The notes under the pieces: generated by a model
What the model was told of the DNA's origin: nothing
Databases searched by the model: none
What the model saw: the letters and a program-made list of their open reading frames with translations, nothing else
IMG/VR virus record: IMGVR_UViG_3300024520_000077
Location: 1-59,412 of that record
Source: a virus
Taxonomy: Duplodnaviria > Caudoviricetes
Length of the DNA: 59,412 bases
Reading direction: 5' to 3' (one strand)
Shown: piece by piece, positions 1-59,412 of the stretch
How positions within the stretch are numbered: position 1 is the stretch's first letter
How the letters are laid out: each line of letters starts with the position of its first letter
Made by a program: the position numbers and the translations under genes

Positions 1-627
1 AAAGCCATCGCGCTTCCGGTGCCGGCGACCGAGCGACCTGATCAACTGGAAGAGGAGGCTTTCCGCCGACCTCATGCTCGGAAAGGCCGGCGCGTCGATC
101 TCGGCGGCGGCGGTTGACGGGGCGGGGCGGTTGTGGGAATCTTCCATGGCGGGAGCCTCCTGGTTAGGGGTCAAGGTTGCCGTAGACGCGGGCCGGTCAA
201 CTCCGGCCCGTCGTCATTCACGCCAGTCTACCACGCCCTGGGCCTCCCCGGGGCGTTTCCCGTCTACGGCGCCACCCGTCGCAGCAGGGTGTCGCGGTTT
301 TCGGAGCCTGACACTCGGTGCTTGACGCTACGGCGCCGGCGTCCCGCTCGCCTCGCTGCTGTCGGCGGACTCGTCGCCGTTGCCGTTGAGGGCGCGCACC
401 GTCCAGGTGTGAAGCAAGCCGTTCGTCAGACCGGTATGGACGAAGCTCGTCCCGGCGATCGGCGAGCCGGGCACCAGCGCCGGCAGGGCCAGGGTCGAGA
501 AGTAGAGGTTGTACCCCGCGGCTCCGTTGATGGCGTCCCAGGTGAGCGTTGCCTCAGTGTCACCGGTGATCACCGAGAGATTCTCCGGCGCTGCCTTGAT
601 GTCGAAGACGGAGCCCGAGACGACGAC
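1..627. repeat. Left copy of terminal redundancy (allele A); 1-127 identical to 58576-58702, remainder diverged relative to 58703-59412
   Basis: Direct comparison of both ends: exact 127-nt match, then substitutions and a gene-sized indel; the last 35 nt of the window match 593-627 exactly. Confidence 0.95.
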
Positions 628-3276
628 GAGGTCGACACCTCGATCCGTGATCCCGTGTGTTTTGCCGAGGACGATCATGCCGTCGGTGCCGGCGTCGAGG
701 AAGCGCGCATGAGGCACCGAGATCTCGTCGCCGATGAGGATGTCCTCCGGCCTGGCCATCAGGAGGTAGCTCCACCAGGTCCGCGGCACCTTGAGGAAGT
801 CGGCCAGCCTGCGCCCGAGCCGCGCTGCCTCGACCACGGTAGAGACGTTCGTCCGCCAGAACACCTCTCGGGCCTTGTCGAAGTTGCTCAGGACCTCCTC
901 GTCTCGGAAGACTTCGAGCTCGCTGAAATCCTGAGCGAGCCTTTTCCGCATCGACGGCGAGACCACGGCGGGGATCCTGCCCTCCGCTATAGGCGCGTAG
1001 TTCGGCGCGTAGAGGACGACCACGCGCCAGGCGGGCGGAAGGGTGTCCATCTCGACGATCGTCTCCTCCTCGACGAGAGAGGCGTCGAAGACGGTCCCAG
1101 AGCCGTCGGGCGGCCGGTAGTGTCCGGCCCGCACCTTCTCGACACCCGCCACCCGCGGCGCGTCCGTTGACCACGCGAAGTAGGACTCGAGGAGGGTCGA
1201 CAGCGCCTGCTGGTATGCCAGGTCGCCGCCTGATGGGATCCCCAGAGACCAGGGCGTATCCCGTTCGCCGACCGGTCCGACCCACGTCACGTCCGAGCCC
1301 GACGTGAAGAGGACGTCGTCGATCTCCGTCCCCTCGGCCCGGTCGCGCACGTCCTTGAGCCAAACCAGCGACGTTGGTGCCGTCGTCGTCACTGGCGCCG
1401 ACGTGGTGGCGTCGACCGTGAGTTGGCCGGTGAAGAGGTCGACCGTCGTCAAGGTGCCGTCGCCGATGTCGGTCACCTCGTCGGGGTTCGCGGCGGCGGG
1501 CATGTCGATCGTGATAGAGGCGGCGAGGTCCTCCGCGCTGAATCCGCCGACGGCTTGGTCGGCGCCGAGCTGGGCGTAAGGCCTGCCCTGTCCGTCGTTG
1601 ACGAAGACGAAGAGACCTCCCTCGATGCCGGTGCAGAACCAGATACCGTCCTCGGCATGGCCGCCGCTGATCTCGATCTCCGATCCCTGCCGGAGCTCCG
1701 TCCCCTCGGCGCTCACCAGGGGGCCGAAGGCCAGCCGCGCAAGGGCGGTCGATTCGATTGCCGAGCGGTTGAGGGAGCCGAGATTCGTCCGCAGGCGGAA
1801 CACGCCGGTCTCGGAGTATCCGATCCGGAGAGGAAGGCCGTCGAGGCGCGCTGCGTTGATCGCCGTCGATTGTGAGGACGCGCGGTAGATGGGTTTCGGC
1901 CCCTGGAGCCCGGCGCGGCTTTGAAAGGCGGGCGGGAAGTTGAAGACCGTGCTGAGAATGTAGGGCCAGGAGTCCCCGCGGGGCGATCCTTCTACAGTCG
2001 GCTTGTCGCCCTCCTCACTCTGGACGTAGTCGGCCGTGCCCTGGAAGGTAAGGTCGTTCTCGGCGCCGTCGAAGATGAGATCGTGACTTTCGGTCAGGAG
2101 AGCCCCTATAGAGACGGATCCCTCTAGGAATTTGTAGAGCTGCCACAGATCCCCTTGGCTCGCCCGGTCGTATTCCAGCGGCCCTGCCTGGCGCGTCCTC
2201 ATCTCCTCAGCGCCGATGCTGTCGTCGGAGAGCCAGAATTCCCAGATCCTGGCGCTGAGCGGGTTCACGTCCGGAGCGCCTCGACCGATGCGAAACACCG
2301 TCGCATCCGCCGCCGGGTCCTTCGTCGTCAAGACCGAGGAGACCTGCTCACCGTCGACGTAGAGGTAGAGGCGTGGGTGCGTCGCGGTGGCATCGTAGTC
2401 GACTCCGATCATGAAGGGCCGCGATGTGCCGATCGTGAAGTTGTAGTCAGGGAAGACGAAGGTCACCGCGCCGGCGCCGTCGTCGTGGACGACCTCGACC
2501 GTTGGGCCAGCGCCAGCGGCCCGGAAGCGGACGAAGAGCCGGGCGCTGTAGGTGAAGATCGTGGCGACCTCGACGCCAGTCGGCACCGCGAGAAGCGTCA
2601 TGATCGTCGAGAAGGCCCACGCTCCGGACGTCGGCACGAAGGCCGACGAGGTTACGTCGAGCCAGGCGTCGACCGCTCCACCACCACCCGTCGAGTCGAG
2701 TTCAATCCCATATCCGTGGCCCAGGTAGGGCCGGCGGACCAACTTCCGCTCTTGCGACCACCCCTCGGGAGATTCGGCTTGAAACTCCCAAGACTCCTGG
2801 CCGCGCTTCGCCGTCCGGAGCCGGCCGTAGAAGACCTCGTCGTAGTCGGAGAACTCGTAGGGGTTCCCGTCCCCGTCTCTCTCGGCGCCACGGTAGACGA
2901 CGACCTCGGAGCCGGTGAGCTGGTAATCTCGCCAGTCGTCGAGGGTTGAGCCGTCGGGCCCGCGCCGGTTGGAGACGGAGAAGGTGAAGCGATTCGCCTC
3001 AGTACCGCCCTTGATTCCCGTCCCTCGCGGGAGCTGGCCCACCTGGTTCGCGTTCGGCGGATTCCGAGCGCCAGTCGACTCCTCGAGCTGGTAGCCCGCC
3101 TCCAGCCGGGTCAGGAACATGTCGCCCTCGTCCCGCAGGTGGCGCGCATCTGACACCCTGAGTACCACGGTCACCGGCGCCAGGGCTACGCGGTCGACCT
3201 TGTGCGGCGTCGTAATCTCGATGGCCAGCGTTTTGGCCAGGTCGAGGCGGCGGAGGACGGAGGCGGGAATCGTCAT
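328..3276 (-). CDS. Large tail tip/hub protein with LamG-like (ConA lectin) domain and C-terminal fibronectin type III domain
   Basis: Start MTIPASV overlaps upstream stop (ATGA); LYLYVDGEQV...FRIG...LSARIWEFWL...LWQLYKF is LamG-like; APENL..TLTW..GYNLY..GLTNG..WTVRALN is FN3-like; lies downstream of tape measure. Confidence 0.75.
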   Translation of the reverse strand: MTIPASVLRRLDLAKTLAIEITTPHKVDRVALAPVTVVLRVSDARHLRDEGDMFLTRLEAGYQLEESTGARNPPNANQVGQLPRGTGIKGGTEANRFTFSVSNRRGPDGSTLDDWRDYQLTGSEVVVYRGAERDGDGNPYEFSDYDEVFYGRLRTAKRGQESWEFQAESPEGWSQERKLVRRPYLGHGYGIELDSTGGGGAVDAWLDVTSSAFVPTSGAWAFSTIMTLLAVPTGVEVATIFTYSARLFVRFRAAGAGPTVEVVHDDGAGAVTFVFPDYNFTIGTSRPFMIGVDYDATATHPRLYLYVDGEQVSSVLTTKDPAADATVFRIGRGAPDVNPLSARIWEFWLSDDSIGAEEMRTRQAGPLEYDRASQGDLWQLYKFLEGSVSIGALLTESHDLIFDGAENDLTFQGTADYVQSEEGDKPTVEGSPRGDSWPYILSTVFNFPPAFQSRAGLQGPKPIYRASSQSTAINAARLDGLPLRIGYSETGVFRLRTNLGSLNRSAIESTALARLAFGPLVSAEGTELRQGSEIEISGGHAEDGIWFCTGIEGGLFVFVNDGQGRPYAQLGADQAVGGFSAEDLAASITIDMPAAANPDEVTDIGDGTLTTVDLFTGQLTVDATTSAPVTTTAPTSLVWLKDVRDRAEGTEIDDVLFTSGSDVTWVGPVGERDTPWSLGIPSGGDLAYQQALSTLLESYFAWSTDAPRVAGVEKVRAGHYRPPDGSGTVFDASLVEEETIVEMDTLPPAWRVVVLYAPNYAPIAEGRIPAVVSPSMRKRLAQDFSELEVFRDEEVLSNFDKAREVFWRTNVSTVVEAARLGRRLADFLKVPRTWWSYLLMARPEDILIGDEISVPHARFLDAGTDGMIVLGKTHGITDRGVDLVVVSGSVFDIKAAPENLSVITGDTEATLTWDAINGAAGYNLYFSTLALPALVPGSPIAGTSFVHTGLTNGLLHTWTVRALNGNGDESADSSEASGTPAP

Positions 3277-3746
3277 GCCACTGCCCTCGTCTCGCGGTAG
3301 GCGGAGAATCTCGCGGTCGCGTCGTCCATCATGGTCTGGAATTCCGCCTTGGTGCCGCCCCACCGCCTGAACAGGTCGAGGCGTTCCTTCATTGTCAGGA
3401 TGACGCCACGCTCGACGATCTTGACGACGGCCGCGGACGATGCGCGCCAGGTCGGAAACGGGCCGTCCTCCGCGCTGGCCTCGACCGGTCCGACAAGGCG
3501 GACTCTGTACAGGTCGCCGCCGACACACTTCGAGGCGTGAAACCTGGCGTAGCGGCGGTTCGTCGTGGCGTAGACGTAGCCCGACGGCGTCGCCGGGTCG
3601 AGGTCGTGATCTTCGCCCTTCGCGTGCGCCTCACAGACCGGGCAGCCTTCGACGCAGCGGTGGCCCACCATGTCGGGCCGGATCGTGTCGCCCCGGTGAA
3701 GACCAGAGACCCCACCGTGCCACAGGAGTTTAACGCGTGCGTCCAT
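3273..3746 (-). CDS. Arr-like (rifampin ADP-ribosyltransferase fold) ADP-ribosyltransferase
   Basis: LWHGG..GL..GD.I.P, YVYATT, LYRV..VG.VE...D and (T)WR motifs parallel the Arr H-Y-acidic ART pattern. Confidence 0.65.
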   Translation of the reverse strand: MDARVKLLWHGGVSGLHRGDTIRPDMVGHRCVEGCPVCEAHAKGEDHDLDPATPSGYVYATTNRRYARFHASKCVGGDLYRVRLVGPVEASAEDGPFPTWRASSAAVVKIVERGVILTMKERLDLFRRWGGTKAEFQTMMDDATARFSAYRETRAVA

Positions 3747-3750
3747 CGTC

Positions 3751-4689
3751 CTATCCTATCGTCATCTGCTCAGGCGGCGCCACCGCGGTCGGCGGCTCGA
3801 AGAGGGTGCGCTGGGCGTACCGGTCGACGGCGATCCGCTGGGCTACGTCGATCCACAGCTCGCCGTCGTCCTGCCGCGCCAGGAGGTCACCGCCAAAGAA
3901 GCGCCGGCCGTGGTCGAGCGCGGCTATCAAGGACGTACCCGAGCCGAGGAAGGGGTCGACGACCAGGTCGCCGGGATTCGAGAAGCAGAGGACCAGGCGC
4001 GACGCCAGCCGGTAGGGGTAAGGGGCCGGGTGGCCAGCCGCCTCCAGGTCTACGCATCCGCTCTTGTTCATCCCCACGGCGCCGAGGTCGAAGAGGTCGG
4101 ATGGCATCTTCCATTCCGGCGGCAGGACGCTGGACGTCTGGCCTTTCTGGTCCCGTGCTAGCCTCCTCTTGCCGCCGGGCGAAGGGGTCGAAACGCTACG
4201 CCTGCGACCATTTTCGGCGCTCGTCCTTCGAACCGCGATGGCGGCCTTGTTGAGAGTCCTCTCTCCTGGCGTCGCGAGCCACAAAATGGGCTCCAGGGCT
4301 TTCCTGAAGCCGCGCTCGTAGTGCCCTGTGAACCCCTCCCGAACGTACGCCACCCAGGGGTCCGGAGCGATAAGGCCGAACCGGTCCTTCCAGTCAAGCA
4401 GGACGCGCATTGGCAAGTCCGACCGCTCGGTGTACCCGTCTCCGCGGTAGTCCCGCACGGGGCCGTCGAGGACGCAAAGACACTGACCGCCGTCGGGCCG
4501 GAGGGCTCGCTTGACGGCGTCGCCGAGACGCTGGTAGTCCTCGAGCTTCCAGTGGACCCCGGCGCCGTAGGTGCGCGCGTCCTCATAGGGCGGAGACATC
4601 AGGATCAGATCCACCTTGCCCTCGACCTCGGCCAGGGTGTCGGCGTAGTCGGCTTGGCGGAGGCCGACGAGCAGGTCGAGGGGGTTCAT
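3751..4689 (-). CDS. Beta-class amino DNA methyltransferase (SPPY, probably N4-cytosine), copy 1
   Basis: DLILMSPPY motif IV, HPAPYP, VVDPFLGSGT motif I. Confidence 0.92.
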   Translation of the reverse strand: MNPLDLLVGLRQADYADTLAEVEGKVDLILMSPPYEDARTYGAGVHWKLEDYQRLGDAVKRALRPDGGQCLCVLDGPVRDYRGDGYTERSDLPMRVLLDWKDRFGLIAPDPWVAYVREGFTGHYERGFRKALEPILWLATPGERTLNKAAIAVRRTSAENGRRRSVSTPSPGGKRRLARDQKGQTSSVLPPEWKMPSDLFDLGAVGMNKSGCVDLEAAGHPAPYPYRLASRLVLCFSNPGDLVVDPFLGSGTSLIAALDHGRRFFGGDLLARQDDGELWIDVAQRIAVDRYAQRTLFEPPTAVAPPEQMTIG

Positions 4690-4949
4690 GCCGACCACCG
4701 CGGGTCAGGCGGGTTCAGTCGGCCCGTTACCGCGTCCACGACGAAGGCGCCGTTGACGACGCTCAAGGCGTCGGTCGGCCCGATGCCGTGCGCCGTCGGG
4801 TTCTCGGCTCTCGTCGCCGCGTTGCGGGCGATGTTGCCCGTACACATGTCCTGGTGCGCCAGTCCGCCGAGATCCTTGTCGCGGACGCACAGCGCCGGCC
4901 AGGTGACGTGCCGCGTCGATCGAGCGAAGAGGGCGAGCTGGTCGCTCAT
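4686..4949 (-). CDS. Hypothetical protein
   Basis: ATGA-coupled to neighbours on both sides. Confidence 0.5.
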   Translation of the reverse strand: MSDQLALFARSTRHVTWPALCVRDKDLGGLAHQDMCTGNIARNAATRAENPTAHGIGPTDALSVVNGAFVVDAVTGRLNPPDPRWSA

Positions 4950-5052
4950 GCTGAGGCGTCGATCGCCGCCATGGCCTTGTGCTCGCGGTAGTGCCGCCGC
5001 TCGGCGTGCGCGGCGAGGATCTCGGCGCGGGTCGGCCGGTGCGCGGGCGCGC

Positions 5053-5370
5053 TCATTGCAACCTCTGGCGGAGGCGAACGCCGGGCGAGGACAGGTGGCT
5101 GCACGTCTCGGCGAAGCCTCGCTCCTCGTCGTCTTGCGGCGTCCGGCGAAATAACTCGGCGGCGAGTGACCATCCGGCCTTGGTCGGCTCGTAGTTTTCG
5201 AGTAAGCCCCGTCGGCGCAGGGCCTCTCGGGAATTTTCCAACCAGACCGAGATGGAAATCAGACCGGTGATCGTCCCTGCAGCCTGGAGCCGCAAGACCC
5301 ACGCCATGCGAGTTGACAGCTTGTGCCTTCGCGCGATGTCGGACGGCAGCTCGGGAAGTTCGTTTCTCAT
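5053..5370 (-). CDS. Hypothetical protein, possibly winged-helix
   Basis: Starts just after a TAGACA-17-TAGGAT promoter; SREALRRRGLL..PTKAG resembles a wHTH wing. Confidence 0.45.
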   Translation of the reverse strand: MRNELPELPSDIARRHKLSTRMAWVLRLQAAGTITGLISISVWLENSREALRRRGLLENYEPTKAGWSLAAELFRRTPQDDEERGFAETCSHLSSPGVRLRQRLQ

Positions 5371-5376
5371 CGGCTC

Positions 5377-5423
5377 ATCCTACCGCGTAGGCACTTGAGT
5401 GTCTAGCCGGACCGTGGTACGCT
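5377..5423. promoter_or_regulatory. Overlapping divergent sigma70-type promoters containing a GACACT-N2-AGTGTC-like palindrome
   Basis: Minus strand TAGACA-17-TAGGAT; plus strand TTGAGT-17-TACGCT; ggcacttgagtgtc at 5390-5403. Confidence 0.6.
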
Positions 5424-5430
5424 TCTTGTG

Positions 5431-5676
5431 ATGATGGACACTCTGACAACCGAGCAGCTCGCCGACTTGGAGCCCGACATCCGCGCCGACGTACTCAAGA
5501 CCCGACACTTCCGCCAAGGCATGCGTGCCGCCGTGATAGCGATCCGCGTCCTTGTCGACCAAGGGACGAGCTACGCCGAGGCCGTCGAAATCATGACCTT
5601 CGAGGATCCGCTGCGGCCGAGCGAGTGCGCCTATTGTCAGGCCGATCATCCCGCCGACCCTGACCCGAGCGCCTGA
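5431..5676 (+). CDS. Small accessory protein, convergent with tape measure gene
   Basis: Own promoter; plausible coding composition; CAYC motif. Confidence 0.5.
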   Translation: MMDTLTTEQLADLEPDIRADVLKTRHFRQGMRAAVIAIRVLVDQGTSYAEAVEIMTFEDPLRPSECAYCQADHPADPDPSA

Positions 5677-8600
5677 CGGATCCCTTTCAGCTCGTTTTTG
5701 ATCACGCGCAGCTCGGCGTTTGCGTTGCCCTGGCCGATCCACGCGGTGTGGTTCGCGATGGCGGAGAGGCGCGAGCGGATTGCGCCGCCCTGGCCCATGT
5801 CGGAGACGAGGGTCCCGAGCTGGTCGGACATCGCCTGCGCGGTGGCGTTCAGGTTGCCCTCCCCGACGCGGTCGAGAAGAGCTCCGAATTGCAAGCCTTG
5901 CGCCGCCTGGCCCTCGACCATCATGCCGCCCGAGACGGAGATCTCGGCGAGGCTCGCCACGATCAGGTCGAGGCGTTCGGTTTGCTCCACCTGCTCTTGA
6001 GCAGCTTCGGGATCGGTCTTGAACGGCACCTGCCGCGGCGGCTCCTCGCCTGCCGCCTGGATCGCTGCCAGGGCTGCCGCCGACGCCTCCAGGGCGCCGC
6101 GCTGCTCTTCGGTGAGCGTCTCCAGGCCGAGGAGCTGCTCTATGATCGCCAGGAGGGCGGCGAGTTGCTCCGGGGCGAGCTGGTCGGCGACGGCCAGTGT
6201 GCCGCCCAGGAGCTCCAGGAGGGCGGTGAGCTCATCGCTATCGAGTGTGCCGGCGACGGCCAGCGTGCCACTCAGAAGATTGATGATCTCCTGATTATCC
6301 AGGATGACCTGCAAGGCCTCCAGTTCGGCGCGCTGCGCCTCTGAGAGTCCCTCGATCGCCAGGAGGGCGGCCACCGTCGCCTGGAGCTCGCTGAGCTCCT
6401 CGACGGACAAGCCGTCGAGGTGTTCTACGGTTTCAAGCAGGACGCCGGTAATACGTGCGATCTCGACGAGCTGCAAGAGGGTAAGATCATTCCCTGCGCC
6501 TCCTCCGCCGGTGCCCTCGATCGCCGCGACGAGGGCACCGCCGCCGCCCAGGCTGCCCGCGATCTCGTCGAGGCCGATAACGACCTGTTGGCGCAGGAAG
6601 TCGATCGCGTCGCGGAGAAGCTCGTTCTCGGTCGGTTGCTGGGCAAGCAAGCCCTCGATGTCTTCCAGGATGTCGGCGCCGACGATCCGACCGCCGAACT
6701 CCTCGCCGAAGATCCCGCGACCCGCCTCGCGGAAGGCTCGACCAGCCTCGGCGATCTCGCGGAGTTGATCGGGGTCGAGCTGGGACAGATCCGACGGCAA
6801 GCCGGCGATGAGCTCCTGGAACCGCGAGCGCGCCGCGTCGAAACTTTCCGCCGGTGCCCGCGTCTCGCCCCGGATCTCGTCGGCGAGGTCCCGGAGCCCT
6901 TCAAAGGCGTCTTGCCACGCGTCGGCGAGCTCGGCCGCCATCGCCTTCCCGGCCTCGGTGAATTCGTCGGTGCCAGACTTGAGGGTCTTCAAGATCGAAC
7001 CGACGCGCGCGAACTTATCGAAGATGTCCTCGAGCTGCCTGGCCACTGGCCCGAGCCGGCTCTTTCGCGCGGCTTCAAGGAAGTCGTCGAGTTCCTCGCG
7101 GAGACGTTCCAGCTCGTCGCTGGCACCCGACGCAGCAGAGCGAAACCCGCCACGGGCTGACGCCCTGCCGCCCGCCGCGCCGCCGCCATCAGCGGCCGGG
7201 AGGTCAAATCCGAGGACTGCCGCCTCGAGGAAGGCGTCCAGGTTGGCACGGGCCACGCTTTCCGCGATGGCCTCGGCGATCATCTCGCCCATGCCGGACG
7301 CGAGCAGGGCTCGCCTGATATCCGGCGGGAGCCCGGCGATGAAGTCCTCCCAGCCCTCCAGGATCTCCTGGAATTCCTCCGGGGTGCTGGCCCCCTCGAG
7401 CGCTTCCTCGAACCACGCGAGAACCTGCTCTTGGAAGATGTCCGGGATACCCTCGCCGCCGAGGTCCATTCCTGCGACGGCCTCCTCCCACAGCCGGCGG
7501 AGCTGTGTGTCAAGCGGCGTTTCGCCGAGTACCCGGCCGAGCTCCGCCCACCTGGCCGTAATGTCGTCGGCGATGGCCTGAGCGGCGGCGGCCATGACGG
7601 CGTCGAGGGCGACGATGGCCTGCTGGTACTCCTCGAGGGTCAGTCGTCCGGAGGCCAAGTGAGCATCGAACACGGCGAGCGCATCGAGGCGAGCGCGTTC
7701 CTCTGCCGTGACGCCAGCGAGCAGGTCCGCGGTCTCGGCGAGTAGACGATTGAGGTCGGCGAGCGCGTCCGCTCTAGTCCTCCCGCCACCACCGCCACCA
7801 CCTCCGCCGCCCTGGTCTTGCCCCAGAGCGCCGAAGCCGCCCATCTCGTTGATACCGCGCTGGATCTCTTGAATGATCCGGTTGAAGCCCCGCACCTGTT
7901 CGTCTGACAGTATTCCCGCGGCTCGCGCAGCCTGGAGCGTCGCCCGGATCGAGAGGAGCTGCATTCGGGTTTGGAGCTCCAACGCCCGGGCCCGGAGTCG
8001 CTCGGCCAGCTCGCCTTTGCCGGCCAGGTCCGCAAGGCTGGCGAGCTGGCCGAGGAGGCCGACCACGAAATTCTGACGGAAGTTCTGGAGCGCCTGTTGT
8101 ATCTCTGCCGAGGAGAGACCCTCGAGAGTCGTGATGAGCTCCGCAACGATCTCGTCGGCGGTCTTGCCCTCCGCGGCGAGCTCCTCCCATCTTTCCCCGA
8201 GCTCCTTGACGACCTCGTCCGACACTTTCAGGTCGAAAAGGTAGCTCTCGAATTCTTCGCGAGACCTCGCCAGTCCATCGCTACTCCGTGAGGTGGCATC
8301 CGCGTGTAGTAGCGCCGCCTCAGCCCCGGCCCGTAGCTCCTCCTCGAGCTTGGCGACCCCGGCCGGACCAGCTATGGCGATGGCGTCCTGGAGCTGTTCC
8401 CACTCTCCGAGGAAGCTCTGAACGCCTCCGACCGACCGGACCAAGGCGGCGGCCTCATCGATCAGAGACTGAATCCGCCGGCGCTCGGCTTCAACGACGC
8501 GCTCCGTTGCAATGCCGAGATCGGCGGCAATCGTCAGCCGCACCCGCATATCTGCGGTGACCTCAGATATGAACTGTTCCCATGGCGTTCGTAGCGCTGC

Positions 8601-11441
8601 GTCAATCCCCTCGGCGAAGTCCAGGGCCGAAAGGAGTTCTTCGGTACTAGTGAACTCCGAGCCCTTGAGAGCTTCGGCAACGCTCGCGCCGAGTCCTTCT
8701 ATCAATGACGTCGAGATTATTTTCGCCACGAGGAACGACGCGGCGTCCGCTTCTTTCTCGAAGGTCGTCATGACCCCGCCCCAGAACACGCGGATCTCTT
8801 CGCCTTGGCGGATCTTGATTCCGAACTCGCCCGTAAGAATATCTCCGCCGAATTCCGCTAGGATCAAGTCAACGGTCTGAATAATCCCCTTAGTCAACGC
8901 TCCGAGCGCCGGGCCGAGTTGACCCTCTATGGTTCTCGCGACCACCTGGAGCTGCTCGTCGAGAACCTCAAATCTCGCGAACGCTTCATCGGCACCTTTT
9001 TTGAATAGGCCTCCGAAGAGCGACGAGACGAGGCTGCCAATCGATGCTCCGATTGCCGCACCCGCGGGGCCGCCAAAGGCCGCTCCGAGCGAGGCGCCAA
9101 GCACTGAGGCGAGGCCCTGGAAAAGCGCGAAAGCCTCCTCGTGGATGGGGCCGGCCTGGGCGAATTGTTGCGCCAGAACGCGTCCGAAGTCTAGAGCCAC
9201 TTCCGTCAGGCCGGCGTGCAGCTCAGCGGTAAACTCTTCGGTGTTGAACATCGCCGGTCCGGCTGGTATCTCACCAGTCCCGGCATCCGGAGCGCTCAAA
9301 GGAGAGAATTCCTCCAGTTCCGGTCGGTCGAAAGTTACGCCAACGTTTACAACGGCGTCCGCCAGCGCCTCGGCGAGAGCGTCTTGGACCTGCTCATCGT
9401 CGAAGACGACGCGCTCGACGATTACCGGCTCTTCCAGCTCCTGGAGCTCTTTAATCCTTGCGCTCAGGTCCGTAATCTTCTGCCGCAAGCCGACGACAGT
9501 GGACGTCTCGAAGGCTTCGTCAAGGGCGCGTTTCGCCTCTCTGGCGTCGAGGATGAGATAGACGATTTCCTCGTCGGTCAGCTTTATCGCCGGATTGAGT
9601 TTGAGCGTGGCTGCCTGGCTCGCCTCCTCGATGGAAAGGCCGAAGTCTTTGACGAATTCGGCGGCGGTCTTGAATGTCTCACTCTCGTCTACCAGCTTCT
9701 GAATACCCGTCGCCAGCGCTACGACTTGCTCTTCGGCCTCTTCGGCCTCCCTGGCCAATCTGGCGACCTCCCTGGCCATGGCCTCCTCCATGCCTCGCTG
9801 ATACGCTGCCTCGCGAGCCTTTGCCAACCCCTCGATCGCTTCGGCCGCTCGCTTAAGGTTTCTCTCGACGTCAATCGCCTTGCCGCCGAAGATTATGTCA
9901 GAAAGATCTCCTGTCCCGACCGACGCCAGAGCGAAGAGCTGGCGGATGTCGTTGTTAAGTTTTGCGACAGCTAGGGAAAGAACCCGACCGATCGACCCGG
10001 CAGCAGCATCCGACTCTCTAGTGAAGTCCCGCAGGGTATTCAACAGGTCCGCAAGGGCCGGCTCGAGTTCACCTCCAGCCTCGAGGCGTAGCTCCTCGAT
10101 GGCAGACTCCAACTCACGAGCGGCGCGCGAGGACGGTCCCTGCATTTGGTCGGCAAGCTCTTCGGCTCGTCCGTCGACCTCTGTTAGGGCTTGCGATTGC
10201 GTTGCGAGCTTTGCAACGCCGTCCGTTAGAACCTGGAGCGCTGGGCCGCCGCGGTCGCCGGCAAGCTCGAGGGATTGCCCCGTGGTAATTCCCGCATCCG
10301 CTAGCCGCTCGAAGATCGCGACCAAGGAATTAGTTGACGGCTGCACCTCTGCGAGAGTGAGGCCGAGGCTTGCGATAATGTCCCGCGATTTCTTCGCCGG
10401 GCTTTCAAGTTCCGACATGACTCGGCGGAGCCCGGTGCCGGCGAGGCTGGCCTGTAGCCCAGCGTCCGAAAGCACGCCGATGGCGGCGGCGGTTTCGCCG
10501 ACTGTCTTACCGAGACCAGCGGCGACGGGGCCTGCGAATTTCATGCCCTCGGCGAGTTGGCTTATGTCCGTGTTAGCGCTTGTGGCGATCGCAGCGAGAA
10601 CGTCGACCACTTCCGAGGTCTGCGAGGCGTCTTTGCCGAACGCCTGCATAATGTTGGACGTTATGTCGGCGGCCTGGCCCAGGTCCAATTGCGCGGCGGC
10701 CGCGAGGTTCAGAACTGCCGGCAAAGTGTCATAGATCTCCTGGACCTCGAACCCTGCGCGGGCCAGGAAAACCTCGGCGTCGGCTACCTCTGTCGCCGTG
10801 AATCGCGTTGAGGCTCCCAGCTCGCGGGCTCTCCCGCTCAGGAGGGCGTATTCTTCCGCGGTGGCCCTCGTGATGCCGCGGACCGTGGACATCCTGTCCG
10901 AAAAAGCGGCCTGTGTTCTTATGATCGCTTCAAGCTCTTGCCTGGCCAGCGCGATTCCTTTAGCGAGGAGTGCCAGCGCGGCAACGCCGGAGATCAACCC
11001 CCCGGTCATCTTCCCGACGGAGACGCCGCCGCCTTCCTGGCTCTTGGAGAGCTGACGCGTTTCCTTCTCCGCCTCGTCGAGCTGCCTTGCGTACTGTCCC
11101 GCTTCCTTCTCGGCCCTGTCGAGATCTTTCCCGAACGCCTTCACCGACCGACCGGCAGCGCTCGCCGAAACCCCATGCTCGCGCATGATGTCGTTGGCAA
11201 TCTTCTGTTGCCGGACCAGCTCCTTGAGCTTCTCGGCCGCATCCTTGGCGCCCTTGCCGGTTTCCCCGAGCCCGTCCCCGGCGCCTTTGCCGGTGCCTTC
11301 AAGCCCCTCGAGACCCTTTTCGAGCCTTTCGGCCAAGGCGAGGAGCTGCGCCATGGCTTTCTCGAGCGCCTTCGACGGGCCGACGGCATTGCTCGTCCTG
11401 ACGACGTACTCGGAGACGTACTGCGTTTTGACGGTCGCCAC
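5646..11441 (-). CDS. Tail tape measure protein (TP901-like core)
   Basis: 1931 aa, Ala-rich; ARELGASTRFTATEVADA..LARAGF, ANTDISQLAEGMKFAGPVA, LSDAGLQASLAGTGLR; follows tail chaperone. Confidence 0.97.
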   Translation of the reverse strand: MATVKTQYVSEYVVRTSNAVGPSKALEKAMAQLLALAERLEKGLEGLEGTGKGAGDGLGETGKGAKDAAEKLKELVRQQKIANDIMREHGVSASAAGRSVKAFGKDLDRAEKEAGQYARQLDEAEKETRQLSKSQEGGGVSVGKMTGGLISGVAALALLAKGIALARQELEAIIRTQAAFSDRMSTVRGITRATAEEYALLSGRARELGASTRFTATEVADAEVFLARAGFEVQEIYDTLPAVLNLAAAAQLDLGQAADITSNIMQAFGKDASQTSEVVDVLAAIATSANTDISQLAEGMKFAGPVAAGLGKTVGETAAAIGVLSDAGLQASLAGTGLRRVMSELESPAKKSRDIIASLGLTLAEVQPSTNSLVAIFERLADAGITTGQSLELAGDRGGPALQVLTDGVAKLATQSQALTEVDGRAEELADQMQGPSSRAARELESAIEELRLEAGGELEPALADLLNTLRDFTRESDAAAGSIGRVLSLAVAKLNNDIRQLFALASVGTGDLSDIIFGGKAIDVERNLKRAAEAIEGLAKAREAAYQRGMEEAMAREVARLAREAEEAEEQVVALATGIQKLVDESETFKTAAEFVKDFGLSIEEASQAATLKLNPAIKLTDEEIVYLILDAREAKRALDEAFETSTVVGLRQKITDLSARIKELQELEEPVIVERVVFDDEQVQDALAEALADAVVNVGVTFDRPELEEFSPLSAPDAGTGEIPAGPAMFNTEEFTAELHAGLTEVALDFGRVLAQQFAQAGPIHEEAFALFQGLASVLGASLGAAFGGPAGAAIGASIGSLVSSLFGGLFKKGADEAFARFEVLDEQLQVVARTIEGQLGPALGALTKGIIQTVDLILAEFGGDILTGEFGIKIRQGEEIRVFWGGVMTTFEKEADAASFLVAKIISTSLIEGLGASVAEALKGSEFTSTEELLSALDFAEGIDAALRTPWEQFISEVTADMRVRLTIAADLGIATERVVEAERRRIQSLIDEAAALVRSVGGVQSFLGEWEQLQDAIAIAGPAGVAKLEEELRAGAEAALLHADATSRSSDGLARSREEFESYLFDLKVSDEVVKELGERWEELAAEGKTADEIVAELITTLEGLSSAEIQQALQNFRQNFVVGLLGQLASLADLAGKGELAERLRARALELQTRMQLLSIRATLQAARAAGILSDEQVRGFNRIIQEIQRGINEMGGFGALGQDQGGGGGGGGGGRTRADALADLNRLLAETADLLAGVTAEERARLDALAVFDAHLASGRLTLEEYQQAIVALDAVMAAAAQAIADDITARWAELGRVLGETPLDTQLRRLWEEAVAGMDLGGEGIPDIFQEQVLAWFEEALEGASTPEEFQEILEGWEDFIAGLPPDIRRALLASGMGEMIAEAIAESVARANLDAFLEAAVLGFDLPAADGGGAAGGRASARGGFRSAASGASDELERLREELDDFLEAARKSRLGPVARQLEDIFDKFARVGSILKTLKSGTDEFTEAGKAMAAELADAWQDAFEGLRDLADEIRGETRAPAESFDAARSRFQELIAGLPSDLSQLDPDQLREIAEAGRAFREAGRGIFGEEFGGRIVGADILEDIEGLLAQQPTENELLRDAIDFLRQQVVIGLDEIAGSLGGGGALVAAIEGTGGGGAGNDLTLLQLVEIARITGVLLETVEHLDGLSVEELSELQATVAALLAIEGLSEAQRAELEALQVILDNQEIINLLSGTLAVAGTLDSDELTALLELLGGTLAVADQLAPEQLAALLAIIEQLLGLETLTEEQRGALEASAAALAAIQAAGEEPPRQVPFKTDPEAAQEQVEQTERLDLIVASLAEISVSGGMMVEGQAAQGLQFGALLDRVGEGNLNATAQAMSDQLGTLVSDMGQGGAIRSRLSAIANHTAWIGQGNANAELRVIKNELKGIRQALGSGSAG

Positions 11442-11540
11442 GGGTCAGACCTCCGCACCTGTCGCGGATGTGGTAAGATGACGGCCGGCGGAGCTGTGGA
11501 CCCCCGCCGACCGCCCACCAACGACCGCCAAGGAGGTCAT

Positions 11541-11665
11541 CGGATGCCTGATTTGAAGCCCTGCCCCATTTGCGGATCCGCGAGGATCGCGAGGTTCAGA
11601 ACTGCCGGCAAAGTGCGGATGCCTGATTTGAAGCCCTGCCCCATTTGCGGATCCGCGAGGATCGC
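11541..11665 (+). repeat. Two identical 50-bp direct repeats (11541-11590, 11616-11665) flanking a 25-bp spacer
   Basis: Seen directly; 11588-11615 is identical to 10701-10728. Confidence 0.95.
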
Positions 11666-11936
11666 AATCTCCCGTCCTCAACTCGACAGCTGCCTCGTCG
11701 ATTGCGGCGATTGCGGCGCCGAGTCGTCGGACGTTGGCGAGACCGCAGGCGCTGCTGCGGCGCTCTGGAATCGTCGCGCCGGAGCCCCGGCTGTCGACCG
11801 CGACGCGCTGGTGGCGCTGCTCGACGAGGTGGTCGTGATCCGGACCGCGGTTGACGCGGCGTCGGAGATCCGCGCCGAGGCGGACGAGCGCATCGCTGCC
11901 CTGGCCGGTCGTCTTGACGCGCTCCTGAATCCCTGA
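11544..11936 (+). CDS. Lar-family restriction alleviation protein with duplicated N-terminus
   Basis: LKPCPICG...VDCGDCGAES...AAAALWNRRA; AGGAGG RBS; TGG-TAAGAT extended -10 upstream. Confidence 0.8.
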   Translation: MPDLKPCPICGSARIARFRTAGKVRMPDLKPCPICGSARIAISRPQLDSCLVDCGDCGAESSDVGETAGAAAALWNRRAGAPAVDRDALVALLDEVVVIRTAVDAASEIRAEADERIAALAGRLDALLNP

Positions 11937-11941
11937 CGCCC

Positions 11942-12700
11942 TCACCGCCCACCCTCCTGAGCCCGCTCGAACGCAGCGGGGTCGACGAAGTTCCGTAGCG
12001 CCTCCTGGGCGCCGAGGCACCACATCAAGGCGTCGAAGTATTCCGGCAGGTGGCGGACGTCGCGACCGGCCAGCGAGTGGCCGATGGCGTTCTGCGAGCT
12101 CACCGGCAGGAGGTCGATCGGCTTGAGCCCGATCGCCTTCAGGATCTCGCTCACCGTCATCCGGCCCGACGAGTCGAGATCGGGCCGGAGCGGCGGTGGC
12201 GAGACCACCTCATCGTGGACGCGCTCCTGCTGTTCCTCGAGAACGTCGAGGACATCGTCGGCGACGATAGCGGGGCTGAGAAAACGCTCTTGCTCCAGGG
12301 GCTCGCCTGGTTTGCCATCCTTGCCGACGGGCACCTGCTCATGAGGGACGGACAGAAGCTGGCCCTCACTGGCGCCCTCGTCCATCTCCTGGCACAAGTG
12401 GAGGATTCTCAACGCGTCCTCGTGGTCCATCTCGTAGAGTCCTCTACACAAGGCCAAGACCTCCGAGGCTAAGCACGCCGCGGACATCCCCTTGGAGCCG
12501 CGGCAGGCCGTCCAGATTTCAAAGGCTACGGCGTCGGGCTCTCCGGGACTTTTAGCGTAGCCGCTTCCATTGTCGCTTTCGACTTCGCCAACATGGCCAA
12601 GAGCGCCATCGGGTCGAGGTCTTCGCCTCCGCCGAGGAGCGTTCCGAGAATGCCCGACTCGGCTCTCGCGGGCCGCGGTGGAACCCCACAAACGGTGCCG
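11942..12700 (-). CDS. Tail assembly chaperone, frameshifted extension (gpGT-like)
   Basis: This frame is entered exactly by a -1 slip at A AAA AAC; lies between tail tube and tape measure genes. Confidence 0.7.
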   Translation of the reverse strand, partial: RHRLWGSTAARESRVGHSRNAPRRRRRPRPDGALGHVGEVESDNGSGYAKSPGEPDAVAFEIWTACRGSKGMSAACLASEVLALCRGLYEMDHEDALRILHLCQEMDEGASEGQLLSVPHEQVPVGKDGKPGEPLEQERFLSPAIVADDVLDVLEEQQERVHDEVVSPPPLRPDLDSSGRMTVSEILKAIGLKPIDLLPVSSQNAIGHSLAGRDVRHLPEYFDALMWCLGAQEALRNFVDPAAFERAQEGGR

Positions 12701-13251
12701 TTTTTTTTTGCTTCAAGAACGACGGGGTCTTCGAACAGGTCGATCCCCTTTGCGGCGGATTCCAGCTCGTCCAGGAGGTCTGTCGAGACGTCGAAGTCCA
12801 ACGCCTTGAATGAGCGCTCGAACGCGGCGCGCACCTGCTCGGTGGTCGAGCCGCGCAGGTCGAGCTCTCCTGGGTCGCTTCCTCGCCAGGCGTAGACGCC
12901 CGTCCCGCCGCCGCGCAGGCACTCGAGGATGCACTTGACACGAGCGATGTTCTGGAACTCCAGAGGGATTCTCTCGAACCGACCGAACGAGCTGGCCCGC
13001 TGGCCCTTCTCCGCGTTCGCGATGCTGATCGCAGAGTTACGCGCCTTCTCGACGAAATGCTTCATCCGCCGGGAGCCGAGTGACACCATGCAGATTGCGA
13101 AAGGCCACTTCTCCGTCGGCTTGATCAGGACGCCGTCGACGCGGCGCGCCTGGTCGGCGTCGCCATGGTCGGAGACGTCCATCCTCGGTGGGGCCAGGAC
13201 GACGACGTCGGCCTCGGGCTCTTCGCCCTTCTTCTTCTTTCGCGTCGCCAT
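12526..13251 (-). CDS. Tail assembly chaperone (gpG-like)
   Basis: Immediately after major tail gene; contains EAKKN slippery run. Confidence 0.75.
   Translation of the reverse strand: MATRKKKKGEEPEADVVVLAPPRMDVSDHGDADQARRVDGVLIKPTEKWPFAICMVSLGSRRMKHFVEKARNSAISIANAEKGQRASSFGRFERIPLEFQNIARVKCILECLRGGGTGVYAWRGSDPGELDLRGSTTEQVRAAFERSFKALDFDVSTDLLDELESAAKGIDLFEDPVVLEAKKNGTVCGVPPRPARAESGILGTLLGGGEDLDPMALLAMLAKSKATMEAATLKVPESPTP
12700..12709 (-). other. Programmed -1 ribosomal frameshift site (A AAA AAC)
   Basis: Nine-A run in a GC-rich gene, X XXY YYZ pattern in the correct phase. Confidence 0.8.
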
Positions 13252-13253
13252 GT

Positions 13254-14609
13254 TTAGGTCTCCGCGACGCCGAGAGCGCGCCGGCTGAAGACGATCTCAG
13301 GGTAGGTCGAGGAGTGGCGGCCGTGGCTGTTGAGGGTGAACTCACCCTCGGTTGCCGCCTCGCCGGTGCCGCCCGCCCCATTGGTGGTCGTGAAGCTCGG
13401 CTCGCCGTAGGTGTGGGCCAGGCGAATCACGTTCCCGTCCTTGTCGCGCAGCTCCACCTCGATGACGGCCTTCTCCTTCGTGTCCGGGTGGCCGATCGTC
13501 TGGAGCGCCTCGGCGGTGGCCGTGGCGCTGGCCACGTCGTCGATGCTGTAGGTGAAGGTCGTCGTGTGGTCGACGATCGGCGACAGGTACCCGCAAGGCG
13601 CCTTGCTCCCGAGGGTGTCGGCCTTTGGAACCCAGTCGCCCGTTGCGCCCATGGTCAAGCTCGTGATCGCACACCCGGCAAGATTAATCCCGGTCGTCGC
13701 GGTGCCGACGTAGATGTTTTCGATCTCGGTCCCGTCGATCTGCGGGCTGTAGGTCAGGCTGTCGACGATGTCGCCGCCGCTGTTGGGGTTGGCGTCGGTC
13801 ACGACCCCGGAGCAAGCGCCGACGAAGGTCTGCGTGATCGTGCCGAAGGAGTCTCGGCCGGTGAAGGCGAACGTCGGCGGACCGAAACGGACGCCGACAA
13901 GCGGCACATACTTCGCCACGTCGGGGTATTCGATGATCATGGAGTGGGACGGATTGCCGGACGGCGTGACGGAGTTGAGACGCACCGAGGCGCCGGCGTC
14001 CACCGTGACGGCCACCCCGACCTCACCGGCCCAGTCGGAGCCGAAACCACTCGCGGCCTGGAAGTCTTCCGGACGGAGTAGGATCACCGTGTCGGCGGCG
14101 TCGTCGGCGGGATACCCGGGCAGCACCACCTTGTGGCCCTTCGCGTCCCAGTCGTCCGCGGCGGATCCGTAGATGGAAACGGCCATGCCTTCCAGGTCAG
14201 CCCCCGAGGTGCTGGCGAGGAGCGCGGCAAAAGCGCCGTTGGCGCCGACGACGCGGATCTCAGGCGCCGGGAGCCCGGTGAGCGTGACGGTGACCGCGGC
14301 GGCCACCTCGGACGGCATGGCGTCGTCCCGGAGGCCCAGGCGGACGAGGTCGTCGAGGTCGGCGAAAGTGAGCGGCGAGGTGATCGAGCCGGTAACCCAT
14401 GCGGATGTGCCGCGCTTGTCGGTAGCGGTGGCTCGACCGACCTCAGTGGCCGTGATGATCGTCTCCTGGGCCGAAAGCGAGACCTCCGAGGCCCGGAGGC
14501 GCGTGTAGTCGCCCGACACGACGAGCGTGCCCTGGGTGGTCTCCGGGAGGATGCCGACGAAGGCGTTCCGGCGGGTGGCGAACTCTTTGAGCGTGAGCGC
14601 GAGACTCAT
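13254..14609 (-). CDS. Major tail tube protein
   Basis: Start MSLALTLK; VGILPETTQGT..YTRLR N-terminus; Thr/Gly-rich; position before chaperone. Confidence 0.75.
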   Translation of the reverse strand: MSLALTLKEFATRRNAFVGILPETTQGTLVVSGDYTRLRASEVSLSAQETIITATEVGRATATDKRGTSAWVTGSITSPLTFADLDDLVRLGLRDDAMPSEVAAAVTVTLTGLPAPEIRVVGANGAFAALLASTSGADLEGMAVSIYGSAADDWDAKGHKVVLPGYPADDAADTVILLRPEDFQAASGFGSDWAGEVGVAVTVDAGASVRLNSVTPSGNPSHSMIIEYPDVAKYVPLVGVRFGPPTFAFTGRDSFGTITQTFVGACSGVVTDANPNSGGDIVDSLTYSPQIDGTEIENIYVGTATTGINLAGCAITSLTMGATGDWVPKADTLGSKAPCGYLSPIVDHTTTFTYSIDDVASATATAEALQTIGHPDTKEKAVIEVELRDKDGNVIRLAHTYGEPSFTTTNGAGGTGEAATEGEFTLNSHGRHSSTYPEIVFSRRALGVAET

Positions 14610-14610
14610 T

Positions 14611-15168
14611 TTATTTCTCCTTCTTCTTCGGCGCCTCGACCATCTCGAAGCGCGCGCGGAATTCGTCGAGCGACAGGGTGTCGCCGGTCTCCTTGATCGA
14701 GTAGCAGGGCGCCGCGACCCGGACGCCGGCGGACGAAACGACGTCGCTGTCATGCCGGATGACGCTGACCCGACCCTTGTGGACGACCTCGCCGCTACCG
14801 ACCGGCCCGAACGCCGCGCCGTCGGGCGTTTCATATCCGGCTTCGAACGACGCGCGGTCGAGCTGGCCGAGAGAGGTCGCCCCCGAGAGCATGGCGTGCT
14901 CCGGGTGCCAGACGGCGCGGCCGTCGAATCGTTTGCGGGCGGACTTGGCGCCCTTCCAGTCGATCGCCGCCAGGGCATGGACGACCGGCGCGGTCGAGGC
15001 GTCGGAGCCTGCGGCCTTCTGCAGCTCGCGGGCTTTCTTCCTGGCCGCTGACCGGTCGGCACACTTGGCGACCACGGCACCGGGCTGGGCCTTCTTCTTA
15101 CCGCCGCCGAGGTCTTCATATTCGACCCTGCGGACGGTGTTTCCTTCGATGATCAGAGCCTGACTCAT
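14611..15168 (-). CDS. Hypothetical protein in tail module
   Basis: AGGAG RBS; tight packing. Confidence 0.6.
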   Translation of the reverse strand: MSQALIIEGNTVRRVEYEDLGGGKKKAQPGAVVAKCADRSAARKKARELQKAAGSDASTAPVVHALAAIDWKGAKSARKRFDGRAVWHPEHAMLSGATSLGQLDRASFEAGYETPDGAAFGPVGSGEVVHKGRVSVIRHDSDVVSSAGVRVAAPCYSIKETGDTLSLDEFRARFEMVEAPKKKEK

Positions 15169-15178
15169 CTCAAATCTC

Positions 15179-15868
15179 CTAAGTTGGGATTCCCCGCCCT
15201 GTCGGCGGACGGTAGTTTCTGGTGGCTTGTGCTGTCCACGTGGCCGTGAGCCAACTGGAGCTTGATGACTCCATTTTGACCAGCTGCGGCACCGGCGCGG
15301 AAAATTTCAGGTCTGCGAATTCGTTGACGTTGAGAAGGAGCTCCGAGAGCACGGTGGCGAGAATGCCGGCGTAGAGATTCAGCTGGCCCTTGCCGCGCCG
15401 CGACGGGACGTTGATTCTGATCTCGACCGGCGAGCCCATCCGGAGCTCAGCTCGTCGACCGAGGCCGCTGGCGGAGGTCTCGACGTCGCCCTCGACGTCG
15501 AAGCCCTCGACGACCAGGAAGCCGGCCCCGTTGCGCACCTCTCCGACCTCGGGCGAGTCCCGTAGCTCGGCGTCGGTGAAGGGGTCGATCTTCGCCGTGT
15601 CGTCGATCGCCTCGCCGCTCTCGAAGCCGACCCACTGGCCCTCATCGAGGACGGGGCAAAGCGGAACACCCTCGGCGCTGTGGACGTCGTTGACGAAGGT
15701 CCACGGGAGCCACTTCGACAGGCCGGTAAAGTCCAAGCCGTACCCGTTGCCGGCCTGGAGCACGCTCCCGAGGAACCGCGGCGCGGCTGCCTCGAGGACG
15801 TCCTTCGTCAGCTCCTGGCGGAGGTGCGCGACGATGGCCTGCTCTTGGTCGAAGCCGATGAAGCTCAT
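15179..15868 (-). CDS. Putative tail terminator/completion protein
   Basis: Position; C-terminal VEIRINVP..GKG...Y pattern typical of tail completion proteins. Confidence 0.5.
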   Translation of the reverse strand: MSFIGFDQEQAIVAHLRQELTKDVLEAAAPRFLGSVLQAGNGYGLDFTGLSKWLPWTFVNDVHSAEGVPLCPVLDEGQWVGFESGEAIDDTAKIDPFTDAELRDSPEVGEVRNGAGFLVVEGFDVEGDVETSASGLGRRAELRMGSPVEIRINVPSRRGKGQLNLYAGILATVLSELLLNVNEFADLKFSAPVPQLVKMESSSSSWLTATWTAQATRNYRPPTGRGIPT

Positions 15869-15905
15869 GGAGACCCCTCGGCGCAACGTCGAAACAGCGT
15901 CCAGA

Positions 15906-16280
15906 TCATCGCGCCCCCCCAAACCGCCACGACAGGAAGGCCTCCCGCGCTTCCTTGTCGCCGGTGACCAGGTGGCCGAGGCGATTCTTGCGCGACCCCA
16001 GCATCTTCCCGGCGCGACTGCGGTGCCGCCCGAGAGCGATGATGCCGGCGTAAAACTCATCGTTGAAGCTCCGCCAGGCCCTCCCGAGCGACCAGGTCCC
16101 GCGGACGGCGTCGAAGTTCTGACGCTCGCCTCGGCGCAGGTTGCCAGTCAGCACCGGGATTCCCGGCGCGTTGGTCTTCGCCATCGTGCGGAAATAGGTC
16201 CCGCCGATGACGGCCCGGGCTGCGCGGTCATGATTGGCGATGTCCTTCCGGTTTCGCCGGATGTTTTCAGAGAGGGTCAC
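15906..16280 (-). CDS. Neck/tail completion protein (HK97 gp10-like)
   Basis: Basic; PVLTGNLRR and FYAGIIALG motifs. Confidence 0.6.
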   Translation of the reverse strand: MTLSENIRRNRKDIANHDRAARAVIGGTYFRTMAKTNAPGIPVLTGNLRRGERQNFDAVRGTWSLGRAWRSFNDEFYAGIIALGRHRSRAGKMLGSRKNRLGHLVTGDKEAREAFLSWRFGGAR

Positions 16281-16768
16281 GGCTTCTTCCCGCCTTTCGT
16301 GCGCCGCGCGTCCGAGTGTCGTCGCTGGCGTCCGAGCTCCTCACCTGTTTTGAGGTAGTTGTCGACGATGATGGTAGCCGCCTCCAGGCAGCCCTCCGGG
16401 TCCGGCAGCTTGTCCGCCGGGATAAGCCCGCCGTTGACTAGCTCATCGACACAGTCCTCATCCGTCGCTTCGGGAGCGCACCAGTCTTCCGGACCGCCGT
16501 TCATCTCGGTGACTCGCCCCATGGCGGCAGCGGCGGCGAGGAAGGCGGCGTCACATGTCGCCGGCGTGTCCTGCGGCTCACACCACCCATAGTACCTGGC
16601 GAAGTCGGCCCTGGAAACGTAGACGATCCCTTGCGGGCCCCAGCCCTCCGATCCCCAGCCTTCGCAAGTGTCGGCGAGGTCCCATTCGTCCGTCACGAGA
16701 GGGACAGGGATGGCGACGGCGAAAGCGGCGGAGGCGACGAGTAGAGAGAGGGTGACGATGATCTTCAA
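16277..16768 (-). CDS. Cys-rich protein with signal peptide
   Basis: TTG start after AGGAG; MKIIVTLSLLVASAAFA signal sequence. Confidence 0.6.
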   Translation of the reverse strand: MKIIVTLSLLVASAAFAVAIPVPLVTDEWDLADTCEGWGSEGWGPQGIVYVSRADFARYYGWCEPQDTPATCDAAFLAAAAAMGRVTEMNGGPEDWCAPEATDEDCVDELVNGGLIPADKLPDPEGCLEAATIIVDNYLKTGEELGRQRRHSDARRTKGGKKP

Positions 16769-16778
16769 GGTGAGTCTC

Positions 16779-17726
16779 CTACGGCGCCCAGGCGACGCCG
16801 TCCCAGTGGTATAGGTCCTTGGCGACGATGTCCCAGTAGCTATCACATGCCGTGATCGGCGCAGGCGCTACGGTGAACCGGCCGTGGAATTTGCAGGCGC
16901 CCTCGGCCGAGGTGACGATGAGGACGCCGTTTACCTCGGCATCCCCGGTCACCTCCAGGCGGACCGCCGGCGAGAGGGTGTTGACGCCGACGTTACCTGA
17001 TGAATCGACGATGAAGACGTCTCCGTCAGTGCCGCCCGAAGAGCGCAGCGCGATGAAATTCGACAAGCCGTCTCCGCGGAGCGACAGGAACGCGGTAGGA
17101 CCCAGGCCGAGATCGCCGGCGAGAGTCAGGCGGGACACTCCCACGTAGTCCGCCTTGGCGCGCAGCGGGAGCGCGACGCCGAAGCGGAAAAAGATGTTTG
17201 TCGGCGCCCGGAAGTCGAGGGTAGAGGTGGTGGTGTTCTCGACGATGCCCACGTCGATCTTCGGGGCTGCCAGATATTCGCCGTCCCAAGTCAGCCCGGC
17301 ATCTTCGGCGAAGACTCCGCCGTCGACGAAGGGCACGCTTTCGTCGGTGAGTCCGCCCGCGCCGCTGTCGCCGGTGACCAGCCGCCAGTCGAAACCGCCG
17401 CCGACCGTCAGCTCTGAGCAGTGGTATTCCTGTTGTGTGTCGCGCTGCAGGCGCCGCTCGTTCTCGCCGTTCTGGACGCCGGCGGCGCACGGCACCAGGG
17501 CCAGGGCGGCAGCGTTCTCGACGGGGATCGTCAGGTCCTCGTAGCGCGGCGCCTGGGCGAACGCGGGCGAGGACCAGGCGAGGGCCACGAGCGCGGCCAG
17601 CACCAGGAAGGCGCACACGTACAGGAACGCGCGGATTTCTCGCGCTGCGCCTGGCCATTCAGGGACGTCCCGGAGCGGTGGCGGCTCGGGCTTCGGGAAC
17701 CGGTGCGGTAGTAGTTCGGGCTTCAT
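16779..17726 (-). CDS. Fibre-like protein with N-terminal TM/signal segment
   Basis: FLYVCAFLVLAALVALAW..AFA-Q; GNVGVNTLSPAVRLEVTG fibre repeat; C-terminal YWD..LYHWDG..W. Confidence 0.55.
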   Translation of the reverse strand: MKPELLPHRFPKPEPPPLRDVPEWPGAAREIRAFLYVCAFLVLAALVALAWSSPAFAQAPRYEDLTIPVENAAALALVPCAAGVQNGENERRLQRDTQQEYHCSELTVGGGFDWRLVTGDSGAGGLTDESVPFVDGGVFAEDAGLTWDGEYLAAPKIDVGIVENTTTSTLDFRAPTNIFFRFGVALPLRAKADYVGVSRLTLAGDLGLGPTAFLSLRGDGLSNFIALRSSGGTDGDVFIVDSSGNVGVNTLSPAVRLEVTGDAEVNGVLIVTSAEGACKFHGRFTVAPAPITACDSYWDIVAKDLYHWDGVAWAP

Positions 17727-18607
17727 GCTGCTCCCGCCCGGAGAAAGCCGGAGACGTAGACAGAACTGTCATGCATCGATCCCTGGGCCAGCCGTCCGCC
17801 CGCGGTGAGGTCGAGGTCGAAGGGGTATTTCTTGCCGCCCGGCAGCTCGATCGTCGAGGCGCCGTCGAGGACGTTCCCCTTGAGATCGGCTCGGGCGAAG
17901 TAGATCTGAGCGACGGCTCCCGAGAGGGCTCGCGTCTCGTCGGACATCGACGGCATAGTGGCCGGGACGTCTTCAATCGCCAGTGCCGGAGGATTGGGGT
18001 GCGCCGTGCGGCGCCAGATCTTGACGCGAATCGACTCGGAGAAATGGCCGATGAGGGCCTGGGCGCTGAGATCCCAGCGGGTCAAGGGGATCGACGACAG
18101 CGCCGCGGCGGCACCGACCGACCAGCGCAGGGTGGCAAGCGTGAACGCGGGAACGGCGGCGGAGAACTCAAAGTCACCTGGCTCCGTCACGTCCCACCCG
18201 CGATAGACGTAGTCGCCGCCGCTCGGGTTCTCGGTCACCGTGAGCACGGCGGCCGACACCTCGCCATCCTTGAGTAGCTCGACCTCAACGGCTACGGCGT
18301 CGGACGGCACCCGGTGCGGCACCACCCGGTAAGGGTAGGCGCGCGACGCCGGTGCGGCGCTGTAGTAGGCCACCTGCCCGAAGCCGTTCACCAGGTAGGT
18401 GATGGCGTGCGCCGCGGCGTCGGGCAGGCCGTTGACCCGTCCCAGGTCCGGCGCTCCGGACACGACCGAGAGGGTGACTCCCGTGGCGTCGATCTCGACG
18501 CCCGAGGGGCCGTAGAGACGCCCGCCGATGCCGTCGGGAGGGTCGTCCGCCCAGGTGAGCGAGGCGATCGGATCGCCGGCAGCGTGGAAGGTGTGGACGG
18601 CGGCCAT
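17723..18607 (-). CDS. Probable virion structural protein
   Basis: TGATG-coupled within head-neck operon; beta-rich. Confidence 0.5.
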   Translation of the reverse strand: MAAVHTFHAAGDPIASLTWADDPPDGIGGRLYGPSGVEIDATGVTLSVVSGAPDLGRVNGLPDAAAHAITYLVNGFGQVAYYSAAPASRAYPYRVVPHRVPSDAVAVEVELLKDGEVSAAVLTVTENPSGGDYVYRGWDVTEPGDFEFSAAVPAFTLATLRWSVGAAAALSSIPLTRWDLSAQALIGHFSESIRVKIWRRTAHPNPPALAIEDVPATMPSMSDETRALSGAVAQIYFARADLKGNVLDGASTIELPGGKKYPFDLDLTAGGRLAQGSMHDSSVYVSGFLRAGAA

Positions 18608-18789
18608 CAGTCCGGCCATCCCGCGTTCTCGCGCGCGTGGTGGATCATGTAGACGTCGGTCAAGGCGATGTCACGCCGCCCGGTCTTTCGGCGCCAGAAT
18701 TCGAATTGACGGAAAGACCTGAGCCACCCCATCGAGTCGCCCGGGGTGCCGTTGGCGTCGGCCTGAGGGACGTAGAATCGGCCGCTCAT
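18607..18789 (-). CDS. Small hypothetical protein
   Basis: Coupled on both sides (ATGA/TGATG). Confidence 0.55.
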   Translation of the reverse strand: MSGRFYVPQADANGTPGDSMGWLRSFRQFEFWRRKTGRRDIALTDVYMIHHARENAGWPD

Positions 18790-19622
18790 CTCAGCACCCG
18801 GAAGGATTCCGACAGCGTCGCCGCGGCGTCGGCGTCACCATAGACCAGCTCGTGGTCCTTGATCTTCTCGCTTTCGAGCCCGGGGCGCTGCTTTCTGGTC
18901 GCCTGCAGATGGGTCGCGAGACGGAGGAACGCGCTTTGAAGCTTCGGCAGCTCCCGCGCCTCCCTGGCGGTCAGGACGGCCGTCCCGCTGGCGACCGTGT
19001 CACCGATGACGGTTGGCCAGGTCGGCTCGCCGGCATCCATGACGCCGGTCGTGGTGACCTCGAAGCGAAGCGACACGCGACGAGACGACGCGCGCACCCA
19101 CCCGGGAAGCTCACCGTAGGACGTCGAGCCGTCCACCTGCACGGAGAGGCTCGCCGACCAGTCGGCCACCTGTCCGGGCATGAGGTAGCCCGCGGTGTAG
19201 GCGGCGATGTAGTAGAGGCTGCTCGCGGGCGAGGCCAGGGTGCCCGTGAGCCGGTCGGCCCGAAAGGACGTCCGGGCCCAGCCGATCGCGCGCTCGAGGA
19301 TGTGGCCGCCCACGCCGCTCGTCTCGTAGCCGTCGGCGTCGACCGTCCCGCCGTCGATCGTGGTCACGACCGGCTTGGGATTGCTGACGACGGGCCAGCG
19401 GGACAAAAGCAGGTGGATCCCGCCCGGCCCCGGCAGCTTCTCCGAGTAGGACTCGCGCCACAGGGGGCGGCCGACGAGATCGAAGTCGAGCAGCCGCGCG
19501 CCGAGCTCGTCGGCGAGGTCGTCGGCATCCGAACTCGAGAGGCCGAGCTCGGTGACGAGGACCGACGGCGGCAGTGGGCGCGTGTCCACCGCTTCGGCTG
19601 TGGTCGTCAGATCCTCGAACAC
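18786..19622 (-). CDS. Head-tail adaptor/connector protein
   Basis: LLLSRWPVVS, YTAGY, LESEKIKDHELVY patterns of gp6/gp15-like connectors; follows capsid genes. Confidence 0.7.
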   Translation of the reverse strand: MFEDLTTTAEAVDTRPLPPSVLVTELGLSSSDADDLADELGARLLDFDLVGRPLWRESYSEKLPGPGGIHLLLSRWPVVSNPKPVVTTIDGGTVDADGYETSGVGGHILERAIGWARTSFRADRLTGTLASPASSLYYIAAYTAGYLMPGQVADWSASLSVQVDGSTSYGELPGWVRASSRRVSLRFEVTTTGVMDAGEPTWPTVIGDTVASGTAVLTAREARELPKLQSAFLRLATHLQATRKQRPGLESEKIKDHELVYGDADAAATLSESFRVLR

Positions 19623-19632
19623 CGGCCGCTCC

Positions 19633-20118
19633 CTACTTGGTCTCCTCGACCTCAGCTTCGGCGTTGACGCCGCGGCGACCGCGCCGGCCCTTGGCCTTGT
19701 CGGCCTCAGCTCGCGCCGCCTTCTTGCCGCGACCGCTCGCTGCGGCATGCTCCGCGCGCTCGGCCCGGATCACCGCGGACTCCCGCGGCCGTTGCCACGA
19801 CGGCGGATCCGGATCCAGGATTGCCCGGCCGGCCTCGATGTGACGCAGTGCGTCGACCCGGGGGAGCCGGAGGCGATCGCCCGGTCGGTGACCCACCCAC
19901 CCCTGGACGAGGAGCGGCATGGTGTCGCCTTCCACCGGGCCCGTTCGGTCCTTCTTGCGGCTGAATGCTTTCAGCTCGGCCTCGGTCGTCATGTGCGCCC
20001 CGCCGGAGGCCGTCAGGACTGCGGCCTTTTGGGTCTTAATGTGGGCGATCTGGCCGGCCGGAAAGCCCTCACATTGCCGGTCAAAAGTGACCTGGGTCGT
20101 TCCCTCGAGTCCGTTCAT
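19633..20118 (-). CDS. Hypothetical protein downstream of capsid genes
   Basis: AGGAG RBS; two short G(Q/D)...A...G.A repeats typical of post-capsid small proteins. Confidence 0.6.
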   Translation of the reverse strand: MNGLEGTTQVTFDRQCEGFPAGQIAHIKTQKAAVLTASGGAHMTTEAELKAFSRKKDRTGPVEGDTMPLLVQGWVGHRPGDRLRLPRVDALRHIEAGRAILDPDPPSWQRPRESAVIRAERAEHAAASGRGKKAARAEADKAKGRRGRRGVNAEAEVEETK

Positions 20119-20129
20119 CTCGGTTCTCC

Positions 20130-20642
20130 TTACGTCAAGGTGACGAACGACGGCAGGTCGTCCGGCGGCGTCTTGTCGAGGCCGCAGAAGTGATAGACGG
20201 CGGAGTAGGCCAGGGTACCCGACGCGCTCGTCGTCGCCGTAATCTGCGCGCGGATGAAGGCTCGCGTGTTGCGCTGACCGCCGGGGAAGCGGATGATCGC
20301 TACGCCCTTCATGACGTGCGGGCCACCCGCCGCCGGTGCCGTGGCGATGACGCCCGAAAGGGTGAACTTGCCCTTAGCAGGCACGGCGCCGAGCGCGGTG
20401 GTCGCCTTGACGTCGGCTACGCCGGTGCCGGAGATGTCCGTGGCGTCCTGGAAGTTGACAGCGAGCGAGAAGGTCTCGTCGTCCGCCATAGCGGCGAGCG
20501 CCCAGGGCACGGCGAGCCAAAAGCCCTCGGCGGACGGAACCTCGACGTAATCGCCGTCGACCTCCGTCTCGACCGTCGCGTTTCCGTGACTATATTTCGG
20601 GAGCACGTAGGAGCCGAGGTCTCTTTGCTGGGATGCGTCCAT
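20130..20642 (-). CDS. Capsid decoration/cement protein
   Basis: Directly after MCP; beta-sandwich-like with RAFIRAQIT motif. Confidence 0.6.
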   Translation of the reverse strand: MDASQQRDLGSYVLPKYSHGNATVETEVDGDYVEVPSAEGFWLAVPWALAAMADDETFSLAVNFQDATDISGTGVADVKATTALGAVPAKGKFTLSGVIATAPAAGGPHVMKGVAIIRFPGGQRNTRAFIRAQITATTSASGTLAYSAVYHFCGLDKTPPDDLPSFVTLT

Positions 20643-20654
20643 GATGTTCTCCTA

Positions 20655-21968
20655 CTATGCGCCGTAAGTCACGGCGGTGGTTTCAAAAAGGGCCTTGGGG
20701 TAGGGCACCAGGAGGGTGGTCTTCAACATGCCGCGCAGGGCCGTGAAATCGCCTTCCATCATGTCCCGGCGAGCGCCGTTGATCAGCATAGAGCCGTTCT
20801 CGAACCAGCGGACCTCGAGCCCCTCGCTGACGCCGACGAAGATCTGATCGAACGCTCCCCAGAGGATGTAGCTCTCGGTGCCGCCACCCAGGGTGATCGG
20901 GATGTGGGTCGAGGTGCGGTACCGCGTCCCGAGCCAGGTCCCCTTGCTGAGCTCCTCGGCGAAAATCGGGTCGCCGTCGGCGTCATAAACGCCGTACTTG
21001 AGATGGCCGAAGGTCCGCGGAGCGAAGGCTACACCGAAGCGGGCCAGGTCCGTCGGGATGTCGGTCGCCATGACGGTGATCATGGCGGTCTCTACGTCGG
21101 TGAAGATCTCGGCGAGCGTGACGCCGGCGGTGGCGACGCTGTGGTCCGGGTGGACCAGGGTACGCCAGCCGGAGATGTTCTTACCGATGCCGTCGCCGGT
21201 GAGGTAGCGAAGATCGAGGCCGGTGTCAAAGCCGCGTTGCATGCCCTTCTGCAAGCCGGCGAGGCGGGTCGCGCTGGCATTCTTGCGCCAGTCACTGGTG
21301 ACCGGTAGGAGCGCCATAAACTTGCGCATGAAGGCCTCGCGGTTCCCCGCCTCCATCGTGGTACCGACGTCGTCAACGTTGAGCTCGTCAACTCCGGTGA
21401 TGGCCGGCAGGGTCTCCCAGCCGTCGACCCGGAGCTGGTCGGCGCTCGTCGGCCGTGTCTCCGGTCCCAGCGAGAGAAAGATGGAATTGGCGGCGATCGG
21501 CTCGAGGAAGTCTTCGAAGGTCTCGCCCTGGATCAGGAGCCCGCCGCCTTCGGCGTCGGCCATCTCGATGACGGCCTTGTTGACCGCCAGGTCGCCGATG
21601 CTCTTCTCAAGGCGCTCGGTGACGGCCGCCGACTTACCGCCGAGAGTCGTCTTGAGGTCGTCTTGACCGACCGCGGCGCAGGCGGCGAGGGCGTGGCCCA
21701 TCAGGCTGCCCTTCTTCGGCATGCGGCCAGCGTCGGAGCTGAAAAGGGCCCGCTCAACGGTGGCGGCCTTGGCGGCCCGTGCGGCGTCGGCGTCGGCGTC
21801 GAGCATGGCCTCTCGGCCGGTCTTCATCTTCTCCTCGACCATGCCCTCGGCCACGGAGGACATGTGCGGGGCGTAGCGCTGCATGCAGTCATCGAACTGC
21901 GCCTGTGTAAGGGCCGCGACTGGCGCGTTCTCGGTGGGTGCGGCGACGGCCGCGGCGTTCTCACTCAT
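20655..21968 (-). CDS. Major capsid protein (HK97 fold)
   Basis: EGGGLLI, LTGDGIG...SG, DADGDPIF..TWLG.RY..S..IP, WGAFDQ; follows protease. Confidence 0.93.
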   Translation of the reverse strand: MSENAAAVAAPTENAPVAALTQAQFDDCMQRYAPHMSSVAEGMVEEKMKTGREAMLDADADAARAAKAATVERALFSSDAGRMPKKGSLMGHALAACAAVGQDDLKTTLGGKSAAVTERLEKSIGDLAVNKAVIEMADAEGGGLLIQGETFEDFLEPIAANSIFLSLGPETRPTSADQLRVDGWETLPAITGVDELNVDDVGTTMEAGNREAFMRKFMALLPVTSDWRKNASATRLAGLQKGMQRGFDTGLDLRYLTGDGIGKNISGWRTLVHPDHSVATAGVTLAEIFTDVETAMITVMATDIPTDLARFGVAFAPRTFGHLKYGVYDADGDPIFAEELSKGTWLGTRYRTSTHIPITLGGGTESYILWGAFDQIFVGVSEGLEVRWFENGSMLINGARRDMMEGDFTALRGMLKTTLLVPYPKALFETTAVTYGA

Positions 21969-23047
21969 GAGTAGGTCCTCGGTAGTTGTACGGCGTGGCC
22001 CTTGCGGGCGATTGCTTCTTCGGCCATCAGGGCCATGGTCTCTTCAAAGGCGGCGGCGGTCACGACTGGAGCCGGCGGCGGCCCTGGTGCGGCCTTCGTC
22101 TCAGCGAGCTTGGCGAGCACCTGGTCGAGCTTGGCGCCGAGGTCGTCGACGTCCTTCCGGAGGTCGTCCGAAGCCTCCGGCAGCCGGCTCTCGATGAGCG
22201 CCCTCTCTGCGTCAGGCAGTCGCGCCAGGACGTCGGCTAGCTTGGTGGGCTTGATCTCCGCCACCTCGACCAGCGAGCCGCCGGCCGTCGCCGGGTCGAG
22301 CGTCTCAACCACGGCGAGCGCGTCGGCCTGCTCTTGCTTGGTGATGACGAATCCGGCCGCCTCGAGCGTCTTCGTGGCGTCCTCGATGACCCAATCCAGA
22401 TCAATGCCGGCCGCGATCATGCGGCGCAACGCGTCGGGATTCGATGGGACGCTGACGAAGGAGTTCTCGAGCACTTCCCACCCGGCGAACCGGACGCCGT
22501 CAAGCTTCTTGTCCCAGGCGAAGTCCGTGGGCCGGAAGCCGATCGACATGGCGCCGGCGCGATCGGAGAGGGCCTTCTGATCCATCCGCCACTCGATCAA
22601 GAGCCTGACGCGCTCGCCGGCGGGGTTGACCTCCGGCGGCGTGAATTCGACGAGCAGGTCGGTCCTAGACTTCAGATGCTTGATTTCCGTTGCCGTTCCG
22701 ATCTGCGCGGGCCACTCGCCGCGCCCGTGCGCCTGGTGGTCGCGGAGGATGATGGGGTTCTTCTTGTACCGCTCCCAGTCGCCCCCGGCGGACTCGATGA
22801 TGTCGCCGTCGGCGTCCTTGGTGTCGGAGGTCGACGTGAACCGGAAGCCCTTGGACTCTCGGGCGATCTCGACGTCGTCCAGGTCCTTCGCGACGACGTA
22901 GCCGGAGCTGCCTTCGCCCTTGAAACCGCCGTCGGCGTCGGCCTTGACCAGGCCGTGAAAGGCCCGGGCGGACACCAGGCCGGAGAGGTCGGGGACGGGG
23001 CGGCCGGAGAAGTCCGGGGCGACAGGGGTACCGTCTGGCGTGCTCAT
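21965..23047 (-). CDS. HK97-family prohead protease
   Basis: DADGDII..G..YKKNPIILRDH, MSIGF, VLENSFVSVPSNPDA. Confidence 0.93.
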   Translation of the reverse strand: MSTPDGTPVAPDFSGRPVPDLSGLVSARAFHGLVKADADGGFKGEGSSGYVVAKDLDDVEIARESKGFRFTSTSDTKDADGDIIESAGGDWERYKKNPIILRDHQAHGRGEWPAQIGTATEIKHLKSRTDLLVEFTPPEVNPAGERVRLLIEWRMDQKALSDRAGAMSIGFRPTDFAWDKKLDGVRFAGWEVLENSFVSVPSNPDALRRMIAAGIDLDWVIEDATKTLEAAGFVITKQEQADALAVVETLDPATAGGSLVEVAEIKPTKLADVLARLPDAERALIESRLPEASDDLRKDVDDLGAKLDQVLAKLAETKAAPGPPPAPVVTAAAFEETMALMAEEAIARKGHAVQLPRTYS

Positions 23048-23068
23048 ACCCTATCTCTACCGGATCCC

Positions 23069-23097
23069 TTGACTGGGCGCCACGTAAGACGTACGCT
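23069..23097 (+). promoter_or_regulatory. Sigma70-type promoter, near-leaderless transcript
   Basis: TTGACT-17-TACGCT; ATG 7 nt downstream. Confidence 0.7.
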
Positions 23098-23104
23098 CTA
23101 CGAC

Positions 23105-23371
23105 ATGAGCAATTCAAGATCTGACTCTCCGGCCAGTTTCGAGATCGCCCGACGTCGGCTCGCCGCTGCGCGCCAGGCGGCCGGACTCACGCAAGAGCAG
23201 CTGGCCGAGAAGGCTGACGTCGAGAAGGACTACATAGGCGACATGGAGCGGCGGCGAGCGTCGCTCTACGTGCCCGGCAATGCCAACGCACCGCGGGACG
23301 CCGCGAAGTTCCGCCGCCTATGCCTCGCCCTCGGCGTCGAGCCGGCGGCGATTCTGGAGGGGCTGCTGTGA
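23105..23371 (+). CDS. XRE-family HTH regulator
   Basis: LAAARQAAGLTQEQLAEKADVEKDYIGDMER...LCLALGV. Confidence 0.88.
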   Translation: MSNSRSDSPASFEIARRRLAAARQAAGLTQEQLAEKADVEKDYIGDMERRRASLYVPGNANAPRDAAKFRRLCLALGVEPAAILEGLL

Positions 23372-23697
23372 GGGTATCGGCCAGCGAGTACGTCAAGAGC
23401 GGCCGATACCTCCCGGTTGATTTCCGAGATTTCCACGACCAGAAAGACCTCTTCAAGACGATCGACGCCGCCATCGACTGGAAGGAGGCTGGCGACGCCC
23501 GGATCGGATGGGTCACTGCCCACTGCTACGTCATCGACATTTTCCTGTGGTGGATGGCCAAGCGCGGATGGACGCTGCAAAGATCCCGCGCGTCTGTCGA
23601 TTTCCTGAGCTACCGCGACGACCTGGAGCGCCGCGAGACCGCCGAGGCGAAGGCATTCGCGTCTATCCTGACGCCGCTCGACCAGGTGTCGCCATGA
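23368..23697 (+). CDS. Conserved-looking phage hypothetical protein
   Basis: YLP.DFRDFHDQKDLFK..WVTAHCYVIDIFLWWMA.RG.TLQRSR; GTGA-coupled. Confidence 0.65.
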   Translation: MRVSASEYVKSGRYLPVDFRDFHDQKDLFKTIDAAIDWKEAGDARIGWVTAHCYVIDIFLWWMAKRGWTLQRSRASVDFLSYRDDLERRETAEAKAFASILTPLDQVSP

Positions 23698-24125
23698 GGC
23701 GCCCGAAGCCCCGCGACGACGAGCCCTCGAAGGCCTGGCGCGTGCCCTGGTGGCGGACGTGCAAGGCGTGCGGTTGGCGCTTCCTCTTCGAGCACTCGTG
23801 GGCGGGGCGGTGGCATCTCGGATTCGAGGCGCCTCGGCATGGTCGAAACGTGTGGAGCCGCGGCCACGTCTGCCTCGAATGCGCGCCGACGAAGGAGGGC
23901 GCCCGGAAGTACTTTGGGGTGATCCGCCCTCGTCGTCCGGATGGGCCGCCACCTCCGCCTCCTCCTCGACCCACGGGCGGTCCGGTGCCGCCGGTCATCG
24001 CCCTGCCGCTCTCCGGCTCATGCCCCACCTGCGGATCCGGTGTCGGCGAGGTCTGCCGAAGCGCATCGGGCGACGGCATCTCGCCGTCCAGGTGTCACGC
24101 CGCAAGGGGCCGGGCGACGGCATGA
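23694..24125 (+). CDS. Cys/Pro-rich hypothetical protein (Zn-finger-like)
   Basis: Three CxxC motifs; CPTC..GEVC..H.AR; ATGA-coupled. Confidence 0.5.
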   Translation: MRRPKPRDDEPSKAWRVPWWRTCKACGWRFLFEHSWAGRWHLGFEAPRHGRNVWSRGHVCLECAPTKEGARKYFGVIRPRRPDGPPPPPPPRPTGGPVPPVIALPLSGSCPTCGSGVGEVCRSASGDGISPSRCHAARGRATA

Positions 24126-24427
24126 GACTCCCCTGGCTCCGCGTCGTCCTCGTGGTCGCCCTCGTCGCGGCATGGCTCCAGGTCGACACCTACCGCGACG
24201 AACGGGCCGAACGCGTCCACCTGCAGGTCGAGGCGGGGCTCCGGGCTGACGTCCACGGCCTCGAGGCGCAGCTCGCCGACGTCGAAGCGGCCCGTGATGA
24301 GCTTCGCCGCGAGCTCGGGATAGCCCGAGAGGAGACAGCGCGCGAGCGGGACTCTTGCTCTCAGGAGCTGAGCCACGCCGAGGCGCGCTGCCGGGCGGAG
24401 CTGGAGGCGTGCGGGGCCGGTGAATGA
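24122..24427 (+). CDS. Membrane-anchored coiled-coil protein (i-spanin-like architecture)
   Basis: N-terminal TM followed by heptad-rich helix; function is inferred only. Confidence 0.45.
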   Translation: MRLPWLRVVLVVALVAAWLQVDTYRDERAERVHLQVEAGLRADVHGLEAQLADVEAARDELRRELGIAREETARERDSCSQELSHAEARCRAELEACGAGE

Positions 24428-24467
24428 GCTGGCACTATTCAGTCTTGACGGTGGACTCCTCTCCTGA
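24420..24467 (+). pseudogene. Orphaned original 5' end of the C5 methyltransferase (VNELALF...)
   Basis: GTGAATGAGCTGGCACTATTC parallels TTGCGTGAGCTTTCCCTATTC at 24921, 501 bp downstream. Confidence 0.7.
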
Positions 24468-24473
24468 TAGGAT
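24445..24473 (+). promoter_or_regulatory. Promoter carried by the HNH cassette
   Basis: TTGACG-17-TAGGAT. Confidence 0.75.
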
Positions 24474-24505
24474 CCGAGAGTACGCCGGACTCATCGAGGT
24501 GAGAC

Positions 24506-24928
24506 ATGTTGAAGCGCAAGAATTGCGAGGAATGCTCCGCGTCGTTCGCCCCCGCGAGGAAAGAGCAGAGGTATTGTTCCAAGTCCTGCGCGAGCGTGAA
24601 GAAGGGCAAGATGCGGACGGGACAGAAGACCGGGCCAAGGAAGGGGTGGGTCTACTCCTCTTGGATAGACAGGGATGGCTACGTCATCCGATACGCTGCG
24701 CTGCATCCCTTCTGCGGTGGGCGGCGGATCATCAAGGAGCATGTGATGGTTATGGAAATCGGCATCGGGCGACGGATTTCTTCTCTGGAAGTCGTGCACC
24801 ACGAGAATGGCGACCGCCGGGACAACAGGATCGAGAATCTTCGCTTGATGACGAGATCAGAGCACTCCAAGCTTCATGGGTCGAACTGGAAGGGGAGGGG
24901 GCGGAATGCTCTCGGGCAATTTGCGTGA
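24506..24928 (+). CDS. HNH (homing-type) endonuclease with N-terminal CxxC/CSxxC Zn-finger
   Basis: EHVMVME..GR....EVVHHENGDRRDNRIENLRLMTRSEH; GAGG RBS. Confidence 0.92.
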   Translation: MLKRKNCEECSASFAPARKEQRYCSKSCASVKKGKMRTGQKTGPRKGWVYSSWIDRDGYVIRYAALHPFCGGRRIIKEHVMVMEIGIGRRISSLEVVHHENGDRRDNRIENLRLMTRSEHSKLHGSNWKGRGRNALGQFA

Positions 24929-25769
24929 GCTTTCCCTATTCCACGGCGCCGGCGGCGGCATTCTCGCGTCTCGCCTCCTCGGATGGCGTACCGTGTGCGG
25001 CGTCGAATTCGACCCCTACCGCCGGCGAGTCGTCGCCCAGCGTCAAGCCGACGGACTCCTCGACCCCTTCGACATGTGGGACGATGTCCGCACCTTCGAC
25101 GGCAAGCCCTGGCGAGGACGCGTTGACGTCGTCTCGGGCGGTTTCCCCTGCCCTGCCTTCTCCCTTGCCGGAAAGCGACTCGGAGGCGCCGACCCCCGCA
25201 ACATGTGGCCCGATACCGCTCGGGTCATTGGCGACGTACGACCACGCTACGCGTTCCTGGAGAACGTGCCAGGCCTCCTTTCTTCCGGGTATTTCGGACG
25301 AGTTCTCGGGGACCTGGCCGCGCTCGGGTACGGTGTCGTTTGGGATTGCGTCTCAGCGTCCCACGTCGGCGCCCCTCATCGGAGGGACCGGCTCTGGATC
25401 CTGGCCTACTCCGACGCGCCAAGACTCCAAGCACCGGGCAGACAACTGGAAGGCCCGGGAAGGTCGTGGCCGGAGCCTATTACTGATTCACAAGGTGGGA
25501 GAGGTCGAAGCCTTCCCGATGTGGCTCACTCCGAACAAGCAAGATGCGAAGCACCGCACGGAAGCGAAGAGCTGCCAGGGTGGCGAGAATCTCCGGACGT
25601 CTCAAGGTGGCTCCCTGAACCCGACGTGGATCGAGTGGCTGCAAGGCTTCCCTCTGGGGTGGACCGACTTGAAGCCCTTGGCGATGCCCAGGTTCCTCTC
25701 GTGGCTGCGCTGGCATTCCGACGCCTTGAAGCGGCTGCTCGACGAATAGCCCGAACGTCCCGCCCGTAG
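24906..25769 (+). CDS. C5 cytosine DNA methyltransferase (alpha polypeptide)
   Basis: LSLFHGAGG (I), GGFPC (IV), ENVPG (VI), HRRDRLWI (VIII), RLEALGDAQVP (X); GGAGG RBS at 24894. Confidence 0.92.
   Translation: MLSGNLRELSLFHGAGGGILASRLLGWRTVCGVEFDPYRRRVVAQRQADGLLDPFDMWDDVRTFDGKPWRGRVDVVSGGFPCPAFSLAGKRLGGADPRNMWPDTARVIGDVRPRYAFLENVPGLLSSGYFGRVLGDLAALGYGVVWDCVSASHVGAPHRRDRLWILAYSDAPRLQAPGRQLEGPGRSWPEPITDSQGGRGRSLPDVAHSEQARCEAPHGSEELPGWRESPDVSRWLPEPDVDRVAARLPSGVDRLEALGDAQVPLVAALAFRRLEAAARRIARTSRP
24925..25749 (+). CDS. Overlapping alternative-frame polypeptide of the C5 MTase (TRD plus motif IX-like); frame open from 24424
   Basis: WPTPT.QD.K and WLTPN.QD.K repeats; LNPTWIEWLQGFP.GWT resembles motif IX, which the alpha frame lacks. 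Confidence 0.7.
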   Translation: MSFPYSTAPAAAFSRLASSDGVPCAASNSTPTAGESSPSVKPTDSSTPSTCGTMSAPSTASPGEDALTSSRAVSPALPSPLPESDSEAPTPATCGPIPLGSLATYDHATRSWRTCQASFLPGISDEFSGTWPRSGTVSFGIASQRPTSAPLIGGTGSGSWPTPTRQDSKHRADNWKAREGRGRSLLLIHKVGEVEAFPMWLTPNKQDAKHRTEAKSCQGGENLRTSQGGSLNPTWIEWLQGFPLGWTDLKPLAMPRFLSWLRWHSDALKRLLDE

Positions 25770-25773
25770 GCGC

Positions 25774-25797
25774 AAGAAAGCCCCGGAGAGCCGGGGC
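25774..25797 (-). terminator. Intrinsic terminator
   Basis: GCCCCGG-ctct-CCGGGGC-TTTCTT; the same GGGGCTTTCTTG tail occurs near 45633 and 51386. Confidence 0.6.
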
Positions 25798-25922
25798 AGA
25801 CTTCATTGGGGGCTTGGTTCCATGACCAGGCTGTGTCTAATGGTGGCTCCTGTGCTTGTCGTTCATCTTGTGCCCGGATCCGACTCTATGGCCATCTCGG
25901 GCGGCCTCTGGGGTCGAGCTTA

Positions 25923-26285
25923 TCACGCCGAGCGGGGTGGCGGATCGTTATTGCAAAAAGGTGTGTTGCTCAGGCTCAGCACCCGCCCCAGGGCATAGAC
26001 AATCGACGGCCCGATCTCCTGCCCCTTGACGCCGGCCGAGACGCTCTGAGCGAGCAGGCAAGCCTCCTTGAGGAACGGGCCGGCAGTGAAGATCGCGTCA
26101 CACAGGGCGCCCAGGAGCTTCTCCCCGCTCTTCGAGTCCAGGATATCCCCACGGTCCACGTGGTCTCGGCCACTGCCGTCGAGCCACTCGCGGACGTATG
26201 CCGCGCCCTCGGCGTTGAGTTCGTAAGGGCCCGCGGTGTTGATGGCCGCGCAGATTCTGTCTGCGGCCTCGTCTTTCGTGTTCAT
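25923..26285 (-). CDS. Hypothetical protein
   Basis: GAGGAG RBS; ATGA coupling. Confidence 0.55.
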   Translation of the reverse strand: MNTKDEAADRICAAINTAGPYELNAEGAAYVREWLDGSGRDHVDRGDILDSKSGEKLLGALCDAIFTAGPFLKEACLLAQSVSAGVKGQEIGPSIVYALGRVLSLSNTPFCNNDPPPRSA

Positions 26286-26809
26286 CGTGTGCTCCTCGTT
26301 TCGCGTGCTGCCCTCGTCGTCATCATCGCAACGGTGACGACGAGGGCGTAAAAGAAAATGCTGGTCGGCACCACCATCCCCGGCCTCTGAGCCGAGAAAG
26401 TGACGATTACAGCGGTGAGCAGGAGCGGCAGCAGCGCCGCGCCTGTAAGAGCCTCCCGAACCGCCTTGGCGGTGGGAATGTAAAATGCCCCGACGGCCAG
26501 GAGGACGGCCAGGGGAACCAATGGAAGCTCAAGCGGTGGCTCGGGCAAATCGAGCTGGCGGAGACCGGGCCGGACGAAGGCTGCCGCGCCAATCGCCCAG
26601 AATGCGGCAATGCCTCGGAAGATGAGACCTGGCCCACGTCGAGCTACGACGGACACCACCGCCAGGGCTGCCGCGCAGCCGATCGGCGCCCACCTGGGAA
26701 TCCCCGAAGCGTTGACAGAGGCGAGGAAGCCGGGCGTCAAGGCGCCGTAGAGACCGACGACGACGACCAGGAGGGCGGTGGCGGTGAGGATGTCGGGAAG
26801 CGTTTTCAA
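26282..26809 (-). CDS. Multi-pass membrane protein
   Basis: About 5-6 hydrophobic segments; TTGA-coupled start. Confidence 0.65.
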   Translation of the reverse strand: MKTLPDILTATALLVVVVGLYGALTPGFLASVNASGIPRWAPIGCAAALAVVSVVARRGPGLIFRGIAAFWAIGAAAFVRPGLRQLDLPEPPLELPLVPLAVLLAVGAFYIPTAKAVREALTGAALLPLLLTAVIVTFSAQRPGMVVPTSIFFYALVVTVAMMTTRAARETRSTR

Positions 26810-27039
26810 TGCCCTAGCGCGTCGGTCAATTGCGACAGTTTGATCCCGAGCTCCTCGACCTCGTATTCTACAGCGTCCACCCGTTCGATGAGTCGCGACA
26901 ACTCTCCGGCCTTCGCGTCCTCCGCCTCGTTCATGATTTGTGCCACGATCGCCCTGAGCGCTCCCGTCACCTTGTGACGCTCTGCGTTGCCGATCCGCGC
27001 TATTAGGCCGAGAAGTTCCTCGCTCGTTTCGTCGTCCAT
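26806..27039 (-). CDS. Small coiled-coil protein
   Basis: GGAAGGA RBS; heptad pattern. Confidence 0.6.
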   Translation of the reverse strand: MDDETSEELLGLIARIGNAERHKVTGALRAIVAQIMNEAEDAKAGELSRLIERVDAVEYEVEELGIKLSQLTDALGH

Positions 27040-27057
27040 TGCTTTTCCTTCCCATGC

Positions 27058-27234
27058 TTAGTTACCTTTCACCCATTTGATTACTTCGGCGATGAACGCT
27101 GTTATTACGCCAGCGCCCACCGCGGCGACGCCCCAGAGGGTTATCTTCCAACGCTCGGCGCGCCGGGCGCGGTTTTCGGTAATCACCCGAAGTTTCCTGG
27201 CCCAGGTGACGCGCGATGACTCAGGCTTACTCAT
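27058..27234 (-). CDS. 58-aa single-TM protein (holin-like; not in ORF track)
   Basis: Hand translation MSKPESSRVTWARKLRVITENRARRAERWKITLWGVAAVGAGVITAFIAEVIKWVKGN. Confidence 0.5.
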   Translation of the reverse strand: MSKPESSRVTWARKLRVITENRARRAERWKITLWGVAAVGAGVITAFIAEVIKWVKGN

Positions 27235-27256
27235 TACTTCTTCCTCGGCCTGGCCA

Positions 27257-28174
27257 TTATTGGATCCTCAAAAAGCAGTCACAATGCCCATGGAGCGGCG
27301 GCCGTCGTTGCGTAAGCACCCGCCCGTTTTCGCGAGCTGTGCCGCCCTCGATCGGATCGCCGACGAAGTCGTCGGAGATGCCGACCTCGGTGCCTATCAG
27401 GGAGCGACACCGGACGCACGGATGACCCGGGCGGGTGCCGACGTGCGACCACACGAGGCGCCGACGTGGGTCGATTTGGCCAAGGGCCACCCCGGCCTCC
27501 CATGATCTTCGGGCGCCCTCGTAGATCGCGGACCTCTTGACCCACTGCCAGAGGTCGCCGGCGCGGCGCGTCAGGAGCTTGCCGAAGAGGGCCCGCGCTC
27601 GCTTGCGGACCGTCCTCTGATTCGCCCCCTCGGCGCGCCACCTGCGCACGTTGCGGAACATCTGCTCAGTCATCGGCTCATTCAAACCGAAGCCGCGCAC
27701 GGCGACCAGGTCCTTCGCCGCCGCCTTGTCGATCGGGTTCCCGCGCGCCCACCGCGTCGCGATCGTCCGGGCTGCGCGGAGGGTCTTGCCCACCTCGGAG
27801 CCGATGATCTCGACGCCCCACCCGATCGCCCAGCGAGCAGCGCGGAGGCGGGCTTCCGGGGTGAGGGTCTCGGGGTCGACGGCCTTGATTCCGTAGACCT
27901 CCCTGAGCACCGGAGCGCCACGAAGCGCGACCGCGTCCACCTCCGCTGCCATTTCCACTCCCCGCTCCGCTCCCGCCTCAGCGATCGCGACGAGGGGCCC
28001 GTCGGCGCCGAAGATCACGCGGAGGGCGTCGGCGAGCCCGCGGGTCGCCGGCCAGCCGTCGGGCTCGCGAGGGTCCGTCGGCGCGCCGAGGCGGAAGGCG
28101 TTCAGGGCCTCCTCGATCTCGTCGGCGCCTCCGGTCGAGCCGTCGCGGATGTCGGCGAAGGGGTGAGCGGTCAT
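27257..28174 (-). CDS. Minor head/morphogenesis protein (Mu gpF/SPP1 gp7-like)
   Basis: RLVW...HPCVRCRSLIG...PPLHGHCDC C-terminus; downstream of portal. Confidence 0.85.
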   Translation of the reverse strand: MTAHPFADIRDGSTGGADEIEEALNAFRLGAPTDPREPDGWPATRGLADALRVIFGADGPLVAIAEAGAERGVEMAAEVDAVALRGAPVLREVYGIKAVDPETLTPEARLRAARWAIGWGVEIIGSEVGKTLRAARTIATRWARGNPIDKAAAKDLVAVRGFGLNEPMTEQMFRNVRRWRAEGANQRTVRKRARALFGKLLTRRAGDLWQWVKRSAIYEGARRSWEAGVALGQIDPRRRLVWSHVGTRPGHPCVRCRSLIGTEVGISDDFVGDPIEGGTARENGRVLTQRRPPLHGHCDCFLRIQ

Positions 28175-28443
28175 CCCGGGACCCCGGAAGGCTCGTCGGG
28201 GGTCGAGTACCGCACCGACATCTCGGGGGCATGCTCCGCGTCGCTGCCGTCGTCGAAGCGTAGCTCGAGAACGGTTGGCGGCCCGTGTCCATGGTAGCCG
28301 GTAAGCTTGGCGCCGACGAGGGTCTCGACGCCTGGCCAGTCGAAGGCGCCCACGGTGACGACGCGGCCGTCGGGGTAGTGGATCTCGATCCCTGGTTCGA
28401 GCATGCCCGGGAGCATCTCGCGGGAGATCAGGAGCGTGCTCAT
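28171..28443 (-). CDS. Hypothetical protein
   Basis: ATGA-coupled on both sides. Confidence 0.55.
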   Translation of the reverse strand: MSTLLISREMLPGMLEPGIEIHYPDGRVVTVGAFDWPGVETLVGAKLTGYHGHGPPTVLELRFDDGSDAEHAPEMSVRYSTPDEPSGVPG

Positions 28444-28886
28444 GGCTTCCCCGGGAAGGCGGCGTCGAATCCGGCCAGGACGTCGTCGGCGACGCGTACG
28501 GCGGTCTTCCCGTGGCTTTCCGAGAATTCGGCCTCCCCGTGACCATTCGCGAATTCGTCGAGCGCCTTCTCGACAACGTGGACCCACAGGCGGCGGCGTT
28601 CCTGGTCTCTTCGTCGGCACCTCTCTTGCTCGACCAGTGCCTCCGTGGGCGGTTGCGCCATGGCGCCGGCCTCGTTCTGTGGTCGCCTTTCAAGCTCGCG
28701 CTTCAAGCCCTCGTGAGCGGCGGCGAGTTTCTCGACGGCCTCGGGCACGTCTTCGCAGAGAGAGATACCCGAGCCCATTCCGATCGCGTCGGCGACGCGC
28801 CGTAGGGCTGCGCCCAGGCGCTCGGCCAACTCAGCGAAGCCCTCGGCGAGCGCCGGGTTCGTGTTACTCTGTCTCTCGTCGGCCAT
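28440..28886 (-). CDS. Hypothetical protein
   Basis: AAGGAG RBS; helical composition. Confidence 0.6.
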   Translation of the reverse strand: MADERQSNTNPALAEGFAELAERLGAALRRVADAIGMGSGISLCEDVPEAVEKLAAAHEGLKRELERRPQNEAGAMAQPPTEALVEQERCRRRDQERRRLWVHVVEKALDEFANGHGEAEFSESHGKTAVRVADDVLAGFDAAFPGKP

Positions 28887-28949
28887 TGGCTTGCTCCTTT
28901 GGTCGGTGGGCCGGCGGCGGTTCGCTCCTTGTCGCCGGCCGTTTTGCGT

Positions 28950-30338
28950 TTATGGCGGGACCGTAGCGAAGGGGTCGGGCATGTCGTCGAGGTCGCTGGT
29001 GATCGTGACGCCGTCGGGGACGCCGTAGCGCTCCTCTCCGCCGTCGACAGGACCACGTCCGGCGGCTTCTCGGAGCTCGTCGTGAGTGAAGGCCCAGGGC
29101 ACCGCGACCATGTGGGCCGCGTCGGCCTCGGCGTCGCGCAGGGGCGGCAGGCGGAAATGCAGCTGCCAGCCGCCGTCGTACTCCGGTCGCTTGCCGACGC
29201 CCAAGGGCTCGAAAAAGCGGTTCTGGTAGAAGCTCCGGGCCGCGTTGAGATCGGGCAGGATCGTGTTCTTCCTGAAGTGCTTCTCGGCTTGCGTGATGCT
29301 GGCCCGGCTCGATCCGCTGTCGACGATTCCGGCGACTTCCTGCGGGACTCCCATCACCTGCAGGGCGGTGTCGCGGATCCATGACCGCTGCTCGGTGATC
29401 TTGAGATCCGCGGGCGAGCTGCTGAGCTGGTGGACCTCGACGCCGCCGCGGGCCTGCCCTGCACCGCCGAGGGAATACCCGAGAAAGTGGGCCATGCCTG
29501 CCCGGGGCGGCCCCTGGTTCGCCTGGCGCCACTCCAGCTCGAGCGCTTCCTTTTGCCCGTCGCCTAGATTCGAGGCGGCGATCAAGACCCGTGGAATGGC
29601 GCTGTGGCGGTAGAGGGAAGCGACGTACTCGGCGGCGTGTTCGTCGACCTGAATGTCGTGGTCGAGGGCGGTCCCGTCTCCGCTCCCTGGCCCGTAGAAG
29701 TTGTCAGGGACGGGGTTTCTGAAGTAGGCGACGTCGGCGACCGGGATCTTCACTCCTGCGCCGCGGACGATCTCGAAGACGGGCGACGTCGTCGTCGGGA
29801 GCCGCATCCACGTGGGCGGTACGGGCCACCATCTCACCGGCATCCCGGACGCGTCGCGGTTGAGGACGTAGAAGAAGTCGCCGCCGAGCTTCAGGCACAC
29901 CGTCTCCAGGTGGTCGACCTGCGCCCCTGACAGGTTCATCCCGAGCGGGGCTTCGGGTACCCCGCGGCGCTTCATGTCGAGGAACGGATGCTTAAAGACC
30001 TCGACCAAATCGCCGGCGTCGATCGCTGCCTTGGTGACCCTGGCCCGATCCCACTCCTTGGCCGACGCCACGCGGTCGACGGCTTTCCGGCCACCTCGGC
30101 CCGACGGGCGAGTCAGGAACCACTCGGCCTCCGCCTCCCGTGCGCCGACGAGCTTCCCCGCCAGGCGCATCCATAGGTGGGTCCGGTACAGCGTCAGGAG
30201 GGCCGGCATGGACCGCCGGCCCGAGCCCGCGGAGCCCCCGAAGATGCCGCCCGCCTGGCCGGAGCCGATGATCTGGGCGTCGAGGTCGGCGAGGCGGTGG
30301 GCCTCCCGGCGGACGGCGGCGTCCTTTATCCAGCCCAT
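28950..30338 (-). CDS. Portal protein (HK97-like)
   Basis: HPFLD, LKLGGDFFYV, VAYFRNP.P...YG.G, LYRHSAIP, ALQVMGVP..VAG, FTHDELRE..G..PVDGG. Confidence 0.93.
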   Translation of the reverse strand: MGWIKDAAVRREAHRLADLDAQIIGSGQAGGIFGGSAGSGRRSMPALLTLYRTHLWMRLAGKLVGAREAEAEWFLTRPSGRGGRKAVDRVASAKEWDRARVTKAAIDAGDLVEVFKHPFLDMKRRGVPEAPLGMNLSGAQVDHLETVCLKLGGDFFYVLNRDASGMPVRWWPVPPTWMRLPTTTSPVFEIVRGAGVKIPVADVAYFRNPVPDNFYGPGSGDGTALDHDIQVDEHAAEYVASLYRHSAIPRVLIAASNLGDGQKEALELEWRQANQGPPRAGMAHFLGYSLGGAGQARGGVEVHQLSSSPADLKITEQRSWIRDTALQVMGVPQEVAGIVDSGSSRASITQAEKHFRKNTILPDLNAARSFYQNRFFEPLGVGKRPEYDGGWQLHFRLPPLRDAEADAAHMVAVPWAFTHDELREAAGRGPVDGGEERYGVPDGVTITSDLDDMPDPFATVPP

Positions 30339-31539
30339 GGAGCTCCCTTCGGCGGGCTGCACGAACCCTTGAACCACTCCGCCTTGAGCAGGTCCGCGTC
30401 GGTGCCGCTCGGCACCTTGACGGGGATCGCGTTCGGCGGCGGCCATGCAAGCTCGAACGTACCCGAGGCCGGATCGTAGCCGCGGACTTCGGCGTCCTCA
30501 GGGCTTGCTTCGGGCGTGCTCATGCCCTACGTCTATCACCTCTCGGCGCCGGACGCAAGCGGGAGCAAGGAGGGCGGCGGCAGGCAGGCGAAGCACGTCG
30601 GCACCGCGTACCCCGGCAGGCGGCGCGCGTCCTCGACCGGCCGGCCGCAGGTGCGGCACGCGATCGGGCCGTCGTAATCCGCCCAGGCTTCCCACCAAGC
30701 CAGCTGGGCCGGGGTCAGGACGTCGGACGGCGTGCTCACGGCTTCGTCCCCTGCCGCCCGAGGACGACCAGGTCCCGCAGATTCACGAGGCCCATGTAGA
30801 GGACGAAGACCGCCAGGCACCCGAGCCCGAGCCCGAAAGGCAGCACCCACCACCCGACCGGCACGGATAGCCCCCACGTCATCAGGAGCCACCCCAGGGC
30901 GGCGAGGAGCCAAAAGGTGGTCTCCGTCATCTGGTGCGGACCGCGGAGCCAGCGAGGCGGGGTCATTCCCACGCCTCGAAGAGGGCGACCACGCCGGCGA
31001 CCGCGAGCGCGTAGACGACGACCGCAGCGACACCGCCCCAGCCCCATCGGTCGAGGACAAGGGCCATGACGACGCAACCCTCGGAGAAGGAGCGAGTCTT
31101 CTCCGCCCGCGTCATTCGCCGCTCCTCCAGACGTTGGCCCGTTCGTCGATCCCTTCGTGGCGGAGCGCTGCGTGATCGACTCGGCCGGCGTCGCGGTCGG
31201 CCTGTAGCTCCGTGAACATCTCAGCGAGCCGGTCCGGGGTCGGCGGCTCGGCGGGTCGAGGAAGCGGGGTCGGGCGAGGCCGTGGTGGTCCGCCGTCGCG
31301 CGGCCCCACGAGGCGATCAAGGAATCCTTGCCACCTGCTCATCGCTTCCACCCCCTGCAGCCTTCGCAGAAATGTTGGTCGCCGTCGACCTCCCAGCCTT
31401 TGGCCTCGACGTCGCGATCAGTCCTGTCCATGCTCGTTCCATGGGTGTACGGGAACGGCGCCTCGACCTCCAACTCCTGGGAGCATTCGCCACCCCTGCC
31501 GTCACACAAGACCGTGATGTAGGCGTCGGAGTAGCTCAT
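30326..31539 (-). other. Run of about six small coupled ORFs (two hydrophobic, two with Cys motifs) between terL and portal
   Basis: ORFs 30326-30523, 30536-30739, 30736-30930, 30963-31115, 31112-31342, 31339-31539, most with overlapping stop/start codons. Confidence 0.5.
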
Positions 31540-32273
31540 CGCCGCCGCTCCCACCCGTCCCAGCCTTCGCGCACGTCCATCAAGCCCCCGTCCTCGACCT
31601 CGACCCACAACTTTTCCTCCTTGCGAAAGACGCGGTGACCGGCTTGCCGCCGCACGACGTCGCCAGCCTCGGGCTCGCCGTCGATCGGCTCCCAGCCAAG
31701 CATCTCCCGGATCGCCGCGGCTACTTCGCGGTCGGCGTCGATCTCCCCTTGCGTCGCCCCGCTGGCGTAGCCGCCGCCCGGCAGCGCTATCTCTCCGTCG
31801 CGATCGAGCTCGACGGCCACGCGGTCAAGGAGCCTTCGGAGATCGCCCGGCGTGCGGATCGCATCGCTGATCTGTAGCGCCAGTTGGGCCTCCTCCGCCC
31901 CGAGGACTCCGTCAAGCCTGCCCTCGAACCGCTCGCCGCTGAGCCGGAGGTGCTCGACGTCGCCCGGGCTGACGGGAAAGAGGATCCCGCCGTCCTCGGC
32001 TGCGTCGACGGCAAGCGCTTCCTCCAGGGCGTCCGCGAGCCACTTCCCTTGTGCCTCCGGGTTAGATGTGCCAGTGGCGTAGCCCGGCGAGCGAAGATAG
32101 GCGATTATGTCGCGGATCTTTCGGCGATCCTCGGCAAAGAACGCCTCGAAGTGCTCCCGCAGGAAGCCGTCGCGCGTCGCCTTCGGGTCGGTCCTCTTCA
32201 GCTCGAGGACGTGCTCCTCGAGGCGGTGGCGCAGCTTCTCGGGAAGTCGGAAGGAGGTCCTGGCCATCATCAT
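31536..32273 (-). CDS. Mosaic protein with N-terminal ribbon-helix-helix-like domain
   Basis: MARTSFRLPEKLRHRLEE...RDGFLRE; carries the 49-bp repeat. Confidence 0.6.
   Translation of the reverse strand: MMMARTSFRLPEKLRHRLEEHVLELKRTDPKATRDGFLREHFEAFFAEDRRKIRDIIAYLRSPGYATGTSNPEAQGKWLADALEEALAVDAAEDGGILFPVSPGDVEHLRLSGERFEGRLDGVLGAEEAQLALQISDAIRTPGDLRRLLDRVAVELDRDGEIALPGGGYASGATQGEIDADREVAAAIREMLGWEPIDGEPEAGDVVRRQAGHRVFRKEEKLWVEVEDGGLMDVREGWDGWERRR
31944..31992. repeat. 49-bp exact repeat, second copy at 34884-34932
   Basis: Encodes GGILFPVSPGDVEHLR in both genes. Confidence 0.95.
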
Positions 32274-32500
32274 GAGACCTCGTCGTCGTAGGCGTTTGCA
32301 TCTCGGCGAGCCAAGCTCTCGGCGGGGGTTGGGTCTCTTTTCACAGAGACTTCGAACGGTCGCCGCGTATCGAAGGCCACTACAGCATCCAGGAAGACAC
32401 GCTTCTTTCCGGGATCGTAGACGCTTCCATAGCCCTCCGGCACGATCGCCAGGGCGACCTCGTCGGGCACGATGTATGAGTAGGTGACCTTGACCTTCAC
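32270..32500 (-). CDS. Hypothetical protein
   Basis: AAAGGAG RBS; first gene after promoter. Confidence 0.55.
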   Translation of the reverse strand: MKVKVTYSYIVPDEVALAIVPEGYGSVYDPGKKRVFLDAVVAFDTRRPFEVSVKRDPTPAESLARRDANAYDDEVS

Positions 32501-32538
32501 GTCATTCGCTCCTTTCGCCGCTCCATCGCGACCTCAAG

Positions 32539-32600
32539 AGCCTATCAGACTGACACTCAAGTGTCTACCCCTTGACGCAAGGGGCCTGAGGTGAGAGGAT
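32539..32600. promoter_or_regulatory. Divergent promoters with a perfect GACACT-CA-AGTGTC palindrome
   Basis: Minus strand TAGACA-17-TAGGCT; plus strand TTGACG-17-GAGGAT; palindrome at 32552-32565. Confidence 0.6.
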
Positions 32601-32611
32601 AGCGCCAGGCG

Positions 32612-32805
32612 TCGAGGCGGCGGAGTTCGTTGGGTGAAACACCCGCGGCACAGGTCGCGATACGTGCGGGTTCGAGTCCCGCCGCCGCTGAGGCGCCTTC
32701 AATGGGCACAGGAATGGCGACGCGCGCCAAGCTGCGGACGACGACGAGGGCGCCCAAATCGTCGCGAGCGCGGCGCGATCGGGTTCGATCCCCGACCTGC
32801 CTCGA
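32612..32805 (+). ncRNA. Tandem tRNA-like elements with non-canonical anticodon arms
   Basis: Two T-arms, GCGGG-TTCGAGT-CCCGC and TCGGG-TTCGATC-CCCGA, each followed by an acceptor-like strand; no CCA. Confidence 0.6.
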
Positions 32806-32809
32806 GTCC

Positions 32810-34474
32810 CTACTTCATCGTCGAGAACGACCACGAGCCCGCGGTGATCGCCGCGTTCAGGGCTGCGCTCGCCGCATCAACCAGGTGATCGTCACCGCCC
32901 TCCTGGCCGTCGAAGTCGGCGTGCAGCTCGATGAAGCGCTCGGCATGTGGCCCGGCCAGCACCGCCACTTTGCCCGGTTGCACGATCGGGGTCTCACAGT
33001 TGCACAGGTCGTACGTCGACAGGCCGGCGCGCTCATGCTCCTTGACGACGAGGCGCCCACAGGCCAGGCAGTGAGGGGCGGCCTTCCCCGCGTGCGCTGA
33101 GGCGAGCGTCACCTTGCCCTTGCCGACCGGCATGAGGTGGACGACGAACCCGAGCTTCTGTAGCTGGCCCTGGACGCGGGCCGTGAACGTCTTCCCGATC
33201 GCCACCTCCGAAGGGATGGCCTGCTCACCCGTGGCGCCCTGCCGCTGTGCGTTGGCGATGGCGACACCTTCGACGAGCGCGACGGCCGGGTGCTCCTCGG
33301 TCGGATCACACCAGATGAACCCGAGATCGTGGCCGGCCTCCAGGACGCACAGGAGGGCCGAGGCGACCGCGTCGGCACCACCTGCCGCGAAGTCGTGACC
33401 ACGGAAGCACCGCGAGATCTTCGGAATCTCACCGGCCGCGGCCATGGCGACGAGGGCGTCAACGGGGCGGTCGAGGTCGTCGCGACCCTTGCCGATGATC
33501 GGGAACCAGGACGCGCGGAAGATGCCGCCGCCGGCGTTCTCGAGGGGGTCCTGTGCGTCCATCGCCGCCGCGATTGCCGGGTCGGCGGCGGCTCGCTTGC
33601 GGATCTCGGCGATCCCTTCCAGGGCCTCGCATAGGGCCTCGCCGTCCTTTCGTGGGTCCGGTACGACGGTACAGGACGCCGGGAAAGGACGACGCCTGGG
33701 CCGCTTCTCGGCCGGCAGGTTGAGCACCGTCCAGCCGAGCGCCTTCGCCTCGTCGAGCTCCCTCTCGTAGAATCGGCCGGCGGGGTCCTTCGGGCCGAAT
33801 CGCTGATGCATAAGCACCAGGGCCGGCGGCGGGCGTCGCTTCTCCGCCGACGTCCGAAAGGTGTGGATCGAGTTCTCGGCTATCACCTGCTCAGCTCGCG
33901 ACATCGCCGAGAAGTAGCTGTTCATGGGGTCGTCAACGATGCCGAGCCCCCACCCCTTGCCGACCTTGGCCGCCCGCGTCGTCGAGATCCACATGCCGCC
34001 GAGGTGCCCGGCGAGCTTCCACAGGGCCTTACTGTCGGTGTCGCGGCGCAGCTCGAGCCCTGCCCTCTTGACCATCGTCCGCGCAAAGTCGGAGTGCTCG
34101 CGCGCGAGCTCGTCGGAGGCGAAGAGCAGGGCCGCAAATTCGTCAGGGTGGTTTCGGACGAAACAAGAGCTCAGGCCCTGGGCTATCGTGCGGCTCTTGT
34201 AGTACCGCCGCGGCATGTGGATCATGAGATAGGGGACCTCGCCGTCGAGGACGGCTTGGCCAAGCTCTACCATCAGGCCGACGTGCCACCAGTCGAGATG
34301 GGGCCCCGGGTCGACCTCGCGGAGGTGCTGGCGGAGGCTCACCGTCCCGGAGCTGGGCAACTGCGCCCGGATGAGCTCCCGATCATCGGGCGGCAGCTGC
34401 GCCAGAACCGTCTCGATCTCGCCGGGCGGTAGCTTGGCGATGGCTTCGGCGGCTTCGAGGGGTGAGATGTTCAC
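32810..34474 (-). CDS. terL: Terminase large subunit
   Basis: LMIHMPRRYYKS (Walker A variant), LGIVDDP (Walker B), LMHQRF..DP.G, GHDFAA, DDHLVDAAS nuclease motifs. Confidence 0.92.
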   Translation of the reverse strand: MNISPLEAAEAIAKLPPGEIETVLAQLPPDDRELIRAQLPSSGTVSLRQHLREVDPGPHLDWWHVGLMVELGQAVLDGEVPYLMIHMPRRYYKSRTIAQGLSSCFVRNHPDEFAALLFASDELAREHSDFARTMVKRAGLELRRDTDSKALWKLAGHLGGMWISTTRAAKVGKGWGLGIVDDPMNSYFSAMSRAEQVIAENSIHTFRTSAEKRRPPPALVLMHQRFGPKDPAGRFYERELDEAKALGWTVLNLPAEKRPRRRPFPASCTVVPDPRKDGEALCEALEGIAEIRKRAAADPAIAAAMDAQDPLENAGGGIFRASWFPIIGKGRDDLDRPVDALVAMAAAGEIPKISRCFRGHDFAAGGADAVASALLCVLEAGHDLGFIWCDPTEEHPAVALVEGVAIANAQRQGATGEQAIPSEVAIGKTFTARVQGQLQKLGFVVHLMPVGKGKVTLASAHAGKAAPHCLACGRLVVKEHERAGLSTYDLCNCETPIVQPGKVAVLAGPHAERFIELHADFDGQEGGDDHLVDAASAALNAAITAGSWSFSTMK

Positions 34475-34478
34475 TGGC

Positions 34479-35078
34479 TCAACCGGAAGGCGGCATGCGG
34501 GCCGCCAGCGTCTCGAAGCCTGCCTGGATCGCCTCCACCACCTTGTCGGCGAATCCTCTGCCGCCGATCATGGCGTGGGGCTTGCACCCGGAGGCATCGG
34601 CGAAGCCTTTGCCGATCGCCTCGCCGAGGTGTCCGAGCTGCGCGGTGCTCAGTCGGTGGAGGGCATCGTCATCGCTCGGAATCTGCCGGTCGAGCACTTC
34701 CCGCAGCTCTATGGCGTGGTCGACCGTGATCCGGTATTCCGAGCCTTCCATGACGGTGAGCGTCACGGGGTTGCGCGTCACGGGGATGTCCTCCTCCTCG
34801 AGCCTGGCCGGTGACCAGCTCCTGGGCCTGTCGATGGAGTCGCCCTCGTCGGCGAGCGGCAGGTCGGCGACCGCCTGCGCCTTCCGGAGGTGCTCGACGT
34901 CGCCCGGGCTGACGGGAAAGAGGATCCCGCCGCAGTCCGCCGGGTCGCTTTCGCCGTCGGCGACCGCTTGCGCCACGGCCTCCTCGAGCTTGGCATCTAC
35001 GCCGACGAGCGCCTGCCGCTCGTTGATGTCCAGTCCGGTTGCTTCCTCGGCGGCTTCGTGCGATTCTTTGGTGGCCAT
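34479..35078 (-). CDS. Acidic hypothetical protein, cassette paralogue 1 (MATKESHEAAEEAT)
   Basis: Own promoter and RBS; shares 5' and 3' ends with 35189-35677. Confidence 0.7.
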   Translation of the reverse strand: MATKESHEAAEEATGLDINERQALVGVDAKLEEAVAQAVADGESDPADCGGILFPVSPGDVEHLRKAQAVADLPLADEGDSIDRPRSWSPARLEEEDIPVTRNPVTLTVMEGSEYRITVDHAIELREVLDRQIPSDDDALHRLSTAQLGHLGEAIGKGFADASGCKPHAMIGGRGFADKVVEAIQAGFETLAARMPPSG

Positions 35079-35135
35079 GACTTCTTCCTTTCGTGGTCGT
35101 GGCGTTGCCCGGGGATCACTGTCCTCGGGCTTTTT

Positions 35136-35164
35136 ACCTTATCGCGCCTCCGGCCCGACGTCAA
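35136..35164 (-). promoter_or_regulatory. Sigma70-type promoter
   Basis: TTGACG-17-TAAGGT followed by a 5' hairpin. Confidence 0.7.
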
Positions 35165-35192
35165 CCGCAGCTTCGAGGGGCGAGACGTTCAC
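35139..35192 (-). pseudogene. terL 5' stub (VNVSPLEAA...)
   Basis: 35170-35210 matches 34452-34492 at 37/41 nt; true TerL starts MNISPLEAA. Confidence 0.8.
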
Positions 35193-35677
35193 CGGCTCAA
35201 CCGGAGGGCGTCGATCTTCATGGCCGCAAGATTCTCTGGCCCCGGGTCGCGGTCGAGGAACTCATCCGCCTCCGCAGCGCTCCAGCCGGCTCCGCGGACA
35301 GCGATACCGAACAGCTCCCGCGGGCTTGTCTCCGAGAAGGACAAGGCCGCGATGATGAGCCTCCCGAGAGCGTCCGTGTGGCGCTCTACGTTGCGCAGCT
35401 GGCCACTCTCGGCCAGTCCCGGCGCTACACAGCCCTCCCAGGCATCAGGCAGGACGGAGACACCGTAGACGTTCTCGGCGATCTGAGCCCCCTCGCTGGC
35501 AGACAATTCTCGGACTTGCTCCGAGTCGATCCTGACCGCCAGCGGCTCGGCGTGGAGCAGCTCGTTGATGTCCGGCTCGGTGGCCCCTGGCGGGTAGAAG
35601 CCCGGCGCCCGGGGTGGCCTCTCGATCTTGAGCGTGGTTGCGTCCTCAGCGGCTTTGTGCGATTCTTTTGTGACCAT
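35189..35677 (-). CDS. Acidic hypothetical protein, cassette paralogue 2 (MVTKESHKAAEDAT)
   Basis: 35644-35683 matches 35045-35084 at 36/40 nt. Confidence 0.65.
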   Translation of the reverse strand: MVTKESHKAAEDATTLKIERPPRAPGFYPPGATEPDINELLHAEPLAVRIDSEQVRELSASEGAQIAENVYGVSVLPDAWEGCVAPGLAESGQLRNVERHTDALGRLIIAALSFSETSPRELFGIAVRGAGWSAAEADEFLDRDPGPENLAAMKIDALRLSR

Positions 35678-36071
35678 GACTTCCTGATAGCGTTCCTCCG
35701 ACAGCCTCATGACAGCCTCCGTGCCATCGCTTCGGCGCGTGCTCTTCGCGCCCATGCGGACAGCCTTACTGCCTCGCTCGGATCGCCAGAAGCCACGGAC
35801 GCGCATTTCTCCGGAATGTCACGCAACACGCTCTTCGCGGATTGATGGGTGTGCGGCCTCCAGGTCTTCGCTGTACATGATCATGACGCCTCCCCGGGAA
35901 ACGACGTGACGCGTTCGTACTCCTCTTCGGCGCGCGTCTTCAGCTTCGTGTCGTAGATCTTCTGAGATCGGTCGCCGGGAGCCGCGAAGCTCTTTCGAGC
36001 GTGCCTGACTCTGTCTCGCCTTCGGAGTTCAGCCTTCGTCAGGCCGTCGATGAGTTCGTCGCGCGGACTGA

Positions 36072-36353
36072 TCACCACTGCACCGCCTTCCCGAGCTCCG
36101 AGACGCCGAAGGTGACCTCGCGGCCGTCCTTCTCCGGCGCCCTGTTGAGCACACCATGGCGGTCGGTGAGAGCCGCAAGGCGGTTGCTCGCTGCCGTAGG
36201 GGCAATGCCCTGCGCGAAGGCCAGGACGGACGCTCGGTCGCACCCGTTTTTGACGTCCTTCAGGGTGGCTCGGAGGATTCCTGAGACCGGTACCAGGGTG
36301 TACCCCTGGAGAAGTGCTTCTCGCCGAATGCGGCGGACGTTGGTTTCCATCAT
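36072..36353 (-). CDS. Winged-helix DNA-binding protein
   Basis: GIAPTAASNRLAALTD.HGVLNR....DGREV.F.VSELG; leaderless after TTGACT-16-TATGAT. Confidence 0.65.
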   Translation of the reverse strand: MMETNVRRIRREALLQGYTLVPVSGILRATLKDVKNGCDRASVLAFAQGIAPTAASNRLAALTDRHGVLNRAPEKDGREVTFGVSELGKAVQW

Positions 36354-36393
36354 GGCGTTATCATACCATGTGGTGAACGGGAGTCAAGGAATG

Positions 36394-36816
36394 TCAAGCG
36401 GGCTTCGTCTCGGTGATCTCGTCGGAGCTCGTCGCCTGGGCCTTCGGCGACAACAACTCCCGCAGGTGAGCCCGAAGGTTGTCGATCTCGTGCTGAGGTA
36501 CCGGCTCGGGCCCCAGGAGCGCCGCCAGGCCACGGTCGACGTGGGCGAAGGCCGTCGCGGCGCCCTCGTCGGCAGCAGCTGCCTGGAGGGCCTCGAGGTA
36601 GAAAACCGTCGCCTTGAGGGCGATTTCACTCGTAGACCGGTCTGCGAGCGACTTCTGGCGGGCGACCTCGACCTTGAACTCCATCAGCTTCGCCCACCGC
36701 GTCTCCTCGGGCTCGTCAGTGACGTCGTCAAGGCCCTTCAGCGTACCGGCGAGAGTGTCCCTGACGGCGCGGCGGTGCGTCTCTTGAAGATCTTTCCTGA
36801 GATTGACGTGGCGCAT
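36394..36816 (-). CDS. Hypothetical protein
   Basis: Plausible helical ORF in the operon direction. Confidence 0.55.
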   Translation of the reverse strand: MRHVNLRKDLQETHRRAVRDTLAGTLKGLDDVTDEPEETRWAKLMEFKVEVARQKSLADRSTSEIALKATVFYLEALQAAAADEGAATAFAHVDRGLAALLGPEPVPQHEIDNLRAHLRELLSPKAQATSSDEITETKPA

Positions 36817-36867
36817 CTCTGGTATAGACCCCCCCCGGAGGGTTTCGGGTTATATCCCTGCGCGGCC

Positions 36868-37527
36868 TCAGTTCACCGACACCTCGGCCCGGACGGCGCA
36901 TGACCTGCCGCCGATGCCAACGCCCGACGCCCTCGCCCACTCGGTGATCGTCACGCCGTCGAGAGTCCAGGTGAAGGTGGCCGTGCTGCCGCTCGCCGTG
37001 GCTCCGGAGCTCGCGAGCCAGGACCACGACTCGATGAGCTTCTCCCCGTCGGTAGCGACGAAGAGGTAGGTCCCTCCTGTCCTGTCCGAGATATCCACGA
37101 CGCAGGCCGGCTCGGGCAAATCGGCGACGGTGAAGGTGAGCGGCACCGTTCGGGGGGCGGCGCAGGACGTCCGTTCCTGGTCTGAGCAGACGATCACCGT
37201 CCCCAGGACGTCCATCGGGAGGTTCTCATGGAGGGGCCAGCCCACCAGGACCGACCTCTCAGTCGACTCCGACGGCGTCGCCGAGCCCGAGAACGTCCAG
37301 GCGTAGGAGGCGCCCTCGAGGCCGTCTACCGACCAGGTCGCCGAGCAGGTCGAGCGGTTGCACGATGCCCCGGCGACGGTGGCGTTGACGGTTGCCGGCG
37401 GAACCGGGTCAGGCGTAGGCTCTTCAACGGGCGGCGGTGCGGGCACCTGCACCTCGGTAATGGTCTCCTTCTCGCATCCGGCGAGAAGGATGGCGGCGAC
37501 AGCAATGGCCAAGATGCTCTTTTCCAT
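36868..37527 (-). CDS. Lipoprotein with PKD/Ig-like repeats
   Basis: LLAGC lipobox; Pro-rich linker; SYAWTF and IESWSW strands. Confidence 0.75.
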   Translation of the reverse strand: MEKSILAIAVAAILLAGCEKETITEVQVPAPPPVEEPTPDPVPPATVNATVAGASCNRSTCSATWSVDGLEGASYAWTFSGSATPSESTERSVLVGWPLHENLPMDVLGTVIVCSDQERTSCAAPRTVPLTFTVADLPEPACVVDISDRTGGTYLFVATDGEKLIESWSWLASSGATASGSTATFTWTLDGVTITEWARASGVGIGGRSCAVRAEVSVN

Positions 37528-37530
37528 GGC

Positions 37531-37995
37531 TCAGTCCTTGTATTTGGCCCGCAGGATGCGGCAGTAGAAATTGAAGACCTGGCCAGCGACGAACACCTGC
37601 TCGACGACGATCTCGGCCTTGACGATTTTGACGGTTGAGAATTCAGCGAAGGGACACAGAGGCTCGATCCGAGGATCGCACAGGTAGAGCCCAATCCCGC
37701 GGCCCGGGACATTCATGATGAAGAGCTGCTGTTCTCCCGATAGCGCGATCGTGCCGCGGGTCGAGGCCACGGCCTGAGGCGCCGTCATGCTCGCGCCCAT
37801 CTGCTGCGCCAAGCCGGCGGCGGCGTCCTCGGTGACGTCCTCGACGAGGACGCCGACGATGTCCTTCAGGATCTCGCCGATGAGGGGGTGGTTACGGGCC
37901 ACGTAGCGCTGCGCGATGGCTCCCATGGTCTGGCAACCGCTGAGCGCCAGGGCCGATGCCAGCAGTAGGACGGGTAAGGCCTTCTTCATCATCAT
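37531..37995 (-). CDS. Lipoprotein
   Basis: MKKALPVLLLASALALSGC lipobox. Confidence 0.75.
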   Translation of the reverse strand: MMMKKALPVLLLASALALSGCQTMGAIAQRYVARNHPLIGEILKDIVGVLVEDVTEDAAAGLAQQMGASMTAPQAVASTRGTIALSGEQQLFIMNVPGRGIGLYLCDPRIEPLCPFAEFSTVKIVKAEIVVEQVFVAGQVFNFYCRILRAKYKD

Positions 37996-38217
37996 GATAC
38001 TCCTCCAGGGTTAGCTGGCCGCCCGACGACGCCCCCGTGGAGGAGCTGCTAGAGCCTTGGCGACGCCGAGCGACCGAGAAGAGCGTACCACAGTCGCGAA
38101 CGAGTCGGGCCAAACGCGCGTCCCTCGCCGCTTCGGCCCTTGCCGCTTCGACGTTCTTCGCCTCGATCTCGGCCAGGTACTCGGCCCGACGCTCGCGGTA
38201 GAGCTTTCCAGGCGGGT

Positions 38218-40611
38218 TCACGAGAAGAGACTCATCTGTGGATCTGGCGGCTTCGCGGAGTCCGGGGCGGTACCCCAGCCGCGGAGCATGTCGAGCGCCG
38301 GCCCTGGCCCCATCTCCGCGATCCGCCGGCGCCACCACGCCACCCGCGCCAGGGCGAGCTCACACATTTGTTCACTGCTTTCGATCGCTACGATTCGGCG
38401 CCACCCCGCCATCATGGCGGCGATGATCTCCGAGCCCGACCCGGCGAAGGGGATCAGGATCACCGGCTCGACGCCGTCGACCGTGGGCTGTAGGAGGAGC
38501 TTCGCCAGGTGGCTTCCGCCGTCGATGGCCTTGACGGCAAGTCCAGGATTGCCCCGGCAGCGTCCGGACTCGCGGGCCGCGTCGAGGAAGGCGGTAGCGT
38601 CTTCGTGGTCGACGTCGATCTCGCCTTCGCCGGGCCGTTTGTAGTGGTAATTACCCGGGCGGCCCAAATTGGCGAGCAAAGTTCCCCTAAGTGCTGGCTT
38701 GGCGCGTGGCTTCCGGTACCCCTCCGCCATCATCTCCCGATACCTCTCCGAGCCCATCGCCCGTGCCACGTCGTCGGCCCCACGCTGCTCGAAGGCGTCC
38801 TCGTCGACGAGGAGCCACCCGTCGTCGTGGTCGGCGTCGCGGATCCATAGGAGGTGCTCGGCGCCAGTGTGGCGCTCTGCGGCGGAGGCGCGGCCCTGGT
38901 AGTACACGCGGGCAGTACTTGGCCTCGCGTCCGTCTCGCCGAAGCGGTGGGCGGAGTGCGACGGCATGTTACCGTAGACCGGCGACGAAGACGCGTTGAT
39001 TGGCACGCGCTCACGCTTTCCGCCAGCGCTGTGTACGCCCTTCGCCCGGCCCTGCTCGTCGATCGCCGCCACAGGGCACCCATCCGCGCACCAGCCGGCC
39101 CCGCAGGTCGTCAAATGCTCGAAGATGACGGTGGACGGGTATCGGCCGAGGCTGTCTTTCGATGCATCCCGGGGCTTATGGCCCACTTTCGGGAGGTATG
39201 AAACGCTACTCCCCACTCGCTCTCTACCTCGACAATTCCGCTCATGGTCCGGCCCGCTCGGAATCCGCCCGCCGCCGACGTTGTACCCGCCCGTACCCCA
39301 CCGCTCAGCCACCTCCGCCCCGGTGCCGTCGAGGGGCTTGCGGGCGGCGAGGATGATCTCCTTGGAGTCCTTCAGCGCCGTGGCGTGGTCGTCGAAGAGG
39401 GCGGCGAGGGGCGAGGCCGGGGCGGTGATCGGCGACGGCTCATGAGCTAGCCCTCGAGCGTGATCGTAGTGCATGGAGCGCGACAACTGCGGCCGGGTCG
39501 CCGCCGCTTTGGTCACCTCCCGCTCGAGCCCCGCCGCCTTGTCGATCGCCTTCCCCGTGTTGGCCCCGAGCGCCATCGCGCCCCCGTGGATCCGCACGAT
39601 CGAGGGGAGCATGCGGAAGCCCGCCAGCTCTTGCGAGATCGCCGCCCAGTGGGACGCGCGGCCCTGGTAGGACAGGTGGATCGCCCCGGGGCGGAGGACG
39701 CGGAGGATCTCGCGATTGAGTCGAGGAGAGGGAACTAAGTTGTCCCACGGACGATTAAGCATACCACCCTGTGCTATACTGGGACGAAACAACCCGGAGG
39801 CTTTCCCGTGGCACAAAAGATCGAACGAACATGTCCCGTCTGCTCGACGACCTACCTTGCGGACCCCGGCCGGCTCAAGTGGGGCCGAGAGACCACCTGC
39901 TCGCGGGCCTGCTCCTACCGCTTTCGCGGCGATCAAAAGAGGAGCGCCGTCAGTCTTGAATGCTCCCTTTGCGGGAAGGAGTTCAAGCGCTGGCCGTCCC
40001 ACGCTGCGCGCGCAGAGTACGGCTGGCACTTTTGCTCCCGCGCCTGCAAAACCGCCGGCTGGCGGCTCGGCATGTTCACTATGGTCCGGCATGTGAAGTT
40101 CAACAAGCTGACACGAGAAGGGCGCACCTCGCTGCGCCGCGTGGGTGCGGAGGTCTACGCGTCTGGAAGCCTCGGTTTCCCGGAGGATGAACTGGCAACC
40201 GTTGAGCTTCTCCAGCGTGCCAGGGTGCCATTCATCCATCAACACATCTTCGAGGCGGGCGAGGACGTTTTCGTCGTCGACTTCTACTTCGCCGACCGGA
40301 ATCTCGTCATGGAAATCGACGGCTCCGGCCATCGACGAGACCCCGGGCAGCGTGCAAAGGATGCGAAGCGGGACAAGATCCTCGCGGATGCCGGGATCGA
40401 GGTCGTCCGAATCACCAACGAAGGGCCAGCGGATGAGGTCGCGAAGCGAGTCCTCGCCCATCTCATAGGTCCATAGGTCGATGAGCGCTTTCGGGTCTCG
40501 AAGGTCCGACAAAGCGTACGGCGGATCGCTCAGCCCCCCGTGGAACGTGTGCTCGTCGAATTCGTCCAGGGCGTCGGGCAGGGTGCCGCAGATGATGCGG
40601 ACGTCGATCAC
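38218..40611 (-). CDS. Beta-class adenine DNA methyltransferase (DPPY) with a roughly 235-codon in-frame insertion
   Basis: GTGA-coupled start VIDVRIICG; SDPPY; after insert WD.LVP...ILRVLRPG, EIILAARKPL.GT...WGTGG.N, GRYP, IPFAGSGS. Confidence 0.88.
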   Translation of the reverse strand: MIDVRIICGTLPDALDEFDEHTFHGGLSDPPYALSDLRDPKALIDLWTYEMGEDSLRDLIRWPFVGDSDDLDPGIREDLVPLRILCTLPGVSSMAGAVDFHDEIPVGEVEVDDENVLARLEDVLMDEWHPGTLEKLNGCQFILRETEASRRVDLRTHAAQRGAPFSCQLVELHMPDHSEHAEPPAGGFAGAGAKVPAVLCARSVGRPALELLPAKGAFKTDGAPLLIAAKAVGAGPRAGGLSAPLEPAGVRKVGRRADGTCSFDLLCHGKASGLFRPSIAQGGMLNRPWDNLVPSPRLNREILRVLRPGAIHLSYQGRASHWAAISQELAGFRMLPSIVRIHGGAMALGANTGKAIDKAAGLEREVTKAAATRPQLSRSMHYDHARGLAHEPSPITAPASPLAALFDDHATALKDSKEIILAARKPLDGTGAEVAERWGTGGYNVGGGRIPSGPDHERNCRGRERVGSSVSYLPKVGHKPRDASKDSLGRYPSTVIFEHLTTCGAGWCADGCPVAAIDEQGRAKGVHSAGGKRERVPINASSSPVYGNMPSHSAHRFGETDARPSTARVYYQGRASAAERHTGAEHLLWIRDADHDDGWLLVDEDAFEQRGADDVARAMGSERYREMMAEGYRKPRAKPALRGTLLANLGRPGNYHYKRPGEGEIDVDHEDATAFLDAARESGRCRGNPGLAVKAIDGGSHLAKLLLQPTVDGVEPVILIPFAGSGSEIIAAMMAGWRRIVAIESSEQMCELALARVAWWRRRIAEMGPGPALDMLRGWGTAPDSAKPPDPQMSLFS
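39772..39800 (+). promoter_or_regulatory. Extended -10 promoter and RBS for the nested endonuclease
   Basis: TGCTATACT at 39772-39780; GGAGG at 39796-39800; GTG at 39808. Confidence 0.7.
39808..40476 (+). CDS. Zn-finger plus DUF559/Vsr-like (EDxHD-type) endonuclease, antisense inside the MTase gene
   Basis: Two CxxC...CSRAC units; FVVDFY...LVMEIDGSGH...DAKRD.IL..AGIEVVRI. Confidence 0.9.
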   Translation: MAQKIERTCPVCSTTYLADPGRLKWGRETTCSRACSYRFRGDQKRSAVSLECSLCGKEFKRWPSHAARAEYGWHFCSRACKTAGWRLGMFTMVRHVKFNKLTREGRTSLRRVGAEVYASGSLGFPEDELATVELLQRARVPFIHQHIFEAGEDVFVVDFYFADRNLVMEIDGSGHRRDPGQRAKDAKRDKILADAGIEVVRITNEGPADEVAKRVLAHLIGP

Positions 40612-41149
40612 TTGCGCCGCTCTTCGGCCTGCCGGCGCTCTTCGCCGGTCTCCGGGAAGTCCAGGGTCCCGAAAATGGTCTCGCCTTGCCCGTACATCTT
40701 GACCAGCCACCGCGTCAGGTCGTGCGCCGACGTCCTAGAGCCGGAGTAGCGCTCCATGGCGGCCTCGAGGTCGGCAGTGGGTATCGTGACTCGCTTCGTG
40801 TCGGTGCGGTTCACGACGAAGCCTCGTTTTCGTCTTTGGCCGCTCGCTTCTCGTCCGCGCCGGCCTGGGCGATCTTGACCCTTGACGCTGCCGAGAACGC
40901 CGCCATGAGGACCCGATCCGCTTCGCATATGATCCCTTTCCAGCACGACTGACCCATGGCGTCGACGTCGAGATACTCAAGATCAAGGCTCGCGCTCGCG
41001 AGCCCATCCTTGATTGGCTTGAAGTTCCAGGCCACGATCCTGTACCTCGGCGCTTCGTGGCCTGCGTGGCCCTCCCAGAGACTTACAGGCCCCGAAGGCA
41101 TGTCGCTCTCCGCGGTGTAATAGGTGAATCCATCAAGCGTCATCTCCAA
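40608..41149 (-). other. Two coupled hypothetical ORFs (40811-41149, 40608-40814) leading the MTase operon
   Basis: AAAGGAG RBS; GTGA overlaps. Confidence 0.55.
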
Positions 41150-41184
41150 CTCCTTTCGCCGTCCGAGAGTGGAGCGGCGGATCC

Positions 41185-41214
41185 ATCCTATCGCGCCACG
41201 GACGCGGCTGTCAA
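41185..41214 (-). promoter_or_regulatory. Sigma70-type promoter
   Basis: TTGACA-18-TAGGAT. Confidence 0.7.
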
Positions 41215-41368
41215 GGCTTTCTGGTTTCCGCGCGCCATGCTGGGATTTACGACAAGGCAGAGAGTTACCCCGCCCGCCGTCCCGAGGGTAGCACGGGCGT
41301 CAAGCGCGGCCCTGCTCACTTACTGCGCACCCTCGTGCAAGCGTCGGAGCGTAGCGACGTGAGCGCAG

Positions 41369-41914
41369 CTACCGCCCGAGCTTGTCGAAGATCGGGCCGA
41401 GTACCCCCGCGGCCTTGTCGGACAGTAGGCCGTCTCCCTTCACCTTGATCTCCGCTGGCCTGTTCCAGCCCTGGAGCTTGGCGAGCTGCGCCTCGACCAC
41501 CGCCCGGGCTTCGAGTTTCAGCTTCACTTTCTCGATCAGGGTCCCGTCCTCGGTGTGGCGCTGCTCGAAAGTGACCTCGGAAACGAGCCGCTTCACCTCC
41601 CGCGGGAGCGCCCTCCAGGCCTCCGGGCTCATCTCGAGGCCGTCCGGGAACAGGTCGGCCAGGTTGCCAGTGGCGTACCCCGTCAGGCGATCGACGGATT
41701 CCTGGCGCTGCGTCTCCGTATCGTCGCGGATCTCGGCCTTCCGGTAGGCGATGGCCTCCCGTCGCTTGTGCGCCAGCTGCCCCGGCGCGAAAGGCGACTT
41801 CCCGGTGTAGCCGGCCTTTCTGTAGGCGTCGGTCTGACTCATTCCGCCGACGTGGTAGTCGATGAAGAGCTGCGCCCGGGGAGGGGCTTTATCGTACTGT
41901 GCCTTTCCGTCCAT
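41369..41914 (-). CDS. terS: Terminase small subunit
   Basis: FIDY....SQTDAYRKAGY HTH; LTGYATGNLADLF...LP..VKRLVSEV...VKLKL...LAKLQG. Confidence 0.85.
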   Translation of the reverse strand: MDGKAQYDKAPPRAQLFIDYHVGGMSQTDAYRKAGYTGKSPFAPGQLAHKRREAIAYRKAEIRDDTETQRQESVDRLTGYATGNLADLFPDGLEMSPEAWRALPREVKRLVSEVTFEQRHTEDGTLIEKVKLKLEARAVVEAQLAKLQGWNRPAEIKVKGDGLLSDKAAGVLGPIFDKLGR

Positions 41915-41928
41915 GTCATTACCTTCTT

Positions 41929-42850
41929 TTATGGCCTTGGCCTGGTCTCCATTGTCTTCGCCTCGTTCACCGCCTTCTCGGAACGGTCCCATTCCCGGCG
42001 AAACGCCTCGGCCTCGGCGCGGAGCTCGGTGACAAAGGCGGCGAATTCTTCCTCGTCGAGGGGTTGCTGGACTTCATTCACCATCTTCTCGATCGTGTCC
42101 GCGGCCCGGTCGAGTAGTTCGTGGGTCTTCATGCCTGGCCCATCGCTTCGGCATAGAGGTGCCGCTGCTTTTCCATCCTGGCTTGCTCTTTCATCGCCGC
42201 CGCCGAGATCCGCTCGCCCTTCTCGTAGCTGGCCACTCCGTACCAGGCCGCGGCGATTTCTTCGACGTCGGTTGCGGTCCACTCGGCGCCGCACGCCGAG
42301 CACATCATCTCGTCGGCCGCCCCAGAGAATCCGTGGCCGGTCATGCTTTTGGGCGTCCCGGTGCTGACATCGCAATCTGGACAAGTCGCGCCGACGTGCT
42401 GCGGTTCCTTGGCTGCCGCGATCTTTTCGAGCACTGTCATGGCGCTCATCCCGACACCCCCTCGGCGATCATCTCCTCGCGGGCGAACGCCGTCGCCAAG
42501 ATCCCGTTGACTGTCGCGAGCGTCGTCCCTTTGATCGCCTCGGCCGTCCTGGCACACTCGGCGAGCGCGTCGGCGATGGCGTCGGCCAGATCGTCCCACC
42601 AGGTCGGTCCGTCGTCGTCAGGATGACTGGAGCCGATCGCGTTGGCGTGTGCGGCGACCTTGTCGAGGATCTTGTCGGCCCGTCTGGCCTCGTGTGGCGT
42701 TAAGTGCTCGAACACCCTTCGGAGCTGGACAAACCCGATGAACCTCCCGGTCTTGCGGTCGCCTATCCGATTCCCTTGATTGATCAGGTCGTCGATCCCC
42801 CGGCCGAAGCGTCTCGCAAGGGACCGGTCGAGTTGTTTTTCTGTTCTCAT
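41929..42850 (-). other. Three coupled hypothetical ORFs (42446-42850; 42129-42449 with two CxxC; 41929-42132)
   Basis: ATGA overlaps; RBS. Confidence 0.55.
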
Positions 42851-42865
42851 GTTTTTCCTCCTCCT

Positions 42866-43051
42866 CTATACATGGGCGTCGCGGTGCGACTTGTAGGCGT
42901 GAAGGTTGGCCAGGGGGAAGTAAAGCTCTCCCTCTTCCTCCCTGTGAACAATCGAACCTCGACGAGTGCACATCTTCTTGAGCCTCTCGGCACTCAAGTT
43001 CAGATATTGCGCCGCTTCGGTTAGGGTTAGATCGATACCGTGCTCAATCAT
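42866..43051 (-). CDS. Excisionase-like HTH DNA-binding protein
   Basis: LTLTEAAQYLNLS..RL. Confidence 0.7.
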   Translation of the reverse strand: MIEHGIDLTLTEAAQYLNLSAERLKKMCTRRGSIVHREEEGELYFPLANLHAYKSHRDAHV

Positions 43052-43461
43052 CGTTCCTCTCCTTTCGCGTCGTCGAAGATCTCGATCACGACGCGCTGGT
43101 TCCGTTTGTCGATTCGCTGCACAGGGTCCGCGTTTCGGATCCCGGAATCGTTCATGATCAGAAAGGCGTCGGCGAATCCGTCGCGGTACGCCTTGAGCCA
43201 CTTCGTCAAGTTGTCGTCGTCGCGGGCTCGAATCACCTTGAAGTAAAAGATCGGCCGCCACCTCACCGCTTCCCGGGTGGCAATCTTTCCCGCGCGCCGG
43301 CGAGCATTGAAGATGATGCTCGCGTCGCCCCTCGCTTTTTTCGTCGCCGCGGACTTGGCGAACTTCCCGCCCCGGCTCGCTGGCGTGTAGCCCTTGTCGT
43401 TGGGGTGAAGGATCTCCGGCGGTAGAGGAAGCTCGACGACGAGGTAGGGGAGCGTGTTCAC
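43048..43461 (-). CDS. rusA: RusA-like Holliday junction resolvase
   Basis: LPLPP...PN; RDDDNL....KAYRDG..DA..IMND; RVVIEI. Confidence 0.8.
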   Translation of the reverse strand: MNTLPYLVVELPLPPEILHPNDKGYTPASRGGKFAKSAATKKARGDASIIFNARRRAGKIATREAVRWRPIFYFKVIRARDDDNLTKWLKAYRDGFADAFLIMNDSGIRNADPVQRIDKRNQRVVIEIFDDAKGEER

Positions 43462-43905
43462 TTCTCCGTCCTCAGCTCTTCGAGCTTCGCCGCCACGTAC
43501 CCGCGGACGTAGTCGCCGCAGTAGGAATAGTGGTCTTCCCACTTCGTTGTGCCGGCCACGATGCGAGCTTCCCAGTCGTTGGCATTGTCGCCCGAGCACT
43601 CGCAGCCGCCTTCGTCGAATCCGTCGGCGATCCATTCCAGAGCGCCTATCGCCTTGTCGAGTTTCTCCTGAGTTGTCATGCGCACCTCGCGTGAATCGCC
43701 GGGCCGTGCTGGCCTCGGCATTTGTAGAATGGATCGTCGTAGCCGATCGGGTGGCCGCAGTTCACGGCCGCCATCTTGCGCGCCTCGTCGCATCGCTCGC
43801 GGCGGGAGCACCGGCAGGGAAGCGGCGAGCACGGGCCGAAGTCGGACCGCGGGGGCCAGACTTTCCACGGCTGCTTTCTCGCGGCTTGGCGGCGCTCTGA
43901 CAGCG

Positions 43906-45396
43906 TCATTGTTCGACCTCCCTCGGCTCGGCATAGAGGCTCAGCTCGTAGCCGACGCCGTGGGCCTTCCGCCGAAGGTCGGCCTCCACCCCTGCCAGCC
44001 ACTCCTCGCGGGGCTCCTCGTATAGCCTTTGCGCGACGGGTCCAGCTCGGAGTTTCGCCATCTCGCTCACGGCAGCGCGCTCGGCGTCCTCCGGCAGCTC
44101 CCGAGCCACGAGACGCGCGTCGAGCTTCGCCAGCCCCGTCTCGATCGCCTCGGCCTCCCGGCCCTTGAGCTTGCGGATGAGCCCTGCCAGCGTGCCGAGG
44201 TCGTCCGGCAGGAAGGCGGCGAGGCGCTCGAGGCGCTCGTCGGTGTCGACGTCGGGCGGTGGCGGATGGTTCATAATCGCGTCGTTGTGCTCCTGGACGT
44301 ACGTACGCCGGCCCTGGCCGTTGCCGCTCGGCGGCGGGTAGGCGCTCCGGTCGTCCTGCCAGGGTTTGGCCTTGACGAACCGCGGCCCCTGCGGCAGGAA
44401 CTGTCCGCCGTCGGTGACGTAGACGTCGGCGCCAGTCTCTCGGAGGAAGTCCAGAAAGTCGACGACGTCGTCGGCGTTACGATCGTCCGGGGCGAGGGCC
44501 TTCCACCGCTTGAGGGCGGTCGATTTGTCCTTCTTCGCCTTGGGAGGCAGGAGGGGCCACCACCTGGCGAAGCCCTCGGCGATCGTCTCGCGGTGCGGCT
44601 CCGGATCCCCCGGATCGTCTCCGTCGATGTCAGCCCGGAAGTCGACGACACGTGCGGACCGGCCGTCCGCGGGCGGCTTCGCGCAAGAGTCCGTCTTCGG
44701 ACTCTCTGAAGGCAAGGAAGGCAAGGAAGGAGTGACGCCCTGTGACTCCGCGTGACTCCCCGTGACAGCTCGTGACGACGCGTGACTTTTTGTCACGTTG
44801 TGTGACTCCAGGGCCTCCTTAAGGGCTCCGGTAAACCGGAACCACTCCCCGGAGTGCCGATATTCCGCCCAGTCGTCGTGGATCTCGGCCTCCCTGCTCT
44901 TCCCTCCTGGGGTTTGCATGATGAGTGTCAGGGGCCGCCCTAGCGCTCGCGACAGCTCCCCCGTACGCCCGGCCAGGTGGGTGGTGTAGCCGATCTTGAC
45001 GAGGCCAGCCTCATCATCAAGGAGGAAGTAGACGATGGATATCGCTTTATCCCTTCGCCTGGCCCTCTCGTCGCGCTTGCGCTGGGCTCCGCTCATCGTC
45101 GCTTCCTCGCGGTCGAGGAACTCCGGGTCGGTCAACTTGTCGTCGCCCTCGACGAAAAAGCCGGCCGCCACCAGGGCGGGAACGGATCGCTCACAGACGG
45201 CGTCGGGTATCCCGGTCATCTCGGCCACTGCCTCCCACGGAAACAGCCCGTCGAGCGCCAGGCAGCCGGCGCGGTCGAGGTGGCGCAGGAGGAGCGCGTA
45301 GACGGCTTGGGCCTCCCACTTGAGGCGCTTCCAGGCGGCGGTGTCCTGCCTGTACAGACGGGCGTAAGGCGTGTTCGACCAGTCGAGCCCGCGCAT
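43906..45396 (-). CDS. Replication initiator (O-like) with embedded T5orf172/GIY-YIG-like domain
   Basis: N-terminal helical/wHTH region; VYF......VKIGYT...E..IH......SGEWF; iteron-encoded linker; FARWW...P..K.DK..A...W DnaD-like C-terminus. Confidence 0.8.
   Translation of the reverse strand: MRGLDWSNTPYARLYRQDTAAWKRLKWEAQAVYALLLRHLDRAGCLALDGLFPWEAVAEMTGIPDAVCERSVPALVAAGFFVEGDDKLTDPEFLDREEATMSGAQRKRDERARRRDKAISIVYFLLDDEAGLVKIGYTTHLAGRTGELSRALGRPLTLIMQTPGGKSREAEIHDDWAEYRHSGEWFRFTGALKEALESHNVTKSHASSRAVTGSHAESQGVTPSLPSLPSESPKTDSCAKPPADGRSARVVDFRADIDGDDPGDPEPHRETIAEGFARWWPLLPPKAKKDKSTALKRWKALAPDDRNADDVVDFLDFLRETGADVYVTDGGQFLPQGPRFVKAKPWQDDRSAYPPPSGNGQGRRTYVQEHNDAIMNHPPPPDVDTDERLERLAAFLPDDLGTLAGLIRKLKGREAEAIETGLAKLDARLVARELPEDAERAAVSEMAKLRAGPVAQRLYEEPREEWLAGVEADLRRKAHGVGYELSLYAEPREVEQ
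44708..44806. repeat. Putative origin iterons: GTGAC at 10-bp period, plus GAAGGCAAG repeats
   Basis: GTGAC at 44732, 44742, 44752, 44762, 44772, 44782 and 44802; inverted GTCAC at 44792. Confidence 0.8.
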
Positions 45397-45397
45397 C

Positions 45398-45577
45398 TCA
45401 TGCACTTTCCTGCGCCGGCCGCTCTATCAGCTCGGCCGCCAGGTAGCGGACGAGCGCCGTCCGAACCTCGGCGGCCTCCGACGTCGGCTCGCCTCGCTCC
45501 CGCTTGAGATCGACGAGCATCTCCAGGTCGGCGATGGTCTTCTCGGTCAGTCTAAAAAGCTTCGGTCTCATGTCCAT
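45398..45577 (-). CDS. 59-aa ribbon-helix-helix-like regulator (not in ORF track)
   Basis: Hand translation MDMRPKLFRLTEKTIADLEMLV...SEAAEVRTALVRYL; leaderless after promoter. Confidence 0.65.
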   Translation of the reverse strand: MDMRPKLFRLTEKTIADLEMLVDLKRERGEPTSEAAEVRTALVRYLAAELIERPAQESA

Positions 45578-45583
45578 ATCCCG

Positions 45584-45612
45584 ACGCTATCGCGTCGATA
45601 TCGCCATGTCAA
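45584..45612 (-). promoter_or_regulatory. Promoter of replication operon
   Basis: TTGACA-17-TAGCGT; terminator-like hairpin upstream at 45633-45666. Confidence 0.75.
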
Positions 45613-45981
45613 CAACTTTCTCGGCCCGGACGCAAGAAAGCCCCGCCGACCACACGCCGACGGGGCCGCCTCCGGCCAGTGCCAGCCGCCCGGAGGCTAC
45701 GGCTGATCACGAGAGCTCTTGCCCCTCGCCGTAGCCGTAGAAGTCGAGCTCGACGACGACGTCACGGACGCCATCACGGCAGCCGGGGCAACCCCCATCG
45801 ATCGTCGGCGCCTCCTCGTCGCCACATTCGACGCAACCCCGGCCGGCGCCCAGGCCGCCGCAGACCGGGAAGGCCAGGGGCGCGTCGACGAGCGCGAAGA
45901 GGAGCGAGCGGTCAAGCTCCAGGCGTCCATGGACCGCGGGGCCGCCAGCATGGAGCGAGCGAGCGACGCCGCGGAGCGGAA

Positions 45982-46182
45982 TCAGCCAAGAGCAGGGGGC
46001 GTCGGGTGACGCGTCAGGACATCGCCCGGACGAATAACCTCCGTCCGGCAGCCCTTTTCATGGCATGCCTTGCAAACGATGCAGATGTCGGCTTCGGATT
46101 TTTCGGCGCGGTCGTACCAGTCGGCGTCGTAAAAGGCCTTCTGGCCGCACTCGTCGCAGAGGTAATAGTCAGACATGGCCAT
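45982..46182 (-). CDS. Small Zn-finger protein
   Basis: CDEC and CKAC motifs. Confidence 0.55.
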   Translation of the reverse strand: MAMSDYYLCDECGQKAFYDADWYDRAEKSEADICIVCKACHEKGCRTEVIRPGDVLTRHPTPPALG

Positions 46183-46185
46183 AGC

Positions 46186-46818
46186 TCACTTTCCCTCGGT
46201 CAGTTCTTCCTTGCGCCGCACTCCCGCCTCGATGTCGGCTTTCTCCTCGTGAGTGAGCTCGCGGTATCCGCCATCGTTCGCCTCGTCCAGCTCGGCGGCG
46301 ATCGTCGCCTGGACAGCTTCGCGCTTCGGCAGGTCACCAGGGGCCATCAGGAGGGACCGCGGGCGCTCCTCTCCCGCGTCCGGCTCGTCGCCGAATTCCG
46401 GAGGATCGGCGGGGGCCTCGTCTCGCGGCACTGGCGCCAGGGCCTTGTCCCTCGGCGATCTCTTGATCCTGACGCAATCCCGAAGCTCTCCGAACGCATC
46501 GACGCCCACCTCGATCCACAGCCGCACCGTCCGCCCTTCTGCGGCCTCGGTCTCGCGACCGACGATTTTCATGAGCGCCTTGAGGTGGACAGGGCGAAGG
46601 AGCAGGCCCTTGCCGAGTCTCCGGCCTTTCGGGCTCCTGAAGAACGCCGTCGCCATACGCTCCTTTTTCTTGCCGAGCTGCACGGTTTTCGGCGTTTCGA
46701 AGCGGTCAATTATGACGTCGACCTCTTTATAAGCAGGGGTCCCGTCCGGTCTGATTTCCTTCAGCAAGTCATATGCCGAGATGTAATCTGCGTTCAACCA
46801 TTCCAACATGTCGCTCAT
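46186..46818 (-). CDS. Putative ssDNA-binding/annealing protein
   Basis: Coupled to RecE-like gene; YISAYDL...G..V.L......FG...CVRI core; acidic tail. Confidence 0.55.
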   Translation of the reverse strand: MSDMLEWLNADYISAYDLLKEIRPDGTPAYKEVDVIIDRFETPKTVQLGKKKERMATAFFRSPKGRRLGKGLLLRPVHLKALMKIVGRETEAAEGRTVRLWIEVGVDAFGELRDCVRIKRSPRDKALAPVPRDEAPADPPEFGDEPDAGEERPRSLLMAPGDLPKREAVQATIAAELDEANDGGYRELTHEEKADIEAGVRRKEELTEGK

Positions 46819-47660
46819 GCTACTATCCTCGCTTCCATGTTTTCCGACAGAAGTTCCTTAATGCCGCGCAGGGCCCGAGAGACCTCGATCTTTGCGGCTG
46901 CCATTTCTTCGTCGTATCTATCGGCCTCGCGTCGGACCTCGTCGGTACCGTCGTCCGCACGTGGGACCATGCGCTCGAAAGGCAGCTGGCCGCTCCCGCC
47001 CGGGTTGACGACGAGCATGCTTGAGGCAAGCGCCTCGCCTGGGTGATTCGCTTCGCGGATGTTCTCGTAGTGCGCGCGCTGTATCATGGCGCGGCGGTCC
47101 TTGATCCGCCACCACAGGCTCCTCGCGTCGTGCCACTGTGTGTAGATCTTCAGGTCCGTCTCGACCAGCACCTCGCCCGATCGCCAGACGAGATCTTGCC
47201 GACTCTTGCACGGTACGCTCTCGACGAAAGCGACTTCCGCGACCTGGGTCCGCGCCGCGCCTTTGTCGACCATGCCGCGGAGAGCTCTAACGGTGGGACA
47301 ACAGGCCGCGATGGCGGCCGCCTTGTCTTTTGCTTCCGCCCGCTCGTCGGGTGTGGCGTCCTCGCTGGCGTGCTCCCATTCGTCAAGGCTGCCCTCGGAG
47401 AAGAGGCGCGCCTCGATCATCGAGCCGGCCCGCATGGATAGCGACGACTCGCGCCGCGCGAGTTCCCAGATTTTGACCTGCCCGAGCGGCGCCGAGTAGT
47501 CGCCCCGAGAGCGCCGGGCGTCGAGCCGCGGAAGGTAGACGTAACGCGCGCGCCAGGTGTCGAAGCTTCCGCGCTTCTCGTCCTCGAGCCAGTCGATGAC
47601 GGCGCTCGAGCCGACGGCCGGGAAGGCGTAGTAGTCGCGGGGGTTCGAGAGGTCGGTCAC
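46815..47660 (-). CDS. RecE/DUF3799-like PD-(D/E)XK exonuclease
   Basis: YYA.PAVGSS, MRAGS, CKSRQD, TDLK, IQRAHY. Confidence 0.8.
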   Translation of the reverse strand: MTDLSNPRDYYAFPAVGSSAVIDWLEDEKRGSFDTWRARYVYLPRLDARRSRGDYSAPLGQVKIWELARRESSLSMRAGSMIEARLFSEGSLDEWEHASEDATPDERAEAKDKAAAIAACCPTVRALRGMVDKGAARTQVAEVAFVESVPCKSRQDLVWRSGEVLVETDLKIYTQWHDARSLWWRIKDRRAMIQRAHYENIREANHPGEALASSMLVVNPGGSGQLPFERMVPRADDGTDEVRREADRYDEEMAAAKIEVSRALRGIKELLSENMEARIVA

Positions 47661-48411
47661 GATGATGAGTCCTCCCAGTCGTCCGGGATTGACCGGGCCA
47701 GCGCCCCGAGGATCTCGCGAGGGCTCATTTCTTCGCGGACTTGCAAGGCGTCGTCGAAGTCGCCCTTGAGGACCTCGAGAGCGCTCGCGATCCGCGAAGC
47801 GTCATCGCCGCCGGGCGACCGGAGGATCTTCTCTGCCGACTCGCAGCGCAAGGCGTACGGCGCGCTAATGCCCCAGTCGTCCGGCCGTGCCGTCTCGCTG
47901 GCCGAGTAGACCGGCTCCCAGTCCCTCGCGATCTTGCGGAAGACCCACGGGGCCGAGCCGGCAGCGGGGCGGACGGCCACGGTGATGATGCCCTCATCGT
48001 CCGAGGGATTCGTCGGTCCCCAAACGTATTCGGCATAGTGCTCCGCCGCCGCGTCGGCATCGGCACCGTAAGCCAGTCCGACGAATGACGGGTCGGTCTC
48101 GTCGACCACGTCCCACGCCGGCGGACAGACGTGGCTTTCGCGCAAGTCGACGATCCGCTGGCACTTCCAGCACCGCCTCATGATTGACCGCCCGGGACGT
48201 CCTGGTCGCGGCAATGATCACAACGGCCAGCGCTGTCCAGTTCTTCAGGCAGCATCAGCCGTTCACAGCGGCCGGCACAGCGCCGTCGATCGTGGGCTAG
48301 CTCGGCGAGTTCTCCGGGGGTCAGGGTCGAGAGGGCCGCCGCCCGGTAGATCGTGGCGGCGGAGTAGTCGTGCTCGTTGTCGAGGACGTGCTGCGCGTGG
48401 TCTGGGTCCAT
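47657..48411 (-). other. Two coupled early hypothetical ORFs (48178-48411, 47657-48181)
   Basis: GAGGAG RBS; ATGA/GTGA overlaps. Confidence 0.55.
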
Positions 48412-48482
48412 GATGCTCTCCTCGGTTTGGTGGTCGTAAGCTCAGGAGAAGGGCCAGCGGCCCCTCTCCCGGGCCGAAGCCC

Positions 48483-48617
48483 TTAGGCCCTCTGGGCGGC
48501 GGACTTGGCGATCATCTGGAGTTGGACAAGAGAGAGTTTGGCGTTGCAGCGGCCCATGGTCTTACCCTCGATCAGGGTGGTGGTGTAGGTTGCGGTGGCG
48601 GTTTTGACTACGTACAT
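48483..48617 (-). CDS. 44-aa early protein (not in ORF track)
   Basis: MYVVKTATATYTTTLIEGKTMGRCNAKLSLVQLQMIAKSAAQRA; AGGAG RBS; followed by hairpins. Confidence 0.6.
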   Translation of the reverse strand: MYVVKTATATYTTTLIEGKTMGRCNAKLSLVQLQMIAKSAAQRA

Positions 48618-48667
48618 GTTCGGTCTCCTGGTCGGTTTGGGTGGTCGCGTTTCGTTTCAACATGACC

Positions 48668-48829
48668 ATCATATAGGCTTGGCGCCGCATGTCAAGAACT
48701 ATCTTCACCCCAGGCCAAGAAAGATGGCCCTCCCTCCCTGTAGCATGATGGTGGTGTTTTGACGGCATGGAAGAAAGTTGGGATCCGGCGAAGAAAGTTC
48801 TTGACATGGCGTACCAAGGCCCCTATAGT
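48668..48829. promoter_or_regulatory. Back-to-back strong early promoters
   Basis: Minus strand TTGACA-16-TATGAT (48695-48668); plus strand TTGACA-17-TATAGT (48801-48829); both in AGTTCTTGACATG context. Confidence 0.8.
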
Positions 48830-48984
48830 CATGGGTGTCGACAGGGAATGACCCCCGAGACGATTGACAACTCAAAGACCTCCGGCCGGCAGCCACGCTC
48901 AAGCCTTGGTAGGCCAGGAGGACCCCAACCCGGGGCGCGAGTGAGCGGCGGGAATTCTTCCGCCCCTCTATGGAGGACGAACCC

Positions 48985-49281
48985 ATGAGCACTCACACCC
49001 TGACCGTTTCCGACGTCCAAGCGACCTGGCCCGCTGGCCTCCTGACCTACAGTGCCCGCGTCGCGCTTCCCGACGGCAGCATGGCGACCTTGAAGTCCAG
49101 GGCCAGCATCTACCACGGCCGGATGTCGCCGGTACTCACCTTGAGCCCCGACGATCACACCGTGACGCTCTTCGGCGCCTGGGAGTCGCTGGCCAGCTCC
49201 GAGCCTGGCGACTTCGTCGACTTCGCTGCCGGTGGCCATAGCGCGGCCTTTCTTGACGATCTTGAGGATCGCATTTCCTGA
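48985..49281 (+). CDS. Early hypothetical protein
   Basis: GGAGG RBS; followed by hairpin. Confidence 0.65.
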   Translation: MSTHTLTVSDVQATWPAGLLTYSARVALPDGSMATLKSRASIYHGRMSPVLTLSPDDHTVTLFGAWESLASSEPGDFVDFAAGGHSAAFLDDLEDRIS

Positions 49282-49358
49282 GGGGGTGGCCGAGAGGCCG
49301 CCTCTCGCTTGCGCCCCGGGTTGGGACAAAGAAACTTTGAATCCGACGAAGAAAGTAC

Positions 49359-49387
49359 TTGACTTCCCATAGCAAGACCTTCATGCT
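49359..49387 (+). promoter_or_regulatory. Early promoter
   Basis: TTGACT-17-CATGCT in CGAAGAAAGT context shared with the 48801 promoter. Confidence 0.65.
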
Positions 49388-49433
49388 GTCTTTGTTGAGA
49401 GCAACCGAGCCACCCAAACCCAAGGAGACCGAC

Positions 49434-51227
49434 ATGAGCGACACCATCACCACTGCCACCCTCGACGCCCGCATCGACGCCCTCACCGCAGTGGTGATCA
49501 AGGGCTCCGGTCCCAAGGCTTCCGCCCAGCACGCTGAGAAGGCCCGCCGGATCAGTGAGTGGAAGGCCCTTCGCGACGCCCTCAACGCCTGAGCAAAGGA
49601 GAACGCCATGAACCCGATCGTCACCCACGCCGAATACGACAGAGTCCGCCGGATAATCGCCACCGCTGCACAGCGCGCCGCCGCTACGACCTCGCGATAC
49701 TTCGGAGGGTCAGGAGACCCAGCCACCGAACAACTCGCCGACGTCCGGCATGAGCACTCGCGAATGGTCGCCGTGGCTCGCCGGAGACGCACCGGAGAGG
49801 GTCCCTGCGGTCGGTCGCCAAAGGACGCTGCAAGACACCTGCAAAGCGCGCGCTGCTACCGTCTAGCTCTCGCCGTCCTGAAGGGCCAAATGACCTGAGA
49901 TCCCAGGCCAGGGAAAGCCCCTTTACGGGGGCCTTCTCGGGCCGGCGATTCAGCCGGACAAGCAAAGGAGAAGACCATGAATGACTTGTTCACGGCCTCG
50001 ACCGCGTCAGTGTGGGGGATGCCTCCGGGCTCGGGGCCGAGGTGGGCCGCGCCGTCAATGCCGGCCAAGGACAAGTTGGCCGACCAGTGGCGCCGAGAAG
50101 CGGGGCGCCTCTGATGTTCCGCCTGCTGCTCAACGGCGAGGAGGTCGCAGCCGACCGCGACCGCGCCGATCTTCTCCTCGACTACTTCGGCGACGCCGGT
50201 CCGGTCCCCGAGGGCTACCACGTCGAGGAGTACCACCTCGAAATCGACGCCGAGACCCGCGACCGGCTCCTCGACGAGCAGTGGCCCATGGGCGAGCGAT
50301 TCGGCGAGCTGGTCGCCCTCACGATAGGCCACGTCCTGCCCGGGGAGGCCCACGGCTACAAAGTGAAGCTGGCCAACCGGCTCGGCATGTCATCCACGGA
50401 CTTGAGCAACCTGCTGGCCGGGTGGGGCGTGAACGCGAAGCGGGTGACCGTCTTCCAAGCCCTCCTCAAGGGCCACCTGATCGGCGATGGGCTCAACACC
50501 GCCCTCGGGTGGGCGATCGTCCTGCCGGACCTTCTCCGACTGGACGGGGCTGCGGACCGTCGGGATACCCTCGAGGCAGTCTGCGACGGCGTCGAGGAGC
50601 TCCTGGCCCGTGAGCCACAGGACCCTGGGCCGCTGGGCCGGGAGGACATGGCCGAGAGCGAGGCGTGCGAACGCGAGGACGCCGAGGCTGCGCTGGCCGA
50701 TAAGATCGACGACAGTAGGGGGGCGCCATGACCATGCCCGGATGGGACCCTGGCGAAGAGGGAGGCTTGACGCCCTCTCAAGTCGTCGACCTCGGCGCGC
50801 TGCTGAGAAGGGGCGTGACGATCTCTCTGGAGTGGGACGGCCGTGGGTTCGTGGCGACGGTCGACGGCCGGGACTGGAGCCCGTACGGCATCCTTACCGA
50901 GCTGCTCGAAGACCTGGGCGCCCTTGGGGACGCGCCGTCATGACCACCAAGGAGACCCCCAACGCCCACGCCCTTCGCGACCTCCTTGAGGGCGCGGTCG
51001 GCCGGGCGCTCAAGCCTGGCTCGACCGTTGAGTCGGTCCTGGACGAGCAGCGGGAGCGGTACGGACGGCGCGCTCGACTCGTTCGACACTGGGTGGATTG
51101 CGCGATTATGAAGATCGAGGAGGAAGACGCCGCCGGTGCGGCCTTCTACGCCCGCCAGGCGGTAACGGAAGCTCGACGACGACCGGCGCTTCCCCTCCGC
51201 CTTGACCCCGCCGCCGATCCGCGGTAG
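49434..51227 (+). other. Early operon of small hypothetical proteins (49434-49592, 49608-49898, 49978-50114, 50114-50731, 50728-50943, 50940-51227)
   Basis: AAGGAG RBSs and coupled stop/start codons. Confidence 0.6.
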
Positions 51228-51870
51228 GCTCCGGGGTGTCAGGGAATCGGAGGTCTGCTACCGCAAGGAGTGGAGTCTCCGGCCGGACTCGAGAAGCGTT
51301 CTGCTATGCGTAACCCCTCGGGAAAGCTCCGGATCGATTGCCCCTCCAGGACCCTGGCCGAGCATCCAACTCGGTTCGTTCGTCACAAGAAAGCCCCGGT
51401 TGACCCCGGGGCTTTCGCTTTGATAGGATCGACCCGTGATGAACGAACCGACATGGAAAGCGGTTCCGGCGCCTCAGGCGTCGAGCAGGAATCCGAAAGC
51501 GGTGGTGGCGCGACTCTTCGCCCCGGACGACTTCTCCTCGGCGCTTGAGCGCCAAGGGGTTGGCGATGCCGGGGTGGACTTCGCCAGGAAGCTCGAGCAG
51601 CTCTCCGCCGTTCTCGCGTCCCAGGATGAAGGAACGTCAGGACGTAAAACCGTGATGGACCAAGGAGCCGGCGAACCTGCCGCGGGCGAAGCTCAACCTA
51701 CCGAAGTGGGTACCGAGGCAGGCTGAAATCCGGGCTCTGAGACGGTAGTCGAACCGTCCGCAAGGCGCGCATCCCGGTCCTTGACGCTGAAAGGCGAAAG
51801 GGGTCTGACCTGGTAGGGGACGGCTTCCAAGCCCCGGGACGTCGGAGTCCTGATCAAGGGGAGGCGCCTT
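51202..51870 (+). ncRNA. Candidate structured RNA region with two promoters
   Basis: TTGACC-17-TAGGCT and TTGACC-18-TAGGAT; several short GCAA/GAAA/CGAA-capped hairpins; 16-nt complementarity 51371-51386 with 51436-51451. Confidence 0.4.
51389..51421. terminator. Bidirectional intrinsic terminator
   Basis: GAAAGCCCCGG-loop-CCGGGGCTTTC stem. Confidence 0.7.
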
Positions 51871-51885
51871 CCGTGGTACGCTCTG

Positions 51886-52158
51886 ATGATGAGCGACAAA
51901 GCCGCCGAGCTCGCCGCGAAGGTCGACGACGAGCGCCACCTGATTGCCCTGGCCGTCGGGCAGCTGGTCACCAGCCGATCCCGCCTCCGCCAGCTGCGCG
52001 CCGGCGGGGCGGTGGTACAGGGCGACGCCCCTCGGCTGAGCTTGTTCGAGGTCGAGGCGTACCTGAGAGAAGAGGAGGTCCTCCGTGATGCGCCGCGGCA
52101 TGTGCGCCGGCCTTCGTCAGGCGGCCGACTACGTGGCCGCGGTGCTTCCGGGCGCTGA
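51886..52158 (+). CDS. Hypothetical protein
   Basis: Leaderless after TGG-TACGCT. Confidence 0.5.
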   Translation: MMSDKAAELAAKVDDERHLIALAVGQLVTSRSRLRQLRAGGAVVQGDAPRLSLFEVEAYLREEEVLRDAPRHVRRPSSGGRLRGRGASGR

Positions 52159-52262
52159 CGCTCGGCGGGTGGCGTCGAAGCTCAGAAGCGACGCGATGAA
52201 GATGGACCCACCGTTACCGGGGGCCCGGCTCGACGAGAGCACGGAGCCCTCGTAAGATCACG

Positions 52263-53225
52263 CTACCCCTCGATCGTCATCTGCTCAGGCGGCGCCACCG
52301 CGGTCGGCGGCTCGAAGAGGATGCGCTGTGCGTACCGGTCGACGGCGATCTGCTGGGCTACGTCGATCCAGAGGTCGCCATGACCGGGCAGCGGTCGGCC
52401 TTTCTCGTCCCGTCGATCACGCGCCAGGAGGTCACCGCCGAAGAACCGCCGGCCGTGGTCGAGGGCGGCGACGAGGGACGTCCCAGAGCCGAGGAAGGGG
52501 TCAACGACGAGGTCGCCTGGGTTCGAGAAGCACAGGACGACGTCGCGGGCGAGGCGGTAGGGGAAGCGGGCCGGGTGGTTCTCGTTCTCCGTTGGACCAC
52601 CGCCGCCCTTGCTCACGTTCCCGTAGGCCCAAAGCGTCGAGGGCAGGACGTAATCAGCGACCGGCGAGGTAGAAGACCGATTCCTTCTGCCGTGGCCGTT
52701 CGCGCGACGCTGGCCACCTTTTCCGCCTACGGTCGTCCGATTGCTGGTCGTCGTTCTTTTCTCCGCGATTGCGGCAGAGTTCACCGAGATATCTCCTGGC
52801 GTCGAGAACCAGAGCATCGGCTCCCATGCCGACTTGAAGCCGCGAGGGAAAGCTCCCGGGCTCGTCTGCTTGCCGTATGCCAGGACGTCGGGGCACACCA
52901 GCCCGAGCCGGTCTTTCCAGTCGAGCAGCACGCGCCAGGGCATGACCGACCGCTCGGTGTACCCGTCCCCGCGGTAGTCCCTCACGGGGCCGTCAAGGAC
53001 GCACAGACACTGACCGCCGTCGGGCCGGAGGGCTCGCTTGACGGAGTTCCCGAGGCGCTGGTAGTCCTCGAGCGTCCAGTCCTTCCCCTCGGCCTCGCCG
53101 TACGTCCTGGCGACTCCGGGGTAGGGCGGGCTCATCAGGATGAGATCGGCCTTGCCCTCGACCTCGCCCAGGGTGTCGGCGTAGTCGGCTTGACGGAGGC
53201 CGACAAGGAGGTCGAGGGGGTTCAT
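52263..53225 (-). CDS. Beta-class amino DNA methyltransferase (SPPY), copy 2
   Basis: DLILMSPPY, HPARFP, DPFLGSGT; near-identical termini to 3751-4689. Confidence 0.92.
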   Translation of the reverse strand: MNPLDLLVGLRQADYADTLGEVEGKADLILMSPPYPGVARTYGEAEGKDWTLEDYQRLGNSVKRALRPDGGQCLCVLDGPVRDYRGDGYTERSVMPWRVLLDWKDRLGLVCPDVLAYGKQTSPGAFPRGFKSAWEPMLWFSTPGDISVNSAAIAEKRTTTSNRTTVGGKGGQRRANGHGRRNRSSTSPVADYVLPSTLWAYGNVSKGGGGPTENENHPARFPYRLARDVVLCFSNPGDLVVDPFLGSGTSLVAALDHGRRFFGGDLLARDRRDEKGRPLPGHGDLWIDVAQQIAVDRYAQRILFEPPTAVAPPEQMTIEG

Positions 53226-53229
53226 GCCG

Positions 53230-53634
53230 TCAGATGCAATCGGCGAGCGTGGGGCCGCCCGTCTGCGCCCAGTCGACCGGCCAGAAGAATCCCACCCGGT
53301 CGGCCTCCAGCGTGGCGAAGACGTAGACACCGGGAGCCAGGCGGGTGCATGACCGCTCGACGCCGTCCTCGCCGACGACGTAGCCGACCAGGTCGACACC
53401 GGTCGAGGTGCGGATGGTGATCTCGTAGCGCGCCGGCGAGCCTTCCTCGAAGGACAGGTCGGTCGGGAGGGTGAGCGTCACGTCACCGGCGAGGATGGCG
53501 ACGTCCTCACAGGCGAACGTGGCGTAGGTGGTGTCGACGTCGGGCCGGAGGGTGCAGGCCGGGTCAGGCTGGGCGGCGACCGGCAGGGCCATGACCAGGG
53601 CGAGGGCGGAGAGGGCGATCAGAGTCTTCTTCAT
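53230..53634 (-). CDS. Secreted protein
   Basis: MKKTLIALSALALVMALPVAA-Q signal peptide; AAAGGAG RBS. Confidence 0.75.
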   Translation of the reverse strand: MKKTLIALSALALVMALPVAAQPDPACTLRPDVDTTYATFACEDVAILAGDVTLTLPTDLSFEEGSPARYEITIRTSTGVDLVGYVVGEDGVERSCTRLAPGVYVFATLEADRVGFFWPVDWAQTGGPTLADCI

Positions 53635-53742
53635 GGGCGGGTGCTCCTTTGGGTTTGTGGAGCTCCGAGCGTACCACGGCCAGGACCGCCCGGTCGAGGC
53701 GCTCGAGTGCCTGCTGCCGGCGGAGGTAGTCGGCTGAGGCGT

Positions 53743-54445
53743 TCACCGCTCGGCCTCTCGCCGCCGCTCATCGGCCCGGACCGTCTCAAGGGCTCGGGAC
53801 ACGATCGCCGCCGCATGGTCGCGGAGATCCTTCGGGGCGACGGGCCCGCGACCCCACAGGCCCTCGATCAAGTCCGCGGCGTCGCGTAGTTCCATCGCCT
53901 GCGTCGTTGCGCTCTCGACGAGGGCGGTGATCTGCGCCGGCGTCATTCGCCCGCCTCCAGGATCGCCGCCTGAAGCCCTTCCCGGGCGATGAGGTCGGCG
54001 GCGAAGGTCCGCGCGATCGGGAGCCACCGGCCGGCCACCAGGATCGCATCGACCGCGGCAGCTGCCCGGGTGGCCCTCAGCTCAGCCGTGGCGATGCGAC
54101 CGACGGCGACCGGCTGCCCGTCCTCGGTCACCGGTTCGAAGGTGACGCGCAGCCGGCCGAGGGTGGTGGCGACTTCGGCGGAGAGGATCACGCGATGCTC
54201 CCGCCTGCTGCCTTAGCATCGCCACCGGCCGCGGTCACGTCGAAGGGAGAGAAGCTCTTGAGGATTCCAAGAAGGATGAAGACACCGACGACGTTCCAGA
54301 ATCCGGGGTCAAGATAGACCTCCGGGAGGAAGTAGAAATATTTGCCGCCGAGTCCGGCCTTCGTCCACAAAACCCAGAACGGGACGGATAGAGAAGCCTT
54401 GAAGACGAAGTCGAGGATCCAGCCGAGGACGGGGATGTTGTTCAT
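53743..54445 (-). other. Three coupled small ORFs (54188-54445 membrane protein, 53943-54191, 53743-53946)
   Basis: AAAGGAG RBS; overlaps; two hydrophobic segments in the first ORF. Confidence 0.55.
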
Positions 54446-54486
54446 GATCGCTCCTTTCGCGGCGCCATCATCGACGCCGGTGCCCT

Positions 54487-54576
54487 ATCCTACGCCCTCG
54501 CCGGACACGGGTCAAGCTTTTCCGTATCGTCGCCGAACGATTTTCCCTTGACGGTACCGTGGTCTTTGTGTATGCT
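54487..54576. promoter_or_regulatory. Divergent sigma70-type promoters
   Basis: Minus strand TTGACC-17-TAGGAT (54515-54487); plus strand TTGACG-17-TATGCT (54548-54576). Confidence 0.75.
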
Positions 54577-54582
54577 GGAACC

Positions 54583-54936
54583 ATGGAAACGCAAGATCCC
54601 ACCGAACGACTGACCCCGGTCCGCGCCCGCGTGGCCTCGGGAGACACCTCCGAGACGCGCATGATGGCGTACCTGGAGCACGACGACGACCTGCCTACCT
54701 GCCGCCTGGCGGTCTGGAAGGCATGGACAGGCTACACGAACGACGTAGCGGCGAACGCGATCGGGGTCAGCGTGCTGGTGTTCGCCAACATGCTGAACGG
54801 CACCACGGCCAGGTCAGTCCGGATCCTGGAGAAGTTCGAGCGCGCGACCGGCATCCCGGCGGCTGACTGGCTCCGGGCGACTACGGCGCCTGATCCATCG
54901 GAGGGCGCCAGGGCGGCCCAGGATGTGGTAGGATAG
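54583..54936 (+). CDS. Cro/CI-like HTH regulator (leaderless)
   Basis: GYTNDVAANAIGVS...ANMLNG......LEKFERATGIPAADW. Confidence 0.7.
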   Translation: METQDPTERLTPVRARVASGDTSETRMMAYLEHDDDLPTCRLAVWKAWTGYTNDVAANAIGVSVLVFANMLNGTTARSVRILEKFERATGIPAADWLRATTAPDPSEGARAAQDVVG

Positions 54937-54941
54937 GCCCC

Positions 54942-55841
54942 ATGCCAGTCGTCACCAAACGAATGACCCTGGGCTTTCCGGCCAAACTCAAGAATGGCAC
55001 CGCCACGGCCAGCGACGAAGAGGTAGGCGGTGAAGCCTCGAACCTCCTCCTTCCGCCCCACGACTCCGGATGGCTCGTAGATCTCGCCGACGGTGGCCCC
55101 GAGTCCGTCGTGTTCAACGTCGGCGCGGCCGTTGAGCTTAACGCGATTTGGATTGACGGCGCTCGCTGTACCGGCTTCGGCCCCGAGGATCTGCGGATCA
55201 AGATCGAGACCGCGTCGGACGTTGGCTTCACCACGGACGTCACCGACTGGACGGGCGGGCTCATCCCCTACCGAATGACGAACCCCGTGTCACCGGTGCC
55301 CTACAAAGACATGACGCAGCCCAACGTCGGGCCGACCGACGCGCAGCTCCTCCGTCATATGGCCGATGGGCGGCTGCGCTTTCTCGCCCAACAGGATACC
55401 GCGCTCGATCGCCAGTTCGTGCGCGTGACGTTCGACCACACCGCCACGCCGGCAGCGGGCCAGGAGCTCTTCGTCCCGTGGATATGGGGCGGCTGGGCCT
55501 GGACGCCGACCTTTAACCCCGACTACGGCAAGGTCGCCGTTGAGCTCCTGCCGGAGGCGAACGGCCGGCAGCTCTACAAGCTCTCGGTCACCCTCCAGGC
55601 GGTGCGCGATGACGAGATCTACCGTCGCCTCTGGACTGACTTCCTCGTCGAGGAGGGCGAAGAGAACCGCCTATGGGCCTGGCTCTTTCCCGACCAGCCC
55701 GAGCGGTTCTACGAAAACGCGTTCACGTGCCAGGCGTTCCCCGGGGCCATCGACTACGAGAGCAACTACGACGCCGACGGCCATAACACGCAGGTGCCGG
55801 TTGACCTGGTCGAGAGATTCGGCTACGAAAAACAGAGGTGA
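54942..55841 (+). CDS. Probable tail (distal tail-like) structural protein
   Basis: Discoidin-like N-terminus (ASNLL...W...VVFN), RQFVRVTF, WIWGGWAWTP.FN.DYG. Confidence 0.55.
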   Translation: MPVVTKRMTLGFPAKLKNGTATASDEEVGGEASNLLLPPHDSGWLVDLADGGPESVVFNVGAAVELNAIWIDGARCTGFGPEDLRIKIETASDVGFTTDVTDWTGGLIPYRMTNPVSPVPYKDMTQPNVGPTDAQLLRHMADGRLRFLAQQDTALDRQFVRVTFDHTATPAAGQELFVPWIWGGWAWTPTFNPDYGKVAVELLPEANGRQLYKLSVTLQAVRDDEIYRRLWTDFLVEEGEENRLWAWLFPDQPERFYENAFTCQAFPGAIDYESNYDADGHNTQVPVDLVERFGYEKQR

Positions 55842-55845
55842 CCCC

Positions 55846-56379
55846 ATGCGCTTTATAGACAAGCTCGCAGATATCGTCCTGATCATCGCTGGCCTTCTCG
55901 GCGGCGCCATCGCCCTACAGCTCATCGCGTCGTGCGCCACTGCCCCGGCAGCCGCTCAGACCCGGTCGGTGCAGGAGGCGGACCTATGCCTCGGCGGCGG
56001 CTGTGGCCAGCCGTGGTGCACTCAGCGAGGCGTCAAGACGCCCCAGCTCTTCCTCTGTGGCGAGGGCGAAGACCTGGCGCTCGAGTTCAAGAAAGAGACG
56101 GCGCTCGATACCCATTGGGTCGTGGCCTCGCCGGACGACGCCGGGGGCGACAACGACGACGACCTCACCTTCGGCACCGACACGCTCGCCGACGTCTTGG
56201 TGCTCGGCGCTGCTGGCGTCGTCACCGTGGGTGACGTGCTCGCCATGGTGCCGCGCGCGACCGCTCCGGGGTCACCGACCGACGGGATGGTCTACTACGA
56301 CTCGACCGGCTCCGACGCGGTTTGCGCCCGGATCAACGGCTCGTGGGTCGTCCTGGGCGGCGGCGGGAGTTGCGCGTGA
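55846..56379 (+). CDS. Fibre-like protein with signal/lipoprotein-type N-terminus
   Basis: Hydrophobic N-terminus ending LIASC; C-terminal APGSPTDGMVYYDS....INGSW fibre motif. Confidence 0.55.
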   Translation: MRFIDKLADIVLIIAGLLGGAIALQLIASCATAPAAAQTRSVQEADLCLGGGCGQPWCTQRGVKTPQLFLCGEGEDLALEFKKETALDTHWVVASPDDAGGDNDDDLTFGTDTLADVLVLGAAGVVTVGDVLAMVPRATAPGSPTDGMVYYDSTGSDAVCARINGSWVVLGGGGSCA

Positions 56380-56860
56380 TCACGATCCCCGTGAGCCGAG
56401 GCGCTGCCGACGCCTTCGCCGACCCCGTGGCCCTGAAAGCCTTCGAGCGACGCGTAGCCGCGGACCTTCGGGCTCGCCTCGAGGTCGAGCTCGACAGGCT
56501 CATCGCCGCCGAGGTCCATAGGGAGCGGGCGAAGTCGTCACCGTCTGGCGTCCTCCGAGTGACCTGCTCATGAACGACGTCACCGTCTTCGCCCTCGCGA
56601 CCGCCAACGCTCGCGGCTTCCTTGACGCCTATGACTCCTCCCATCCGGCCGGCGGATTCGAGAGGGCCGAGGCCGCGCATCGATTCTACGGCTGTTGCGA
56701 GGCCCTCGCGGAGGCCCTGAGCAAGTCGCTCGGAGGCGACGCCGCGGGGCGTGATTACGATCACCAGTTCGGCCGAAGGTACCGTCAACGCTCGCCGGCC
56801 CCGGCGCACCCTGTAGGCCGGCCGACCTGCGGGTACCACGGCTCAGGGAGGACGGCATGA
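56376..56860 (+). other. Two coupled small ORFs (56376-56573, 56570-56860)
   Basis: GTGA/ATGA overlaps. Confidence 0.45.
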
Positions 56861-56991
56861 GGATCTACGCATGAAGACCCAGCAAAGCACGAATCCGACT
56901 TCGTGGCTCCCGCACATCTGAAGCTCTGCCGCCTCGCCCATAGACAAGACGGGCGGCCGGGAACGGTCCCCGGGGGTGTGCCTCGGGGGCC

Positions 56992-57321
56992 TTACGACAG
57001 GATGACGGTGAGCGAGGCGTCAGCCGACGCTTCGAGCCGGAGGCGAATCTTGCCGGCGTTGAGGGAGATCGTCTCGGCTGCCCCTTGGTCGCTATCGATG
57101 TCGGGGTGGCCCTTGGTGAACGTCGTCCCGAGGTCGCCGGAGTATTCCACGGACAGGACGCCGCCGCCGAGGCTGCCGGCGAGCTGTAGTGTCCCCTGGC
57201 CGCCGCGCCAGTCGATCGGGTCCGTCGTGCCGTCGGCGTCGAAGGTCCACGTGTCGCGCCTCTCGGCGTTGTCCTCGTCGTCTCGGCGGCGGTCGGCGAT
57301 GAAGTTGTAGGTGATGGCCAT
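56992..57321 (-). CDS. Small beta-rich virion-type protein
   Basis: G..GGG.LSVEYS.D.GTTF...IRLRL pattern. Confidence 0.55.
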   Translation of the reverse strand: MAITYNFIADRRRDDEDNAERRDTWTFDADGTTDPIDWRGGQGTLQLAGSLGGGVLSVEYSGDLGTTFTKGHPDIDSDQGAAETISLNAGKIRLRLEASADASLTVILS

Positions 57322-57328
57322 GGCGTCC

Positions 57329-58033
57329 TCAGATGATGTTGAACCCCGCGTAGACGTCGATCACGACCCCTTGCGGGTTGATGACGATCACTCGGACATC
57401 GGTGCACGGCTGCATCTCGAACGGCGTCGGGAACGTCTGCTCGAGCGATGACTGGACGATCGACAGCGGAAGCGGGTTCCCCGCGTTCGTCCATCCTGCC
57501 CCAGGAAGCCGCGTCTGTAGCTGCACCCGGGCCTTTTTCGCGTCGTCCTGTCCGGCCGTCGAGAAGAAGACGGAGCCCGCGACCCACTCGAGCAGCTCGC
57601 GGCGCTCCGACCCTACGGCGAAAACGCACGTCTCGGAGACCCCGTTACCGGCCACGATGCGGCCAGCCGGAGTCCCGCCGATCGAGGCGATGATGTCGCC
57701 GGCGGGCTGTGGGATGTCGCGGTCGCCGGCCGCCACGTGAATCAGCTTGCGGATCCTGAGAACGCCGAGGCCGAGGCCCACAAAGGCCGAGACCGGCGTC
57801 AAGCCGTCCGTGGCGACGTTTTCCTTATGGATGCGACAGTCGCCGGCGCCGTGGTCGACGATGACCTCGGCGTTCACCGTCCCCACGCCGCCGCCTCCCG
57901 GGTTGTCCTCCGCGGACGTCGAGACCAGGGTGAAGACGCCGGCAGCAGCCGGAAAGGGCGTATCTGCGGCGCTGAGGCCGACGGTGGCGCCGTCGACGTT
58001 ATTGGCAAGGAGATTTCCGAAGGTGAGTGGCAT
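57329..58033 (-). CDS. Probable virion structural protein
   Basis: LVSTSAED..GG.GV.TV...E.V..DG.TPV...LRI pattern common in phage structural proteins; GGAGG RBS. Confidence 0.55.
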   Translation of the reverse strand: MPLTFGNLLANNVDGATVGLSAADTPFPAAAGVFTLVSTSAEDNPGGGGVGTVNAEVIVDHGAGDCRIHKENVATDGLTPVSAFVGLGLGVLRIRKLIHVAAGDRDIPQPAGDIIASIGGTPAGRIVAGNGVSETCVFAVGSERRELLEWVAGSVFFSTAGQDDAKKARVQLQTRLPGAGWTNAGNPLPLSIVQSSLEQTFPTPFEMQPCTDVRVIVINPQGVVIDVYAGFNII

Positions 58034-58201
58034 AGGGGACCTCCGGCTCGCCGGCTGCTCTTGACTCCGAATTCCCGTGATTGCGGGCCGGTGTCGGGAA
58101 TTGAACCCCGCTTGCCCTGTGAGCACTAGTTTTACAAGGCCGGCGAGCCTGGCTCAAGTGTCGCGCAAGCCGCCGCCGATGTCAAGGCTCGTCCGTGGCG
58201 C

Positions 58202-58471
58202 TCAGCGGCGTTGCTCCATGTCCGCCCCTCCTCCCGGGCAGTGGTCCGGCGAGTACTCCAAGTCGACAGCCTCGCCGTATTGCATCCACCACATGGACCC
58301 TAGGTAGGTGTCGACGCACCGCACGTCCGATCCCGATCGTCCGCCGTCCTCGATCACGTAGACCTTCGGTGGTGGCTTCTCGGCCGGTTGGGGAGGGGCG
58401 GCGGCGGGGTTGGCGCAACCGGTCAAGATCACGACCAGGCCCACACCGATCGGGACGAGCTGCGCGCTCAT
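58202..58471 (-). CDS. Small Pro-rich lipoprotein
   Basis: LVVILTGC lipobox; ATGA-coupled. Confidence 0.65.
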   Translation of the reverse strand: MSAQLVPIGVGLVVILTGCANPAAAPPQPAEKPPPKVYVIEDGGRSGSDVRCVDTYLGSMWWMQYGEAVDLEYSPDHCPGGGADMEQRR

Positions 58472-58725
58472 GGCGCGAGTCCTCGGCCGGTCTCGGGATC
58501 GACTCCGGCCTTGCGGCATAGGCCCGTGGCGGCTGTCGACCCAAGACCGCACCGGGAAGACACGACTCCCCAGAAAAAGCCATCGCGCTTCCGGTGCCGG
58601 CGACCGAGCGACCTGATCAACTGGAAGAGGAGGCTTTCCGCCGACCTCATGCTCGGAAAGGCCGGCGCGTCGATCTCGGCGGCGGCGGTTGACGGGGCGG
58701 GGTGATTCGTGGGATCTTTGCTCAT
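58468..58725 (-). CDS. Hypothetical protein (allele A of its N-terminus at 1-147)
   Basis: AGGAGG RBS in both alleles; MSKDPTNHPAPST versus MEDSHNRPAPST. Confidence 0.65.
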   Translation of the reverse strand: MSKDPTNHPAPSTAAAEIDAPAFPSMRSAESLLFQLIRSLGRRHRKRDGFFWGVVSSRCGLGSTAATGLCRKAGVDPETGRGLAP

Positions 58726-58837
58726 GCGGGAGCCTCCTGGTTAAGGGGTCAAGGTTGCCGTAGACGCGGGCCGGCACACACCGGCCCGTCGTCATTCACG
58801 CAAGTCTACCACGCCCCGGGCCGCCCTGGGGCGTTTC

Positions 58838-59110
58838 TCATTCCCGGCGGACGCCGCTGCCGGTCGCTTCGAGCTCGCGTCGCTCCAGGCGGTCGACGCT
58901 GTCCGCCAGGCCGCGCAGGGCCACCAGGGTCGCCGTCTGGCCCTCTTCGGAGGCGCGGCAGAGCCCGAGGATTTCCTTGAGCGTGGCGGCCTTGGCCTTG
59001 TCGTGGATGCGGTCGATCTCGCGCCGGGCATCGTCGGCGGCCGATCGTCGAAAGACGCCGTAGAGGGCGACGAGGGCGACGGCGAGGGTAGACAGGCCGG
59101 CGATATCCAT
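58838..59110 (-). CDS. Single-TM holin-like protein present only in allele B
   Basis: MDIAGLSTLAVALVALYGVFRR plus helical tail; directly after tail gene stop. Confidence 0.55.
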   Translation of the reverse strand: MDIAGLSTLAVALVALYGVFRRSAADDARREIDRIHDKAKAATLKEILGLCRASEEGQTATLVALRGLADSVDRLERRELEATGSGVRRE

Positions 59111-59112
59111 GT

Positions 59113-59412
59113 CTACGGCGCCGGCGTACCGCTCGCCTCGCTGCTGTCCGCGCTCTCGTCGCCGTTGCCGTTCAGGGCGCGTACCGTCCACGTGTGGAGC
59201 AAGCCGTTCGTCAGGCCGGTATGGGTGAAGCTCGTCCCGGTGATCGGCGAGCCAGGGACCAAGGACGGGAGCGAGAGGGTGTAGAAGTAGAGGTTATAGC
59301 CCGAGGCCCCGTTGATCGCGTCCCAGGTCAGCGTGGCCTCGGTGTCGCCGGTGACCACCGCGAGATTCTCCGGCGCGGCCTTGATGTCGAAGACGGAGCC
59401 CGAGACGACGAC
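59113..59412 (-). CDS. 3' end (FN3 domain) of a second allele of the tail tip protein, partial
   Basis: Near-identical protein to the C-terminus of 328-3276, with many synonymous changes. Confidence 0.9.
   Translation of the reverse strand, partial: VVVSGSVFDIKAAPENLAVVTGDTEATLTWDAINGASGYNLYFYTLSLPSLVPGSPITGTSFTHTGLTNGLLHTWTVRALNGNGDESADSSEASGTPAP

Follow-up and report, generated by a model that had tools for sequence, protein, structure and literature searches.

The 501-bp stretch at 24441-24941 of the window, by which we mean the whole 59,412-nt viral sequence that was analysed, is a cassette that carries an HNH gene and lies directly after codon 7 of a C5 cytosine methylase gene. This observation is real and chance is excluded. 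We believe the cassette is very probably a free-standing, splicing-independent HNH homing endonuclease element that sits between codons 7 and 8 of the phage methylase. Such an element would cleave the empty site and home by repair from the occupied allele, and the recoding it carries would protect the occupied allele from its own nuclease. The initial annotation, made from the letters alone, had proposed a splicing-independent cassette that spares both overlapping frames of its host; empty alleles, recurrence at the same site and the lack of a splicing signature lend this interpretation of the sequence their support. Relative to an HNH-less allele, what has been added on the plus strand is the HNH cassette together with recoded methylase codons 1-7. 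This is indicated by a contig from the public seawater run X2, by the same architecture elsewhere, and by a drop in GC content (57-59% in the insert against 66-73% in the flanks). The phage collection holds no close relative of the whole region, with the best DNA matches covering at most 13% of it, and the ORF upstream of the methylase has no relatives among the viral contigs. No RNA runs are listed for the stretch.

The insertion is written most plainly in the two copies of the methylase start. The old start, GTGAATGAGCTGGCACTATTC at 24420-24440, reads VNELALF in frame 0 and MSWHY in the +1 frame from the ATG at 24424, just as the initial annotation had it. This original alpha start is now stranded. 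Recognized by its match to the family N-terminus, it consists of a GTG and 14 further codons (VNELALFSLDGGLLS) on the plus strand at 24420-24467, ending in a frame-0 TGA at 24465-24467, and its GTG overlaps the 3' end of the upstream ORF. A second, recoded version of these seven codons, TTGCGTGAGCTTTCCCTATTC, lies on the plus strand at 24921-24941, exactly 501 bp past the first as had been claimed, and was identified by reading the sequence and comparing the copies. The two share 15 of 21 bases; when the next 1 kb was shuffled 2000 times, this level was reached in only 14 cases. Within TTGCGTGA are packed the alpha start TTG (24921), a frame-B start codon GTG (24925) and the HNH stop TGA (24926-24928). 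Over codons 3-7 the copies differ by 4-5 synonymous and 0 non-synonymous changes at each of five other loci (L149, L170, L171, L172 and L169); the window's two copies show one change of each kind. The initial annotation also held that the 3' end of the HNH gene supplies a new ribosome-binding site and ATG for alpha. Both elements are there, a GGAGG at 24894-24898 (plus strand) standing 7 nt before an in-frame ATG at 24906, but what the other cassettes conserve as new alpha start is a TTG (or ATG) within the recoded copy, and ATG 24906 is specific to the window.

The HNH gene itself occupies 24506-24928 on the plus strand and encodes a protein of 140 aa in which a CxxC...CSxxC zinc ribbon at the N-terminus precedes the HNH_3 core. 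The assignment is based on the HNH_3 profile (PF13392; E 1.7e-12, 47.2 bits against a curated cut-off of 24.8), on 19 PHROG matches, 16 of which are named HNH endonuclease (best E 9e-16), and on homology to ShiLan gp65. The residues H98, H99, N107, N111 and H120, as well as C7, C10, C24 and C28, are invariant in 5 of 5 aligned cassette HNH proteins. Going by the fold, we take the first set to be catalytic and the second to be zinc-binding. Ahead of the gene is the promoter that had been read from the letters, TTGACG-17-TAGGAT at 24445-24473 on the plus strand with a TG before the second hexamer. A promoter scan found it to be the sole promoter-like site in 2.2 kb, where shuffles gave 0.1, and it is present in the window only, absent from the other cassette copies. 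A Shine-Dalgarno-like GAGGTGA follows on the same strand at 24496-24502, 3 nt before the HNH ATG. In L170, L171, L172, L177/178, L182/183, L184/185 and the remnant described below, the HNH ATG overlaps the stop of the mini-ORF left by the old start (ATGA or TGATG), and L149 has a GTGA overlap of the two; in the window they are 39 nt apart.

The methylase that hosts the cassette is read in two frames. The alpha ORF (24906-25769, plus strand), identified by Pfam and PHROG matches, is 287 aa long from ATG 24906 and 282 aa from the conserved TTG 24921. Its N-terminal half matches PF00145 in a profile search (E 2.8e-28) and its full length matches phrog_363 (E 1e-60). Frame B lies in the +1 frame and runs for 441 codons on the plus strand (24424-25749) from the old ATG, at +4 of the alpha start. 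It has no stop across the insert, which bears out the claim that a second methylase frame stays open throughout. Frame B matches phrog_1008 (E 2.9e-23) and at least 1418 database proteins; profile searches gave no Pfam and no PDB match for it. Alpha bears motifs I-VIII along with X, and frame B has a WPTP-repeat region and a motif-IX-like C-terminus, with WPTP and LNPxWxEWLxGxPxGW motifs close to its end. The latter motif aligns weakly (9/21, E 0.002) with the in-frame motif of ShiLan gp70, a single-frame C5 methylase. From its motifs we read the frame-B product as probably beta-like. A frameshift was at first suspected because the WPTP and LNP motifs occupy another frame, but the idea of a frameshifted or broken methylase was dropped since the second frame is conserved across the family. 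Directly past the methylase, at 25780-25797, is a GC-rich hairpin that looks like a terminator on the minus strand.

The window's methylase belongs to a large phage family whose two ORFs overlap over nearly their whole length. Gene callers give these overlapping frames as one gene or the other. When 131 unique relatives are aligned from residue 1, the N-terminus reads (M/V/L)NELALF, and the first 7 residues of the window's old start match it. Of the 131, 110 have ATG, GTG or TTG as codon 1; at bases 5-7, 110 have ATG and 12 have GTG. Frame B has no stops across the N-domain in all but one (130/131), and the +2 frame has between 2 and 16 (median 8). Across the family the nested frame B is conserved, stop-free and under selection.

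Alleles without the HNH gene show what the site looks like before insertion. The initial annotation had proposed that such homologues would define the insertion site, and about 130 unique relatives with an uninterrupted start, sharing the first residues of the stranded old start, do place the junction after codon 7. One of these, L150, is sister to the HNH-bearing L170; the old copy is identical at 24 of 24 nt and the gene bodies are 82.7% identical. The contig from seawater run X2, of depth 3.45, joins 24440 to 24975 via 33 letters of its own, in which the missing codons are encoded, and on balance is exactly 501 bp shorter. It is a single contig with 30 letters on its shorter side, placed at 85% likeness, and it could derive from a related phage and not from the window's phage. 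Other joints from the same run comparison (24440-24846, 24440-25657 etc.) are cross-matches and were left uncounted. At least the first of these stems from a phage resembling L172 that is present in those runs, because the letters at its loose end are the L172 flank. A contig whose methylase is 91% identical (L088) ends at residue 17 and is uninformative on the junction.

The same cassette recurs at the same place. Besides the window, 11 contigs (L149, L170, L171, L172, L177, L178, L179, L182, L183, L184 and L185) carry a homologous HNH gene, and the insertion point is between codons 7 and 8 in all 12. These loci were found by alignment-based and junction-pattern scans; a search with the single HNH protein returned distant, unlinked HNH genes only. 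The inserts are 435, 438, 441, 468 or 501 bp long in the 11 contigs that could be measured between the copies, always a multiple of 3, and in L179, whose old start has diverged, the insert is likewise in frame. All 10 viral-contig loci with an HNH at least 44% identical to the query have it at the methylase codon-7/8 site, and an eleventh match (L186, 39% over 49 residues) is at another site. The flanks of the occupied contigs share nothing at E 1e-5, a comparison limited by their short length (L149 has 120 nt upstream). A common insertion point, unrelated flanks and empty alleles, which are expected of a homing endonuclease gene, are all found here. Decay is seen as well: L168, L169 and L173 have a dead 141-bp in-frame remnant, and L026 has a scar consisting of the last four HNH codons only. 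The methylase is intact at the loci with remnants and scar.

It is important to ask how surprising the open frame B through the insert is. Between 24424 and 24941 there are 8 stops in frame 0, 4 in the HNH frame and none in frame B (open over 24424-25749). The same frame is open through the insert in 12 of 12 contigs, in L183 as far as the locus extends. Permuting the synonymous codons of the window's own HNH ORF gives a chance of about 0.003-0.0036 for a stop-free frame B, and resampling with the phage codon usage gives 0.03. The synonymous permutation gives 0.0006 for L149 and below 5e-5 for L171; the values for L170 (0.07) and L172 (0.29) are not significant. Five distant free-standing HNH genes have 0, 12, 3, 4 and 7 stops in the corresponding frame, the zero belonging to a GC-rich gene. 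The open frame through the insert might serve another purpose. The recoded copy keeps the frame-B GTG, and in the L026 scar it is the sole start pair, so frame B could be produced without any read-through.

We propose the following account of how the cassette lives with its host. Insertion severs alpha from its own start and leaves a mini-ORF of 15 codons. The 3' end of the cassette brings synonymously recoded alpha codons 1-7 with new starts: alpha gets a TTG or an ATG, B a GTG. Since the HNH stop lies inside the recoded copy, alpha could restart after the HNH gene, and in the window the extra Shine-Dalgarno sequence with ATG 24906 may also be usable for alpha. Because the cassette is a multiple of 3 and stop-free in B, ribosomes from the original B start would read through it, and the B product would be retained with 145-167 extra residues close to its N-terminus. 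In most copies the overlap of the HNH ATG with the mini-ORF stop suggests termination-reinitiation from the original alpha ribosome-binding site. This coupling model does not apply to the window, because the gap there is 39 nt; the window HNH would instead use its own Shine-Dalgarno sequence and promoter-like site. Each of the frames would presumably be translated. We are somewhat inclined to go further and see a full-length overlap of two genes (250-440 codons), both under amino-acid selection, with twin starts 4 nt apart (ATGAATG) served by one ribosome-binding site. The HNH gene would then be a third coding layer that borrows the alpha start by termination-reinitiation, returns ribosomes to the recoded alpha start and is transparent to B.

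Other explanations of the cassette have to be weighed against homing. The insert might be spliced out, as a degenerate group I or group II intron or an unusual intein. The site codes for a conserved motif, and a short direct repeat bounds it on both sides, as with some introns. However, no intron family of Rfam matches the region 24000-26000 at E up to 1, and the HNH ORF fills 423 of the 501 bp, leaving 65 nt before it and 13 nt past its stop, the latter within the recoded copy. The initial annotation was right that there is no room for an intron core and that intein motifs are missing. Within the insert alpha meets 8 stops, and since the insert is out of frame with alpha an intein is excluded there. 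The frame that does read through is a shadow of the HNH gene. The HNH lies in neither host frame, and by reading, the frame-B junctions have none of the terminal residues of an intein, neither a Cys/Ser start nor a His-Asn end. The analogous ShiLan element is likewise without intron or intein signal (PMC11855218). We regard splicing as very improbable. A less remote idea, though one to which we give little weight, is that the HNH is not selfish and works as the methylase's partner in a restriction-modification-like or anti-competitor system. The nuclease would attack DNA lacking methylation and the methylase would shield the phage, with the chaining of stops and starts ensuring co-expression. 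The old alpha start, the HNH and the new alpha start are indeed chained by overlapping stops and starts, and all 5 aligned HNH proteins keep the catalytic residues. Homologous HNH genes in an unrelated mycobacteriophage N6/N4 methylase also argue that this HNH family is found repeatedly with methylases. Yet most methylase alleles do without the HNH (about 130 unique loci versus 12), and dead remnants and scars sit beside an intact methylase. A duplicated, recoded start is the signature of an insertion and not of an operon, and the histories of HNH and methylase disagree.

That last disagreement also bears on whether the cassette still moves. It might be a single old insertion, inherited vertically and lost many times, with an HNH that may no longer move and with purifying selection on the host gene alone keeping the frame open and the lengths in multiples of 3. 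Precise loss between two direct copies is easy to imagine, and the remnants could be loss under way. On the methylase tree the alleles with an HNH lie scattered (4 changes for 5 rows; 277/500 against shuffled labels, not more clustered). This tree comes from a quick search and has weak deep support, and its starred branches are compatible with a single origin plus losses. Against this, the HNH-bearing alleles stand in distant parts of the tree next to close HNH-less sisters, and the HNH and alpha distances are at odds: L149 and L170 are 44% identical in HNH and 76% in alpha, L170 and L171 61% and 71%. The sequence identities of nuclease and methylase thus disagree. The five aligned HNH proteins are 44-63% identical to one another and all retain the catalytic residues, an argument that selection on the nuclease continues. 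We find a single ancient insertion improbable, slightly more so than a partnership with the methylase, and continue to prefer a homing cassette.

The closest known system is the ShiLan domain, a hidden out-of-frame HNH in the mycobacteriophage methylase gp65 (Arsenault, Gosselin and Gogarten, Genes 2025, PMC11855218), and we call the window cassette a variant of it. The two have in common an HNH in another frame inside a phage methylase ORF with the host frame stop-free through it, an absence of intron and intein signatures, a short imperfect target repeat flanking the insert, and a patchy distribution among close relatives. In a tblastn search the window HNH aligns inside ShiLan gp65 at 34.6% identity over 86% of the query (E 3e-9). 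The open host frame typical of ShiLan is seen in frame B in 12 of 12 contigs; alpha, with its 8 stops, is interrupted. The ShiLan host is an N6/N4 methylase (PF01555) with a mid-gene insertion of 202 codons and an HNH of 195 aa, whereas our cassette enters a C5 methylase, whose two frames overlap, between codons 7 and 8. Here one frame is broken and restarted, and only the other reads through. The ShiLan text leaves translation of the HNH unexplained and proposes leaderless initiation (PMC11855218), in contrast to the stop/start coupling to the host start that would apply to most cassettes here. It contains neither "cytosine" nor "metagenom-", and its lone "coupl-" match is unrelated ("coupled with"). 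The literature searched gave us no C5-methylase case and no description of full-length overlapping methylase frames, and the ShiLan supplements may list more out-of-frame insertions.

For the host, a comparison can be made with M.EcoHK31I, a C5 methylase of alpha and beta polypeptides in which beta lies wholly within alpha in another reading frame (PMC2836561). The window likewise has a second frame nested in alpha, and its alpha has the PF00145 N-terminal half and a GNGQVP-type end. Its frame B has a motif-IX-like LNPxWVEWLMGWPxGW, which we tentatively liken to M.EcoHK31I beta. Unlike in M.EcoHK31I, the second frame is open over nearly all of alpha and starts 4 nt after the alpha start. The TRD of M.EcoHK31I is assigned to alpha in the same source, whereas here the WPTP-repeat region is in frame B (PMC2836561). 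By analogy, the window's alpha and B may be comparable to that alpha and beta. Split genes of T4-like phages offer another parallel. The free-standing homing endonuclease gene mobE reportedly splits nrdA of phage Aeh1. In such cases, as apparently in the window, an endonuclease gene without intron or intein lies inside a coding gene and the host would be functional unspliced. There two polypeptides reassemble, whereas the gene is broken here at codon 7, alpha would be restored whole by the recoded copy and B would read through.

On the prevailing view, a homing endonuclease gene spares its host gene only by way of an intron, an intein or an intergenic site. To these the ShiLan work (2025) added a fourth option, lying out of frame while the host frame reads through; it rests on actinophage methylases and left the translation of the nuclease open (PMC11855218). 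What is new here is that, in uncultured aquatic phages, the same HNH family does this in a second methylase family unrelated to the first. The cassette handles a host with two overlapping frames by restarting one and reading through the other, and stop/start coupling to the host's own start is a specific mechanism of translation that can be put to the test. Should the full-length overlap with its third coding layer hold, it would show by example how a hidden homing endonuclease in another frame gets translated, and few same-strand gene overlaps in phages would be longer than that of the methylase. The work also exposes a very large, mostly unannotated family of full-length overlapping methylase frames. 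Taken in series, the loci would trace the whole life cycle of the element, which begins at an empty site, passes through the active copy and the 141-bp remnant, and ends in a scar.

The methylase gene interrupted in this window belongs to a family in which one DNA is open in two frames. We call the C5 methylase ORF alpha and the overlapping +1-frame ORF, which begins 4 nt later, frame B. Relatives were gathered from viral and metagenome contigs (165 loci, 50-91% identical; the collection scans supplied the best 80 of 179 and the best 80 of 310 confirmed relatives). Among 131 unique N-terminal domains whose alignment starts at residue 1, 130 lack any stop in the +1 frame over about 160 codons; the +2 frame of the same set has 2-16 stops (median 8). 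ATG occupies bases 5-7 of the gene in 110/131 and GTG does so in 12/131, producing ATGAATGAG, and the nearby Asn is written AAT, not AAC, in 110/120. In the loci examined the +1 product always starts M-[S/T/A]-W, also where the alpha N-terminus differs. Where the alpha ORF is complete (123 loci), the +1 frame ends 30 codons or fewer from the alpha stop, or passes it, in 117. Near the 3' end of 69 unique loci a conserved motif can be read in each frame of one DNA stretch, EPxVGRVAxGVAxRVDRLKAIGNGQVP from alpha and LNPxWVEWLMGWPxGWTDLKPL from the +1 frame. Alpha four-fold degenerate sites have a pooled entropy of 1.97 bits against a mean per site of 1.52, a site-specific constraint. Ala133 is GCC in 119/122 and Gly136 is GGG in 137/147, choices that fix conserved +1-frame residues. 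At least 1418 database proteins match frame B, nearly all unnamed or hypothetical, and it has its own PHROG family, phrog_1008. Gene callers annotate either alpha or frame B.

PMC2836561 describes a similar nesting in M.EcoHK31I, whose motif IX is carried by beta, a product encoded within alpha in a different frame; unlike that case, the second frame here covers the whole gene. In ShiLan gp70, a single-frame C5 methylase, it is the alpha frame that holds the PTP repeats and an NPxxxxEWMMGWPAGW motif. Judging from the sequences, the split of roles between alpha and frame B evidently varies across the family. In six loci (L049, L014, L089, L080, L019, L157) stops end alpha past motif VIII or within the C-terminal block and frame B goes on beyond them; in L049 it is frame B that carries the GNGQVP motif. 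One contig holds a tandem pair of family genes (L127:199, L127:992), each with a NELALF start. The cultured-phage C5 methylase Zerg gp69 (Mycobacterium phage; L175:1419-2132) is annotated as a single gene; its +1 frame, which has no stop from about codon 25 onwards, is a frame-B homologue 33.5% identical to the window's.

The window, 59,412 bases long, is one virus contig (CheckV completeness 56%), and all features given here are on its plus strand. Reading 24000-26100 bore out every sequence statement of the initial annotation: an old alpha start at 24420 (GTG), a +1-frame ATG at 24424, a promoter-like site and HNH gene after them, and a recoded start exactly 501 bp downstream. The old start opens VNELALFSLDGGLLS and runs only to the TGA at 24465-24467. 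Relatives begin (M/V/L)NELALFAGAGGG, the same residues as at 24420, and by this likeness it is a real start, now stranded; alpha is unreadable from it because frame 0 has eight stops across 24424-24941. The promoter-like TTGACG-17-TAGGAT (24445-24473) is the sole such site in 2.2 kb (shuffles 0.1) and is specific to this window; the HNH gene here also has its own Shine-Dalgarno (SD) sequence (24496-24502). The HNH ORF spans 24506-24928 (Pfam HNH_3, E 1.7e-12; 16 PHROG HNH families). The recoded copy TTGCGTGAGCTTTCCCTATTC (24921-24941) shares 15/21 bases with the old one, a likeness matched by only 14/2000 shuffles. From it alpha runs to 25769, with PF00145 in its N-terminal half (E 2.8e-28) and a full-length match to phrog_363 (E 1e-60). 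Frame B stays open across the insert as had been claimed, from 24424 to 25749 (441 codons). The insert has 57-59% GC, the flanks 66-73%. It had also been proposed that the HNH 3' end supplies a new ribosome-binding site and ATG for alpha. A GGAGG does lie 7 nt 5' of an extra in-frame ATG at 24906 in this window, but the conserved alpha start is the TTG/ATG of the recoded copy. Frame B may be coupled to an upstream ORF (24122-24427), since the TGA of that ORF overlaps the frame-B ATG as ATGA. The 101-aa product of the ORF has a hydrophobic N-terminus that precedes a charged helical stretch, and it matches no PHROG family.

Splicing is a very unlikely explanation of the insert. An intron is argued against by the absence of any Rfam intron match at E up to 1 and by an HNH ORF that takes 423 of the 501 bp. 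An intein is ruled out since the HNH lies in neither host frame and the frame-B reading of the insert, inspected by eye, has no intein end residues.

The cassette recurs at one site. A search by a second NELALF-like start, a 3' junction scan of the collections and an HNH-alignment search found 11 further occupied contigs (L149, L170, L171, L172, L177, L178, L179, L182, L183, L184, L185), with HNH proteins 44-63% identical to the window's or to one another. Of the viral-contig loci, the 10 whose HNH reaches 44% identity or more all sit at this methylase site; the sole weaker match among such loci, L186, lies elsewhere. The two copies are separated by 435, 438, 441, 468 or 501 bp in 11 of the 12 contigs, all multiples of 3; in L179 the old start has diverged, and the insert is nonetheless in frame. 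Frame B is open from the original ATG through the insert in 12/12, with insert GC down to 46%. Permuting synonymous HNH codons gives no-stop probabilities of 0.0036 for the window, 0.0006 for L149, 0.07 for L170, <5e-5 for L171 and 0.29 for L172, and the corresponding frame of five distant free-standing HNH genes has 0, 12, 3, 4 and 7 stops. Two weak values and one stop-free control weigh against taking the permutation test singly, and the open-frame argument rests on the 12/12 open frames and the insert lengths.

Both host frames appear to be spared by the way the cassette ends. At its 3' end it repeats alpha codons 1-7. Over codons 3-7 the copies of five other lineages differ by 4-5 synonymous and 0 non-synonymous changes; the window copies differ by one of each. 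The recoded copy always starts TTGCGTGA or ATGCGTGA, and three signals share these eight bases: the alpha start (TTG/ATG), a GTG start codon for frame B, and the TGA of the HNH. The last two HNH residues are thereby fixed as (F/Y)A. A G-rich stretch lies 5' of it. The stranded 5' piece of alpha (24420-24467 in the window) is a mini-ORF whose TGA overlaps the HNH ATG, as ATGA or TGATG, in L170, L171, L172, L177/178, L182/183, L184/185 and a remnant; L149 has GTGA, and the window and L179 have no such overlap. We propose a translational relay in which ribosomes would pass from the original alpha start through the mini-ORF and the HNH to the recoded alpha start, while frame B would be read straight through the cassette from its original ATG.

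Comparison with HNH-less homologues places the insertion site after codon 7. The empty L150 is sister to the occupied L170 (SH-aLRT 95); the two agree at all 24 nt of the old copy and are 82.7% identical over the gene body, with unrelated upstream flanks. P0003, the nearest frame-B protein (67% identity), starts MNWHSS and has no insert. In the public seawater metagenome run X2, which is distinct from the likely source of the window, one contig connects 24440 with 24975 by 33 letters of its own, encoding HGAGGGLLASK, so that its start region is uninterrupted and exactly 501 bp shorter than the window's. This contig (depth 3.45, 30 letters on the shorter side, placed at 85% likeness) may come from a close relative rather than the window phage. 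Since seawater runs X1 and X2 (window 24417-24880) also contain an L172-like phage with its own cassette copy, two occupied lineages and an empty allele share one habitat. Decaying forms exist as well. A 141-bp in-frame HNH remnant keeps both ends and lacks the middle (L168:5058-5199, L169:2766-2907 and, on a Methylotenera MAG contig, L173:5304-5445). At L026:3640-3670 only the last four HNH codons (GRFA) and the stop are left, directly 5' of a TTG/GTG start pair that has a strong SD; such a scar shows that cassette-borne starts can serve as the gene's sole starts. In P0116 a different HNH (PF01844/PF14279; source name McrA-like) is fused in-frame to a frame-B-type C-terminal half, possibly a further mode of lodging a nuclease in this gene.

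The closest published case, the ShiLan domain, is an insert of 202 codons in mycobacteriophage methylase gp65 that hides a 195-aa HNH out of frame. It is open in the host frame, lacks intron and intein features, has an 11-residue target repeat and is patchily distributed; the authors had no explanation for HNH translation and proposed leaderless initiation (PMC11855218). The window HNH matches inside gp65 (34.6% identity, E 3e-9), so the two nucleases are related. However, gp65 is an N6/N4 methylase with the insert mid-gene, and the window host is a C5 methylase with a 5'-terminal site, whose two overlapping frames are each treated differently by the cassette. The text of that paper makes no mention of cytosine methylases, metagenomes or translational coupling. 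The kind of element is thus recently described; what appears new is the methylase family, the 5'-terminal site, the two-frame host and a translation mechanism visible in the proposed relay.

One old insertion followed by repeated loss is the main alternative to a cassette that moves, and the starred branches of the alpha tree are compatible with a single origin. On that quick maximum-likelihood tree, whose deep branches are weak (132 alpha N-domains, rows aligned from residue <=3 to >=158, exact duplicates omitted), placing the five HNH-bearing rows available at that stage takes 4 changes, and they cluster no more than shuffled labels (277/500). HNH and alpha identities disagree: L149 and L170 are 44% identical in HNH and 76% in alpha, L170 and L171 61% and 71%. 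A comparison of 2-kb flanks on each side, shortened to 120 nt upstream in L149, gives no shared sequence at E 1e-5, and the putative catalytic and zinc residues of the HNH are invariant in 5/5 aligned. We read these comparisons as pointing to a homing element that is still active or was so until recently. The interpretation first offered, a splicing-independent homing element that spares both overlapping frames, is supported at the level of sequence, and it predicts cleavage of the empty site, immunity by recoding and translation of the frames.

What the first reader, a model, noticed from the sequence alone, without database searches (positions are those of the whole stretch)
38218..40611. 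Endonuclease gene nested antisense and codon-aligned inside an intact methyltransferase ORF: candidate splicing-free mobile element
Seen: about 0.7 kb interrupts the MTase just after motif IV (DPPY...LIDLW | GGMLNRPWD). The insert is almost entirely a plus-strand Zn-finger/DUF559 nuclease gene with its own extended -10 and RBS. The MTase frame reads through it without a stop and rejoins the downstream motifs in phase. The two frames are exactly codon-aligned. An 8-bp tandem repeat (CATAGGTC x2, 40464-40479) marks one edge, and MTase codons at the other edge are unusually AT-rich. There are no intein termini and no space for a ribozyme. Known: EDxHD/Vsr-like homing nucleases such as I-Bth0305I normally travel in introns or inteins. 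Inference: the element survives by being translated as a tolerated ~235-aa loop in the host enzyme, or by an unknown bypass. Caveat: codon-aligned antisense frames are often open in GC-rich DNA, so the in-phase junctions are the informative part.
Basis: partly seen in the sequence, partly recalled or inferred. Interest (0 to 1): 0.88.

Follow-up and report, generated by a model that had tools for sequence, protein, structure and literature searches.

The report
Antisense nuclease gene translated through methylase
A selfish nuclease gene sits backwards inside a phage DNA methylase gene and avoids three codons so that the methylase can still be read straight through it, a recurring trick related to the published ShiLan insertion.

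Summary
On the minus strand, a 797-aa DNA methyltransferase ORF (38218-40611) carries a 235-codon insert (39766-40470). All 13 closest homologues lack this insert. The insert is the codon-aligned antisense of an intact plus-strand gene (39808-40476). That gene encodes a double zinc-ribbon plus DUF559/Vsr-like nuclease and has its own -10-like box and Shine-Dalgarno sequence.

This is not a GC-rich accident. Relatives of the nuclease sit in the same antisense, codon-aligned, stop-free arrangement, between methylase motif IV (DPPY) and the GFMGKxWD block, in 29 of 51 IMG/VR loci and 4 of 10 genome loci. These include loci with 37-48% GC. Nested nucleases have no TTA, CTA or TCA codons; 18 of 22 free-standing relatives have 1-11. 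The nuclease frame is under purifying selection, whereas the methylase-frame reading of the insert evolves neutrally. Two otherwise unrelated contigs share a near-identical 1.15-kb block made of the element plus short flanks, which indicates homing.

No intron or intein signal was found. The most likely mechanism is translation straight through the insert as a tolerated loop; this is inferred, not shown.

The principle is already published as the ShiLan domain (same-strand, out-of-frame HNH, different site). The antisense form is therefore a new variant of a known kind.

The parts
38218..40611 (-). Read-through DNA methyltransferase ORF (797 aa; the open frame extends to 40710)
   Evidence: P0001. 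Homologues start at the position matching 40611. Motif order is DPPY first and FAGSGS last.
40471..40611 (-). Methylase N-terminal part, ending at the invariant Trp. DPPY (motif IV) is at 40516-40527.
   Evidence: The Leu-Trp codons (40471-40476) are the reverse complement of the nuclease's last codon and its TAG stop.
39766..40470 (-). Insert as read in the methylase frame: 235 codons with no stop
   Evidence: Absent from all 13 closest homologues and from 3 phage methylases. No Pfam match at E<=10. AF2 pLDDT 21-46.
39808..40476 (+). Nuclease gene: two zinc ribbons plus a DUF559/Vsr-like domain (222 aa)
   Evidence: Pfam; PHROGs. 1446 relatives. AF2 mean pLDDT 85. Best fold match 3R3P, I-Bth0305I. 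GC3 0.75 on the plus frame.
39772..39800 (+). Extended -10-like box TGCTATACT (39772-39780) and Shine-Dalgarno GGAGG (39796-39800) ahead of the GTG start at 39808
   Evidence: Read. The same box and spacing occur in L012, and similar -10-like boxes occur in about half of 24 lineages. Not found by the two-hexamer scan.
39715..39765 (-). Methylase codons GGMLNRPWDNLVPSPRLN with unusually many A/T third positions. Includes the W-to-N change at a conserved Trp. Probably a co-converted flank.
   Evidence: Contigs of empty-site relatives stop aligning at 39720.
40464..40479 (.). 8-bp tandem repeat at the nuclease 3' end / methylase junction
   Evidence: Not seen at the junction in 5 relatives. Unexplained.
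38218..39765 (-). Methylase C-terminal part (515 aa), in phase with the N-terminal part
   Evidence: 46% identity over 100% of its length to insert-free homologues. Subfamily motifs retained.

Best explanation
This is a homing-type mobile element made of a single nuclease gene with its own promoter-like box and ribosome-binding site. It is inserted backwards and codon-aligned into a conserved stretch of a phage beta-class DNA methyltransferase gene.

Because the two frames share codon boundaries, the host frame stays open as long as the nuclease avoids TTA, CTA and TCA. All three have synonymous alternatives. The nuclease's own stop codon doubles as a host Leu codon.

Ribosomes translating the methylase therefore read through the element and rejoin the downstream motifs in phase. 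The product is a methylase with a 235-residue, probably unstructured, loop just after motif IV. No RNA or protein splicing is needed.

Shown here: the anatomy, its recurrence, the codon avoidance, which frame is under selection, and horizontal transfer of the element.

Inferred: that the long protein is made, that it still methylates DNA, and that the nuclease cuts empty alleles.
For: (1) Insert defined. All 13 closest homologues and 3 phage methylases lack it.

(2) Recurrence. In 29 of 51 IMG/VR loci and 4 of 10 genome loci holding a relative of the nuclease, it lies antisense between DPPY and GFMGKxWD of a methylase ORF of 430-1064 aa. All of these are codon-aligned and have 0 TTA/CTA/TCA codons. 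The other two antisense frames are always short. Four hosts tested are PF01555, E 1e-19 to 1e-30.

(3) Not a GC effect. The nested loci form 23 lineages at <95% identity, in 4 clades at 50%. Expected P(zero such codons), from flank codon usage, is 1e-9 for L014 (37% GC), 1.5e-4 for L026 and 2.7e-4 for L012. The summed log10 is -46 if lineages are treated as independent. Of the 22 non-nested relatives, 18 carry 1-11 such codons and 16 carry at least 3.

(4) Selection by frame. dN/dS is 0.15-0.37 in the nuclease frame in 8 pairs where dS could be estimated. It is 0.70-1.19 in the methylase-frame reading of the insert in 9 of 10 pairs.

(5) Mobility. L015 and L020 share a 1153-bp block at 97% identity, made of the element plus about 290 and 85 bp of flanks. 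The rest of the methylase is 66-77% identical and nothing else aligns. In two seawater runs, contigs join 39720 to 40515 and so skip the element.

(6) No splicing signal. No Rfam family reaches its gathering score and no intron family appears at E<=10. The insert peptide has no Pfam match.

(7) Host motifs kept in nested alleles: DPPY 28/28, GFMGKxWD 27/28, RVLKPG 28/28, HPTxKP-type 21/28, FxGSG 19/28. Strict patterns were used, so these are lower bounds.

(8) Published parallel: the ShiLan domain (PMC11855218, sections 1, 3, 4 and legends read).
Against: - No RNA or protein data exist. No RNA run holds the stretch.
- The insert lies only about 15 residues after the catalytic DPPY loop, where a large loop might be expected to hurt.
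- The window's methylase departs from 8 of 79 columns that are invariant in its 13 homologues. Some changes are radical: W332N, P452I, H723G. Comparable outliers depart at 9/80 and 21/92.
- For this GC-rich window alone, chance is about 3-6%.
- The low AF2 confidence of the insert is weak evidence. The alignment has no rows covering it, and other parts of the model are also poor (mean pLDDT 50).
- Host dN/dS of 0.13-0.30 may largely predate invasion.
- Three relatives (L019, L046, L057) have a stop right after the element and a downstream ORF starting at the Met of FMGK. Read-through is therefore not the only arrangement.
- One pair (L033/L038) shows equal dN/dS in both frames.
- The promoter is read by eye only (one search found none).
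Confidence: 0.62

Rival explanations
1. The methylase is functionally dead or dispensable. The open, in-phase frame is kept only so that ribosomes keep covering the mRNA, which avoids premature termination and polarity on downstream phage genes. For this window it could also be open by chance.
For: - Chance for the window alone is 3-6%.
- Radical changes occur at conserved sites: W332N, P452I, H723G.
- The ShiLan authors note that the methylase is not essential (PMC11855218, section 4.1).
- A weak joint 38359->40614 suggests relatives that lack the whole gene (side 21 only).
Against: - Nested hosts keep methylase motifs across 28 lineages.
- Host C-terminal parts show dN/dS 0.13-0.30.
- The window's deviation count (8/79) is no higher than that of insert-free outliers.
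- Pure chance is excluded at family level.
Confidence: 0.15
2. The insert is removed by a process that current models do not recognise: a new ribozyme overlapping the antisense gene, long-range ribosomal bypass, or non-canonical protein excision.
For: - Absence of known signatures does not exclude unknown ones.
- The ShiLan authors also leave this open (PMC11855218, section 4.4).
Against: - RNA removal or bypass gives no reason for stop avoidance and codon alignment in 33 of 33 nested loci.
- The insert peptide evolves neutrally, so it cannot hold a conserved splicing domain.
- No Rfam or Pfam signal.
- Only 42 nt at one end of the insert and none at the other lie outside the nuclease ORF.
Confidence: 0.12
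3. The methylase works as two pieces. The N-terminal DPPY fragment and the C-terminal body are made separately, either by restart at the Met of GGM/FMGK or by clipping of the disordered loop, and then associate.
For: - In L019, L034, L041, L046 and L057 a downstream methylase ORF starts exactly at the Met of the FMGK block.
- L019, L046 and L057 have a stop right after the element.
- The window has ATG at that Met, preceded by a purine-rich AGGGTGG.
Against: - In 33 nested loci there is no stop, so restart is not needed.
- The spacing of the putative ribosome site in the window is very short.
- No data show that the fragments associate.
Confidence: 0.08
4. The nuclease and methylase form a restriction-modification-like or mutually regulating (antisense RNA) module, rather than a homing element and its target.
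For: - The nuclease family is strongly associated with this methylase family, nested or adjacent.
- Convergent transcription is implied by the internal promoter-like box.
Against: - Near-identical elements sit in divergent methylases with sharp identity boundaries.
- Presence/absence polymorphism is seen.
- Relatives occur in contexts with no methylase: L031, L043, L050, L054, L058-L060.
- The best fold match is a homing endonuclease.
Confidence: 0.03

Closest known systems
ShiLan domain / hidden HNH endonuclease insertions in actinobacteriophage DNA methylases (PMC9957025, 2023; PMC11855218, 2025)
   Same: - The host is the same methylase family (DPPYxLGFMGKKWD ... HPTVKP ... FxGSG).
- The insertion is stop-free and in phase, and hides an endonuclease ORF with zinc fingers.
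- No intron or intein is detectable.
- The AlphaFold prediction is poor and loop-like.
- The distribution is disjunct, which implies homing.
   Different: - ShiLan's nuclease is an HNH on the SAME strand in a shifted frame. I confirmed this in StellaBean gp97/gp98, offset 1.
- It sits at another site, after GFPKS.
- No RBS was found by its authors.
- Here the nuclease is antisense and codon-aligned, DUF559/Vsr-like, with its own -10-like box and SD, and it lies between DPPY and GFMGK.
- The words antisense, reverse, opposite and complement occur 0 times in the 2025 paper.
I-Bth0305I (EDxHD family) and Vsr/DUF559 PD-(D/E)XK nucleases
   Same: - Best Foldseek match of the nuclease model is 3R3P: probability 1.00, TM 0.69 on the target, 96 columns.
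- Vsr (1VSR, 1CW0) also matches.
- Pfam DUF559 is above its cut-off.
   Different: - Foldseek E-values are only about 3e-3.
- There is no PDB hit by sequence.
- I-Bth0305I relatives are reported in introns or inteins (recalled, not checked here). This one has neither.
Free-standing homing endonucleases that split or neighbour their target gene (for example mobE in nrd genes of T4-like phages; recalled, not read here)
   Same: - Relatives of this nuclease also occur free-standing next to intact methylase genes (L048, L035) or between methylase pieces (L019, L046, L057).
- A co-conversion-like block of flank is shared.
   Different: In the window and 33 related loci the host gene is neither split nor bypassed. 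It stays one open frame.
Antisense homing endonuclease genes in nuclear group I introns (PMC9548176; search listing only)
   Same: The endonuclease is encoded on the strand opposite to the host gene.
   Different: Those elements sit in self-splicing ribozymes in rDNA. Here no ribozyme is present and the host frame is protein-coding and stays open.
Rickettsia palindromic elements inserted in frame in protein genes (recalled, not read here)
   Same: Selfish DNA is tolerated as extra translated residues in a host protein.
   Different: RPEs are short, non-coding repeats without a nuclease gene.

Membership tests
ShiLan-type hidden-endonuclease insertion | [quoted passage not shown] | tested here: met
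   (0 of 13 closest homologues have it).
ShiLan-type hidden-endonuclease insertion | No stop codon when read in the host frame, and rejoins in phase | tested here: met
   All 33 nested relatives do likewise.
ShiLan-type hidden-endonuclease insertion | Endonuclease ORF in a shifted frame of the same strand | tested here: not met
   The nuclease is on the opposite strand and codon-aligned. StellaBean, by contrast, is same-strand with offset 1.
ShiLan-type hidden-endonuclease insertion | HNH catalytic domain | tested here: not met
   Pfam gives DUF559, not HNH. The PHROG 'HNH endonuclease' hits cover the zinc-ribbon part or a DUF559-type region.
Vsr-like / DUF559 / EDxHD nucleases | Pfam DUF559 above the gathering score | tested here: met
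   37.9 bits against 20.6.
Vsr-like / DUF559 / EDxHD nucleases | Fold like I-Bth0305I or Vsr | tested here: met
   3R3P ranks first (prob 1.00, TMt 0.69). 1VSR has prob 1.00. No hit has E <= 0.001.
Vsr-like / DUF559 / EDxHD nucleases | The literal E-D-x-H-D motif (recalled definition) | tested here: inconclusive
   The window has D158 ... E169-I-D171-G-S-G-H175. D158, E169 and D185 are invariant in 12 relatives. The spacing differs from the recalled motif.
Group I or II intron carrying a homing endonuclease | Ribozyme core detectable | tested here: not met
   Rfam E-value scan of 37500-41500 on both strands: no intron family among 4 weak hits. Only 42 nt (39766-39807) at one end of the insert and none at the other lie outside the ORF.
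Intein | Hint splicing domain and Cys/Ser/Thr after the insert | tested here: not met
   No Pfam match for the insert peptide at E<=10. The residue after the insert is Gly. The insert peptide has dN/dS of about 1.
Beta-class N6/N4 DNA methyltransferase (PF01555) | Pfam PF01555 match | tested here: not met
   The window protein has no Pfam hit. Its homologues from E 8e-36 onwards carry PF01555, and 4 nested hosts score E 1e-19 to 1e-30.
Beta-class N6/N4 DNA methyltransferase (PF01555) | Motif order: DPPY (IV) near the N-terminus, FxGSG (I) near the C-terminus | tested here: met
   31-33% identity to annotated phage methylases.
Homing endonuclease element | Element much less diverged than its host gene, and present/absent among relatives | tested here: met
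   L015 vs L020: a 1153-bp block at 97% identity inside methylases that are 66-77% identical. Joints skipping the element occur in 2 runs.
Homing endonuclease element | Site-specific cleavage of the empty allele | not testable with these tools
   Needs an enzyme assay.

The most novel reading that the evidence does not exclude
Antisense, codon-aligned homing endonuclease genes may be a distinct and widespread third way for such genes to live inside protein genes, beside introns and inteins. By sharing codon boundaries and avoiding only TTA, CTA and TCA, the element leaves the host frame open, uses a host Leu or Ser codon as its own stop, and keeps independent transcription and translation signals. 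The host methylase would work with a 230-300-residue, freely evolving loop next to its catalytic motif. Because gene callers report only the long host ORF, these nucleases are largely missing from protein databases.
Probability: 0.55. Interest if true: 0.82.

Novelty: new variant of a known kind. Interest (0 to 1): 0.72.

Why it matters
- Splicing-free survival. Homing endonucleases are thought to survive inside genes by riding on self-splicing introns or inteins. The ShiLan papers raised a splicing-free alternative from a few mycobacteriophages. This window and its relatives extend that idea to a second, mechanistically simpler design, seen in at least 23 lineages in IMG/VR viral contigs, with further nested copies in genome contigs (metagenome-assembled genomes).
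- Evidence of selection. The related loci give comparative evidence that the open host frame is itself selected, through codon avoidance even in AT-rich genomes.
- Expression. The design offers an answer to the ShiLan authors' open question of how the hidden nuclease is expressed: it has its own promoter-like box and RBS on the other strand.
- Annotation blind spot. The 222-aa nuclease is not among called proteins, whereas the 797-aa read-through ORF is.
- Protein engineering. A loop site next to motif IV appears to tolerate hundreds of residues.

Tried and rejected
- Chance or pseudogene reading. Plausible for the window alone (3-6%). Rejected at family level.
- Intron. The Rfam E-value scan found nothing relevant.
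- Intein or folded insert domain. No Pfam match. The AF2 insert has pLDDT 21-46, but the model is poor overall. The Foldseek search of that model gave no hit at E<=0.001, only weak SAM-methyltransferase and beta-class DNA methylase hits.
- Sequence search of the nuclease against PDB. Nothing significant.
- Single-protein locus search in IMG/VR. Found nothing.
- Cultured-phage examples of the antisense form. tblastn of the window nuclease found only two copies of an uncultured 735-kb phage record, not followed up. Nucleases from L045 and L040 found nothing.
- RNA evidence. No RNA holder was listed for the stretch. The contigs laid were DNA only.
- The 8-bp tandem repeat as a family feature. Not seen in 5 relatives, so it stays unexplained.
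- A sigma-70 two-hexamer promoter. None found.
- Literature on an antisense in-frame form. Searches found none. Supplements were not consulted and may hold surveys that bear on this.
Full report
**What is there**

The window is an IMG/VR viral contig of 59,412 bp. On the minus strand an ORF runs from 40710 to 38218. The public gene call, and the start that matches homologues, is the GTG at 40611, giving 797 aa (P0001).

Nested inside it on the plus strand is a 222-aa ORF at 39808-40476. The two frames share codon boundaries exactly. The GC pattern by codon position identifies the plus-strand ORF as the gene that shaped this DNA: its GC3 is 0.75, and the pattern is mirrored in the minus frame.

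**The host gene**

Pfam does not recognise the 830-aa protein or its parts. PHROGs sees only the motif I region. The following evidence still identifies it as a methylase.

- tblastn finds 254 phage records that match residues ~316-615, annotated as DNA methylases.
- The large protein search finds 123 relatives. The distant ones carry PF01555.
- Alignment with three phage methylases (31-33% identity) and with the 13 closest relatives (43-48% identity, 493-677 aa) shows the beta-class order: DPPY first, FxGSG last.
- The same alignments show a dedicated subfamily (RIHGGAMALG, NPHLAVKA) whose motifs the window largely keeps.

All 16 aligned homologues lack residues 81-315. They have about 10 residues (LDGxEGxQxA) between the invariant Trp and GML.

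The window departs from 8 of 79 columns that are invariant in the other 13. Insert-free outliers P0008 and P0014 depart at 9 of 80 and 21 of 92. The gene is therefore not obviously decaying, although W332N, P452I and H723G are radical changes.

**The nested gene**

- It matches DUF559 above Pfam's cut-off.
- It has 1446 relatives at E<=1e-3 among cluster representatives, 7 of them at E<1e-30 with the same architecture.
- It keeps the columns that are invariant in 12 relatives: four Cys of the second ribbon, D158, E169 and D185.
- The AF2 model is confident (mean pLDDT 85).
- The best structural match is the catalytic domain of homing endonuclease I-Bth0305I (3R3P: probability 1.00, TM 0.69 on the target), followed by Vsr. 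No match has E<=0.001, and there is no PDB match by sequence.
- The zinc-ribbon half is shared with HNH endonucleases (P0123).
- Upstream lie TGCTATACT (39772-39780) and GGAGG (39796-39800). The same box occurs in L012 (39% identical nuclease), and similar -10-like boxes followed by an SD occur in about half of 24 lineages. The simple two-hexamer scan finds no promoter.
- The nuclease's TAG stop and last Pro codon are the reverse complement of the methylase's Leu-Trp codons. In L012 the stop is likewise a host Leu codon.

**Is the open frame chance?**

For the window alone, it may be. TTA+CTA+TCA make up 0.9% of 13,069 ORF codons, so the aligned antisense frame of a gene this size is open with probability 0.09-0.19. 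With the 1-in-3 phase requirement this gives about 3-6%.

The related loci settle the question.

- A pattern search with an alignment of nine nucleases returned 51 IMG/VR loci and 10 genome-contig loci.
- In 29 of the 51 and 4 of the 10, the nuclease lies antisense inside a 430-1064-aa open frame, flanked by DPPY and GFMGKxWD in that same frame.
- In these nested loci the nuclease is always codon-aligned and has no TTA, CTA or TCA codon.
- The other two antisense frames are always short.
- Four hosts tested are PF01555.
- The nested set includes loci of 37%, 48% and 50% GC.
- It comprises 23 lineages below 95% identity, in four clades at 50%.
- From codon usage of flanking ORFs, the chance of zero such codons is 1e-9 (L014), 1.8e-5 (L021), 1.5e-4 (L026) and 2.7e-4 (L012), rising to 0.35 in GC-rich loci.
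- The summed log10 is -46 if lineages were independent, which they are not fully.
- Of the 22 non-nested IMG/VR relatives, 16 have 3 or more such codons and the maximum is 11. L019, L046 and L057 have none, and L048 and L060 have one.

**Which frame is selected?**

In pairs of nested elements, the nuclease frame has dN/dS 0.15-0.37 in the 8 pairs where dS could be estimated. The methylase-frame reading of the same codons has 0.70-1.19 in 9 of 10 pairs. The exception is L033/L038, with 0.37 and 0.39.

The insert peptide is therefore a passenger constrained only not to stop. This also argues against a hidden splicing domain. No Pfam family matches it, and Rfam finds no intron.

**Mobility**

- The nucleases of L015-L018 and L020 are at least 98% identical, while their hosts' C-terminal parts are 70-82% identical.
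- At DNA level, L015 and L020 share one 1153-bp block at 97% identity, made of the element plus about 290 and 85 bp of flank. The remaining methylase is 66-77% identical and nothing else aligns.
- In two seawater metagenome runs that hold the window's sequence, single contigs join 39720 to 40515 (sides 66 and 63). These are relatives without the element. What lies between the two sides is not known.
- The non-aligning flank includes the A/T-ending codons at 39715-39765, which fits a co-converted tract.
- Non-nested relatives sit beside methylase genes (L048 divergent from an intact one; L035 upstream), between methylase pieces (L019, L046, L057), or in unrelated contexts.

**Mechanism**

The simplest reading is that ribosomes translate through the element. 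Codon alignment reduces the cost to the nuclease to three avoidable codons. The antisense orientation lets the nuclease keep its own start, stop, promoter-like box and RBS.

Nested hosts keep methylase motifs: DPPY 28/28, RVLKPG 28/28, HPTxKP-type 21/28 and FxGSG 19/28 by strict patterns. Their C-terminal parts show dN/dS 0.13-0.30, though part of that history may predate invasion.

AF2 gives the insert pLDDT 21-46 against 80-95 for core segments. The model is poor overall and the alignment does not cover the insert.

Protein production, methylase activity and nuclease cleavage have not been shown.

**Comparison with the literature**

Searches found the ShiLan domain papers. PMC9957025 (passages read) describes a 202-aa insertion with disjunct distribution in actinobacteriophage methylases. 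PMC11855218 (sections 1, 3, 4 and legends read) shows the following.

- The insertion is stop-free in the host frame.
- It has no intron or intein features.
- AlphaFold predicts a loop.
- It hides an HNH endonuclease in another frame of the same strand.
- No RBS was found.
- No experiments were done.

I confirmed the same-strand, shifted-frame layout in StellaBean (offset 1) and in E. coli phage BUCT618 (offset 2). Both are inserted after GFPKS, not at DPPY|GFMGK. Gordonia phage Clown's terminase gene shows a similar out-of-frame match.

The 2025 paper never uses the words antisense, reverse, opposite or complement. Five searches found no report of the antisense form. Supplements were not seen.

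**Verdict**

The principle is already in print for a sister design in the same methylase family. The antisense, codon-aligned, DUF559-type form, its prevalence and its codon-avoidance signature are new as far as I could find.

Noticed in passing
P0012 (homologue from a 60,315-bp JGI contig, alignment columns ~572-810): This 677-aa relative of the window's methylase lacks the window's insert. In place of the Cys-rich HxxGCGADWC...GDSGT segment it has a low-complexity stretch of about 190 aa, at a different site. It may be a second read-through element. The DNA could not be fetched.
   Followed up: no
L064 (Gordonia phage Clown, MT771343.1) 2001-2759 within terminase gene 1175-3934: A zinc-ribbon/HNH-like match (27% identity over 98% of P0123, E 6e-4) lies on the same strand but one base out of frame inside the 920-aa terminase large-subunit gene. 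This suggests a ShiLan-type hidden endonuclease in a non-methylase host.
   Followed up: partly
L062 (Escherichia phage BUCT618, OM735461.1) 1501-2040 within methylase gene 1076-2938: A same-strand hidden HNH-like ORF, out of frame by 2, lies inside a 620-aa methylase after the GFPKS motif. This is a ShiLan-type insertion in a coliphage.
   Followed up: partly
L019 2288-4537, L046 1378-3795, L057 458-4269 (minus strand): Here the antisense frame is open across the whole nuclease gene (0 TTA/CTA/TCA) but stops just beyond it. A separate downstream methylase ORF starts at the Met of the FMGK block. These look like split-gene versions of the same element.
   Followed up: partly
window 38359 -> 40614 (run X1): One contig joins these two points and so skips almost exactly the whole methylase gene. 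The shorter side is only 21 letters, so this is weak. It may be a relative that lacks the gene.
   Followed up: no
window 39808-40476: The nuclease ORF is not among the called proteins of the 5.8-billion-protein collection; the best hit is 65% identical. The read-through methylase ORF is present. Nested nucleases of this kind are therefore systematically under-annotated.
   Followed up: partly
window 12991 and 50625: Two further exact tandem 8-mers occur in the window. They are background for judging the repeat at 40464.
   Followed up: no
LR756501.1 / LR756503.1 361769-362383 (uncultured 735-kb phage): This is the only GenBank-phage match to the window's nuclease (26% identity over residues 31-220, E 3e-9). 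Its context was not examined.
   Followed up: no
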